NCBI GenBank assembly: GCA_017882835.1
Contig: JADGOU010000001.1
Location: 1-35,736 of the forward strand
Length of the DNA stretch: 35,736 nucleotides
Source of the DNA: Frankiaceae bacterium
GTDB lineage: Bacteria > Actinomycetota > Actinomycetes > JADGOU01
Reading direction: 5' to 3'
Below, piece after piece: positions 1 through 35,736 of the stretch. Under the pieces are notes generated by a model. That model made no database searches and was not told the origin of the DNA. It saw only the letters and a program-made list of their open reading frames with translations. Within the stretch, counting starts at the first letter, position 1; every line of letters begins with the position of its first letter. Position numbers and translations under genes: made by a program.

Positions 1-359
1 TGAGGTGGCTCGAAGGAGCTGAGCCCGCGGCTACGGCCGTGGACGAGGTGATGCCTGACCACCCGATCATGAGCTGGATCAACGTGGGCGAGGTCTACTA
101 CGTGACCCGCCGGCTCGCCGGTGCCAACGAGGCCGACGACATCGTCCGGCGGATGCGCGCGGTCGTGGACCTCGACCTCCCCAGCGCCGACCGGATCATG
201 GCCGCGGCGAGAATCAAGGCTCAACACCCCCTTGCCTACGCCGATGCCTTCGCGGTGGCCACCACGCTGGCGTACGACGCCGTCCTTTACACCGGCGACC
301 CGGAGATCCTCGAGGCGACCGCCGGGTGGCCGGTGCGGGACTTGCGCAGCAGCGGCTGA
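1..359 (+). CDS. PIN-domain toxin (VapC-like), 5' end cut by the window edge
   Basis: Track ORF 39..359, but the frame stays open back to nt 3. The translation ..WLEGAEPAATAVDEV..MSWINVGEVYY..AYADAFAVATTLAYDAVLYTGDPEI follows the usual PIN-toxin layout (EPGA..V, N-x-x-E-V, late acidic residues, T-x-D). About 15 N-terminal residues, including the first catalytic Asp, are missing from the window. Confidence 0.65.
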   Translation, partial: RWLEGAEPAATAVDEVMPDHPIMSWINVGEVYYVTRRLAGANEADDIVRRMRAVVDLDLPSADRIMAAARIKAQHPLAYADAFAVATTLAYDAVLYTGDPEILEATAGWPVRDLRSSG

Positions 360-607
360 CGAGCAGCATCCGTCAATACCGGAGCGACGCCAGGGACGCA
401 TTCGTGCTGGCCAACATCTTGCCGATCCACATCGCCGCCGACGAGCTCGACCTGCATCCGCTCGTCGACGTCGCCCGCCGACACCAGCTCAGCGCGTACG
501 ACGCCGCCTACTTCGCGCCGGCGGCCCGGCAAGGCCTGGCGCTCGCCACGCACGACAGCCAGCTGGCCGCGCGGGCGACCACGGCGGGAGCCCCGCTGCT
601 GTCGTGA
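326..607 (+). pseudogene. C-terminal half of a second PIN-domain toxin; N-terminal half absent
   Basis: The 93-aa ORF ends ..[50 protein letters not shown], the classic PIN C-terminal block (LtaYDAaYlaLA..g.pLaT.D..La.aA). There is no upstream D-x-S/T N-terminal block in any frame. Its 3' end overlaps the convergent decayed PIN gene. Confidence 0.5.
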
Positions 608-1049
608 CCGCCGCCGCCCGCTCGGCAGCAGGCGAGCACCGTCGCGGCCAGGGTCAGCCGCTCCACCACTTGGCCCGTGATCTCAGCGATGAGATCGAAG
701 TCGTTGTCCCGGTGCAGGACGACGAGGCCCGCAAGCTCTGCTGCCGCCGCGAGCAACAGGTCCGGTACCGAGGGCGCGCGGTGCCGGCCTCGGTCAGCGA
801 GCAGCAGCTGGATCTCCACCGCCCGGTCCTCCGCCGCCGGGGTGAGGTGCTCCCGAGGCATGGCGGACAGCGGCACCTGCCGGCTCGCGGTGCGCAGCTC
901 GGGGCCAATCGTGCGGAGAAACCCACCTCGAGCAGCGTCACCGTGCCGATGCGCAGCAAGCCGCGATCGAGCCGCTCGGCCCACAGGGACGCGTCCTGAT
1001 TGCTCGACAGCCGCACCAGTGCTGACTTGTCGATCAGCCAGGTGGTCAC
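508..1049 (-). pseudogene. Frameshifted PIN-domain toxin (VapC-like)
   Basis: The N-terminus [31 protein letters not shown] lies in the frame of ORF 654..1049. The rest, ..[69 protein letters not shown], lies in the frame of ORF 508..984. The switch is near nt 905-912. The C-terminal frame also runs on without a natural-looking stop into the opposing PIN fragment. The start is GTG 1049 in a GTGA overlap with the upstream ORF. Confidence 0.6.
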
Positions 1050-1264
1050 TCCCAGGCCGCGCGCATGATGTCTGGATCAGCCAGCTCGGAGAACTGCACA
1101 GCGAAGATCTCCGGGTCCTGCGTCATGACAGGGCGCAGGGGCGTCACAGCCTCCTGCACCAAGCGCCGGCGGAGGTACTCCGGTGGCGAGCAGGATGACG
1201 TCCGCCTCGACCTCGACCACCGGGCCGCCCGCCGCCGGTTCGGCCGGCACCCGGCGCGGGTCAC
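1046..1264 (-). pseudogene. Probable remnant of the cognate antitoxin of the frameshifted PIN gene
   Basis: The ORF ends 4 nt into the PIN start (GTGA). Only the C-terminal ..PPEYLRRRLVQEAVTPLRPV.. looks protein-like. The N-terminal part is Arg-rich nonsense, and a more plausible continuation (PVVEVEADVILLATG) lies in another frame. Confidence 0.3.
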
Positions 1265-1401
1265 GCAGCCGACCCGCGTCGCTGATCAGCCGCAGCGGGA
1301 CCGGCCTCGCCCAGCGCGTGCCACATCGCGATTTGCCCCTGCACGGCCGCCCCCGCCCCCGCCCGGCCTCGAAATGCCCAGCGAGCCGGCCCTGGTCAGC
1401 C

Positions 1402-1773
1402 CTATACGCGGAAGATGACGAGACTGGGATCGAGTCGACGTAAGTCCGTCGGGTCACTAGTGACGACGGGCGTGTGCTGTTCGCGGGCGGTCAGCGCGAC
1501 GGATGAGTCGACGACATCGTGCGTCCCGGACGCCGCGCAAAGCAGTCCAACGGCACGAGCACGTTGGCCATCGAGTACGACGATCTGCGTCCCGCGAGCG
1601 TTGAGGATACGTGCGAGCCGCACTTGGCGTGCGCTTCGCCACGCCTGCGCCACGACGCCGGCCGGCACGAACGCTGATCCTCCCGAGGCCACGACGCGAT
1701 CGAGGAGAGCACGCAAGCGCTCATCGCCACGATCGACCGCTATGAGCGCTCCAGTATCGAGGGTCACGCTCAC
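1402..1773 (-). CDS. vapC: PIN-domain toxin (VapC-like), intact
   Basis: 123 aa. MSVTLDTGALIAVDRGDERL.. (D-T-x-x-L-I N-terminal PIN motif), later ..GTHDVVDSSVALTAREQHTPVVTSDPTDL (acidic D, T-S-D). GTG 1773 overlaps the stop of the upstream antitoxin (GTGA). Confidence 0.8.
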   Translation of the reverse strand: MSVTLDTGALIAVDRGDERLRALLDRVVASGGSAFVPAGVVAQAWRSARQVRLARILNARGTQIVVLDGQRARAVGLLCAASGTHDVVDSSVALTAREQHTPVVTSDPTDLRRLDPSLVIFRV

Positions 1774-2018
1774 GCGGTGGGTGTCGGGTCGGCAGCCAGT
1801 ACGGAATCGGCCCAGGCGTAGGCCTCCGCAGAAGGTGGGCCTAGTTCGCGGGCCAGGTCTGCGAGGACATCGGCGAGCGTCTCCTCGCGTTCGCGTTGAG
1901 CGAGAGCTTGTGAGACGTACGCCGAGACACTGGCCGAGCGTCCCTCGCTGACTGCTTGTCGCGCTGCGGCGACCTGCTCCGATGGTAGAGAAATCGCCAA
2001 CTTGACGGTCCGGGTCAT
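1770..2018 (-). CDS. vapB: Ribbon-helix-helix antitoxin (VapB/CopG-like)
   Basis: Track ORF 1770..2201 trimmed to ATG 2018. MTRTVKLAISLPSEQVAAARQAVSEGRSASVSAYVSQALAQRE.. is the beta-strand/helix/helix pattern of RHH antitoxins. It is translationally coupled to the PIN gene. Confidence 0.7.
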   Translation of the reverse strand: MTRTVKLAISLPSEQVAAARQAVSEGRSASVSAYVSQALAQREREETLADVLADLARELGPPSAEAYAWADSVLAADPTPTA

Positions 2019-2343
2019 ACCGGAATCATACCTTGTCCGAGCATCGCTGTCCCTTCCGCCCGAGCACGTCGCCAACGCCGCTTCGGTCTTTAGGCGCCAT
2101 CGCTGGCTACGGCGCCTTGAAGACGCCGTGACCCCCGCCGCACCACCATCGGCAGCGCACCTCCCCGTCGACGGTGACCAACTCGAACGTGGCTCGCCCA
2201 TCGGGGGTAGCGAGCGACCAGGTCATTTCCCAGACCAGACAGGGCGACTGATGATCGTTGTGCCCGGCACTGCCTATCGTCGCAGGTCAGAGGGGGTAAA
2301 AGAGCATTCGTTGCGAAAGCAACTAGGCTCGAAAACGGCCGCC

Positions 2344-2364
2344 GTGCCCGCTACGTGCCCGTAG
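2344..2364. repeat. Left copy of a 21-bp imperfect direct repeat (gtgYccgctacgtgccYgtag)
   Basis: gtgcccgctacgtgcccgtag here versus gtgtccgctacgtgcctgtag at 2562..2582, 19/21 identical. Related agaaggg-NN-gcgtg motifs occur at 2383, 2551 and 2611. Confidence 0.8.
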
Positions 2365-2420
2365 TCGCCAGTCTTGGTAGTCAGAAGGGCCGCGTGGTCG
2401 TCAGCTGCCGCTCGCTCGTA

Positions 2421-2445
2421 CAGCGGCCCAGGTCACAGTTCGCCG
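2421..2445. repeat. Left copy of a 25-bp direct repeat bracketing the hipBA segment
   Basis: cagcggcccaggtcacagttcgccg here versus caacggcccaggtcacagttcgccg at 4525..4549. The 22-bp core is identical (24/25 overall), in the same orientation. Confidence 0.9.
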
Positions 2446-2553
2446 ATGCTGAACGCGATGATCGCCGGCGAACGCGACCCGCGGGTGCTCGCGCAGTTGG
2501 CCCGGACCCGGATGCGCTCCAAGATCCCCGAGCAAGAACGATTCGACGCGAGA
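2446..2553 (+). mobile_element. Internal fragment (about 36 codons) of an IS110-family transposase; relic
   Basis: MLNAMIAGERDPRVLAQLARTRMRSKIPEQERFDAR matches the linker region I know from IS110-family transposases (..ML.ALIAGERDP.VLA.LA.GRMR.KIP.L.EAL.GRFD.HH). Neither the DEDD N-domain nor the C-terminal domain is present. Confidence 0.55.
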
Positions 2554-2561
2554 AGGGTTGC

Positions 2562-2582
2562 GTGTCCGCTACGTGCCTGTAG
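2562..2582. repeat. Right copy of the 21-bp imperfect direct repeat
   Basis: See 2344..2364. The two copies bracket the IS110 fragment and the left 25-bp repeat. Confidence 0.8.
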
Positions 2583-2632
2583 CTGCGGAGCGTACCGCGA
2601 CGTGGATGGCGAGAAGGGCTGTCGATCCGAGG

Positions 2633-2654
2633 GCACCTGGTCACGGGCAGGTGC
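2633..2654 (-). terminator. Hairpin immediately after the hipA stop (no U-tract)
   Basis: gcacctg-N8-caggtgc gives a 7-bp stem starting 3 nt past the hipA stop. Only a weak call, because no T-run follows on the minus strand. Confidence 0.3.
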
Positions 2655-2656
2655 AC

Positions 2657-3898
2657 TCAGGCGTCGGCAGCGTTGGCGAGAGCCGCGAACGCCGGCTCCA
2701 TCGCCGCGATCTCGGAGGCGGGGAGCTGGTGGAGTCCGGCGACGTGGCGCCATCGGCTCACCGCGGCTGCCACCTCCCGCATCGTCGCTCGGGCCTGGGC
2801 CTCGGAGAGCCGGAAGTACTCGGCGACGGAGAGGGCGGAGGACAGACTGGCACTGTCGTCGGCGTCGCCGATCGCGGTGCTGAGGTACTTGGGGCCGGGG
2901 GCCGGGTTCGGATTGAGGTCGAATGCCGGCGCGAGACGCCACACGTCGCCGCGCTCGTGGAGGAATCCGTGGTTGCGCAGGTGGTCGTCGGTGTTCGAGA
3001 TTAGAACGGACAGCACGATGCGTCGCCATAGTTGATGCAGCTCCGCTGTGGCGCGCGCGGAGGAGTTCTCGATGACCTCCGCGATCTCGAGGTAGCTGCG
3101 CTGGTCACCGTCGGATGCCTCGAGCATCGTCATCGCGCTGACGTAGCCGATCCGGTCAGCTGTGCTGGTGCGGTCGAACCGGTCGATGACCAGGACGTTA
3201 CGGCCGGCGAGGTTCAGCAGCCGCGACGGTGGCACGTCGATGCCCGAGCGTTCGGCGAGGTCGAGGGCGACCTTCTCCCAGGCCATCACGTTCCACGTGT
3301 CGTGGTTGGCGCTGGGGAACTTCGCGATCGCGATCCGGCCGTTGTTGTCGAGCACGTGCGTCTTCGGGCGGGCTCCACCCAGGGAACTGCCGACACGGAT
3401 GAGGCGTTGCAGGTCGGCCAGATCGGCGGTGTCGCTATCGGCACGAGCCGCCAGGTCCAGCAACGCGGGCAGGTCGGTCAGCGCAGGCACGCCGGTGTCG
3501 TCGCTGGCGAGGAACTCATCGGCACCAGCGCGGAACCGCAGGGCGCCCTGGCGCAGGTCGTCCCGCACACCCAGCAGATAGTCGATCTCGCCGAGGGTCC
3601 GGGTGGCCCGCCCGTCGGCGCGGGCGAGCGCGGCTTCGCGGCGGGTGAGCAGGGTCCGTCCCCAGCGGTCAGGTGCGCAGTCGGTGAGGGCCCCAAACAA
3701 TGCCCTGCCCACCCGTGTCTGCAGCGCGCCGCTCGTGAGGGGGAGTTCCGGGTCGAGTGCGTAGGTGCCCGGGGTGCCGAGGTAGGTGGAGGTGTAGGTG
3801 AAGGTGGCGGACTCGAGACCGCGGCGCCGGTGCGAGTACAGGGTGCCGGCGAGGACATCGTCGCCGCCCACAGCGACGTAGACCTGCACCTCGGTCAC
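2657..3898 (-). CDS. hipA: HipA-family serine/threonine kinase toxin
   Basis: 413 aa. It has the N-terminal coupling region, SSLGGARPKTHV, IDRFDR, the catalytic loop NTDDHLRNHGF and APAFDLNPNP. GTG 3898 overlaps the hipB stop (GTGA). Confidence 0.9.
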   Translation of the reverse strand: MTEVQVYVAVGGDDVLAGTLYSHRRRGLESATFTYTSTYLGTPGTYALDPELPLTSGALQTRVGRALFGALTDCAPDRWGRTLLTRREAALARADGRATRTLGEIDYLLGVRDDLRQGALRFRAGADEFLASDDTGVPALTDLPALLDLAARADSDTADLADLQRLIRVGSSLGGARPKTHVLDNNGRIAIAKFPSANHDTWNVMAWEKVALDLAERSGIDVPPSRLLNLAGRNVLVIDRFDRTSTADRIGYVSAMTMLEASDGDQRSYLEIAEVIENSSARATAELHQLWRRIVLSVLISNTDDHLRNHGFLHERGDVWRLAPAFDLNPNPAPGPKYLSTAIGDADDSASLSSALSVAEYFRLSEAQARATMREVAAAVSRWRHVAGLHQLPASEIAAMEPAFAALANAADA

Positions 3899-4236
3899 GG
3901 AGCTCTCCGGCGGCGGACACGTTCGGGCAGGGCCTCGTCGGCGCGGAGCCGGCCGAGGTCAGTGGCGTAGGGGTCGAGGGCGTCGCTGAGCACGTCGAGC
4001 ACGCCCAGTGCCCGGGCGACGCGCAGGACGTTCTCCAGGGTGGCGCCGTCGCCGCGCTCCAACCGCAGCACGGTGTTCACCCCGACGCCGGCCCGGTCGG
4101 CGACCTCAGTGGCAGTGAGGTGGCGCAGCTTGCGCCACGTGTTGAGGTCCTCGCCGAGCCTACGTAGCGAGCGGGACACCGCAGCCGGGGTTCTGCTCGT
4201 CGCTATTGTTGCCTCCTCAGATACTATAAATGGCAT
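3895..4236 (-). CDS. hipB: HipB-like XRE-family HTH antitoxin
   Basis: LRHLTATEVADRAGVGVNTVLRLERGDGATLENVLRVARALG is a Cro/C1-type HTH, directly upstream of and coupled to hipA. The start is uncertain. The first 14 codons from ATG 4236 are AT-rich and atypical for this genome, and an in-frame GTG (VSRSLRRLGEDL..) lies 18 codons downstream. Confidence 0.8.
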   Translation of the reverse strand: MPFIVSEEATIATSRTPAAVSRSLRRLGEDLNTWRKLRHLTATEVADRAGVGVNTVLRLERGDGATLENVLRVARALGVLDVLSDALDPYATDLGRLRADEALPERVRRRRAP

Positions 4237-4238
4237 AC

Positions 4239-4254
4239 TATCTAGGTTAGGATA
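4239..4254. promoter_or_regulatory. Candidate HipB operator (TATC-N8-GATA) in the AT-rich hipBA leader
   Basis: tatctaggttaggata is an inverted repeat that abuts ATG 4236. It resembles the E. coli hipBA operator TATCC-N8-GGATA. ATACTAT occurs twice at 4222-4241, and there is a TAACCT (TAnnnT) hexamer 7 nt upstream of the ATG. Confidence 0.3.
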
Positions 4255-4524
4255 CCATCTTTGGGCGACTTACGCTGTCGGCTCAGGGTGAGGAGGACCC
4301 GATGGTGTTCATGCGCGCATTGGCCTCGTCCCGGATCGGGTCCTGCAGGACCGCGGTGTCGCTCAGGCCGACCGCGTGGATGAGTTGGTACGCCAGGCCG
4401 GCCAGAGTGACACTGGTCGGGACCTGGGCCGCCACCGTTTCGCGCAGAGGTCTGAGCGGACCGCTCTTCCCAAGCGAAACGGGTTGTCGATGTCGGCGAC
4501 GAACGGCGCGGCTGCGGCCATCTG

Positions 4525-4549
4525 CAACGGCCCAGGTCACAGTTCGCCG
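4525..4549. repeat. Right copy of the 25-bp direct repeat bracketing the hipBA segment
   Basis: See 2421..2445. The copies are spaced 2104 bp apart. Confidence 0.9.
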
Positions 4550-4669
4550 TCGCGACAAACCCGCCTGGACGGCCACCGCAGCTTGCCTCGAGGCCCCGCC
4601 CGATCCGGGCCACTTCTGCTTGCTGCTCGCGCCCGGTGCACAGCGTCTAGGGCTGGTGGATGTAGGGGT

Positions 4670-4681
4670 TTAGTTAGTTAG
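4670..4681. repeat. (TTAG)3 microsatellite giving stops in all six frames
   Basis: ttagttagttag gives TAG in three plus frames and, read as CTAA x3, TAA in three minus frames. It sits in a locally AT-richer patch between the toxin-antitoxin patch and ftsQ. Confidence 0.9.
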
Positions 4682-4861
4682 ATGGGCCAGACCCGGCTGG
4701 CGACGACACGTTCATACTCGCAGTCGCGGACATATGAAGACCGCTGGAAGCCGCGTGGGTATTGGTTACTAGCCACCACTGCCTGCGTATTGGTCGGCGC
4801 GACCGCCGGCTTCGAGAGTTCGCCAGCGACCGAGACCGCCGGCGCGTCAGCACAGATTGCC

Positions 4862-4882
4862 GGCGTCGCGTCGCTCGACGCC
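4862..4882 (-). terminator. Hairpin 3 nt after the ftsQ stop (no U-tract)
   Basis: ggcgtcg-cgtcgct-cgacgcc gives a 7-bp GC stem and 7-nt loop. This would mark the end of the dcw transcription unit if it is functional. Confidence 0.3.
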
Positions 4883-4885
4883 GCC

Positions 4886-5602
4886 TCAGCGGGTGGTGAC
4901 CACGTCCGGCGTGCTGACGTCGTAGTGCGAGACCGGCCGCAGCTTCAGCAGCGCCTGCAGGGCCGCAGACTTTCTCCCGGCGTCTCGGGTGTCCCCCCAG
5001 GCGACCACGGCACCACCGCGCAAGGTCAACGACACCGCTGTCGGCGACGGTGCAGCCACCGTCCGGACCTGCCCCGCCAGCTCACGAGGAAGTTCACTGA
5101 CCACGGTCAGCGCCGCGGCCGTCACGGGGTCGTGCGGGTCGGCGGCGGCAACATCGAGGACCGGTACGCCGGGTGGCGCGGCTGGCGCCGAACCGAAGAC
5201 CACGCCGATGCGGTCCACCAGCGCCACGCCGCCCCCCGGTAGCACCAGCACCGCCGCCGGCTGGCGCTCGGTGACCCGCAACCGCAGCGTGGCCGGCCAA
5301 CGCCGCTGGACAGCAACGGCGGCCACCGGCGGCAGCTCGCCGACCCGGCGGCGAACGCCCGCGGTGTCCACCCGCAGCAGCGGCACACCGGTCCGCACGG
5401 CCGCCGCGGCCCGCACCTGCGCTGGCGAGACCTGCCGCGCGCCGGCGACCTCGACCCGGCGTACCGCCAGCAGCGGTGCAAAGGTCAGCAGCCAGCCGAT
5501 GGTGAGCACCGCCGCGACCACCGCGACGGCCAGCACCCGGCTTCGTCGGGGACCCCACTGTCGGCCCCGTCGGAAGCGCACGCTGCTCACCGGATCGCTC
5601 AC
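4886..5602 (-). CDS. ftsQ: Cell division protein FtsQ
   Basis: Track ORF 4886..5818 trimmed to GTG 5602 (GTGA overlap with the murB stop); GTG 5590 is an alternative start. It has a basic N-tail, one TM helix (VLAVAVVAAVLTIGWLLTF), then a POTRA-like LLAVRRVEVAGARQVSPAQV. It is the last gene of the dcw cluster. Confidence 0.85.
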   Translation of the reverse strand: MSDPVSSVRFRRGRQWGPRRSRVLAVAVVAAVLTIGWLLTFAPLLAVRRVEVAGARQVSPAQVRAAAAVRTGVPLLRVDTAGVRRRVGELPPVAAVAVQRRWPATLRLRVTERQPAAVLVLPGGGVALVDRIGVVFGSAPAAPPGVPVLDVAAADPHDPVTAAALTVVSELPRELAGQVRTVAAPSPTAVSLTLRGGAVVAWGDTRDAGRKSAALQALLKLRPVSHYDVSTPDVVTTR

Positions 5603-6696
5603 CGGGCCGAAGCCCGCACCGACGCCGCGGGTTGGGCGGCGAACCGGCCGACGACTCGGACTTCGGGGACCAGCCACGGACCGCCGTTGGCGGCCACCGC
5701 CGCCCGCACCTGCGTGATCAGGTCCAGGACATCTTGGGCGCCGGTGCCCGGGGACACCACGATGAAGTTGGCGTGCTTGTCCGAGACCCGGGCACCACCG
5801 CGCCGCCGGCCCTTGCACCCGGCCGCCTCCACCAGCCGACCGGCCGAGTCGCCGTCTGGATTGGTGAACACCGACCCACAGTTGCGTTCGCGCAGCGGCT
5901 GGGTGGCGCGCCGCCAGGCCCGCAGGTTGTCTAGTCGGGCGCGGATGCGGGCCGGATCGTCCGACACCAGCCGGAACCGGGCGCCGGTCACCACCGCGCG
6001 GGGCGGCAACGCCGAGTGCCGGTAACCGAAACCGAGCGCGCTGCCCGGCTCCACCCGGACCTCACCGCCGATGGGCATCAGCTCGGCCGTGAGCAGTCGG
6101 TCGGCCACCTGGCCGCCGTGGGCGCCGGCGTTCATCCGTACGCAACCACCCACGCTGCCGGGGATGCCGGCGCCGAACTCCAGGCCGCCGAGCGACTCCT
6201 TCGCCGCCCAAGCGGCCAACGCGGGCATCGCGACCGCCGCTCCGGCGTCCACATCCACGCCGCCCCCATCCACGCCGCCCCCATCCACGCCTAGCCCCGC
6301 CGGCGTACCGCCAGCGACCCGACGGAGCTCCTTGAAGCCCCGCCCGAGCCGCAGCACCAGGCCGGGGAACCCGGCGTCCGAGATCAGCACGTTTGACCCC
6401 CGTCCGAGCACCAGCACCGGGACCTCGTCGTCGCCAGTGCCGGCCAGCGCTCGCTGCACCACTGCCAGCGCCGCCCGGTCGGTCGGCTCGACGAACCCGG
6501 CCGCCGGGCCGCCGATGCCAAAGGTCGTCAGCGGACCGAGGAGCCGGTCCTGTTCGACGGCGACCCCGCCGGCGCGAATCCGGGCGATCGTCTCCGCCAC
6601 CAGTACGGGATCGGCAGTCGGCTCCCAGTACGCCGGCACCGCCGAAGCCGGCGCGGTTGCCGCCATGGCCGCCGAGGCCCGCGCCCCCGACGTCAC
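5599..6696 (-). CDS. murB: UDP-N-acetylenolpyruvoylglucosamine reductase MurB
   Basis: 365 aa. TFGIGGPA and LGRGSNVL (FAD-binding domain), RMNAGAHGG, CGSVFTNP, VSDKHANFIV. GTG 6696 overlaps the murC stop; ATG 6666 is an alternative start. Confidence 0.85.
   Translation of the reverse strand: MTSGARASAAMAATAPASAVPAYWEPTADPVLVAETIARIRAGGVAVEQDRLLGPLTTFGIGGPAAGFVEPTDRAALAVVQRALAGTGDDEVPVLVLGRGSNVLISDAGFPGLVLRLGRGFKELRRVAGGTPAGLGVDGGGVDGGGVDVDAGAAVAMPALAAWAAKESLGGLEFGAGIPGSVGGCVRMNAGAHGGQVADRLLTAELMPIGGEVRVEPGSALGFGYRHSALPPRAVVTGARFRLVSDDPARIRARLDNLRAWRRATQPLRERNCGSVFTNPDGDSAGRLVEAAGCKGRRRGGARVSDKHANFIVVSPGTGAQDVLDLITQVRAAVAANGGPWLVPEVRVVGRFAAQPAASVRASAR
6252..6291. repeat. 15-bp in-frame tandem repeat (about 2.7 copies) inside murB
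   Basis: catccacgccgcccc occurs twice plus a partial third copy. It encodes GVDGGGVDGGGVDV. Confidence 0.9.
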
Positions 6697-8147
6697 GTCC
6701 GCTCTGCCAGCGCCGCGAGCACCTCGGGTCCCAACATCGTGACGTCGCCGGCGCCGAGGGTGAGCACTAGGTCCCCCGGTTGGGTCCGCTCCACCAGTCG
6801 GGCCGGCACCGCCGAGAACGACGGCTCGAGTAAGACCTGACCGCCGGGCAGTGGCACCGCCGCCGCCACCGCCGCTCCGGTCGCGCCCGGCACCGGGTCC
6901 TCGCCGGCGGAGTACACCTCCAGCACGACCACCTCGTCGGCCAGCCCGAGAGCCTGCCCGAGCTCCGCTCCGAGGGCCGCCGTCCGGCTGTACCGGTGCG
7001 GCTGGAAGGCGACCACCAGTCGGCCACCGTCGGCCACCTCGCGGGCGGCCCGCAGCGTGGCCGTGATCTCGGTCGGATGGTGCGCGTAGTCGTCGAAGAC
7101 CCGCACTCCCGCGGCCGCGCCCTTGAGCTCAAACCGCCGCCGCACGCCGCGATAGGCGGCCAGCCCCGCGCGCAGGTCCTCGACCGGCAGCCCCAGCGCC
7201 AGGCCGGCGGTCAACGCGGCCGCCGCGTTCAGGGCGTTGTGCCGGCCGGGGACCTCCAGCCGGATCTCCCCAAGCCGGCGGCCGCGCAGTACTGCCTCGA
7301 ACCGCGACCCGAAACCCGCCAGCGTCAGGTCGGCCACCCGCAGGTCGGCGTCGTCGGCCTCCCCGTAGGTGTGGACCGGCGCCGGCGCGCTACCGGCGAG
7401 CGCCCGGGCGCCCGGATCGTCCGCGCACAGCACGACGAAGCCGGCCGGGGGGACCAAGCCAACGAACTGCGCGAAGACCCGCTCCACCGCGGCCAGGTCG
7501 GCGTAGTGGTCGAGGTGCTCGCCCTCGACATTGGTCACGATCGCGGCGTACGGCGAGAGCAGCAGGAAGGAGCCGTCGCTTTCGTCCGCCTCGGCGATAA
7601 ACAGCTCACCGCTGCCGTGGTGGGCGTTGGAACCGGCCTCGTTCAGGTCACCGCCGATCGCGAACGACGGGTCCACCCCGCAGCGCTGCAGGGCCACGGT
7701 GAGCATCGACGTCGTGGTGGTCTTGCCGTGGGTGCCGGCCACGGCCACGCCGCGGCGCCCGGCCATCACCGCGGCCAGCGCCTTCGCCCTCGGCAGCACT
7801 CGCAGCCCTCGCTGGCGGGCCGCCGCGAGCTCCGGGTTGGACTCCCGGATAGCGCTGGAGACCACCACGGTGTCGGCCGCGCCGAGGTGGTCGGCGGCGT
7901 GACCGACAAAGATCTCACCACCGAGGGCCCGGAGCGCCGCCAGGGCGCGCGAGTCCTTCGCGTCGCTGCCGGAGACCGGCGTGCCCCGGGCCAGCAGGAT
8001 CCGGGCCAGCCCGCTCATCCCGGCCCCGCCGACACCGATCAGGTGCACCCGCCCGAGGGCAACTCGGGGACCCGTCGGCTCGGGGCTGTCCAGCCCGGGT
8101 TCCCTCCCTGAGCCGTGCGCGCTCCTCACCTGATCAGTCTCCCCCAT
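6693..8147 (-). CDS. murC: UDP-N-acetylmuramate--L-alanine ligase MurC
   Basis: 484 aa. It has [12 protein letters not shown], the P-loop [11 protein letters not shown] and Mur-ligase middle and C-terminal domains. The start is ATG 8147 or the in-frame GTG 8129, which forms a GTGA overlap with the murG stop. Confidence 0.9.
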
Positions 8148-9313
8148 CGCCCGATGTCGCCCCCAGCGGCGGTCGAGTGGCTGGGGTCGGCGATCGGCTT
8201 CGCCCCGGCAGCCGCCGTCCGCACCATCGCGGCGAGCGCCACGTCACCGTCCCGCCGGCCGAAGCGGGCCGCCGCAGCGCTCATCCGCCCGAGTCGCTCG
8301 GAGTCAGTGACCAGCGGCAGCACGTGCGTGGCCACCCAGGCGGCGGCCAGCGCAGCGTCGGCGACCTCGAGCCCGCCGCCGGCGGCCACCACGGCCGCGG
8401 CGTTGAGCCGCTGCTCGCCGTTGCCCACCGGCAGTGGCACGTACACCGCCGGCAGACCGACCGCGGTCAGTTCCGCACACGTCAGTGCGCCCGCCCGGCA
8501 CAGCGCCAGGTCGGCCACGGCGTAGGCCAGCTCCATCCGGTCCAGGTACGGCACGACGACATAGGCCGGCCCCCCGGCAACGGGCGGCGGCAGCGCCGCG
8601 GACACTGAAGCGGCGTTGGCCGGGCCGGTGACGTGCAGCACCTGGACACCGGCCGCAGCCAGCGCTGGCGCGGCGGCGGTTGCCGCGGCGTTCAGCGACC
8701 GCGCCCCCTGCGAGCCACCGAAGACCAGCAGCGTCGGCAGCTCCGGCGCCAACCCAAGCTCCGCGCGCGCCGCCGGCCGTAGCGCCGCCCGGTCCAGCGT
8801 CGCGACCACGGGGCGCAGCGGAACGCCGACCACCCGGGCGTGCGGCCAGGCAATGCCCTCGTTGGCAACCCCGACGTACGGCGTCAACCGGGCCCCCACC
8901 CGGTTGGCCAAGCCCGGCCGGGCGTTGGCCTCGTGCACGACGATCGGGATACCGCGGCGGCGAGCGGCCAGGTAGGCGGGGAACGCGACGTAGCCACCGA
9001 ACCCGACCAGCACGTCGGCGCGCACCTCGGCCAACACCCGCCCGGCGGCGCGCACGGCACTTGCTGCCCGCGCGGGCACCACCAGCAGGCCCGGCGTCAG
9101 CCGTCGCGGCAGCGGTACCGGTGGGATCAGCCGCAGCTCGTAGCCGCGGGCGGGCACCAGTCGGGTCTCCAGACCCCGCGCGGTGCCGAGTGCGGTGATC
9201 TTGGTGTCCGCATCCAGCCGACGTAACGCGTCGGCAAGCGCCAACGCCGGCTCGACGTGGCCGGCGGTGCCCCCACCCGCCAAGACCACCCGCAGCGCGT
9301 CGGTCGAGCTCAC
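8126..9313 (-). CDS. murG: Lipid II glycosyltransferase MurG
   Basis: Track ORF 8126..9586 trimmed to GTG 9313 (GTGA overlap with the ftsW stop). It has the N-terminal [22 protein letters not shown] and the C-terminal ..[20 protein letters not shown]. Confidence 0.88.
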
Positions 9314-10602
9314 CGCCGGACCAGGCGGCGCCGGCGGCCTCCGGGGACCGGTGGCGTACCGGCGCGGCGCGACCGTCGCCACCGGGACAGCGGCCCGCCG
9401 GTGCGCGCTGCCAGCGCGGCCGCTGCGCCCGGCTCTGTCCGGGCGAACGATGCCAGCATGCCGACGGCGAACAGGGTGGGCAGCAGCGCCGATCCGCCAA
9501 AGGAGATCAGCGGCAGCGGGATGCCGGTGATCGGCAGCAGGCCGACGACCGCGCCCACGTTCACCACGGCCTGGCCGACCAGCCACGCAGTGACCGCGGT
9601 CGCGGCCAACCGGACGAATGGGTCAGTCGTCCGCCGAGCGGTCCGAATCCCGGCGTACGCCAGCGTGGCAAACAGCAGCAGCACCGTGAAGGTGCCCACC
9701 AGGCCCAACTCTTCGCCGATGATGGCGAAGACGTAGTCGGTGTGCGCGTTGGGCAGCCCGCCCAGCCACTTCTCCTTGCTCGCGCCCAGGCCGATCCCCC
9801 ACCAACCGCCCGAGGACAGCGCGTACAGGCCTTGGATCGCCTGGAAACCGCGGCCCAGCGGGTCGGCAAAGGGGTTCAGGAAGCCGGTGAACCGCGCCAT
9901 CCGGTACGGCTCGATGTAGATCAGCAATCCGGTGAGCCCGGCCACCGTCGTGCTGATCGCCGCGAACAGCCGCACCGGCGCCCCGACCACCCACAGCAGC
10001 GCCATGGTGACCAGCAGCAGGACGATCGTGGTGCCGAGGTCCGGCTCCAGCATGATCAATCCGGCCAGCAGCGCGGTCACCGGCAACAGCGGGATGACCA
10101 GGTGCTTCCACTGCCCGAGCAACCGCTGCTTGCGGGCCAGCAGGTCAGCTCCCCACAGCGCCAACGCCAGCTTGGCCAACTCGCTGGGCTGATAACTCAG
10201 CGGACCCATTTCGATCCAGCGGGTGGCGCCGTCGACGTTGCGCCCCACGCCCGGGACCAGCACGGCAACCAGGCCGAGCACCGAGAACAGCATCAGCGGA
10301 TAGCCCAGCCAGCGATAGGTCCGCACCGGCAGCCAGCGCGCCAGCGCCAACGCTGGCAGGCCGAGCGCCACCCACTGGGCCTGCGTGACCAACACGGTGT
10401 AGGAGGAACCGCTGCGGGCGTAGGAGCGGACGCTGGAGGCAGAGAAGACCATGGTCAGGCCAATGATCACCAAGGCGGCGGCGCAACCGAGCACGAGGTA
10501 GTACGACGTCAGCGGCCGGCGCAAGACCGGCAGCCGGTCCGGCGCGGCCGGCTGCGGCGCGGACCCGCTGGCGAGCCGACGGTCGGTGGTGGTGGCGCTC
10601 AC
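9310..10602 (-). CDS. ftsW: FtsW (SEDS family) lipid II flippase / peptidoglycan polymerase
   Basis: 430 aa polytopic membrane protein of the FtsW/RodA/SpoVE type (..[12 protein letters not shown].., ..[19 protein letters not shown].., ..[14 protein letters not shown]). It lies between murD and murG. GTG 10602 overlaps the murD stop. Confidence 0.9.
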
Positions 10603-12059
10603 CGCGCCGACCCGGACACCGTGTTGACCGCCGCCGCGAACGCGTCCCCGCGCGCGGCGTAGTTGGCGAACATGTCCATCGAGGCAGCGGCCGGCGCCAG
10701 CAGAACGGTGTCGCCGGGCTGGGCCAGCCGAGCCGCCTGCCGTACGACGTCGCCCATGGCCCCAGTGTCGGTGCGCGCCACCTCGACGACCGGGATTGCC
10801 GGGGCGTGTCGCGTCAGCGCGTCGCGAATCTCGGCCCGGCAGCTGCCCATCAGTACGGCGGCCCGCAACCGCTCGCGCGCCGCCAGCACCAGCTCGTCGA
10901 AGCTCAGCCCCTTGCCCAGACCGCCGGCCACCCAGACCACCGACGGGTACGCCGCCAGCGACGCCGCCGCCGCGTGCGGGTTGGTGGCCTTGGAGTCGTC
11001 GACGTAGCTAACCTGGTCGACGACTGCCACCAGCGCGTTGCGGTGCGGGTCCGGCGTGAAGCCGCGCAGGCCGGCGCGCACAGCGTCGGCGAGCACGCCG
11101 TACGCCCGGGCCAGGGCCGCGGCGGCCAGCGCGTTGGCAATGTTGGGTGGCCCCGCCGGCCGGACGTCGGCGGCGGCGGCCAGGTCGACGCCGGTCTGGT
11201 CGACGCCGGTCTGGTCGGCCGCAGCGGCATCCGGACCGAACGCCCGGTCGACCAGCCGGCCGGCGACCACCCCGAGCTGACCCGGGCCCGGCTCGGCGAG
11301 GGTGAACGACACCTGCCGGCCGGGGGCGGCTGTCAGCGCCTGCGCCGTGGGCGGGTCGTCGGCGTTGCCGATGGCCACGGTCTGGCCCCCGGCCCAGATC
11401 TTGGCCTTCGCCTCCTGGTAGGCCGCCACCGAGCCGTGCCAGTCCAGGTGGTCGTCGGCCAGGTTGAGCACCGCCGCGGCGAACGGGCGCAGCGAGGCTG
11501 ACCAGTGCAGCTGGAAGCTGGACAGCTCGACCGCAAGCACGTCGTACGGCGGGTCCGCCAGCACCGCGGCCAGCAGCGGGGTGCCGACGTTGCCGACCGC
11601 CACCGCACGCCGACCGGCGGCGGTCAGGATGGCGGTGAGCATCCGCACGGTGGTGGTCTTGCCGTTGGTCCCGGTGAGCGCCAGCCAGGGCGCGGCGTGA
11701 CCGGCTGCCGCGGCCGGCCGCAGCCGCCAGGCCAGCTCGACCTCCCCCCAGACCGGGATGCCGGCGGCCGCGGCCGAGCGCAGCAGCGGTGCCTGCGGTC
11801 GCCACCCGGGCGAGGTCACGACCAGCGTCGCGCCGGCCGGTGGCGCGGCGGTGGCGGCCGGGCCGAGCCGCACCGTGGCCCCCAGCGCGGCCAGCGCGGC
11901 CGCCCGGGTCGCCAGCTCGGCAGCGTCCGAGCCGTCGACCACGCTGACCCGGGCGCCCAACCGCAGCAGCGTCTCCGCCGCGGCGACCCCGGAGATCCCC
12001 AGCCCGGCCACGCACACCGACCGGCCCTCCCAGCCGCCCTCGGGTGGTCCGCCGTTCAC
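10599..12059 (-). CDS. murD: UDP-N-acetylmuramoylalanine--D-glutamate ligase MurD
   Basis: Track ORF 10599..13313 is an upstream read-through. It is trimmed to GTG 12059 (GTGA overlap with the mraY stop). Motifs: [14 protein letters not shown], the P-loop [11 protein letters not shown], and [11 protein letters not shown]. Confidence 0.88.
11183..11217. repeat. 15-bp in-frame tandem duplication inside murD
   Basis: ggtcgacgccggtct occurs twice plus a partial copy. It encodes [11 protein letters not shown]. Confidence 0.9.
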
Positions 12060-13153
12060 CCGATCGCCCCGTGGGAGAGGAACTCGGCGTAGAAGACGCC
12101 CAGGCCGAAGGCGACGGCGAGGCCGGCCACGATCCAGAACCGGACGATGACGGTGTTCTCCACCCACCCGGCCAGCTCGAAGTGGTGGTGGATCGGCGCC
12201 ATGTTGAACAATCTGCGGCGCGATAGCTTGAAGCCAGCCACCTGCAAGATCACCGAAACCGTCTCGATCACGAACAGCCCACCGAGGACGACCAGCAGCA
12301 GCTGCGTGCGGGTGACGATGGCGATCCCGGCCAGCGCCCCGCCGATCGCGAGCGAGCCAGTGTCGCCCATGAAGATCTTCGCTGGGGAGGCGTTCCACCA
12401 CAGGAAGCCGAAGCAGGCCCCCATGGCGGCAGCCGCGACGATCGAGACGTCGAGCGGATCCCGCGCGGTGTAGCAGCCGGCCGCGGACGCGCCAGCCAGC
12501 GCGCAGCTGTTGCCGAACTGCCAGAAGGCGATGACCACGTAGGCCATGAACACCATCACCGCGGCACCGGAGGCCAGCCCGTCCAGGCCATCGGTCAGGT
12601 TCACCCCGTTCGCGGTTGCGGCGATCATGACGTACGCCCAGATCACGAACAGGGTGGACCCGACGGCGCCAGCGGCGAACACGACGTTGCTGTCCCGCAC
12701 GAACGAGACGGTCCGGGAGGCCGGCGTCAGTCCGGAGTGGTTGCGAAAGCCCAGCGCCAGCACGGCGAACGCGATCGACACCACCGACTGCCCCGCCAGC
12801 TTTGCCCTCGACTTCAGCCCGAGGCTGCGCTGTTTGACGATCTTGATGTAGTCGTCCAGGAAGCCCACCAGACCCAGCCCCGTCATCAGGAACAGCACCA
12901 GCAGCGCGGACGCGGTGGGGCCGCGACCAGGACCCGGGCTCGCCACGTGGGCGGCGGCGTAACCCACCAGGGTGGCCGCGATGATGACCATGCCCCCCAT
13001 CGTCGGCGTACCGCGCTTGGTGTGGTGCGACGTCGGCCCGTCGGCGCGGATCTCCTGGCCGTATCCGCGGCGGCGCAGCACCCGGATGGCGGCCGGAGTG
13101 ACGACGATGGACAGCAGCAACGAGGTCAGGGCGGCAACGAGGACGGACCTCAC
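12056..13153 (-). CDS. mraY: Phospho-N-acetylmuramoyl-pentapeptide transferase MraY
   Basis: Track ORF 12056..14098 trimmed to GTG 13153 (GTGA overlap with the murF stop). Motifs: [46 protein letters not shown]. Confidence 0.9.
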
Positions 13154-14589
13154 GGGCGACCCACCGGCGCTGCCCCGAGGCCAACCGTCGGCGGCCAGTC
13201 GGCCAACAGAGCGGTGGCCACTCGCTCCAGGCCGGCAGCCCGGGAGGCCTTGACCAAGACGACGTCCCCCGGCTCCAGCTCGGCGCGCAGGAGTGCGAGG
13301 GCGGCGGCGGCATCGGGGACAGCCACCGACTCGTTCGCCCAGGACCCCTCCAGCGCCGCGCCGGCGTGGATCAGTCGCGCCTGCGGGCCGACGGCCACCA
13401 ACCGAGAGACGTTCAGCCGGACGGCCAGCCGGCCGAGCGCATCGTGTTCGGCCGCGGCGGCGTCGCCGAGCTCCCCCATCGCCCCCAACACCGCCCAGGT
13501 ACGCCGCGCACCGCCGGTCGACATCGCGGCCAGCGCCTTGAGCGCGGCCCGCATCGACTCCGGGTTGGCGTTGTAGGCGTCGTTGACGACGGTGACCCCG
13601 TCCGCCCGCTCGGCCACCTCCATCCGCCACCGGCTGACTGGCGCGGCGGTGGCCAGCGCGCTCGCGACCTCCGTGGCCGGCATCCCCACGGCCAGCGCGA
13701 CGGCGGCGGCCGCCAGGGCGTTGTCGACCTGGTGCTCGCCGTACAGCTGGAGCTGCACGCGGGCCGCAAACTCCGCGGTGGCGAGGGTGAAGCTGGCCCG
13801 ACCCGCGGCATCCAGCACCACGTCGTCGGCGCGGACGTCGGTGGCAGCGCTCCGGCCGACCCGCAGCACCCGGGCGGCGGTGCGGCTGGCCATGGCCGCG
13901 ACCTGCGGGTCGTCGGCGTTGAGCACCGCCAGCCCGTCGGCGGGCAGCGCTTCGACCAGCTCGGCCTTCGCCCGGGCGATCGCCTCCCGGCTGCCAAACT
14001 CGCCCAGGTGCGCGCTGCCGACGTTGAGCACGACGGCGATGTCCGGCGGCGCGATCCGGGCCAGCCGGGTGAGGTGGCCCAGGCCGCGGGCACTGCACTC
14101 CAGCACCAGGAACCGGGTGTCTGCCTCGGCCCGCAGCACGGTGAGCGGATGGCCCAGGTCGTTGTTATAAGAGCCGGCCGCGGCCACGGTCGGGCCGAGC
14201 CGGCACAGCATCCCGGCCAGCAGGTCCTTGGTCGAGGTCTTGCCGCTGGAGCCGGTGATGCCGATGACCGTCGTACCCGGGAGCCGGCCGAGCACCGCCC
14301 TAGCCAGCCGGCCGAGCGCAGCCACCACGCCCGCATCGCCGTCGTCGACGACGACGGCCGGTACGCCGACGGGCCGGGCCGCCAGCACCCCGACCGCACC
14401 GGCGGCGACCGCGGCGGCGGCAAAGTCGTGGCCGTCGACCCGGGTCCCGGCCAGCGCGACGAACAGGGCACCGCGAGGGACCGCGCGGGAGTCGATGGTG
14501 ACGGCGGTGACCGGCGTCACGGGAACTTCGACGGCGTCGAGCCGCCCGGTCACCGCCTGCGCCACCTCCGCCAGGGACAGCGCGATCAC
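13150..14589 (-). CDS. murF: UDP-MurNAc-tripeptide--D-Ala-D-Ala ligase MurF
   Basis: 479 aa. It has the P-loop [14 protein letters not shown] and the Mur-ligase domain order. GTG 14589 overlaps the murE stop. Confidence 0.9.
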
Positions 14590-16136
14590 GAGCGCGAACC
14601 GGCCGAGCGCAGGGCGCCGCGCAGCACCTCGCGGTCGTCGAAGGGGGTCACTACGCCGCCGTACTCCTGGCCGGTCTCGTGCCCCTTGCCGGCGACGACG
14701 AGCACGTCCCCGGCCCCGGCGCGAGCCACCGCCAGCGCGATCGCGGCCGCGCGGTCCGGCTCGACCACCACCTCGGCCCGCTCGGCGGCGGCAACGTCGC
14801 GGGCGCCGGCGGTCATCGCCGCCAGGATGGACAGCGGGTCCTCGGAGCGCGGGTTGTCGCTGGTGAGCACGGCCAGGTCGGCCGCTCGGGCAACGGCAGC
14901 CCCCATCTGCGGGCGCTTGCCGGCGTCCCGGTCGCCACCACAGCCCAGCACCACCAGGACCCGGCCGACCGGCGCGGCGGCGCGGACCTCAGCCAGCAAC
15001 CGGGCCACCGCCGCCGGCGTATGCGCGTAGTCGACCAAGGCCACAAACGGCTGGCCGGCGTCGACCCGCTCCATCCGGCCGGGCACTCCGGCCAGTGCCC
15101 CGACCCCCGCGGCCGCATCCGCCAGGGGAACCCCGGCGGCGGCCAGGGTGGCCACTGCGGACAGGCCGTTGGCCACGTTGACAGCGCCGGGCAGCTGGAG
15201 GGACACCGAGATCTCGCCGACCGGTCCGCGCACGGTGAACGTGCTCCCGGTCAACCCGGCCTGGACGGCGGTCGTCGTCCAAGCCGCCCCGCCGACAGCG
15301 GTGGTCGAGCAGGTCTGCACCGGCAGCCTCGTCTCCCGCGCCAACCGCTGCCCGTAGCCGTCGTCCACAGTGATCACCGCGCGAGCGGCCCGGTCCGGGG
15401 TGAACAACGACGCCTTGGCGGCGTAGTAGTGCGCCATGTCGGCGTGGAAGTCCAAGTGGTCCTGGGAAAGGTTGGTGAAAACCGCCACGGCGAACCGGAT
15501 GCCGTCCACCCGGCCCAGCGCCAGCGCGTGGCTGGACACCTCCATCGCCACCGCGGTCACGCCACGCTCGCGCATCACCGCCAGCAGCGCCTGCAGCTCA
15601 GGCGCCTCCGGGGTGGTGCGGACGCTGGGCACCACGGTGCCCGCGATGTGGGTTTCGATCGTGCCTACCAGGCCGGTGACGTGTCCCGCGGCGCGCAGGC
15701 CAGAGTCCAGCAGGTACGCCGTGGTGGTCTTGCCGTTGGTGCCGGTGACTCCGAGAACGGCCAGGTCGCGAGCTGGGTCGTCGTACGCCCAGACCGACAC
15801 GGCCCCGAGTACGGCGCGCGGGTCGGGCACGACGGCGACCGGCAGCCCGGTGGCCGCCGCTGGGATGGCGCCCACCGGATCGGTGAGCACGGCGACCGCT
15901 CCGCCGGCGGCGGCCTGGGCCGCGAAGTCGGCGCCGTGACTGTGCGCCCCGGGCAGCGCGGCGTACAGGTCCCCGGGGCGCACCATTCGCGAGTTCAACG
16001 TCGCTCCGGTCACGGTCCGTCCCGCCGGCGCGGGACCCGCCCACCGGGCCTGGGGCAGCACGGCGGCCAGTCCGGCCAGCGGCTGTCGGCGGGACTGCGC
16101 CGGGCGCACCTGGGCAACGGGCAGGGACGCGGACAC
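14586..16136 (-). CDS. murE: UDP-MurNAc-L-Ala-D-Glu--2,6-diaminopimelate ligase MurE
   Basis: Track ORF 14586..16376 trimmed to the first start after the ftsI stop (GTG 16136). It has the P-loop [14 protein letters not shown] and a DNPRSEDP motif; the DNPR motif is associated with meso-DAP-adding enzymes. The start has no convincing Shine-Dalgarno (SD) sequence, so it is uncertain. Confidence 0.85.
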   Translation of the reverse strand: MSASLPVAQVRPAQSRRQPLAGLAAVLPQARWAGPAPAGRTVTGATLNSRMVRPGDLYAALPGAHSHGADFAAQAAAGGAVAVLTDPVGAIPAAATGLPVAVVPDPRAVLGAVSVWAYDDPARDLAVLGVTGTNGKTTTAYLLDSGLRAAGHVTGLVGTIETHIAGTVVPSVRTTPEAPELQALLAVMRERGVTAVAMEVSSHALALGRVDGIRFAVAVFTNLSQDHLDFHADMAHYYAAKASLFTPDRAARAVITVDDGYGQRLARETRLPVQTCSTTAVGGAAWTTTAVQAGLTGSTFTVRGPVGEISVSLQLPGAVNVANGLSAVATLAAAGVPLADAAAGVGALAGVPGRMERVDAGQPFVALVDYAHTPAAVARLLAEVRAAAPVGRVLVVLGCGGDRDAGKRPQMGAAVARAADLAVLTSDNPRSEDPLSILAAMTAGARDVAAAERAEVVVEPDRAAAIALAVARAGAGDVLVVAGKGHETGQEYGGVVTPFDDREVLRGALRSAGSRS

Positions 16137-16153
16137 GATGGGGAGGTTACCGG

Positions 16154-17980
16154 TCAGTCCGTCGTCAGCTTCGCGGTCGGGGCAGCCGTGCCGGTGGGCG
16201 GAATCTGCCGTGCCTGCAGGGCGAACGCCATCACGTCGTGGAACACCGGAGCGGCCAGGGTGCCACCAAAGTGGCCGTTCTGCGGGTCCTGCAGCACCAC
16301 CGCGACGACCAGCTGCGGGTTGTCCGCCGGCGCCATCCCAACAAAGGAGGCGGTGTAGCCGCGGTAGCAGCCGCACGTCGGGTCGACCCGCTGCGACGTA
16401 CCGGTCTTGCCGGCGACCCGGAAGCCGTCAATGCGCGCCTCCGGGGCCGTCCCCTCGTTGGAGGTGACCGCCTCCAGCATGGTCCGCAGCTCCTGGGCGG
16501 TCTTCGGGCTGACAACCGTCGTCCGCCCGGGTGCCGGCGTGGGACTCAGCCGGCCGTCGCTGCCGATCGTGTCGCGCACCACCCTGGGGGGCACCCGGAC
16601 GCCGTCGTTGGCCACTGTCGCGTACACCGAGGCCATCTGCAGCGCGTTGACCGACACCCCTTGACCGAAGGCGATGGTCGCGGCCTGAGTTCCCGACCAC
16701 TTGTCCGGCGGAGGCAGGATGCCGGCGCTCTCCCCGGCCAGGCCAGCGCCCGAGGACTGGCCGAAGCCGAAGCCGCGCAGCGCGTCGTACAGCTTGGTCT
16801 TGCCCAGCTGCTGGGCCACCAGCACGGTGCCGATGTTGGACGACTTCGCCAGTACGCCGGTGAAGGTCAGGTGCTCGACCCCGTGCTCCTCGGCGTCGTG
16901 GAAGACCCGGTCGTACACCGCCAACGTCGGCGGAACGGTGACCGGCGTGTCCGGTGTGACCACGCCCGCCTCCAGCGCGGCCGCGGCGGTGATGACCTTG
17001 TTCACGCTGCCCGGCTCGTATACCTCGCTGACAGCCGGGTCACCGCGCGCCGCCTCCGGCGCCGCGCCCTGCTGGTCGGGGTCGAAGGTCGGCGCGCCGG
17101 CCAGCGCCAGCACCTCACCGGTGTGCGGGTCCATCACGATCACCGACCCGCTGCGGGACCCGGTCGCCTGGACCTGGGCAACCAGCGCCTGCTGGGCCTG
17201 CCACTGGATGTCGCGGTCCAGCGTCAACTGCAGCGAGCTGCCCGGGACCGGCGGGGTGCCGGAGTGCTCGCCGGAGGGGATCTGGCGTCCGGCCGGGTCG
17301 ACCTCCATGGTCTCCCGGCCGCTCTTGCCCGCCAGCACCCCGTCGAAGGTCGCCTCCAGGCCACCGAGGCCGTTGCCGTCCTGGCCGGTGAACCCGATCA
17401 CGTTCGCGGCCAGGTCGGCGCCTGGGTGCACGCGCTTGGTCTCCGAAAGGCTGCCGATGCCGGGCAGACCGAGACTGAGCACCCGGTCTACCTGATCGGC
17501 TTCCAGGCCGCGGCCGAGGTAGACGAACCGCCCGGGCCGGCGCAGCTTCTCCTCCATCGCCGCCGGGTCCCCGCCGAGCAGGGCGGTGATCCGCGCTGCC
17601 GTCGCGGGCGGGTCGACGACCAGCATCGGGTCGGCGAACAGCGCCCGGGCCGGGACGGTGCCGGCCAGCCGGTTGCCGTTGCGGTCCAGGATCTCCCCGC
17701 GAGGGGCCGGCATGGCCACCGTGCGCAGCCGCTGTTTCGCTGCCTGGGCGGCGTACGCCGGGGCGTCCAGGCCCTGCAGCTGCACCAGCCGACCGGCGAG
17801 CACGACCAGCACGGTGAGCGCGGCCGCCAGCGCGACATGCAGCCGGCGACTCGGCCGGCCCAGCCGGACCCGACTCCGGCGAAGCGACCGGGGGGCGGCG
17901 GGGGGCGTCCGCCGCGCCGTCGGCGCCGTCGGCCGGGCAGCCACTCGCGACCGCTCCCGAGTGCCCACCGAGGAGGTCAC
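16154..17980 (-). CDS. ftsI: Class B penicillin-binding protein FtsI (septal transpeptidase)
   Basis: 608 aa. It has an N-terminal TM anchor and a dimerisation domain. Transpeptidase motifs are GSVNKV (SxxK), KSSNIG (SxN) and AGKTGTS (KTG). GTG 17980 overlaps the ftsL stop. Confidence 0.9.
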   Translation of the reverse strand: MTSSVGTRERSRVAARPTAPTARRTPPAAPRSLRRSRVRLGRPSRRLHVALAAALTVLVVLAGRLVQLQGLDAPAYAAQAAKQRLRTVAMPAPRGEILDRNGNRLAGTVPARALFADPMLVVDPPATAARITALLGGDPAAMEEKLRRPGRFVYLGRGLEADQVDRVLSLGLPGIGSLSETKRVHPGADLAANVIGFTGQDGNGLGGLEATFDGVLAGKSGRETMEVDPAGRQIPSGEHSGTPPVPGSSLQLTLDRDIQWQAQQALVAQVQATGSRSGSVIVMDPHTGEVLALAGAPTFDPDQQGAAPEAARGDPAVSEVYEPGSVNKVITAAAALEAGVVTPDTPVTVPPTLAVYDRVFHDAEEHGVEHLTFTGVLAKSSNIGTVLVAQQLGKTKLYDALRGFGFGQSSGAGLAGESAGILPPPDKWSGTQAATIAFGQGVSVNALQMASVYATVANDGVRVPPRVVRDTIGSDGRLSPTPAPGRTTVVSPKTAQELRTMLEAVTSNEGTAPEARIDGFRVAGKTGTSQRVDPTCGCYRGYTASFVGMAPADNPQLVVAVVLQDPQNGHFGGTLAAPVFHDVMAFALQARQIPPTGTAAPTAKLTTD

Positions 17981-18552
17981 GGGACGCTTGCCGGTGTGCC
18001 GGGGGCACCCACGGTCGGAGCCAAGATCCCCGCCGCACCCTCCGCCGGCCCGGTCGCCGGGGCTGGGTCGGCCGGGGCCGCGGATGCTGGTGCTGACGCG
18101 GTGGTGTCCGGGGACGCCGGGGTGGCGATGTGCGGCGTGGATGATCCCGACGGCGCGCCCAGCACGGCCCCGTCCGGCAGCCGGATGAACAGCGGGTTGG
18201 CGTTCGGGACCATGCCGAGGTCCCGAGCCCGCTGCGCCAGCTGGCCGGGGGCCTCGGCGGCCTCCACCGCCCGCTGCATCTCCTGCTCCCGCTGGCTGAG
18301 CACGGCGCCGCGCTTGGTCAGGTCGCTAACGGTGAAGGAGTCCTGCGATCGGGCGGTGTTGAGCAACAGCAGCCCGACCAGCGCCCCGGCGAGCAGGCCG
18401 AGGATGAGGACGACGAACGGCGCCCGGCGGGCGGCCGGCGCCCCGGTCGGCACCAACCGCAGCGGCGGCCGAGCTTCCCGCGCCGGGGGACCGGACGGAT
18501 GGGCGCCGGCGCGGGGGCGAGGCGCGCCCGTGGGCGCCGGCTGCGCGGTCAC
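17977..18552 (-). CDS. ftsL: FtsL-like septation membrane protein with a Pro/Ala-rich tail
   Basis: 191 aa. It has one TM helix ([19 protein letters not shown]) followed by a short coiled-coil-like stretch ([17 protein letters not shown]). Its position between rsmH and ftsI supports the call. GTG 18552 overlaps the rsmH stop. Confidence 0.7.
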
Positions 18553-19532
18553 GCCGCCTCCCGGATGCGCTCGGCGGCCCGCAGCCGCACCGATGCGGCC
18601 CGCGAGTTGGCCGCCACCTCGGCCGCCGAGGCCTGCTCCGCGCCCCGGGTTAGCTGCCGAAGCTCCGGGCGCAGTTCGGGCGGCACGACCGGCATGTCGG
18701 GAGGTGCCTGGCTGGTCGCGCCGGCGGCCAAAATCCGCTTCACCAGTCGGTCCTCCAGGGACTGGTAGGCCAGCACGACGATCCGGCCGCCGACAGCGAG
18801 CGCGGCGACGGCGGCGGGCAGGGCCCGTGCCAACGCCCCGAGTTCGTCGTTGACCTCAATCCGCAACGCCTGGAAGGTGCGCTTGGCCGGATGCCCCCCG
18901 GTCCGCCGGGTAGCGGCCGGGATGGCGTTACGCACGAGCTCGGCCAGCCGGGCGGTGGAGTGCAGCGGGGCGCGGGTGCGCTCCCGGACGATGGCGGCGG
19001 CGATCCGGCGAGCGAACCGCTCCTCGCCGTACCCGCTCAGCACCCGGGCCAGCTCGGCAACGGAGTAGGAGTTGAGCACGTCGGCCGCGGTCTGCCCGCG
19101 CGAACGGTCCATCCGCATGTCCAGCGATGCGTCCACGGCATAGGCAAACCCCCGCGCGGGGGTGTCCAGTTGGAGGGAGGACACGCCCAGGTCGAACAGC
19201 ACGCCGTTCACCCGGGCGACACCGAGATCGGCCAGCACCCGCGGCAGCTCGTCGTACACCGCTGGCACCAGCATGGTGCGCTCGGCGTACGGCGCCAGCC
19301 GGGCGGCGCTGCGTGCCAGCGCGTCGCGATCGCGGTCCAGGCCGACCAGCCGCAGCCTCGGATGCTGGGCGAGCAGGGCCTCGGCGTGGCCGCCCAGGCC
19401 GATCGTAGCGTCCACCACGAGCGCGGCCGGGCCAGCCAGCGCCGGCGCCAACAGGGTCAGCACCCGACCAAGCAGCACCGGGATGTGCTCCGCGGCCGGA
19501 GCCGGCCCGCCGGGCGGAGTCATCGACGGCAT
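18549..19532 (-). CDS. rsmH: 16S rRNA (cytosine1402-N4)-methyltransferase RsmH/MraW
   Basis: Track ORF 18549..20441 trimmed to ATG 19532, which has a GGAAGGG SD 5-6 nt upstream. Motifs: [46 protein letters not shown]. Confidence 0.9.
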
Positions 19533-19729
19533 CTCGACCCTTCCTGCCGGCCGGGACCGGTCACAAGCGGTGGCGTCGTCTCGGCTCACGGACCAGGGAC
19601 GTTGGTGGGCGAATGTCGGGCGAACGCGAAGGCCAGGTCCCCGCCCACTCCCCCACCTGGCGCCGGGGAAGGTGCGCCAGCTGGGCTGGAGCGGGTGGAA
19701 GCCTGGCAGCACCTTCGCGTGGGCCGCCG

Positions 19730-20161
19730 TCACAGCACTCCGGGCACCACCTCCTCGGCCTGAGCGGCGAAGGCTTCCTCGTGCTCGCCGAGGTAGGACT
19801 CCCAGGACGCGGTGTCCCAGATCTCGATCCGGTCGTTGGCGCCGATGACCGTGCAGTCGCGGGTCAGCCGGGCGTAGGTCCGCAGCGTGGCCGGCACACT
19901 CACCCGGCCCTGCCGGTCGGGCACCTGATCCGTCGCCGCGGCAAAGAAGACCCGGCCGTAGTCGCGCACCGTTTTGGCCGTGAGCGGCGCGGACTGCAGC
20001 GCTGCCGCCCGACGGGCGAACTCCTCGGTGGAGAACACGTAGAGGCAGTGCTCCTGCCCCTTTGTGATCACGAGCCCCTCCGCGAGCTGGTCTCGAAACT
20101 TGGCCGGCAGGAACAGCCGCCCCTTGTCGTCGAGCCGGGGGGAGTAGGTGCCCAGGAACAC
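19730..20161 (-). CDS. mraZ: Transcriptional regulator MraZ
   Basis: Track ORF 19730..20197 trimmed to GTG 20161, which has a GGAGGGG SD upstream. It has the duplicated SpoVT/AbrB-like halves [22 protein letters not shown] and [13 protein letters not shown]. Confidence 0.9.
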
Positions 20162-20204
20162 GGCCCCACCCCTCCGCGACCGGGGCGTCGTTCGCACCCG
20201 ACCG

Positions 20205-20240
20205 GCGTTGGCGCTCCACTTCGCTCCACATTACCCCACT
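20205..20240 (-). promoter_or_regulatory. MraZ-type operator: four GTGG(A/G)G boxes at exact 10-bp spacing
   Basis: The plus strand reads ctccac ttcg ctccac atta ccccac tgcg ccccac. On the minus strand this is GTGGGG-cgca-GTGGGG-taat-GTGGAG-cgaa-GTGGAG, 44-79 nt upstream of the mraZ GTG. It matches the direct-repeat (T)GGG(N) 10-bp-period operator known for MraZ. Confidence 0.65.
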
Positions 20241-20246
20241 GCGCCC
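20219..20246 (-). promoter_or_regulatory. Candidate dcw promoter (TTGACG-16 nt-TAATGT)
   Basis: On the minus strand, TTGACG (20246..20241), a 16-nt spacer and TAATGT (20224..20219). The spacer and -10 element are occupied by the MraZ boxes. Confidence 0.45.
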
Positions 20247-20284
20247 CACCGTCAACGGCAACGAGAAGTCCCACAACGCAAAAG

Positions 20285-20309
20285 GCCCCGCCGACCGGGT
20301 CGGCGGGGC
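20285..20309 (-). terminator. Rho-independent terminator upstream of the mraZ promoter
   Basis: gccccgccgac-cgg-gtcggcggggc forms a perfect 11-bp GC stem. On the minus strand it is followed by CTTTTGCG. Confidence 0.6.
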
Positions 20310-20644
20310 GAGAACGGTGAGCTGGGTGCACAACGGCGGCAGGCTCCAGCGTTCGGGCATCGGCGTTAGCACACACCACCGCGCCGACGATGTCCCGTAG
20401 GCACGCGGCTGTCGGCGCGTCCGAGTCGCGTCGGCGTACACCGATGGATGGCGCCCGACCGGCGGACTCGGGCGCCGACCAGGCGCCGTACTACGCCGAT
20501 GTTGAGCGCAGTCGATGCTGAGCGCACGTGCGGATCAGCCGCGGTGATCCCACGGGCGCGCGAGCGGGGCGCGGAGGGACGCGCGAGGGACGTGGTGACG
20601 AGCGGAGGGAGCGCGGGCGGGGCGGGTGGAGCGCTGGGCAACGG

Positions 20645-20839
20645 TCAGCCGAGGGCGTTCTCGTTCGCCAGCATCTCGTCGTTACCGGAGTCGTCCTCGC
20701 CGGTGTCCGCCCACTCCAGGTACGCCTGCCGGTGCTCCAGGGTGGTGAGTTCGGTGACGAGCTCGTGCAGGTCGGGTCCAGACAGACGGCTCGCCGCGTC
20801 GTACAACGCGGCCACCTCGGAGGGCTCTGGCTCGGTCAT
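20645..20839 (-). CDS. Small acidic hypothetical protein (64 aa)
   Basis: Track ORF 20645..21031 trimmed to ATG 20839. MTEPEPSEVAALYDAASRLSGPDLHELVTELTTLEHRQAYLEWADTGEDDSGNDEMLANENALG. GC3 is high throughout, but the SD is weak. I recognise no family. Confidence 0.5.
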   Translation of the reverse strand: MTEPEPSEVAALYDAASRLSGPDLHELVTELTTLEHRQAYLEWADTGEDDSGNDEMLANENALG

Positions 20840-20861
20840 TACCACTCTCTTCTGGCAGCGT

Positions 20862-20882
20862 GGATGCGGATGCGGATGCGGA
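20862..20882. repeat. (GGATGC)3.5 hexanucleotide repeat upstream of the small acidic ORF
   Basis: ggatgcggatgcggatgcgga, about 25 nt upstream of ATG 20839 on the minus strand. Confidence 0.9.
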
Positions 20883-20991
20883 GGAAGTTCGCCCAGGATA
20901 CCGAGCGGGTCGGGCGGCAGCCGGCCAGCCACGGGTGAAGTCCCAGACGTGGCAGCAGCCCGACGGCCAGGGCTGACGGTCGACAAGGGCC

Positions 20992-21915
20992 TCAGCCGGT
21001 CTGCAGGGGAGCGTAGACGGCATGCAGCCACAGGTCGGCGAGGCCGTCGACGAGCCGCTGCGGGGTGGCGCGGAAGTCGGGCGTGCCCGACACCCCACCG
21101 AGCGCGGTCGACTGCTCGACCATGACCGCCAGCGCCGTGGCGGCCACGCCGACGTCCAGGCTCGGCCTGGCCAGCCCAGCGTCCACCGCGGCTGTCAGGC
21201 TGGTCCGGATCCGGGTCACGAACTGCGCGCGGACCTCGTCCTTCAGCGCCGCCAATGCCGGCTCGCTGGGCGCCGCACTGGCCCAGATCTCGCGGATGTC
21301 CCGGTCGGCGTCGGCCAGGGCTACGAACCCAGCGATCACTCGGTGGACGTCGGCCCGGACGTCTCCCCCGGTCCAGCTCCCATCGGCCAACACATAGAGG
21401 GCGGCAGCGTGCCGACGTACCAACGCTTCTAGGATGGCGGCCTTGTTGGCGTAGTAGGCGTAGAAGGTGCCGTGGCCGACGCCGGCGACCCGGCAGACGT
21501 CCTCCACTCGCGCCCGGTTCCAGCCCACGCCGCGAAACGCGCTGCGGGCGGCGTCGAGCAGCCGAGCTCGCGTCCGGTCCCCCCTCGTCGTCCGGCCGAA
21601 CCCGACCTCGGGTGGGCCGACCAGCGTGCGGCCGGTTCCCGTCGACTCGGTGGCAACCGGATACGGCGGGGGCGGGTCGGCGAGCGCCAGCCGCAGAGCC
21701 TCACCCGCGCCCCCGTCAACGCCCACCCAAGGGGCCTGCTCCGGCACGGCTGGCGGCTGCTGCGCAGCGTCTCCGGTCGTCGCAGCGTCTCTAGCCGTCG
21801 CAGCGTCTCCGGTCGTTGCAGCGCCTCTAGCCGTCGCAGCGCTTCTAGCCGTCGCAGCGTCTCTAGCCGTCGCAGCGTCTCTAGCCGTTGACGTGTCTCC
21901 GGTCGTCGACGTCAT
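20992..21915 (-). CDS. TetR-family transcriptional regulator (start uncertain)
   Basis: Track ORF 20992..22254 trimmed to ATG 21915. The HTH is RARLLDAARSAFRGVGWNRARVEDVCRVAGVGHGTFYAYYANKAAILEAL. An alternative GTG 21726 (VGVDGGAG..) would put the 18-bp repeat array outside the gene. Confidence 0.8.
   Translation of the reverse strand: MTSTTGDTSTARDAATARDAATARSAATARGAATTGDAATARDAATTGDAAQQPPAVPEQAPWVGVDGGAGEALRLALADPPPPYPVATESTGTGRTLVGPPEVGFGRTTRGDRTRARLLDAARSAFRGVGWNRARVEDVCRVAGVGHGTFYAYYANKAAILEALVRRHAAALYVLADGSWTGGDVRADVHRVIAGFVALADADRDIREIWASAAPSEPALAALKDEVRAQFVTRIRTSLTAAVDAGLARPSLDVGVAATALAVMVEQSTALGGVSGTPDFRATPQRLVDGLADLWLHAVYAPLQTG
21763..21906. repeat. 18-bp tandem repeat, 8 copies (cgcagcgtctctagccgt consensus)
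   Basis: Units start at 21763, 21781, 21799, 21817, 21835, 21853, 21871 and 21889, with a few substitutions each. In the TetR frame they read (T/A)ARDAA / TTGDAA hexapeptides. Confidence 0.9.
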
Positions 21916-22064
21916 GGCGTCAGTCTGCCAAACGGCCTTTGCCGGCCCGATGCCAGCCGGGTACCGCTGCGATCTGCTCGGACGCGCGCACCCCCGGCGC
22001 GATGGCACACTTTCCGCAGGGTACGGCGGAGGTCCACGGCACCGAAGTGGGCGAAGGAGGCCCA

Positions 22065-23144
22065 GTGGCACGTCCCACGGTGAGTGAAGGCTCCGGCCCG
22101 GCCGCGGCGGCGGATCGCATCCGGCCCGCGGATCCGGAAGCCGGCGCCGGCGTCGCGACGGCGAGACTCGCCGGGCTGCGGACGTCGGCGGCGGCCATCG
22201 CCGCCAACATCGAGCGAGTGATCGAGGGCAAGCCGGACATCGTCCGCCTGGCAATCGTGGTCCTGCTGGCTGAAGGCCACCTGCTCATTGAAGACGTGCC
22301 CGGCGTCGGCAAGACCATGTTGGCCAAGGCGCTGGCCCGCTCCATCGACTGCTCGGTGAAGCGGGTGCAGTTCACCCCCGACCTGCTGCCCAGCGACCTG
22401 ACCGGGGTCAGCGTCTACAACCCGGACACCCGCGACTTCGAGTTCAAGCCGGGCGCGGTGTTCGCCAACATCGTGGTCGGCGACGAGATCAACCGGGCGT
22501 CCCCGAAGACCCAGGCCGCGCTGCTGGAGTGCATGGAGGAACGCCAGGTCACCGTCGACGGCGTGACCTATGAGCTCGGTACGCCGTTTATGGTGATCGC
22601 CACCCAGAACCCGATCGAGATGGAAGGCACCTATCCCCTGCCGGAGGCCCAGCGGGACCGGTTCACCGCGCGGATCTCCATGGGCTACCCGGCCGCGCAG
22701 GCCGAGCTCGACATGCTCGACACCCACGGGACGGTCTCGGCGCTCGACGACATCGAGCCGGTGGCGGACGCCCTCGAGGTGGCGGGGCTGGTCGATGCCG
22801 CCCGCGGGGTGCACGTCTCCGACCCGGTCCGCCGTTACGTGATCGACCTGGTCACCGCGACCCGGACGTCAGCGGAGCTTCGCCTGGGTGCGTCTCCGCG
22901 GGCCACCCTGCAGCTGGTGCGCACGGCCCGGGCCTTCGCCGCCCTGGACGGCCGCGACTTCGCGCTGCCCGACGACGTCCAGGCGCTGGCCGAGCCGGTG
23001 CTCGCGCACCGCTTGCTGCCGACCGCCGAGGCCCAGATCGGGCGTCGATCGCCGGCGGCCGTGCTGGCCGACATCGTCGCCCGGCTCCCGGTGCCGTCCG
23101 ACCGCGCGGGCGCAGCGCGGCCGACCCTGCGCCGCCGGAGCTGA
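22065..23144 (+). CDS. moxR: MoxR-family AAA+ ATPase
   Basis: Track ORF 21888..23144 trimmed to GTG 22065, with a GAAGGAGG SD 5 nt upstream. It has Walker A GVPGVGKTMLAKALA, Walker B IVVGDEINRASPKTQ, and ATQNPIEMEGTYPLPEAQRDRF. Confidence 0.88.
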   Translation: MARPTVSEGSGPAAAADRIRPADPEAGAGVATARLAGLRTSAAAIAANIERVIEGKPDIVRLAIVVLLAEGHLLIEDVPGVGKTMLAKALARSIDCSVKRVQFTPDLLPSDLTGVSVYNPDTRDFEFKPGAVFANIVVGDEINRASPKTQAALLECMEERQVTVDGVTYELGTPFMVIATQNPIEMEGTYPLPEAQRDRFTARISMGYPAAQAELDMLDTHGTVSALDDIEPVADALEVAGLVDAARGVHVSDPVRRYVIDLVTATRTSAELRLGASPRATLQLVRTARAFAALDGRDFALPDDVQALAEPVLAHRLLPTAEAQIGRRSPAAVLADIVARLPVPSDRAGAARPTLRRRS

Positions 23145-23145
23145 G

Positions 23146-24453
23146 GTGCTCGCCGGACTGCAGGGGCTGACCGTGCGCGGCCGGTGCTTCCTGGCCGCCG
23201 GGGTCACCTGCGCCCTGTGCGGCCTGGCCCTGCGGGAACGCGACCCGGTCCGGGTCGGCGTCCTGCTCGCCGCGCTCCCCCTGGTAGCGGTGGCGTTGGT
23301 CACCCGCACCCGCTACCGGCTGGCCTGCGCCCGCCGGCTGGAGCCGGCGCGGGTGGCCGTCGGCCGGACGGCGACCGTCGTACTGCGCCTGGACAACGTC
23401 TCCCGACTGGCCAGCGGAGTCCTGCGCCTGCAGGACTCGCTGCCGCCGGCGCTGGGGTCGGCGCCGCGGTTCCTGCTGGATCAGGTGGAGCCGCGCGGGG
23501 TGCGGGAGGCGGGCTATCCGGTGACGCCGGCGCAGCGCGGTCGGTACGCCGTCGGCCCGCTCACCGTCTGGCTGACCGACCCATTTGGGCTGTGCGAGCT
23601 GCCGCGCAGCTTTGCGACGGTGGACGGTCTGGTGGTCACGCCCCGGGTGTGGTCGCTGCCACCGGTACGGCTCGGCGGGGAGTGGACCGGCGGCGGCGAG
23701 GCCTCGGCCCGGTCGATGGCCAGCGCCGGCGAGGACGACGCCGCCACGCGGGAGTACCGCCAGGGCGACGACCTGCGCAAGGTGCACTGGCGCTCTACCG
23801 CGCACCGCGGGGAGATGATGGTGCGCCGGGAGGAGCGGCCGTGGCAGAGCCGGGCCGCGGTGCTGCTCGACACCCGCGCCCGGGCGCACCGTGGCGTAGG
23901 GGTGGACTCCTCCTTCGAGTGGGCGGTCTCCGCCGCGGCCAGTATCGGCCTGCACCTGGCCGGCGGCGGCTATCACCTGCGTCTGGTGGAGGACACCGGT
24001 GACGGCCTGCCGGCCAGCGCGCCGGCCGTGACGGCGACCACGTTGCTAGACCGGCTGGCCGGGCTGCAACCGTCGAACGGTCAGTCGCTGCGGCTGGCCG
24101 CCGCCCAGTTGCGGCGCTCCGGGGAAGGCCTGGTGGTCGCCGTCCTGGGTGCGCTCGATCCCGCAGATGCCCAGGCGCTGGCCCGACTCCGCCACGGCGC
24201 CGCCGCCTGCGTCGCCGTGCTGCTCGACCCGCTGGACTGGGCGGCCGGCGGCCGGCGGCGAGGCAGCGGGCGTGGTGACGGGCGTGGTGACGGGGGCGAT
24301 AGCGACGAGGCGGCGGCTCGACTGCTGGCCGCGGCGGGGTGGCGGGTGCTGCGAGCCGGGCGAGGCAGCGAGCTGGCCGGGCTGTGGCCGCAGGCAGCGC
24401 CGGCGATGGTGAGCGCGCAGCCGGTACCCGCGGTGGCCAGGGGCCGGTCGTGA
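23146..24453 (+). CDS. DUF58-family protein (MoxR partner)
   Basis: Track ORF 22888..24453 trimmed to GTG 23146, 1 nt after the moxR stop. It has N-terminal TM helices and the signature REYRQGDDLRKVHWRSTA. Confidence 0.85.
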   Translation: MLAGLQGLTVRGRCFLAAGVTCALCGLALRERDPVRVGVLLAALPLVAVALVTRTRYRLACARRLEPARVAVGRTATVVLRLDNVSRLASGVLRLQDSLPPALGSAPRFLLDQVEPRGVREAGYPVTPAQRGRYAVGPLTVWLTDPFGLCELPRSFATVDGLVVTPRVWSLPPVRLGGEWTGGGEASARSMASAGEDDAATREYRQGDDLRKVHWRSTAHRGEMMVRREERPWQSRAAVLLDTRARAHRGVGVDSSFEWAVSAAASIGLHLAGGGYHLRLVEDTGDGLPASAPAVTATTLLDRLAGLQPSNGQSLRLAAAQLRRSGEGLVVAVLGALDPADAQALARLRHGAAACVAVLLDPLDWAAGGRRRGSGRGDGRGDGGDSDEAAARLLAAAGWRVLRAGRGSELAGLWPQAAPAMVSAQPVPAVARGRS

Positions 24454-26858
24454 CGCCGCCGGCACTGCCCGCTCACCGCACCCGAGTGACCGTGGCCGGT
24501 GCGGTTGCGACCGTGCTGGCGGCGACCACGCTGTCCGGGACGTTCACCTCGGCGCAGTTCCTGCCGCCGGTCGCGGTGGCGGTGGCCGTGGTGGCCGCGG
24601 TCGGGGTACTGGGCCGCCGGTGGCGGTGGCCGGCGCTAGCGGTCGCGGCAGCTCAGGTCGGCGCAGCGTCGTTCTACATCAGCTTCGTGTTCTCCCCCGG
24701 CACCCGGGTCGCGGGCGTCTTCCCCGGGACCCGCACCGTAACCGTGCTCCGGGCGCTGGTCGCCGCTGGCCGCCACGACATCGTGGCCCTGGCTGCCCCA
24801 GTTGAGACCGAGCGTGGCCTGGTCCTGCTCACGGTGGCCGGCCTGGCCGCGGTGGCGATCGCCGTAGACACCCTGGCGGCCGGGGCGCGGCGGCCCGCGC
24901 TGGCCGGGCTGCCGTTGCTCGCCGTCGTCGCCGTACCAGCCGCGGTCGTGCCGGAGGGCGTCGGCTGGCTGTCGTTCGCCCTGGCGGCGGCGGGCTACCT
25001 GGGGCTGCTGCTCGCCGACGGTCAGGACCGGACGGCCCGCTGGGGTCCGACGATCGGGTGGCGGACCAACGCGGCCACGGCGGCGTACGGCGACGGGTCG
25101 GCTGGGGCGGCCGCTCCCGCCCCACTCACCGCGGGCGGTCCAACGCCGGCCGGCCGGCTGAGTGGCCGGATCGGGGTCGCGGCGGTGGCCATGGCCGTGG
25201 TCGTGCCGGCCTTGGTTCCCGGCATGCACGGCCGGCTGGTCGGCAACGGAACCGGTGGCGCAGGCAGCGGACCGCTGGCCGCCACGACGTACAACCCGAT
25301 CACCGACCTGAAAGGCCAGCTGCTGGAGTCCAAGGCGCGCGACCTGCTCAAGGTCACGACCATCGACCCCACCCCCGGCTACCTGCGGATGACCGCCCTG
25401 GACCGCTTCAGCGACGACACCTGGTCAGCGTCGCCGCTGGTAGCGCCGCCGGCCCAGCGGGTCGGCAACGGCTTGCCCGCACCGCCCGGCCTGGCCCCGG
25501 GCACCACCGTGTCGACCGCGACGGCCACCGTCACCGTGTCGGACCTGTCGGTGCCCTGGCTTCCGCTGGGCTACCCGGCGCGGAAGGTTACGGTGAGCGG
25601 GGACTGGCGCTACGACGAACGCAGCCGCACGGTCTTTTCCACCCACGCCGACACCCGCGACCTCACCTACCGGGTGACCACCACTCGGCCGGTGCCCACC
25701 GTCGGGCAGCTGGGCACCGACGAGCCGCTCGATCCCGCCCTGGACCCCTACCTGCAACTGCCGGCCGACCTGCCCCGGCTGGTCACCTCGACGGTGCGGC
25801 GAGTGACGGCCGGCGCGACCACCCGCTACGAGAAGGCCGTAGCCCTGCAGGCGTACTTCCGCAGCCCGCAGTTCAGCTACGACCTGCAGGTGCCGCAGGG
25901 CAACGGCGAGGATGCCCTGGTGGCGTTCCTCCAGAACAAGCGCGGGTTCTGCGAGCAGTTCGCCGCCGCGATGGCGGTCATGGCCCGGGTCGCCGGCATC
26001 CCGGCCCGGGTCGCCATTGGCTTCACCGCCGGGCGCCAGCTCAACCGCGACACCTGGTTGGTCACGACGCACGACGCGCATTCCTGGCCGGAACTGTTCT
26101 TTCCCGGCGTCGGGTGGCTGCAGTTCGAGCCGACGCCGACCAGCGACGGGCGGGCGGTGACCCCGGCGTACTCGGTGCCGGCTGCCGCCGCGGCACCGGA
26201 CGATGGCACCGGCGCGGCGGCCGGCGCCGCGCCGGCGCCGGCGGGTGAGTCCCCGTTGCGCGGCCCGAGGCCTGACGGGGCTGGTGCCAACGCCGGCAGC
26301 GAGAGTGGATCACTGCCCAGCGACGGCGGTGGTCGGCGCCGGGGACTGGCTGGGGGCGGCGCGGTCGTCGCGATGGCGCTGTTGACTACGCCCTGGCTCA
26401 GCCGCCGGCTGGTACGGCGCCGGCGATGGGCCGCCGCGTCGTCTCCGGTCGAGCAGGCGCACGCCGCCTGGGCGGAGCTGCTGGACGACGCGGTGGACGC
26501 GGGTCGACCAGTGCCGGTGAGCCGCTCACCGCGGGCGACCGCGACCCTGCTGGTGGAACAGGTGCACTCCGCCCCCGCCCGGGCGGCGCTGCGGGCAGTC
26601 GCCGATGCCGAAGAACGGGCGCGCTACGCACCCTCAATGGCTGGCGTCGGAGATCTACGGGCGGCGGTGGCGACGATCCGGCGAGAGCTGTTCGACCCTG
26701 GCGACGATGCCGCGCGCCGGTTGGCCGTGCTCTTCCCGCGCTCGGTGATCCGACGGTCGGGGTCGCTAGCGGCCAGCATGGTGGCCGACATCCTGGACCG
26801 GCTGGACGGGCTGGCGGGGTTGCTTCGTCGCCGACTCCCCCGGCCCCGGCGGAGCTGA
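24450..26858 (+). CDS. Transglutaminase-domain membrane protein (DUF3488-like N-terminus plus TGase core)
   Basis: Track ORF 24339..26858 trimmed to GTG 24450 (GTGA overlap with the DUF58 stop). It has a multi-TM N-terminal region. The Cys-His-Asp/Glu core is KRGFCEQFAAAMAVMARVAGIPARV, HDAHSWPELF, WLQFEPT. Confidence 0.85.
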   Translation: MTPPALPAHRTRVTVAGAVATVLAATTLSGTFTSAQFLPPVAVAVAVVAAVGVLGRRWRWPALAVAAAQVGAASFYISFVFSPGTRVAGVFPGTRTVTVLRALVAAGRHDIVALAAPVETERGLVLLTVAGLAAVAIAVDTLAAGARRPALAGLPLLAVVAVPAAVVPEGVGWLSFALAAAGYLGLLLADGQDRTARWGPTIGWRTNAATAAYGDGSAGAAAPAPLTAGGPTPAGRLSGRIGVAAVAMAVVVPALVPGMHGRLVGNGTGGAGSGPLAATTYNPITDLKGQLLESKARDLLKVTTIDPTPGYLRMTALDRFSDDTWSASPLVAPPAQRVGNGLPAPPGLAPGTTVSTATATVTVSDLSVPWLPLGYPARKVTVSGDWRYDERSRTVFSTHADTRDLTYRVTTTRPVPTVGQLGTDEPLDPALDPYLQLPADLPRLVTSTVRRVTAGATTRYEKAVALQAYFRSPQFSYDLQVPQGNGEDALVAFLQNKRGFCEQFAAAMAVMARVAGIPARVAIGFTAGRQLNRDTWLVTTHDAHSWPELFFPGVGWLQFEPTPTSDGRAVTPAYSVPAAAAAPDDGTGAAAGAAPAPAGESPLRGPRPDGAGANAGSESGSLPSDGGGRRRGLAGGGAVVAMALLTTPWLSRRLVRRRRWAAASSPVEQAHAAWAELLDDAVDAGRPVPVSRSPRATATLLVEQVHSAPARAALRAVADAEERARYAPSMAGVGDLRAAVATIRRELFDPGDDAARRLAVLFPRSVIRRSGSLAASMVADILDRLDGLAGLLRRRLPRPRRS

Positions 26859-26938
26859 GGGCTGCTCGCCGACGCCTCGCCGAGTCGCCGGCCGCTGCTG
26901 GGCAGTCGCTTCGCCGACCGGTTCGCGTCAGCGGATGC

Positions 26939-27409
26939 TCAGCGGCCGCGATCCTCCCACCGACGACGCCACCGCTCCTCTAGCCGAACCATGAACGACG
27001 ACTTCGACCGGGCCGGTTTGGGAGAGCGCGCGGGGCGAGCGCCGACGGGGCGGTTCGGCTTCGGGCTGGGGCTGGGGTGGGGCCGAGGTATCCCGGATCG
27101 GGGAGGAGCGGGCCGTTGCGCCCGGTTGTCCCCCCGCGTCCCCAGCCGCTTCCAGCTCATCAGGGCGACGAACGCGGCGAACACCATGAGCACGAAGCCG
27201 ACGATGCTGATCCAGATCTGGGTGGTGACCGGCCCGACGAAGACGAGGGCGAAGCCGATCAGGAACAGCGCGATGCCCCGACGGACGCGGCGCCGCAGGT
27301 GAGTCCGCAGATCGCTGGCACGCACACTGGAGGCGAACTTCGGGTCCTCGGCGTACAACGCGCGCTCGATCTGGTCGAGCAGGCGCTGCTCGTGCTCAGA
27401 AAGTGGCAC
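26939..27409 (-). CDS. DUF3040-like membrane protein
   Basis: Track ORF 26939..27487 trimmed to GTG 27409, with a GGGAGGAG SD 5 nt upstream. It has PLSEHEQRLLDQIERALYAEDPKFA followed by two TM helices. Confidence 0.8.
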   Translation of the reverse strand: MPLSEHEQRLLDQIERALYAEDPKFASSVRASDLRTHLRRRVRRGIALFLIGFALVFVGPVTTQIWISIVGFVLMVFAAFVALMSWKRLGTRGDNRAQRPAPPRSGIPRPHPSPSPKPNRPVGARPARSPKPARSKSSFMVRLEERWRRRWEDRGR

Positions 27410-27584
27410 GGCGCTCCTCCCGGCGGACGGCCTCCACAGCGGCGGACCGCGGTGGTGGAAGATGGATGTGGTACCCGAGCAGGACATGCGTCGAGACCCA
27501 TCTACCCCTGATGAGGATACGAGTGCGCACGGCAGCGCGAAAGGTGAACCTGAGGCTAGCGGTGGATGGCAGTCGGGTGGATCG

Positions 27585-28820
27585 TCATTCCGAGGACTGG
27601 AGGGGGTCGACCAAGGTCGCCGGGCGCACGGCGCCGGCGCCGAACCGGTGGGCAGCCCGGTCGGCGGCCTGCTCGGCCTCCCGCCACCCGCTGTCCCGCT
27701 CGCCCAGGATGAGCTGCCGGGGCACCCCGGCCGCGGGAGTCAGACCCTCGACCCGGACGCCGACGAGCCGCAACCGAGCCCGCTGCAAACCGAGCCCGTC
27801 GAACAACATCCGACCAGTGTCGTAGACGGTGCGGCCCACGTCCGTAGCCGAAGGCAGGGTCCGGGACCGGCTCAGCGTGGTGAAGTCGGCAAAGCGCACC
27901 TTGATGCTGACCGTGCGCCCGACCTGGCCGGTGGCCCGCAGCCGCACTGCGGTGCGCTCGGCCAGTCGAAGCAGCTCGCGGTGGATCACCGCTGGATCGT
28001 CGACATCGGTGGGGAAGGTCTCCTCGGCCCCGATGCTGCGGTCCGGCTCGTGCGGGACGACCACCCGGTCGTCGCGTCCCCAGGCCAGCGCCGCCAGGTG
28101 CCCCCCGGCCGCGGGACCCAGTGCCCGCTGCAGCGTGCAGACCGGCACGCGGGCCAGGTCGCCGACGGTGCGCAGCCCGAGCCGGAGGAGCTGCTCCTCG
28201 GTGCGCTCTCCCACCCCCCACAGCGCAGCCACGGGCAGCGGGTGCAGGAACGCGACAACATCGTCGGCCGGTACGACGAGCAGGCCGTCGGGTTTGCAGC
28301 GGGCGGACGCCAGCTTGGCGACGAACTTCGTGCTGGCGACGCCCACTGAGCAGGTGATGTCCTGCTCGTCCTGTACTCGGGCGCGGATCAGCTCGCCGAT
28401 CTGCGCCGGCCGGCCGAGCCGGCGACGGGCCCCGGCGACGTCGAGGAACGCCTCGTCCAGCGACAGCGGCTCGACCAGCGGAGTGACCGCCCGGAACACC
28501 TCCATGACCCCGGCTGAGGCGTCTTGGTAGGCAGCGAAGTCGGGCGGGATCACGACCGCGGCCGGGCACAGCCGGCGAGCCCGCATCATCGGCATCGCGC
28601 TGTGCACGCCGTACGCCCGGCACTCGTAGGTAGCGGAGAGCACCACACCGCGCGACCCGGTGCCGCCGACGATGACCGGCCGCCCCCGCAGCTCCGGCCG
28701 TCGGCGCAGCTCGACACTGGCGTAGAAAGCGTCCATGTCGATGTGCAAGATGTGACAGCCGGCGTCGTCGCCCACCGGGTCGGCGCCCGGGCCGACCGGC
28801 GGGACGCGCCCGCGACTCAT
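27585..28820 (-). CDS. dinB: DNA polymerase IV (catalytically competent Y-family DinB)
   Basis: 411 aa. It has HIDMDAFYASVE and SLDEAFLD (catalytic acidic residues present, so it is not ImuB-like), SVGVASTKFVAKLAS, and LWGVGERT. Confidence 0.9.
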   Translation of the reverse strand: MSRGRVPPVGPGADPVGDDAGCHILHIDMDAFYASVELRRRPELRGRPVIVGGTGSRGVVLSATYECRAYGVHSAMPMMRARRLCPAAVVIPPDFAAYQDASAGVMEVFRAVTPLVEPLSLDEAFLDVAGARRRLGRPAQIGELIRARVQDEQDITCSVGVASTKFVAKLASARCKPDGLLVVPADDVVAFLHPLPVAALWGVGERTEEQLLRLGLRTVGDLARVPVCTLQRALGPAAGGHLAALAWGRDDRVVVPHEPDRSIGAEETFPTDVDDPAVIHRELLRLAERTAVRLRATGQVGRTVSIKVRFADFTTLSRSRTLPSATDVGRTVYDTGRMLFDGLGLQRARLRLVGVRVEGLTPAAGVPRQLILGERDSGWREAEQAADRAAHRFGAGAVRPATLVDPLQSSE

Positions 28821-28830
28821 CCCGATCTCC

Positions 28831-28884
28831 GCATCTGCCCGGCAGCCAGCATCTGCCCGGCAGCCGGCATCTGCCCGGCAGCCG
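28831..28884. repeat. 18-bp tandem repeat x3 between the methyltransferase stop and the dinB start
   Basis: gcatctgcccggcagcca / gcatctgcccggcagccg / gcatctgcccggcagccg, starting 11 nt upstream of the dinB ATG. Each unit contains a ctgc-ccg-gcag mini-palindrome. Confidence 0.9.
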
Positions 28885-28916
28885 GCGTCACCCGGACGCC
28901 CGCGGCCGGTGGTGCG

Positions 28917-29669
28917 TCACGGTCGGCGAGCGAGCACGTGCAGCTGGGTGGCGACCTCGCGAAACGCCGGTCGGTCGGCGACGGCGAGCTCGAGCTCGGC
29001 CAGATGCGCCAGTGCTGCCGGGTCAGAGTCGAGCAGGTGACCGGCCACGAGCTCGGTGAAGGTCCGCACGCCGTGCACTGCCTCGACGACCAGCCCGACC
29101 TCGTCGAGCAGCGCAGTGAGATCGGCCAGGGCGAACCGACGGACCGCGCCGTCACCCGCCCCCCACCGGCCGGCCGGATCGTCGAGCGCGTGGCGCGCCT
29201 CGGTGAAGTGACCGACCAGTGCCCGGCTGAACACCACCGCGGTCCGGTTGGCAGCGAGCACGCTGATGCAGCCACCGGCGCGCATGGCCGCGGCCGCCTG
29301 ACCCAGTGCGGCCGCGGGGTCCTCGACGACCTCCAGCACGCTGTGGCAGAGCACGAGGTCGCAGCTGCCCGGCGCCACCACTTCCGACAGCGTCGCCAGA
29401 TCACCTTGCCGGGCGTGGACCCAGTCGCACACGCCCGCTTCGGCGGCCCGGCGCCCCAGGGCTGCCAGCGAGTCCGGGCTGGGATCGACGACGGTGACCT
29501 GGTGGCCCAGCTGAGCCAGCGGGACGGCGAATCCCCCGGTGCCGCCGCCGGCATCCAGCACGGCGAGTGGTCCGTCGGCGGCTCGGCTGTCGAGCTCGGC
29601 CTGCAGCGCTGCCCACACCACCGCGGTGCGCACCGAGATGCGGTGCCGCGACGAGGGACTATCCGGCAC
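28917..29669 (-). CDS. Class I SAM-dependent methyltransferase
   Basis: 250 aa. It has motif I VLDAGGGTGGFAVPLA and an acidic post-I VVDPS. GTG 29669 has an AAGGAGG SD 6 nt upstream. Confidence 0.8.
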   Translation of the reverse strand: MPDSPSSRHRISVRTAVVWAALQAELDSRAADGPLAVLDAGGGTGGFAVPLAQLGHQVTVVDPSPDSLAALGRRAAEAGVCDWVHARQGDLATLSEVVAPGSCDLVLCHSVLEVVEDPAAALGQAAAAMRAGGCISVLAANRTAVVFSRALVGHFTEARHALDDPAGRWGAGDGAVRRFALADLTALLDEVGLVVEAVHGVRTFTELVAGHLLDSDPAALAHLAELELAVADRPAFREVATQLHVLARRP

Positions 29670-29876
29670 GGCGGCCTCCTTGCGGGCGCAGCGGCGGTAC
29701 GGCGGCGGGTGCCCGAGCAGGGGCGGCGGACGGACACGGCGGCGGAAGCACCGCGCACCCCAACCGGGCCACCGGACCCGCCGGACCCGTATCGGCAGCC
29801 TAATGAGGCCGCCGCGGGAACCGGTGGGTTGGTTGACCGGGGACCGTGGGCTGGGGGTAGCGCTGCCAGCCGGAGA

Positions 29877-32800
29877 TCAGCCACCGGAGCTGCCCGGACT
29901 GGAGTGCCAGAGTCGTCGCGGTGCCCCCGCGTCGCCGGACGGACGGACGTCGGCGTACGGCGACGGGCCGGTCGGTGCACCGACGGGGGCTGCACCGGTG
30001 GATCCAGCACGGGTGGGTGCCGGGGTCATCACCGGACGGGTGGAGCGGCTCTCGGCCGCGCCGTGGACGGCCTGCTCCGTCACCATCGCCGGTCGGTTCA
30101 TCGCCGCCTGGACCGCGACCGCTCCGCCGCGGCGCCACGCGGCCTGCAGGGCGGGCAACTCCCAGCACCCGGTTGCCTGCATCGACACCCCGCGCGGACC
30201 GGTCCGCCGAATGCGGCCGCGGATGACGAGCAGCCAGCAGTGGAAGACCGTCGAGGCGTAGCCCACCTGGGCGTCTTCGAAGAACGTCGCATCGAGCGGT
30301 CCAGTGGCGTCGTCGAGGGTGACGAACACGACCCGCCGCCCGGACCGGATCGGCGGAGTCTGGGTGGCCACCTTGACTCCGGCGACGAGCACCTCCTGCC
30401 GACTGCGACAGCGCAGCAGGTCGCGGGCCCGGGTCATACCCAGGGCCTGCAAGAACGGCTCGTAGAAGTCCAGGACATGCCGGCTGGCATCGAGCCCGAG
30501 GACGGCGAGCTCGGCGCGCACCCGCTCGGCATCGGTCATCTCCGCCAGCCCGCTGGGTCGGATCTCGGCCGGGTCGTCGCCGAGGTCGAAGGCGAGCTGG
30601 ACGTCGACCGGGGCCGGCGGCCGCGGAGCCTGGGACTGCCGGGCGGCCAGGTCCCGGATCCGGGAACCGTCGGTGTCCGCAGACCGCGCGACGGTGGCCA
30701 GACTGCCCGACCCGCGGCGAACGGCGCGGGTCCAGGTATCGAGCTCGATCACCTGCAGCAGCAGGTCCCGGCGGGTCACGGCACCTCGGCGCCGGACCGG
30801 AGCCGGAGAGCCCAGCCCGTAGAGGGAGTCGAACGCTCCGGCGACGACGATCCGCTCGATGACCGGCCGGGAGACGGCGGCCCGGTGCCAGAAGTCCGAC
30901 AGCGAGGCATATGGCCGCCCGGCGACGATCCGCGCGGTCTCCGCAGCGCTGATCCCCTTGACGTCGGCGAGGCCAAGTCGGATGCCGTAGGCCCGAGCGT
31001 CCGGACCGACCGGCGGCGCCGGTCGCGGCGGGGCGTCCAGGATTCCCGGCGGCGGTTCGTCGAGGACCCCGACCCGCTCCACCCGGTACTCCGGGTCGGA
31101 GCGGTTGACGTCCAGCGGCAGCACGGCGATGCCGAACTGCCGGGCGTCGTCGAGGATCAGCCGCTTCGGGTACATCCCCGGGTCGTGGGTGAGCACCCCG
31201 GCGAGGAACGCCGCCGGGTGGTGCGCCTTCAGCCACGCCGACTGGTAGGTCGGCAGAGCGAACGCGGCCGCATGCGCCTTGCAGAACCCGAAGGACCCGA
31301 ACGCCACCAGCACCGTCCAGGCCCGTTGCGCCAGATCGGCGTCGTAGCCGGCGGCGAGCACCGCCGGGACGAACTGGGCTCGGATCTCCGGGTGTGCCTC
31401 CGGGTTGCCCAACGCCCGGCGCACCTCGTCCGCCTCGGCCAGCGAGCACCCGGTCAACGCCGCGACGATGCGCAGCACCTGCTCGTGGAAGACCACGACG
31501 CCGGAGGTTTCGGTGAGCGCCGGGGTGAGGTCGGGATGCAGGTAGTCGGGTGGCCGCCAGCCGTGCCGCGCCTGCAGGAACGGCGTGACCATGTCGCTCT
31601 TCACCGGCCCGGGGCGGAACAGCGAGATGTCGATGATGAGGTCGGCGAACGACTCCGGCGCGAACTTCCCGACCAGCTCCCGCTGGCCGGGTGACTCGAT
31701 CTGAAAACAGCCCAGGGTCCGGGTGGACTGGACCAGTCGGAAGGTCTCCGGGTCGTCGCGCGGTACGGCGTCGATGTCGATGTCGATGCTGTCGACCCGC
31801 TTGACCTCGGCGACCGCGTGCGCCATCGCCGACTGCATCCGGATCCCGAGCACGTCGAGCTTGAGCAGGCCGAGGTCTTCGACGTCGTCCTTGTCGAACT
31901 GGCTCATCGGGAACCCGAGCCAGCTCGCCTCCACCGGGGTGCGGTCGAGCAGCGTCGCGTCCGAGAGCAGGACCCCGCACGGGTGGACGGCGATGTGACG
32001 GGGCAGCCCGTCGAGCCGCTCGACCAGCCGGAAGAGCAGGTCGAGCCGGCCACCGCTGGTGCCGCCGCCGTCCCCGCCGCTTCCTCCGCCGCCGAGCCCG
32101 CTGGCGCGCAGCTCCGGCAGGTCCCGCAGCGCCGCCCGCACCTGGCTGGCCCGGATGTGCGGGAACGCCTTCGCCACGGCGTCGATCTCCCCGGGCGGCA
32201 GGCCGAGCGCCGCGCCCACGTCCCGGATGGCGTGTCGCGCGCGGTAGGTGTCCATCATCGACACGCAGGTGCAGCGCTCCCCGCCGTACCGGGTGAGGAT
32301 GGCCTCGTAGACCTCGGTACGTCGGGCCGACTCCACGTCGACGTCGATGTCCGGCAGTGCCGCCCGCAGCGGGGACAGGAACCGCTCCATCAGCAGGCCG
32401 TAGCGCAGCGGGTCCACGTCGGAGATGCCGAGCAGGTAGTTGACCAGGCTGCCCGCCCCCGACCCGCGCGCGGCACAGCGCACGCCGAGGCTCTTGATCA
32501 GGTCGACGACGTCGGCAACGGTGAGGAAGTACGCCGGATAGCCCAGCGACCCGATGACCGTGAGCTCCTCGTCGAGCCGGGTACGGGCGGAGTCGGTGGC
32601 AGACAGGCCGCGGCGGCCGAAGCCGGCCTCGCACCGGCCGCGCAGCGTCTCCTCCGCCGGTCGGTCGGTCGGCCCGGTGCCGTCGAGCTCCGGGAAGTGC
32701 ACGGTGCCGATGCCGAGGTCCACCCTCGGGTCGACGGCGCACCGGTCGGCGACCGCCCGCGCCCGAGCGAGCAGAGTCCGCCGCCCGGACTCGCCGATGC

Positions 32801-33614
32801 CGGCCAGGGTGGCGAGCTCCCCAGCAACCTCGGCCATCTCCTTGCCGGACTTCAGGTATCCCTCGGCGTTGCCCCGGTCGACGTGGCGGGGATCGAGGAC
32901 CACCAGCCGGCGGGCCGCGTCGAGCACGTCAGCGGTGGGTCCGTCCGTGCGGTCGACGTGCCGGACGGCGTTGGTGAGCACTGTCGAGACGCCCTGCTCG
33001 GCCGCGAAGCCGACGGCGCGCGCCGCGCGGACGGCGTCGCCGCGGCCCCGGTGGGAGACCAGCTCGACTACCAGATCGGTCTGCGCCACCACGGCCCGCC
33101 AGCGGTCGAGGTGCCCGCGGGCCAAGTCAGGACGGCGGACGGCGAGCGCGCGGCCGACGTCGGAGTCCGGCCCGAGCAAAACGAACACTCCGCCCGCGGC
33201 CGCGTGCTCGGCGATCAGGTCAGAACTGCAGACCGGCCGGCCCCGCTCGCCGGCGAGATGGGTTGCGCTGACCAGTCGGCACAACGCGGCCCATCCCCCG
33301 GCATGCTGCGCAATCAGCGTCACCCGAGGGTGCCGCGGGTCGACGAACGCGCCCCCGCGGGCGGGGGTGCGTCGGCGTGGACCTTCGCCGGACCCTCCCG
33401 CCACCGCCAGGTCCACGCCGAAGATCGGCCGAAGTCCGGCCGACATGCACGCCTTCGCGAACTTGACCGCTCCATAGAGGCCGTCGCGGTCGGTGAGGGC
33501 GAGCGCGTCCATGCCGTGCTCCGCGGCGCGCTCGACCAGGACGTGCGGATGGGAGACGCCATAGCGCAGCGAGTAGCCGGACGCGACGTGCAGATGGACG
33601 AACGGGTCGGACAT
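29877..33614 (-). CDS. dnaE2: C-family DNA polymerase III alpha-type protein, DnaE2-like (paralog assignment tentative)
   Basis: 1245 aa. It has a PHP-like N-terminus FVHLHVASGYSLRYG. The polymerase catalytic motifs are ALPDIDVDVES and LLKLDVLGIRM, and there is FGFCKAHAAAFA. An OB-like region VVFVTLDDATGPLDATFFE lies near the C-terminus, followed only by a low-complexity tail with no tau-binding-like domain. A damage-type promoter heads the operon. Confidence 0.8.
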   Translation of the reverse strand: MSDPFVHLHVASGYSLRYGVSHPHVLVERAAEHGMDALALTDRDGLYGAVKFAKACMSAGLRPIFGVDLAVAGGSGEGPRRRTPARGGAFVDPRHPRVTLIAQHAGGWAALCRLVSATHLAGERGRPVCSSDLIAEHAAAGGVFVLLGPDSDVGRALAVRRPDLARGHLDRWRAVVAQTDLVVELVSHRGRGDAVRAARAVGFAAEQGVSTVLTNAVRHVDRTDGPTADVLDAARRLVVLDPRHVDRGNAEGYLKSGKEMAEVAGELATLAGIGESGRRTLLARARAVADRCAVDPRVDLGIGTVHFPELDGTGPTDRPAEETLRGRCEAGFGRRGLSATDSARTRLDEELTVIGSLGYPAYFLTVADVVDLIKSLGVRCAARGSGAGSLVNYLLGISDVDPLRYGLLMERFLSPLRAALPDIDVDVESARRTEVYEAILTRYGGERCTCVSMMDTYRARHAIRDVGAALGLPPGEIDAVAKAFPHIRASQVRAALRDLPELRASGLGGGGSGGDGGGTSGGRLDLLFRLVERLDGLPRHIAVHPCGVLLSDATLLDRTPVEASWLGFPMSQFDKDDVEDLGLLKLDVLGIRMQSAMAHAVAEVKRVDSIDIDIDAVPRDDPETFRLVQSTRTLGCFQIESPGQRELVGKFAPESFADLIIDISLFRPGPVKSDMVTPFLQARHGWRPPDYLHPDLTPALTETSGVVVFHEQVLRIVAALTGCSLAEADEVRRALGNPEAHPEIRAQFVPAVLAAGYDADLAQRAWTVLVAFGSFGFCKAHAAAFALPTYQSAWLKAHHPAAFLAGVLTHDPGMYPKRLILDDARQFGIAVLPLDVNRSDPEYRVERVGVLDEPPPGILDAPPRPAPPVGPDARAYGIRLGLADVKGISAAETARIVAGRPYASLSDFWHRAAVSRPVIERIVVAGAFDSLYGLGSPAPVRRRGAVTRRDLLLQVIELDTWTRAVRRGSGSLATVARSADTDGSRIRDLAARQSQAPRPPAPVDVQLAFDLGDDPAEIRPSGLAEMTDAERVRAELAVLGLDASRHVLDFYEPFLQALGMTRARDLLRCRSRQEVLVAGVKVATQTPPIRSGRRVVFVTLDDATGPLDATFFEDAQVGYASTVFHCWLLVIRGRIRRTGPRGVSMQATGCWELPALQAAWRRGGAVAVQAAMNRPAMVTEQAVHGAAESRSTRPVMTPAPTRAGSTGAAPVGAPTGPSPYADVRPSGDAGAPRRLWHSSPGSSGG

Positions 33615-33620
33615 CAGGTG

Positions 33621-34160
33621 TCACCCGGTCCGACCGCGCGCGCCCGACGGCACCGCGACCCCCGGCAGGACCGGCTGGTGGGTCAACCCGAGGGTGACCT
33701 CGACGACCGCGAGGAACGCCTCGGCGTCCCGGAGCAGGTCGTCGGCCTCGCGGTCCGACACCGCCCGCGGCAGCCCGGCCTCGGCCGCGGCGCGCTTGGC
33801 GGCTCCCGCAGCGAAGAACGCCGCCCACTCCTCGAGCTCCGGCGCGATCGCGGGCAGCAGCACCCAGACACTGGTGGGCCGGCTACGCCGCGGCCCCGGT
33901 CGGTCCGGTTGGACCCGCGCGGCCAGGACGGCCGCCGCCGCGCGGAGCGCCGCCAGATGCGCGGTAGCGTAGCGCTCGGGCGCCCGGGTCAGGCCGGCCG
34001 CCTCGACCAGCCCGCGCCGCGCCGCGCCGAGCAGCGTGGCGGCGGATCTGCCGGTGGCAGGGCTGGCTCCCACGGGTTTGGCACTGGCGGCCTGGCCGCG
34101 AGCGGCAGCCAGCCGGGCGTCAGCTAGCCGGGTCGGGGTGCCGGGCGGAGTCGATAGCAT
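33621..34160 (-). CDS. HEPN-like all-alpha protein (resembles the SAV_6107-type family), no Rx4-6H motif seen
   Basis: Track ORF 33621..34427 trimmed to ATG 34160. Motifs: ERYATAHLAALRAAAAVLAAR.., VWVLLPAIAPELEEWAAFFAAGAAKRAAAEAG, VSDREADDLLRDAEAFL. It ends 6 nt before the polymerase ATG. Confidence 0.65.
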   Translation of the reverse strand: MLSTPPGTPTRLADARLAAARGQAASAKPVGASPATGRSAATLLGAARRGLVEAAGLTRAPERYATAHLAALRAAAAVLAARVQPDRPGPRRSRPTSVWVLLPAIAPELEEWAAFFAAGAAKRAAAEAGLPRAVSDREADDLLRDAEAFLAVVEVTLGLTHQPVLPGVAVPSGARGRTG

Positions 34161-34173
34161 GGAGGACACCTCG

Positions 34174-34638
34174 TCAGTCCAGGGCTCGGGCAACTGTCCA
34201 GCTGCCGGCCGACCAGTCGAAGCACAGGTCATAGACCCCGGCGCCGCCCGGCCGCCCCGCCGTCGCCTCGACCCGCCAGTACTCCCGCTCGCCGTCGTCA
34301 ACGGACGCCGGCCCCGTAGCGGCGCCGACATCAGGCGCGAGCTCACCCCAGGCCCGTTGCGCCCACTTCGGGGAGGCCGGGATTGGGGCGACCACCAGCT
34401 CAGCTGCCCGGGCACTCTTGGCGCCACCTAGACCGGGAGACGGGTGCCCGCCGGTGGCTCGGGAGCCAGTCTCTCCAGACGACAGCGCGGTCGCCGCAGC
34501 CGCGCGCCACCACTGGCCGGACTCGGTCCAGTGGGCCTGGATGACTTGGACGACGTAGTGCCGGCCACGCCAGCCGAACTGCGTCGGCACGTCATCGTGT
34601 CGCTGCACCTGCACCAGGTCGGCGTACAACCGGGTCAT
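34174..34638 (-). CDS. DUF6504-like protein
   Basis: Track ORF 34174..34800 trimmed to ATG 34638, with a strong AAGGAG SD. Motifs: MTRLYADLVQVQRHDDVPTQFGWRGRHYVVQVIQAHWTESGQWW and EREYWRVEATAGRPGGAGVYDLCFDWSAGSWTVARALD. It ends 13 nt before the HEPN-like gene. Confidence 0.65.
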   Translation of the reverse strand: MTRLYADLVQVQRHDDVPTQFGWRGRHYVVQVIQAHWTESGQWWRAAAATALSSGETGSRATGGHPSPGLGGAKSARAAELVVAPIPASPKWAQRAWGELAPDVGAATGPASVDDGEREYWRVEATAGRPGGAGVYDLCFDWSAGSWTVARALD

Positions 34639-34880
34639 CACTACTCCTTTCCTTCCCCATGCGTCTGCGCAGTTGCGTCCGCGCCAGGTAGGCCGCGGGT
34701 GCCGGGGGAAGGCGGCGTCGGCGGCACCGGCCCGGGTGGGACGCTTCCCCACGTCACACCCGGGCCAGCACCTCCGCCGCGGCGCACGGGGGTCTAGCAC
34801 CGTGCGCCGGACGAAGGGGCTCCAAGCCCCACCGTCAGCGCCGGAGACCCGCGAGAGCCCCGGCGCCGGGTTGGCGATGA

Positions 34881-34896
34881 TCGAACAGATGTTCGA
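34881..34896. promoter_or_regulatory. LexA (SOS) box TCGAACAGATGTTCGA
   Basis: A perfect palindrome that matches the actinobacterial/Gram-positive LexA consensus TCGAAC-N4-GTTCGA. It is the only such site I found in the window. Confidence 0.75.
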
Positions 34897-34906
34897 GTCA
34901 GAAGTC

Positions 34907-34929
34907 AGAGTAAACCCTCACTCCGACAA
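34907..34929 (-). promoter_or_regulatory. RecA-NDp / PafBC-type damage-inducible promoter motif
   Basis: The minus strand reads TTGTCGGAG-tgagggtt-TACTCT. The remembered consensus is tTGTCRgtg-N8-TAnnnT. The LexA box starts 10 nt downstream of the -10 hexamer. Confidence 0.55.
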
Positions 34930-35258
34930 AACCGTCAACCGCGAATACCCGAAGACCCCAACCGCGGCCGACCGGCATGGCAGGTCGGCCGCCGCCGACC
35001 GCGCTGGATCGCATCAGTCGCTGGTCTCGCCAGGTTCACCCATTCGATGCTCAAGGCGGCGGGGGCGAGCCGCCGAGGTAGCCAACGAGTGCGCCGCGGC
35101 TGGAGGGCATCCGGCCTTTCCCGGTGCGCGCACGGGGTGGCGGTTGCCGTGTCCGGTCCTGGGCTGTCGGGTCTTGCGGCGTTCGCTCGGCGGCACCGGT
35201 AGGTGACCGGCGCGACAGTGCTCGCCGTGTTGACGGTGAGTACCCGGTTGGGTCGGCA

Positions 35259-35736
35259 GTGGCCACGGCGCCAGCGGAGTCACCGCCCGCAGCGACCGCA
35301 CCGACGACGGCGACGCCCAGCCCGTCCGATCCCACTCCGGCACCGACTCCCGCAGCTCCGGCGCCAACGGCAGCACCCACGCCGACGCCTGCCGCAACGC
35401 CACCGGTGGACGACGTGGCCGCCGCGGCGGCCCAGGCCAGGGCGTCGGGTAAGCGGGTGGAGGTCGTGTCCAAGGAGACCGGGTCCTCGACGACCTGGGC
35501 CGAGCCGTCCGGGAAACTGACCACGTCGCTGCTCGCGGCACCGGTCCGGGTCCGCCGTGGTACCGGCTGGGTGCCGGTGGACACGACCCTGGTGGCCGGC
35601 ACCGGTCCGGCCGCGGGCAGCACGCTCGCCGGCAGCAGCACCTGGGTGCGCCGGCAGCCCACACACACCGATCGGCGCGGCCGCAGCCGAACCCGGCCGA
35701 CCTCGCCACGGACACCTCGGGCCCGGGCCCACCCCC
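35259..35736 (+). CDS. 5' part of a probable secreted/wall-associated large protein (Pro/Ala/Thr linker then conserved N-domain), open at the window end
   Basis: This frame is not in the track because it has no stop in the window. It reads ATAPAESPPAATAPTTATPSPSDPTPAPTPAAPAPTAAPTPTPAATPPVDDVAAAAAQARASGKRVEVVSKETGSSTTWAEPSGKLTTSLLAAPVRVRRGTGWVPVDTTLV, with high GC3. It resembles the N-terminal region of actinobacterial RHS/LamG/DNRLRE-type secreted proteins. The start is unclear; see findings. Confidence 0.4.
   Translation, partial: MATAPAESPPAATAPTTATPSPSDPTPAPTPAAPAPTAAPTPTPAATPPVDDVAAAAAQARASGKRVEVVSKETGSSTTWAEPSGKLTTSLLAAPVRVRRGTGWVPVDTTLVAGTGPAAGSTLAGSSTWVRRQPTHTDRRGRSRTRPTSPRTPRARAHP

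What the first reader, a model, noticed from the sequence alone, without database searches (positions are those of the whole stretch)
33621..34929. Damage-inducible DUF6504-like / HEPN-like / C-family polymerase operon with no ImuA'/ImuB partner
Three minus-strand genes are packed with 13-nt and 6-nt gaps: a 154-aa DUF6504-like protein, a 179-aa HEPN-like all-alpha protein lacking an obvious Rx4-6H nuclease motif, and a 1245-aa DnaE2-like polymerase. The only promoter-like signal upstream combines a RecA-NDp/PafBC-type motif with a perfect LexA box. Canonical error-prone DnaE2/ImuC acts with ImuB (an inactive Y-family, clamp-binding protein) and ImuA/ImuA'. Neither is present in this window, and the Y-family gene nearby is a catalytically intact DinB. 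The two small uncharacterised proteins occupy the slots where accessory factors normally sit. My hypothesis is that they are alternative accessory or regulatory subunits of a translesion 'mutasome'. This is inference from gene order and promoter signals only.
Basis: partly seen in the sequence, partly recalled or inferred. Interest (0 to 1): 0.7.

Follow-up and report, generated by a model that had tools for sequence, protein, structure and literature searches.

The report
Damage-induced split-ImuB polymerase operon
This is a DNA-damage-switched operon for an error-prone DNA copying machine of a recently described actinobacterial type, in which the "missing" ImuB partner is present as a small stand-alone protein, and which also carries a conserved HEPN protein and a structured RNA leader that I found described nowhere in the literature searched.

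Summary
Three tightly packed minus-strand genes, with 13-nt and 6-nt gaps, follow a perfect LexA box placed just downstream of a RecA-NDp/PafBC-type promoter.

DUF6504 (PF20114) is the ImuB C-terminal domain (ImuB-C). The 154-aa protein is therefore a stand-alone ImuB module, not an alternative to ImuB.

The real unit has five genes: imuB-C, HEPN_SAV_6107, dnaE2, a SAM methyltransferase and a catalytically intact Y-family polymerase with a RecA-N-terminus-like tail. This matches the "DnaE2B-PolY-ImuB-C-RecA" putative mutasome of Actinobacteria (NAR 2026, PMC12926913). That paper reports such genomes lack imuA and imuB.

- The gene order is conserved in about 70 Frankiales-like genomes.
- The LexA box is present in 73 of 74 upstream regions.
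- The polymerase is 57% identical to a published DnaE2B.

Three things appear unreported:
- The HEPN gene sits between imuB-C and dnaE2 in every PolY-containing locus I could inspect, including Janibacter indicus, one of the paper's own examples. The paper never mentions HEPN or the methyltransferase.
- The HEPN family keeps an RYxxAH (R-x4-H) motif.
- The operon has a covarying, roughly 75-nt structured leader RNA with no Rfam match.

The HEPN function remains untested.

The parts
34907..34928 (-). RecA-NDp (PafBC-type) promoter motif, TGTCGGAG-N8-TACTCT. TACTCT is the presumed -10 element.
   Evidence: It has one mismatch to TGTCGGTG-N8-TAnnnT. The same motif lies about 31 nt upstream of the LexA box in most of the 44 of 74 related loci and in Janibacter. 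PafBC acts through RecA-NDp (PMC6789036). Function here is inferred.
34881..34896 (.). LexA (SOS) box, TCGAAC-N4-GTTCGA. It is a perfect palindrome 10 nt downstream of the -10 hexamer, so it would overlap the transcription start.
   Evidence: It is the only exact match in the window. It is present in 73 of 74 orthologous upstream regions. It matches the experimentally defined Streptomyces LexA motif tCGAAC-N4-GNNCGa (PMC9380542).
34639..34880 (-). Long 5' leader (242 nt) between the LexA box and the imuB-C start codon.
   Evidence: The leader is 140-260 nt in 62 related loci. Conserved sequence blocks are seen in alignment A4.
34700..34773 (-). Conserved structured RNA motif inside the leader. 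It is a stem-loop with an invariant GGGGAA loop, followed by an invariant CUUCCCCCGG.
   Evidence: RNAalifold predicts 24 pairs, 16 with compensatory changes. 93.6% of cells are paired against 83.4% in shuffles. 92 double-change cells compare with 23 expected (0 of 500 shuffles) and with 11-21 in slid controls. Covariance model R1 scores 81.6 bits here. It hits once per locus, 71 times in 1.37 Mb, always just upstream of imuB-C except one second copy. No Rfam family matches.
34174..34638 (-). imuB-C: a stand-alone ImuB C-terminal domain protein (DUF6504), 154 aa. It has a beta core plus a disordered, clade-specific insert.
   Evidence: PF20114 matches at E=1.4e-14. Homology to ImuB C-termini is shown. 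AlphaFold2 gives beta strands at residues 7-39 and 118-152 with block-mean pLDDT of roughly 63-89, and residues 42-113 disordered. The paper's ImuB-C proteins are DUF6504 proteins.
33621..34160 (-). HEPN_SAV_6107 family protein, 179 aa, all-alpha, with an invariant R63-x4-H68.
   Evidence: PF18726 matches at E=6e-36. AlphaFold2 gives pLDDT 82 and the best PDB match is the HEPN protein 2hsb (probability 1.0, TM 0.62). The gene is present between imuB-C and dnaE2 in all 73 related loci with enough flank, and in Janibacter, Ornithinimicrobium and L087.
29877..33614 (-). DnaE2B-type C-family DNA polymerase, 1245 aa. It has a degenerate PHP site and conserved C-terminal tail motifs.
   Evidence: Domains are. 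NCBIfam DnaE1 and error-prone models both score below their cut-offs (658.7 against 1002; 654.7 against 939). It is 57% identical to Janibacter DnaE2B APH01279. The PHP positions read LRYG and TDRDG. The tail carries SPYAD..RRLWHSSPGSSGG.
28917..29669 (-). Class I SAM-dependent methyltransferase, 250 aa, located between dnaE2 and polY.
   Evidence: Methyltransf_11/12/25 match at E about 1e-15. The gene is conserved at this position in 46 related loci and in Janibacter at 45% identity. It is absent in Ornithinimicrobium and L087.
27585..28820 (-). Y-family polymerase (DinB/PolY-core type), 411 aa. Catalytic residues are intact and the C-terminus has a RecA-N-terminus-like motif (DRAAHRFGAGAVRPATL).
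   Evidence: IMS, IMS_C and HHH domains are found. NCBIfam Pol IV scores 400 bits, above its cut-off of 367. DMDAFYAS and SLDEAF are visible. It is 65% identical to Janibacter PolY APH01281, which the 2026 paper places in its group of PolYs reported to carry the RecA-NT motif.

Best explanation
The locus is a chromosomal five-gene translesion-synthesis operon, in the order imuB-C(DUF6504), HEPN_SAV_6107, dnaE2, SAM-methyltransferase, polY(dinB-type). It belongs to the actinobacterial "DnaE2B-PolY-ImuB-C-RecA" class of putative mutasomes.

**Likely mechanism** (steps marked shown or inferred)
1. Without damage, LexA sits on a perfect SOS box that overlaps the start of a RecA-NDp promoter. Sequence and conservation are shown; binding is inferred.
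2. After damage, RecA-stimulated LexA cleavage and PafBC activation switch on the operon. This is inferred from the Streptomyces and mycobacterial regulons.
3. A conserved structured leader RNA adds a post-transcriptional step of unknown logic. The structure is shown by covariation; the function is unknown.
4. The small beta-barrel ImuB-C protein docks on the inactive PHP domain of DnaE2B. The active Y-family polymerase binds RecA through its RecA-N-terminus-like tail. Together these give a two-polymerase lesion-bypass complex, and no ImuA or full-length ImuB is needed. This step rests on published AlphaFold models of orthologues, not on a test here.
5. The HEPN protein is a conserved fifth component of the PolY-containing version. 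I think it is most likely a non-polymerase regulatory or adaptor factor. It might gate assembly or expression, possibly through RNA. Co-occurrence is shown; the function is inferred and weak.
For: **DUF6504 is ImuB-C**
- Shown, and by the NCBI names of the paper's ImuB-C proteins.

**Conserved operon**
- The order imuB-C, HEPN, dnaE2, (MTase), polY is found in essentially all 79 related loci with enough flank.
- Median gaps are about 0-20 nt between imuB-C, HEPN and dnaE2 and 24 nt between MTase and polY (130 nt between dnaE2 and MTase), and 4-bp overlaps between HEPN and dnaE2 are common.
- The same five genes occur in Janibacter indicus CP013290. That locus is a modelled example in PMC12926913.
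- Identities to Janibacter are 57% (DnaE2B), 65% (PolY), 45% (MTase) and 49% (HEPN, over 78 residues).

**Regulation**
- The LexA box is present in 73 of 74 loci and the NDp motif in 44 of 74, mostly at about 31-nt spacing.
- Streptomyces dnaE2-dinP are LexA targets induced 30-fold and 14-fold by mitomycin C (PMC9380542).

**The polymerase is not replicative**
- It scores below the DnaE1 NCBIfam cut-off.
- Two of the first four canonical PHP residues are replaced.

**Published system**
- DnaE2B genomes lack imuA and imuB, and tetramer models exist (PMC12926913).

**HEPN linkage**
- HEPN is present with PolY-containing operons in the window, 73 loci, Janibacter, Ornithinimicrobium, L087 and L089.
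- It is absent from the two-gene imuB-C/dnaE2 loci of Nonomuraea and Arthrobacter.
Against: - No experiment or complex prediction was possible for this window's own proteins.
- The rest of the genome could not be searched, so I cannot show that imuA'/imuB are absent or that a separate dnaE1 is present in this organism.
- S. coelicolor dnaE2 knock-outs show no UV phenotype (PMC3273824), so a mutagenic role for DnaE2B-type enzymes is unproven.
- The published tetramer models do not need HEPN.
- Tessaracoccus appears to lack HEPN, judging from consecutive accession numbers. I did not verify this.
- HEPN_SAV_6107 also occurs without any polymerase: next to a membrane protein beside an integrative element in Streptomyces, and next to a UvrD-like helicase. 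It is therefore not a dedicated polymerase subunit family.
Confidence: 0.8

Rival explanations
1. Both small proteins are novel, non-homologous substitutes for ImuA' and ImuB in a new kind of mutasome.
For: No imuA'/imuB is in the window. The small genes occupy the upstream slots and are co-regulated.
Against: DUF6504 is homologous to the ImuB C-terminal domain. This stand-alone form is already described with DnaE2B (PMC12926913; PMC6511836). HEPN is all-alpha, whereas ImuA is a RecA homologue (PMC6511836). In the published models RecA itself fills the ImuA role.
Confidence: 0.1
2. The HEPN gene is an SOS-induced toxin or RNase module carried inside the polymerase operon. It would slow growth or cleave RNA during damage rather than act as a polymerase subunit. 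This would resemble the yafN-yafO toxin-antitoxin pair in the E. coli dinB operon, a parallel I draw from my own knowledge.
For: An R[YF]xxAH (R-x4-H) motif is kept in 106 of 117 alignable family representatives. It is invariant in close relatives. Paralogues pair with membrane proteins beside a mobile element or a helicase. There are weak matches to the defence-candidate family PDC-M05B at E=7e-4 to 4e-5. HEPN domains are typically RNases (PMC3710099).
Against: The motif is not at the canonical end-of-helix-3 position. The 2013 HEPN census lists this family as lacking the motif. The Janibacter operon copy has R..R instead of R..H. No antitoxin-like gene is in the operon. The gene lies in a core chromosomal position with 4-bp overlaps to dnaE2.
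Confidence: 0.25
3. The polymerase is the organism's replicative DnaE1, and the small genes are unrelated neighbours.
For: The NCBIfam DnaE (658.7 bits) and error-prone (654.7 bits) models score almost equally. The rest of the genome was not available.
Against: Both scores are far below their cut-offs. A perfect, conserved LexA box controls the operon. The PHP site is degenerate, although actinobacterial DnaE1 depends on PHP proofreading (PMC3919608; PMC11348249 abstract). The protein is 57% identical to a classified DnaE2B, and gene order is conserved in genomes that have a separate DnaE1.
Confidence: 0.03
4. The cluster is a mobile or defence island. HEPN plus a methyltransferase would suggest a restriction-like or abortive-infection system that happens to include polymerases.
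For: HEPN and the methyltransferase give weak PADLOC matches (PDC-M05B; mad2 at E=4.6e-16, confined to residues 31-159 of the methyltransferase). Streptomyces plasmids carry dnaE-polY-lexA cassettes next to transposon genes.
Against: The operon keeps the same core chromosomal position in distant genera. In the window it lies beside DUF3040 and, about 6-7 kb further on, the dcw cell-division cluster, and in Janibacter and Ornithinimicrobium it lies between polyprenyl synthase/Rv2175c/PknL-like genes and DUF3040. GC content is 0.71-0.76 across the operon, like most of the window. No integrase or transposase is nearby.
Confidence: 0.03

Closest known systems
DnaE2B-PolY-ImuB-C-RecA putative mutasome of Actinobacteria (Janibacter indicus, Kineococcus radiotolerans, Nocardioides, Ornithinimicrobium, Tessaracoccus; NAR 2026, PMC12926913)
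   Same: It has the same polymerase clade (57% identity), the same stand-alone ImuB-C/DUF6504 and the same active PolY with a RecA-NT-like tail. Gene order and chromosomal neighbourhood also match.
   Different: Nothing differs in composition. The publication does not mention the HEPN_SAV_6107 gene, the methyltransferase or any leader RNA. The window's clade also adds a 45-60-aa disordered insert with an invariant motif in ImuB-C, and a structured leader.
Mycobacterial / proteobacterial ImuA(ImuA')-ImuB-DnaE2(ImuC) mutasome
   Same: It is a LexA-controlled accessory C-family polymerase that works with an ImuB-C domain. In the published AlphaFold model the ImuB C-terminal beta-barrel contacts the DnaE2 PHP domain.
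   Different: Here ImuB is split into a stand-alone ImuB-C and a catalytically active Y-family polymerase. There is no ImuA in the window. The polymerase tail ends in ...LWHSSPGSSGG, whereas the ImuC proteins I inspected end in SRDFH or SRNFQ (PMC3919608).
Streptomyces dnaE2-dinB2 operon (DnaE2B-iPolY-RecA)
   Same: It has a DnaE2B-type polymerase followed by a Y-family gene. It is a LexA target and is damage-induced. It shares the C-terminal tail motif.
   Different: The Streptomyces Y-family partner is reported to be catalytically dead, and no ImuB-C is reported. A Streptomyces plasmid copy lacks the IMS catalytic domain. The one Streptomyces HEPN_SAV_6107 member inspected sits elsewhere, next to a membrane protein.
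E. coli dinB-yafN-yafO-yafP operon (from my own knowledge, not checked here)
   Same: It is an SOS-regulated Y-family polymerase operon that also carries a toxin-type small protein and a small-molecule-modifying enzyme.
   Different: The protein families are unrelated (YafO/YafN against HEPN; an acetyltransferase against a methyltransferase). There is no C-family polymerase and no ImuB-C.
HEPN superfamily, SAV_6107 family (Anantharaman et al. 2013, PMC3710099)
   Same: The Pfam match is E=6e-36 and the helical fold resembles solved HEPN domains.
   Different: The 2013 census recorded no motif and no gene context for this family. Here a conserved RYxxAH motif and a recurrent polymerase-operon context are seen.

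Membership tests
ImuB-C / DUF6504 (PF20114) | Significant match to the family profile | tested here: met
   54.6 bits against a gathering score of 24.2, E=1.4e-14.
ImuB-C / DUF6504 (PF20114) | Homology to the C-terminal region of bona fide ImuB from imuA-imuB-dnaE2 cassettes | tested here: met
   A Rhizobium ImuB C-terminus hits PF20114 weakly, at E=0.05 below the curated cut-off. ImuB fragments carry PF20114. 19 of 20 ImuB-C sequences match, best E=2.6e-8. hhalign on insert-free alignments gives 89.5% probability, E=2e-6. A first hhalign that included the insert failed at 6.6%.
ImuB-C / DUF6504 (PF20114) | Predominantly beta structure with no close PDB fold | tested here: met
   AlphaFold2 predicts strands at 7-39 and 118-152. 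No PDB match has E<1. This agrees with the "novel beta-barrel" description in PMC12926913.
ImuB-C / DUF6504 (PF20114) | Binds the PHP domain of DnaE2 | not testable with these tools
   Only published AlphaFold models of orthologues exist.
DnaE2B-PolY-ImuB-C-RecA system | Polymerase belongs to the DnaE2B clade | tested here: met
   57% identity over the full length to Janibacter APH01279, which is classified as DnaE2B. It is about 30-35% identical to plasmid-borne polymerases annotated as error-prone. No phylogenetic tree was built.
DnaE2B-PolY-ImuB-C-RecA system | Adjacent stand-alone ImuB-C and an active Y-family polymerase with a RecA-NT-like motif | tested here: met
   The catalytic D and DE residues are present. 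The C-terminal GWREAEQAADRAAHRFGAGAVRPA aligns with the paper's PolY tails (GWRDADRAVDRASARFGAGSVRP).
DnaE2B-PolY-ImuB-C-RecA system | Genome lacks imuA and imuB | not testable with these tools
   Only 35.7 kb of this genome is available, and none is found in it. The general statement comes from PMC12926913.
Canonical ImuA-ImuB-DnaE2A (ImuC) cassette | Full-length, catalytically dead ImuB and an ImuA/ImuA' gene in the cassette | tested here: not met
   The Y-family gene is catalytically intact and lacks a fused ImuB-C. No RecA-like ImuA is in the window.
Canonical ImuA-ImuB-DnaE2A (ImuC) cassette | C-terminal SRDF[H/R] motif of DnaE2 (present in about 77% of DnaE2 sequences, so not universal) | tested here: not met
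   The window protein ends in ...PRRLWHSSPGSSGG. The Pseudomonas and Rhizobium ImuC proteins end in SRDFH and SRNFQ (PMC3919608).
Replicative DnaE1 | Reaches the NCBIfam equivalog cut-off and has an intact PHP metal site | tested here: not met
   658.7 bits against 1002. The PHP positions read LRYG (D lost) and TDRDG (H lost).
HEPN superfamily (HEPN_SAV_6107, PF18726) | Profile match and HEPN-like helical bundle | tested here: met
   E=6e-36. pLDDT is 82. The top Foldseek hits are HEPN proteins 2hsb, 1wol, 3o10 and 7bxo, but the best E-value is only 0.14.
HEPN superfamily (HEPN_SAV_6107, PF18726) | Catalytic Rx4-6H motif at the end of helix 3 | tested here: inconclusive
   An invariant R63-x4-H68 exists, but at the start of helix 60-82. 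The last helix has R137 and R144 and no H. The Janibacter copy has R..R.
LexA (SOS) regulon | Actinobacterial SOS box TCGAAC-N4-GTTCGA in the promoter | tested here: met
   A perfect box is present and conserved in 73 of 74 loci. Binding and induction were not tested.
PafBC regulon | RecA-NDp motif (tTGTCRgtg-N8-TAnnnT; consensus recalled from Gamulin et al. 2004) | tested here: met
   One mismatch, conserved in 44 of 74 loci, mostly at about 31-nt spacing from the LexA box. PafBC dependence was not tested.

The most novel reading that the evidence does not exclude
The HEPN_SAV_6107 protein would be an unrecognised fifth, RNA-directed component of the actinobacterial DnaE2B-PolY-ImuB-C mutasome operon. 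It would be SOS-induced and would use its conserved RYxxAH site to bind or cut RNA. The target could be the operon's own conserved structured leader, itself a new cis-regulatory RNA class. This would time or limit expression and assembly of the error-prone polymerases.
Probability: 0.15. Interest if true: 0.7.

Novelty: new member of a known kind. Interest (0 to 1): 0.45.

Why it matters
Error-prone C-family polymerases drive damage-induced mutation and drug resistance in Actinobacteria, including mycobacteria. How the many DnaE2 enzymes that lack ImuA and ImuB are recruited and controlled was only outlined computationally in 2026.

This window shows that the "orphan" polymerase is not orphan. 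It also gives three concrete, testable additions to that model:
- a HEPN protein that always accompanies the PolY-containing version;
- a methyltransferase that usually accompanies it;
- a covarying leader RNA placed downstream of a dual LexA/PafBC promoter.

If the HEPN protein or the leader controls mutasome output, that would be a new layer of regulation of induced mutagenesis. If not, the locus is an ordinary member of a published class.

Tried and rejected
- **First hhalign.** The first profile-profile comparison of DUF6504 (A1) against ImuB-C (A2) gave only 6.6% probability. The cause was the clade-specific insert and shallow alignments. Repeating it with insert-free sequences gave 89.5%.
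- **Structure databases for DUF6504.** The PDB sequence search returned only chance lectin hits at E about 1. Foldseek on the model found nothing below E=4.
- **HEPN against plasmids.** tblastn of HEPN against the plasmid collection, which includes the mislabelled Nonomuraea chromosome, found no match. DUF6504 found only Nonomuraea.
- **Blocked look-ups.** The Kineococcus and Nocardioides ImuB-C proteins were not on record. For those two genomes the presence of an intervening gene is inferred only from accession gaps.
- **Short contigs.** Several divergent HEPN representatives lay on contigs too short to show context.
- **Rfam.** No family reached its gathering score. The only sub-threshold hit was "mraW RNA" on the opposite strand at 20.5 bits, which I regard as chance.
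- **Outer leader hairpins.** RNAalifold found no consensus structure for the outer leader blocks in the MAFFT alignment. Only the central element is claimed.
- **Extra gene.** Pfam found nothing for the extra gene inserted between dnaE2 and the methyltransferase in some loci, nor for ORFs upstream of the promoter.
- **Not possible.** No multimer prediction tool was available.
Full report
**1. The observation**

- On the minus strand, a 154-aa gene (34174..34638) matches Pfam DUF6504 (PF20114, E=1.4e-14).
- A 179-aa gene (33621..34160) matches HEPN_SAV_6107 (PF18726, E=6e-36).
- A 1245-aa gene (29877..33614) has the full domain set of a C-family polymerase alpha subunit.
- The gaps are 13 and 6 nt.
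- Upstream lie a perfect palindromic LexA box, TCGAACATCTGTTCGA (34881..34896), and the motif TGTCGGAG-N8-TACTCT (34907..34928). The second is one mismatch from the RecA-NDp consensus.
- The LexA box is the only exact match in the 35.7-kb window.

These signals are not chance. In 74 related upstream regions the LexA box is present 73 times. The NDp motif is present 44 times, in most of them about 31 nt upstream of the box. That spacing puts the operator just downstream of the -10 hexamer.

**2. The unit is larger than reported**

tblastn of the window's proteins on 79 related loci shows one conserved arrangement wherever the contig is long enough: DUF6504, HEPN, polymerase, usually a SAM methyltransferase, then a DinB-type polymerase. 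The loci were fetched with the DUF6504 alignment and are mostly Frankiales-like or "Mycobacteriales" MAGs, plus Acidothermaceae, Jiangellales and Nanopelagicales.

Gaps are small, and 4-bp overlaps between HEPN and the polymerase are common. In the window the methyltransferase is 28917..29669 and DinB is 27585..28820.

DinB keeps the catalytic DMDAFYAS and SLDEAF motifs. It passes the NCBIfam Pol IV cut-off.

The rest of the window carries the dcw cell-division cluster, a MoxR/DUF58/TgpA triad and a DUF3040 gene. No imuA', imuB or other polymerase gene is present.

**3. What DUF6504 is**

A bona fide ImuB from a Rhizobium imuA-imuB-dnaE2 cassette gave a weak DUF6504 hit exactly at its C-terminus. 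Its sequence shares the WRG..., G.WW and R(D/E)(Y/W)(F/W).VE motifs with the window family.

- Searching with that C-terminus returned many fragments named "protein ImuB" or "DNA polymerase Y family protein". Most carry precomputed PF20114.
- 19 of 20 such sequences hit PF20114, best E=2.6e-8.
- A first profile-profile comparison failed at 6.6% probability. The window's clade has a 45-60-residue insert that confounded it.
- With insert-free stand-alone proteins against 122 ImuB C-termini, hhalign gave 89.5% probability and E=2e-6 over 57 columns.
- AlphaFold2 predicts a beta core (strands 7-39 and 118-152) and a disordered insert. No PDB structure resembles it.

DUF6504 is therefore the ImuB C-terminal domain (ImuB-C). 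In the published AlphaFold model of the M. tuberculosis mutasome this beta-barrel contacts the DnaE2 PHP domain and contributes to ImuA binding, and experimentally the ImuB C-terminal extension binds both DnaE2 and ImuA.

**4. Literature**

- Timinskas and Venclovas (2019, PMC6511836) described mutasome variants with stand-alone ImuB-C. They reported the Streptomyces DnaE2/DinB2 pair as lacking it.
[quoted passage not shown] It states that DnaE2B genomes encode neither ImuA nor ImuB. It defines two Actinobacteria-only systems, DnaE2B-[ImuB-C]-PolY-RecA and DnaE2B-[ImuB-C], with AlphaFold tetramer and dimer models.
- The ImuB-C sequences in its supplement (for example FLWRGRLW...WRVEAGRG...) are plainly the window's family. 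NCBI names four of the five looked up "DUF6504 family protein"; the Arthrobacter one is named 'hypothetical protein'.
- The window polymerase is 57% identical to Janibacter DnaE2B, and the window DinB is 65% identical to Janibacter PolY.
- Their C-terminal tails share the RecA-N-terminus-like motif.

The window polymerase is not a DnaE1.
- It scores 658.7 bits against a cut-off of 1002.
- Two of the first four canonical PHP metal ligands are replaced.
- It is controlled by an SOS box.

It is not a DnaE2A/ImuC either. It lacks the SRDF[H/R] end and instead carries a conserved tail, SPYAD(I/V)(K/R)P(A/S)G...PR(K/R)LWHSSPGSSG.

**5. What is not in the literature I could search**

The 2026 paper never mentions HEPN or a methyltransferase. 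The 2013 HEPN census lists the SAV_6107 family with no motif and no context. "DUF6504" occurs in no paper in the library.

The accession numbers of the paper's own examples skip one gene between ImuB-C and DnaE2B, and one between DnaE2B and PolY.

- Fetching the Janibacter indicus locus confirmed the skipped genes. The order is DUF6504, HEPN_SAV_6107, DnaE2B, methyltransferase, PolY, DUF3040.
- Ornithinimicrobium has the same arrangement without the methyltransferase. So does a divergent metagenomic locus.
- The two-gene ImuB-C/DnaE2B loci of Arthrobacter and Nonomuraea have neither HEPN nor PolY.

HEPN therefore tracks the PolY-containing version in every locus I could inspect. Tessaracoccus may be an exception, judging from consecutive accession numbers, but I did not verify this.

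**6. The HEPN protein**

- The AlphaFold2 model is confident (pLDDT 82). Its best PDB matches are HEPN domains: 2hsb at probability 1.0 and TM 0.62, then 1wol, 3o10 and 7bxo. The best E-value is only 0.14.
- The family is large: 1181 representatives at 50% identity, all short stand-alone proteins.
It is kept as R[YF]xxAH in 106 of 117 alignable representatives.
- The motif lies at the start of helix 60-82 rather than at the canonical end of helix 3. The Janibacter copy reads R..R. Catalytic competence is therefore unresolved.
- Family members also occur without polymerases. One lies next to a membrane protein beside an integrative element in Streptomyces. Another lies between a UvrD-like helicase and a membrane protein.
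- There are weak matches to the defence-candidate family PDC-M05B.

HEPN_SAV_6107 is thus a reusable module, not a dedicated polymerase subunit family. Its role in this operon could be adaptor, regulator or toxin.

**7. Regulation and the leader**

Streptomyces dnaE2-dinP are direct LexA targets, induced 30-fold and 14-fold by mitomycin C (PMC9380542). PafBC activates genes through RecA-NDp (PMC6789036). The window's promoter combines both signals, which suggests activation by PafBC and repression by LexA. This is an inference.

Between the operator and the start codon lies a leader of 140-260 nt in most relatives. It contains invariant blocks.

The central element has strong covariation support.
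- RNAalifold predicts 24 pairs, 16 with compensatory changes.
- 93.6% of cells are paired, against 83.4% in shuffles.
- 92 double-change cells compare with 23 expected (0 of 500 shuffles) and with 11-21 in slid controls.

A covariance model built from 36 sequences finds the motif once per locus, 71 times in 1.37 Mb. The hits are always on the coding strand just upstream of imuB-C, and about 34 of them come from loci not used to build the model. One second copy lies in front of dnaE2 in L030. The motif is absent from the Janibacter, Ornithinimicrobium, Nonomuraea, Arthrobacter and Streptomyces loci.

No Rfam family matches. The invariant GGGGAA loop is complementary to the invariant downstream CUUCCCC. 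That could form a pseudoknot or compete with the GGAGG ribosome-binding site, but this was not tested.

**8. Verdict**

The operon is a damage-regulated accessory-polymerase system without canonical ImuA'/ImuB. However, DUF6504 is ImuB-C, not an alternative to it.
- The whole arrangement belongs to a class published in 2026.
- The remaining open and apparently unreported points are the obligatory HEPN gene, the frequent methyltransferase, the conserved polymerase tail and ImuB-C insert motifs, and the structured leader.
- I rate the locus as a new member of a known kind, with moderate interest.

Noticed in passing
window 34700-34773 (-), within leader 34639-34880: A conserved, covarying structured RNA motif lies in the 5' leader of the operon. 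It has an invariant GGGGAA loop and a downstream CUUCCCCCGG. It has no Rfam match. Covariance model R1 finds it once per related locus (71 hits in 1.37 Mb).
   Followed up: partly
L030:11115-11186 (+): A second copy of the leader RNA motif (80.8 bits) lies between the HEPN gene and dnaE2 in one related genome. This suggests the element can act directly in front of the polymerase gene.
   Followed up: no
window 34321-34386 (-) (ImuB-C residues 85-106): A clade-specific disordered insert in ImuB-C carries a near-invariant peptide, PIPSSPKWAQRAWGEPAPDVGA, with pLDDT below 50. It looks like a short linear interaction motif. It is absent from the shorter ImuB-C proteins of other lineages.
   Followed up: partly
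window 29880-29963 (-) (polymerase C-terminal tail): Two conserved tail motifs are present, SPYAD(I/V)(K/R)PxG and PR(K/R)LWHSSPGSSG. They are shared by PolY-linked DnaE2B enzymes, Nonomuraea and Streptomyces plasmid DnaE. They are absent from Arthrobacter DnaE2B, and proteobacterial ImuC has an SRDFH-type end instead. An internal QLAFDL may be a clamp-binding motif.
   Followed up: partly
window 33957-33974 (-) (HEPN residues 63-68): An invariant RYATAH (R-x4-H) motif lies at a non-canonical helix position. It is conserved in about 90% of family representatives but replaced by R..R in Janibacter.
   Followed up: partly
L091:10001-11016 and L085:6089-9950: HEPN_SAV_6107 paralogues occur outside polymerase operons. 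Each is followed by a predicted membrane protein. One lies beside a Streptomyces integrative element (SpdB, FtsK-like, Prim-Pol). The other follows a UvrD-like helicase. Both give weak PADLOC PDC-M05B matches.
   Followed up: partly
L003:14950-16520, L054:14740-16225 and 9 other related loci: An extra stretch of 1.0-1.9 kb lies between dnaE2 and the methyltransferase and may hold an additional gene. The ORFs tested in it have no Pfam match.
   Followed up: partly
window 1-27487; L092 and L093 flanks: The operon occupies a conserved core chromosomal position. In the window it lies next to DUF3040, TgpA, DUF58, MoxR and the dcw cluster (rsmH, ftsI, murE, murF, murD, ftsW, murG, murC, ftsQ). In Janibacter and Ornithinimicrobium it lies between polyprenyl synthase/Rv2175c/PknL-like genes and DUF3040.
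   Followed up: partly
window 2657-3898 (-): A HipA-like kinase gene (HipA_C, E=1.3e-47), a toxin-type persistence kinase, lies beyond the ftsQ end of the dcw cluster.
   Followed up: no
L001 (Streptomyces sp. NBC_00147 linear plasmid, 38104-51556): A plasmid-borne cluster carries dnaE, a truncated Y-family gene lacking the IMS catalytic domain, lexA and Ku. It lies next to Tn7-like (TnsA, Mu transposase C-terminal) genes, so this looks like a mobile version of the DnaE2B/inactive-PolY pair.
   Followed up: no
NZ_LT559118.1 (L002): The 11.85-Mb Nonomuraea gerenzanensis record in the plasmid collection is really a chromosome. It has an 88-aa ImuB-C gene abutting dnaE2, with no detectable HEPN or PolY.
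   Followed up: partly
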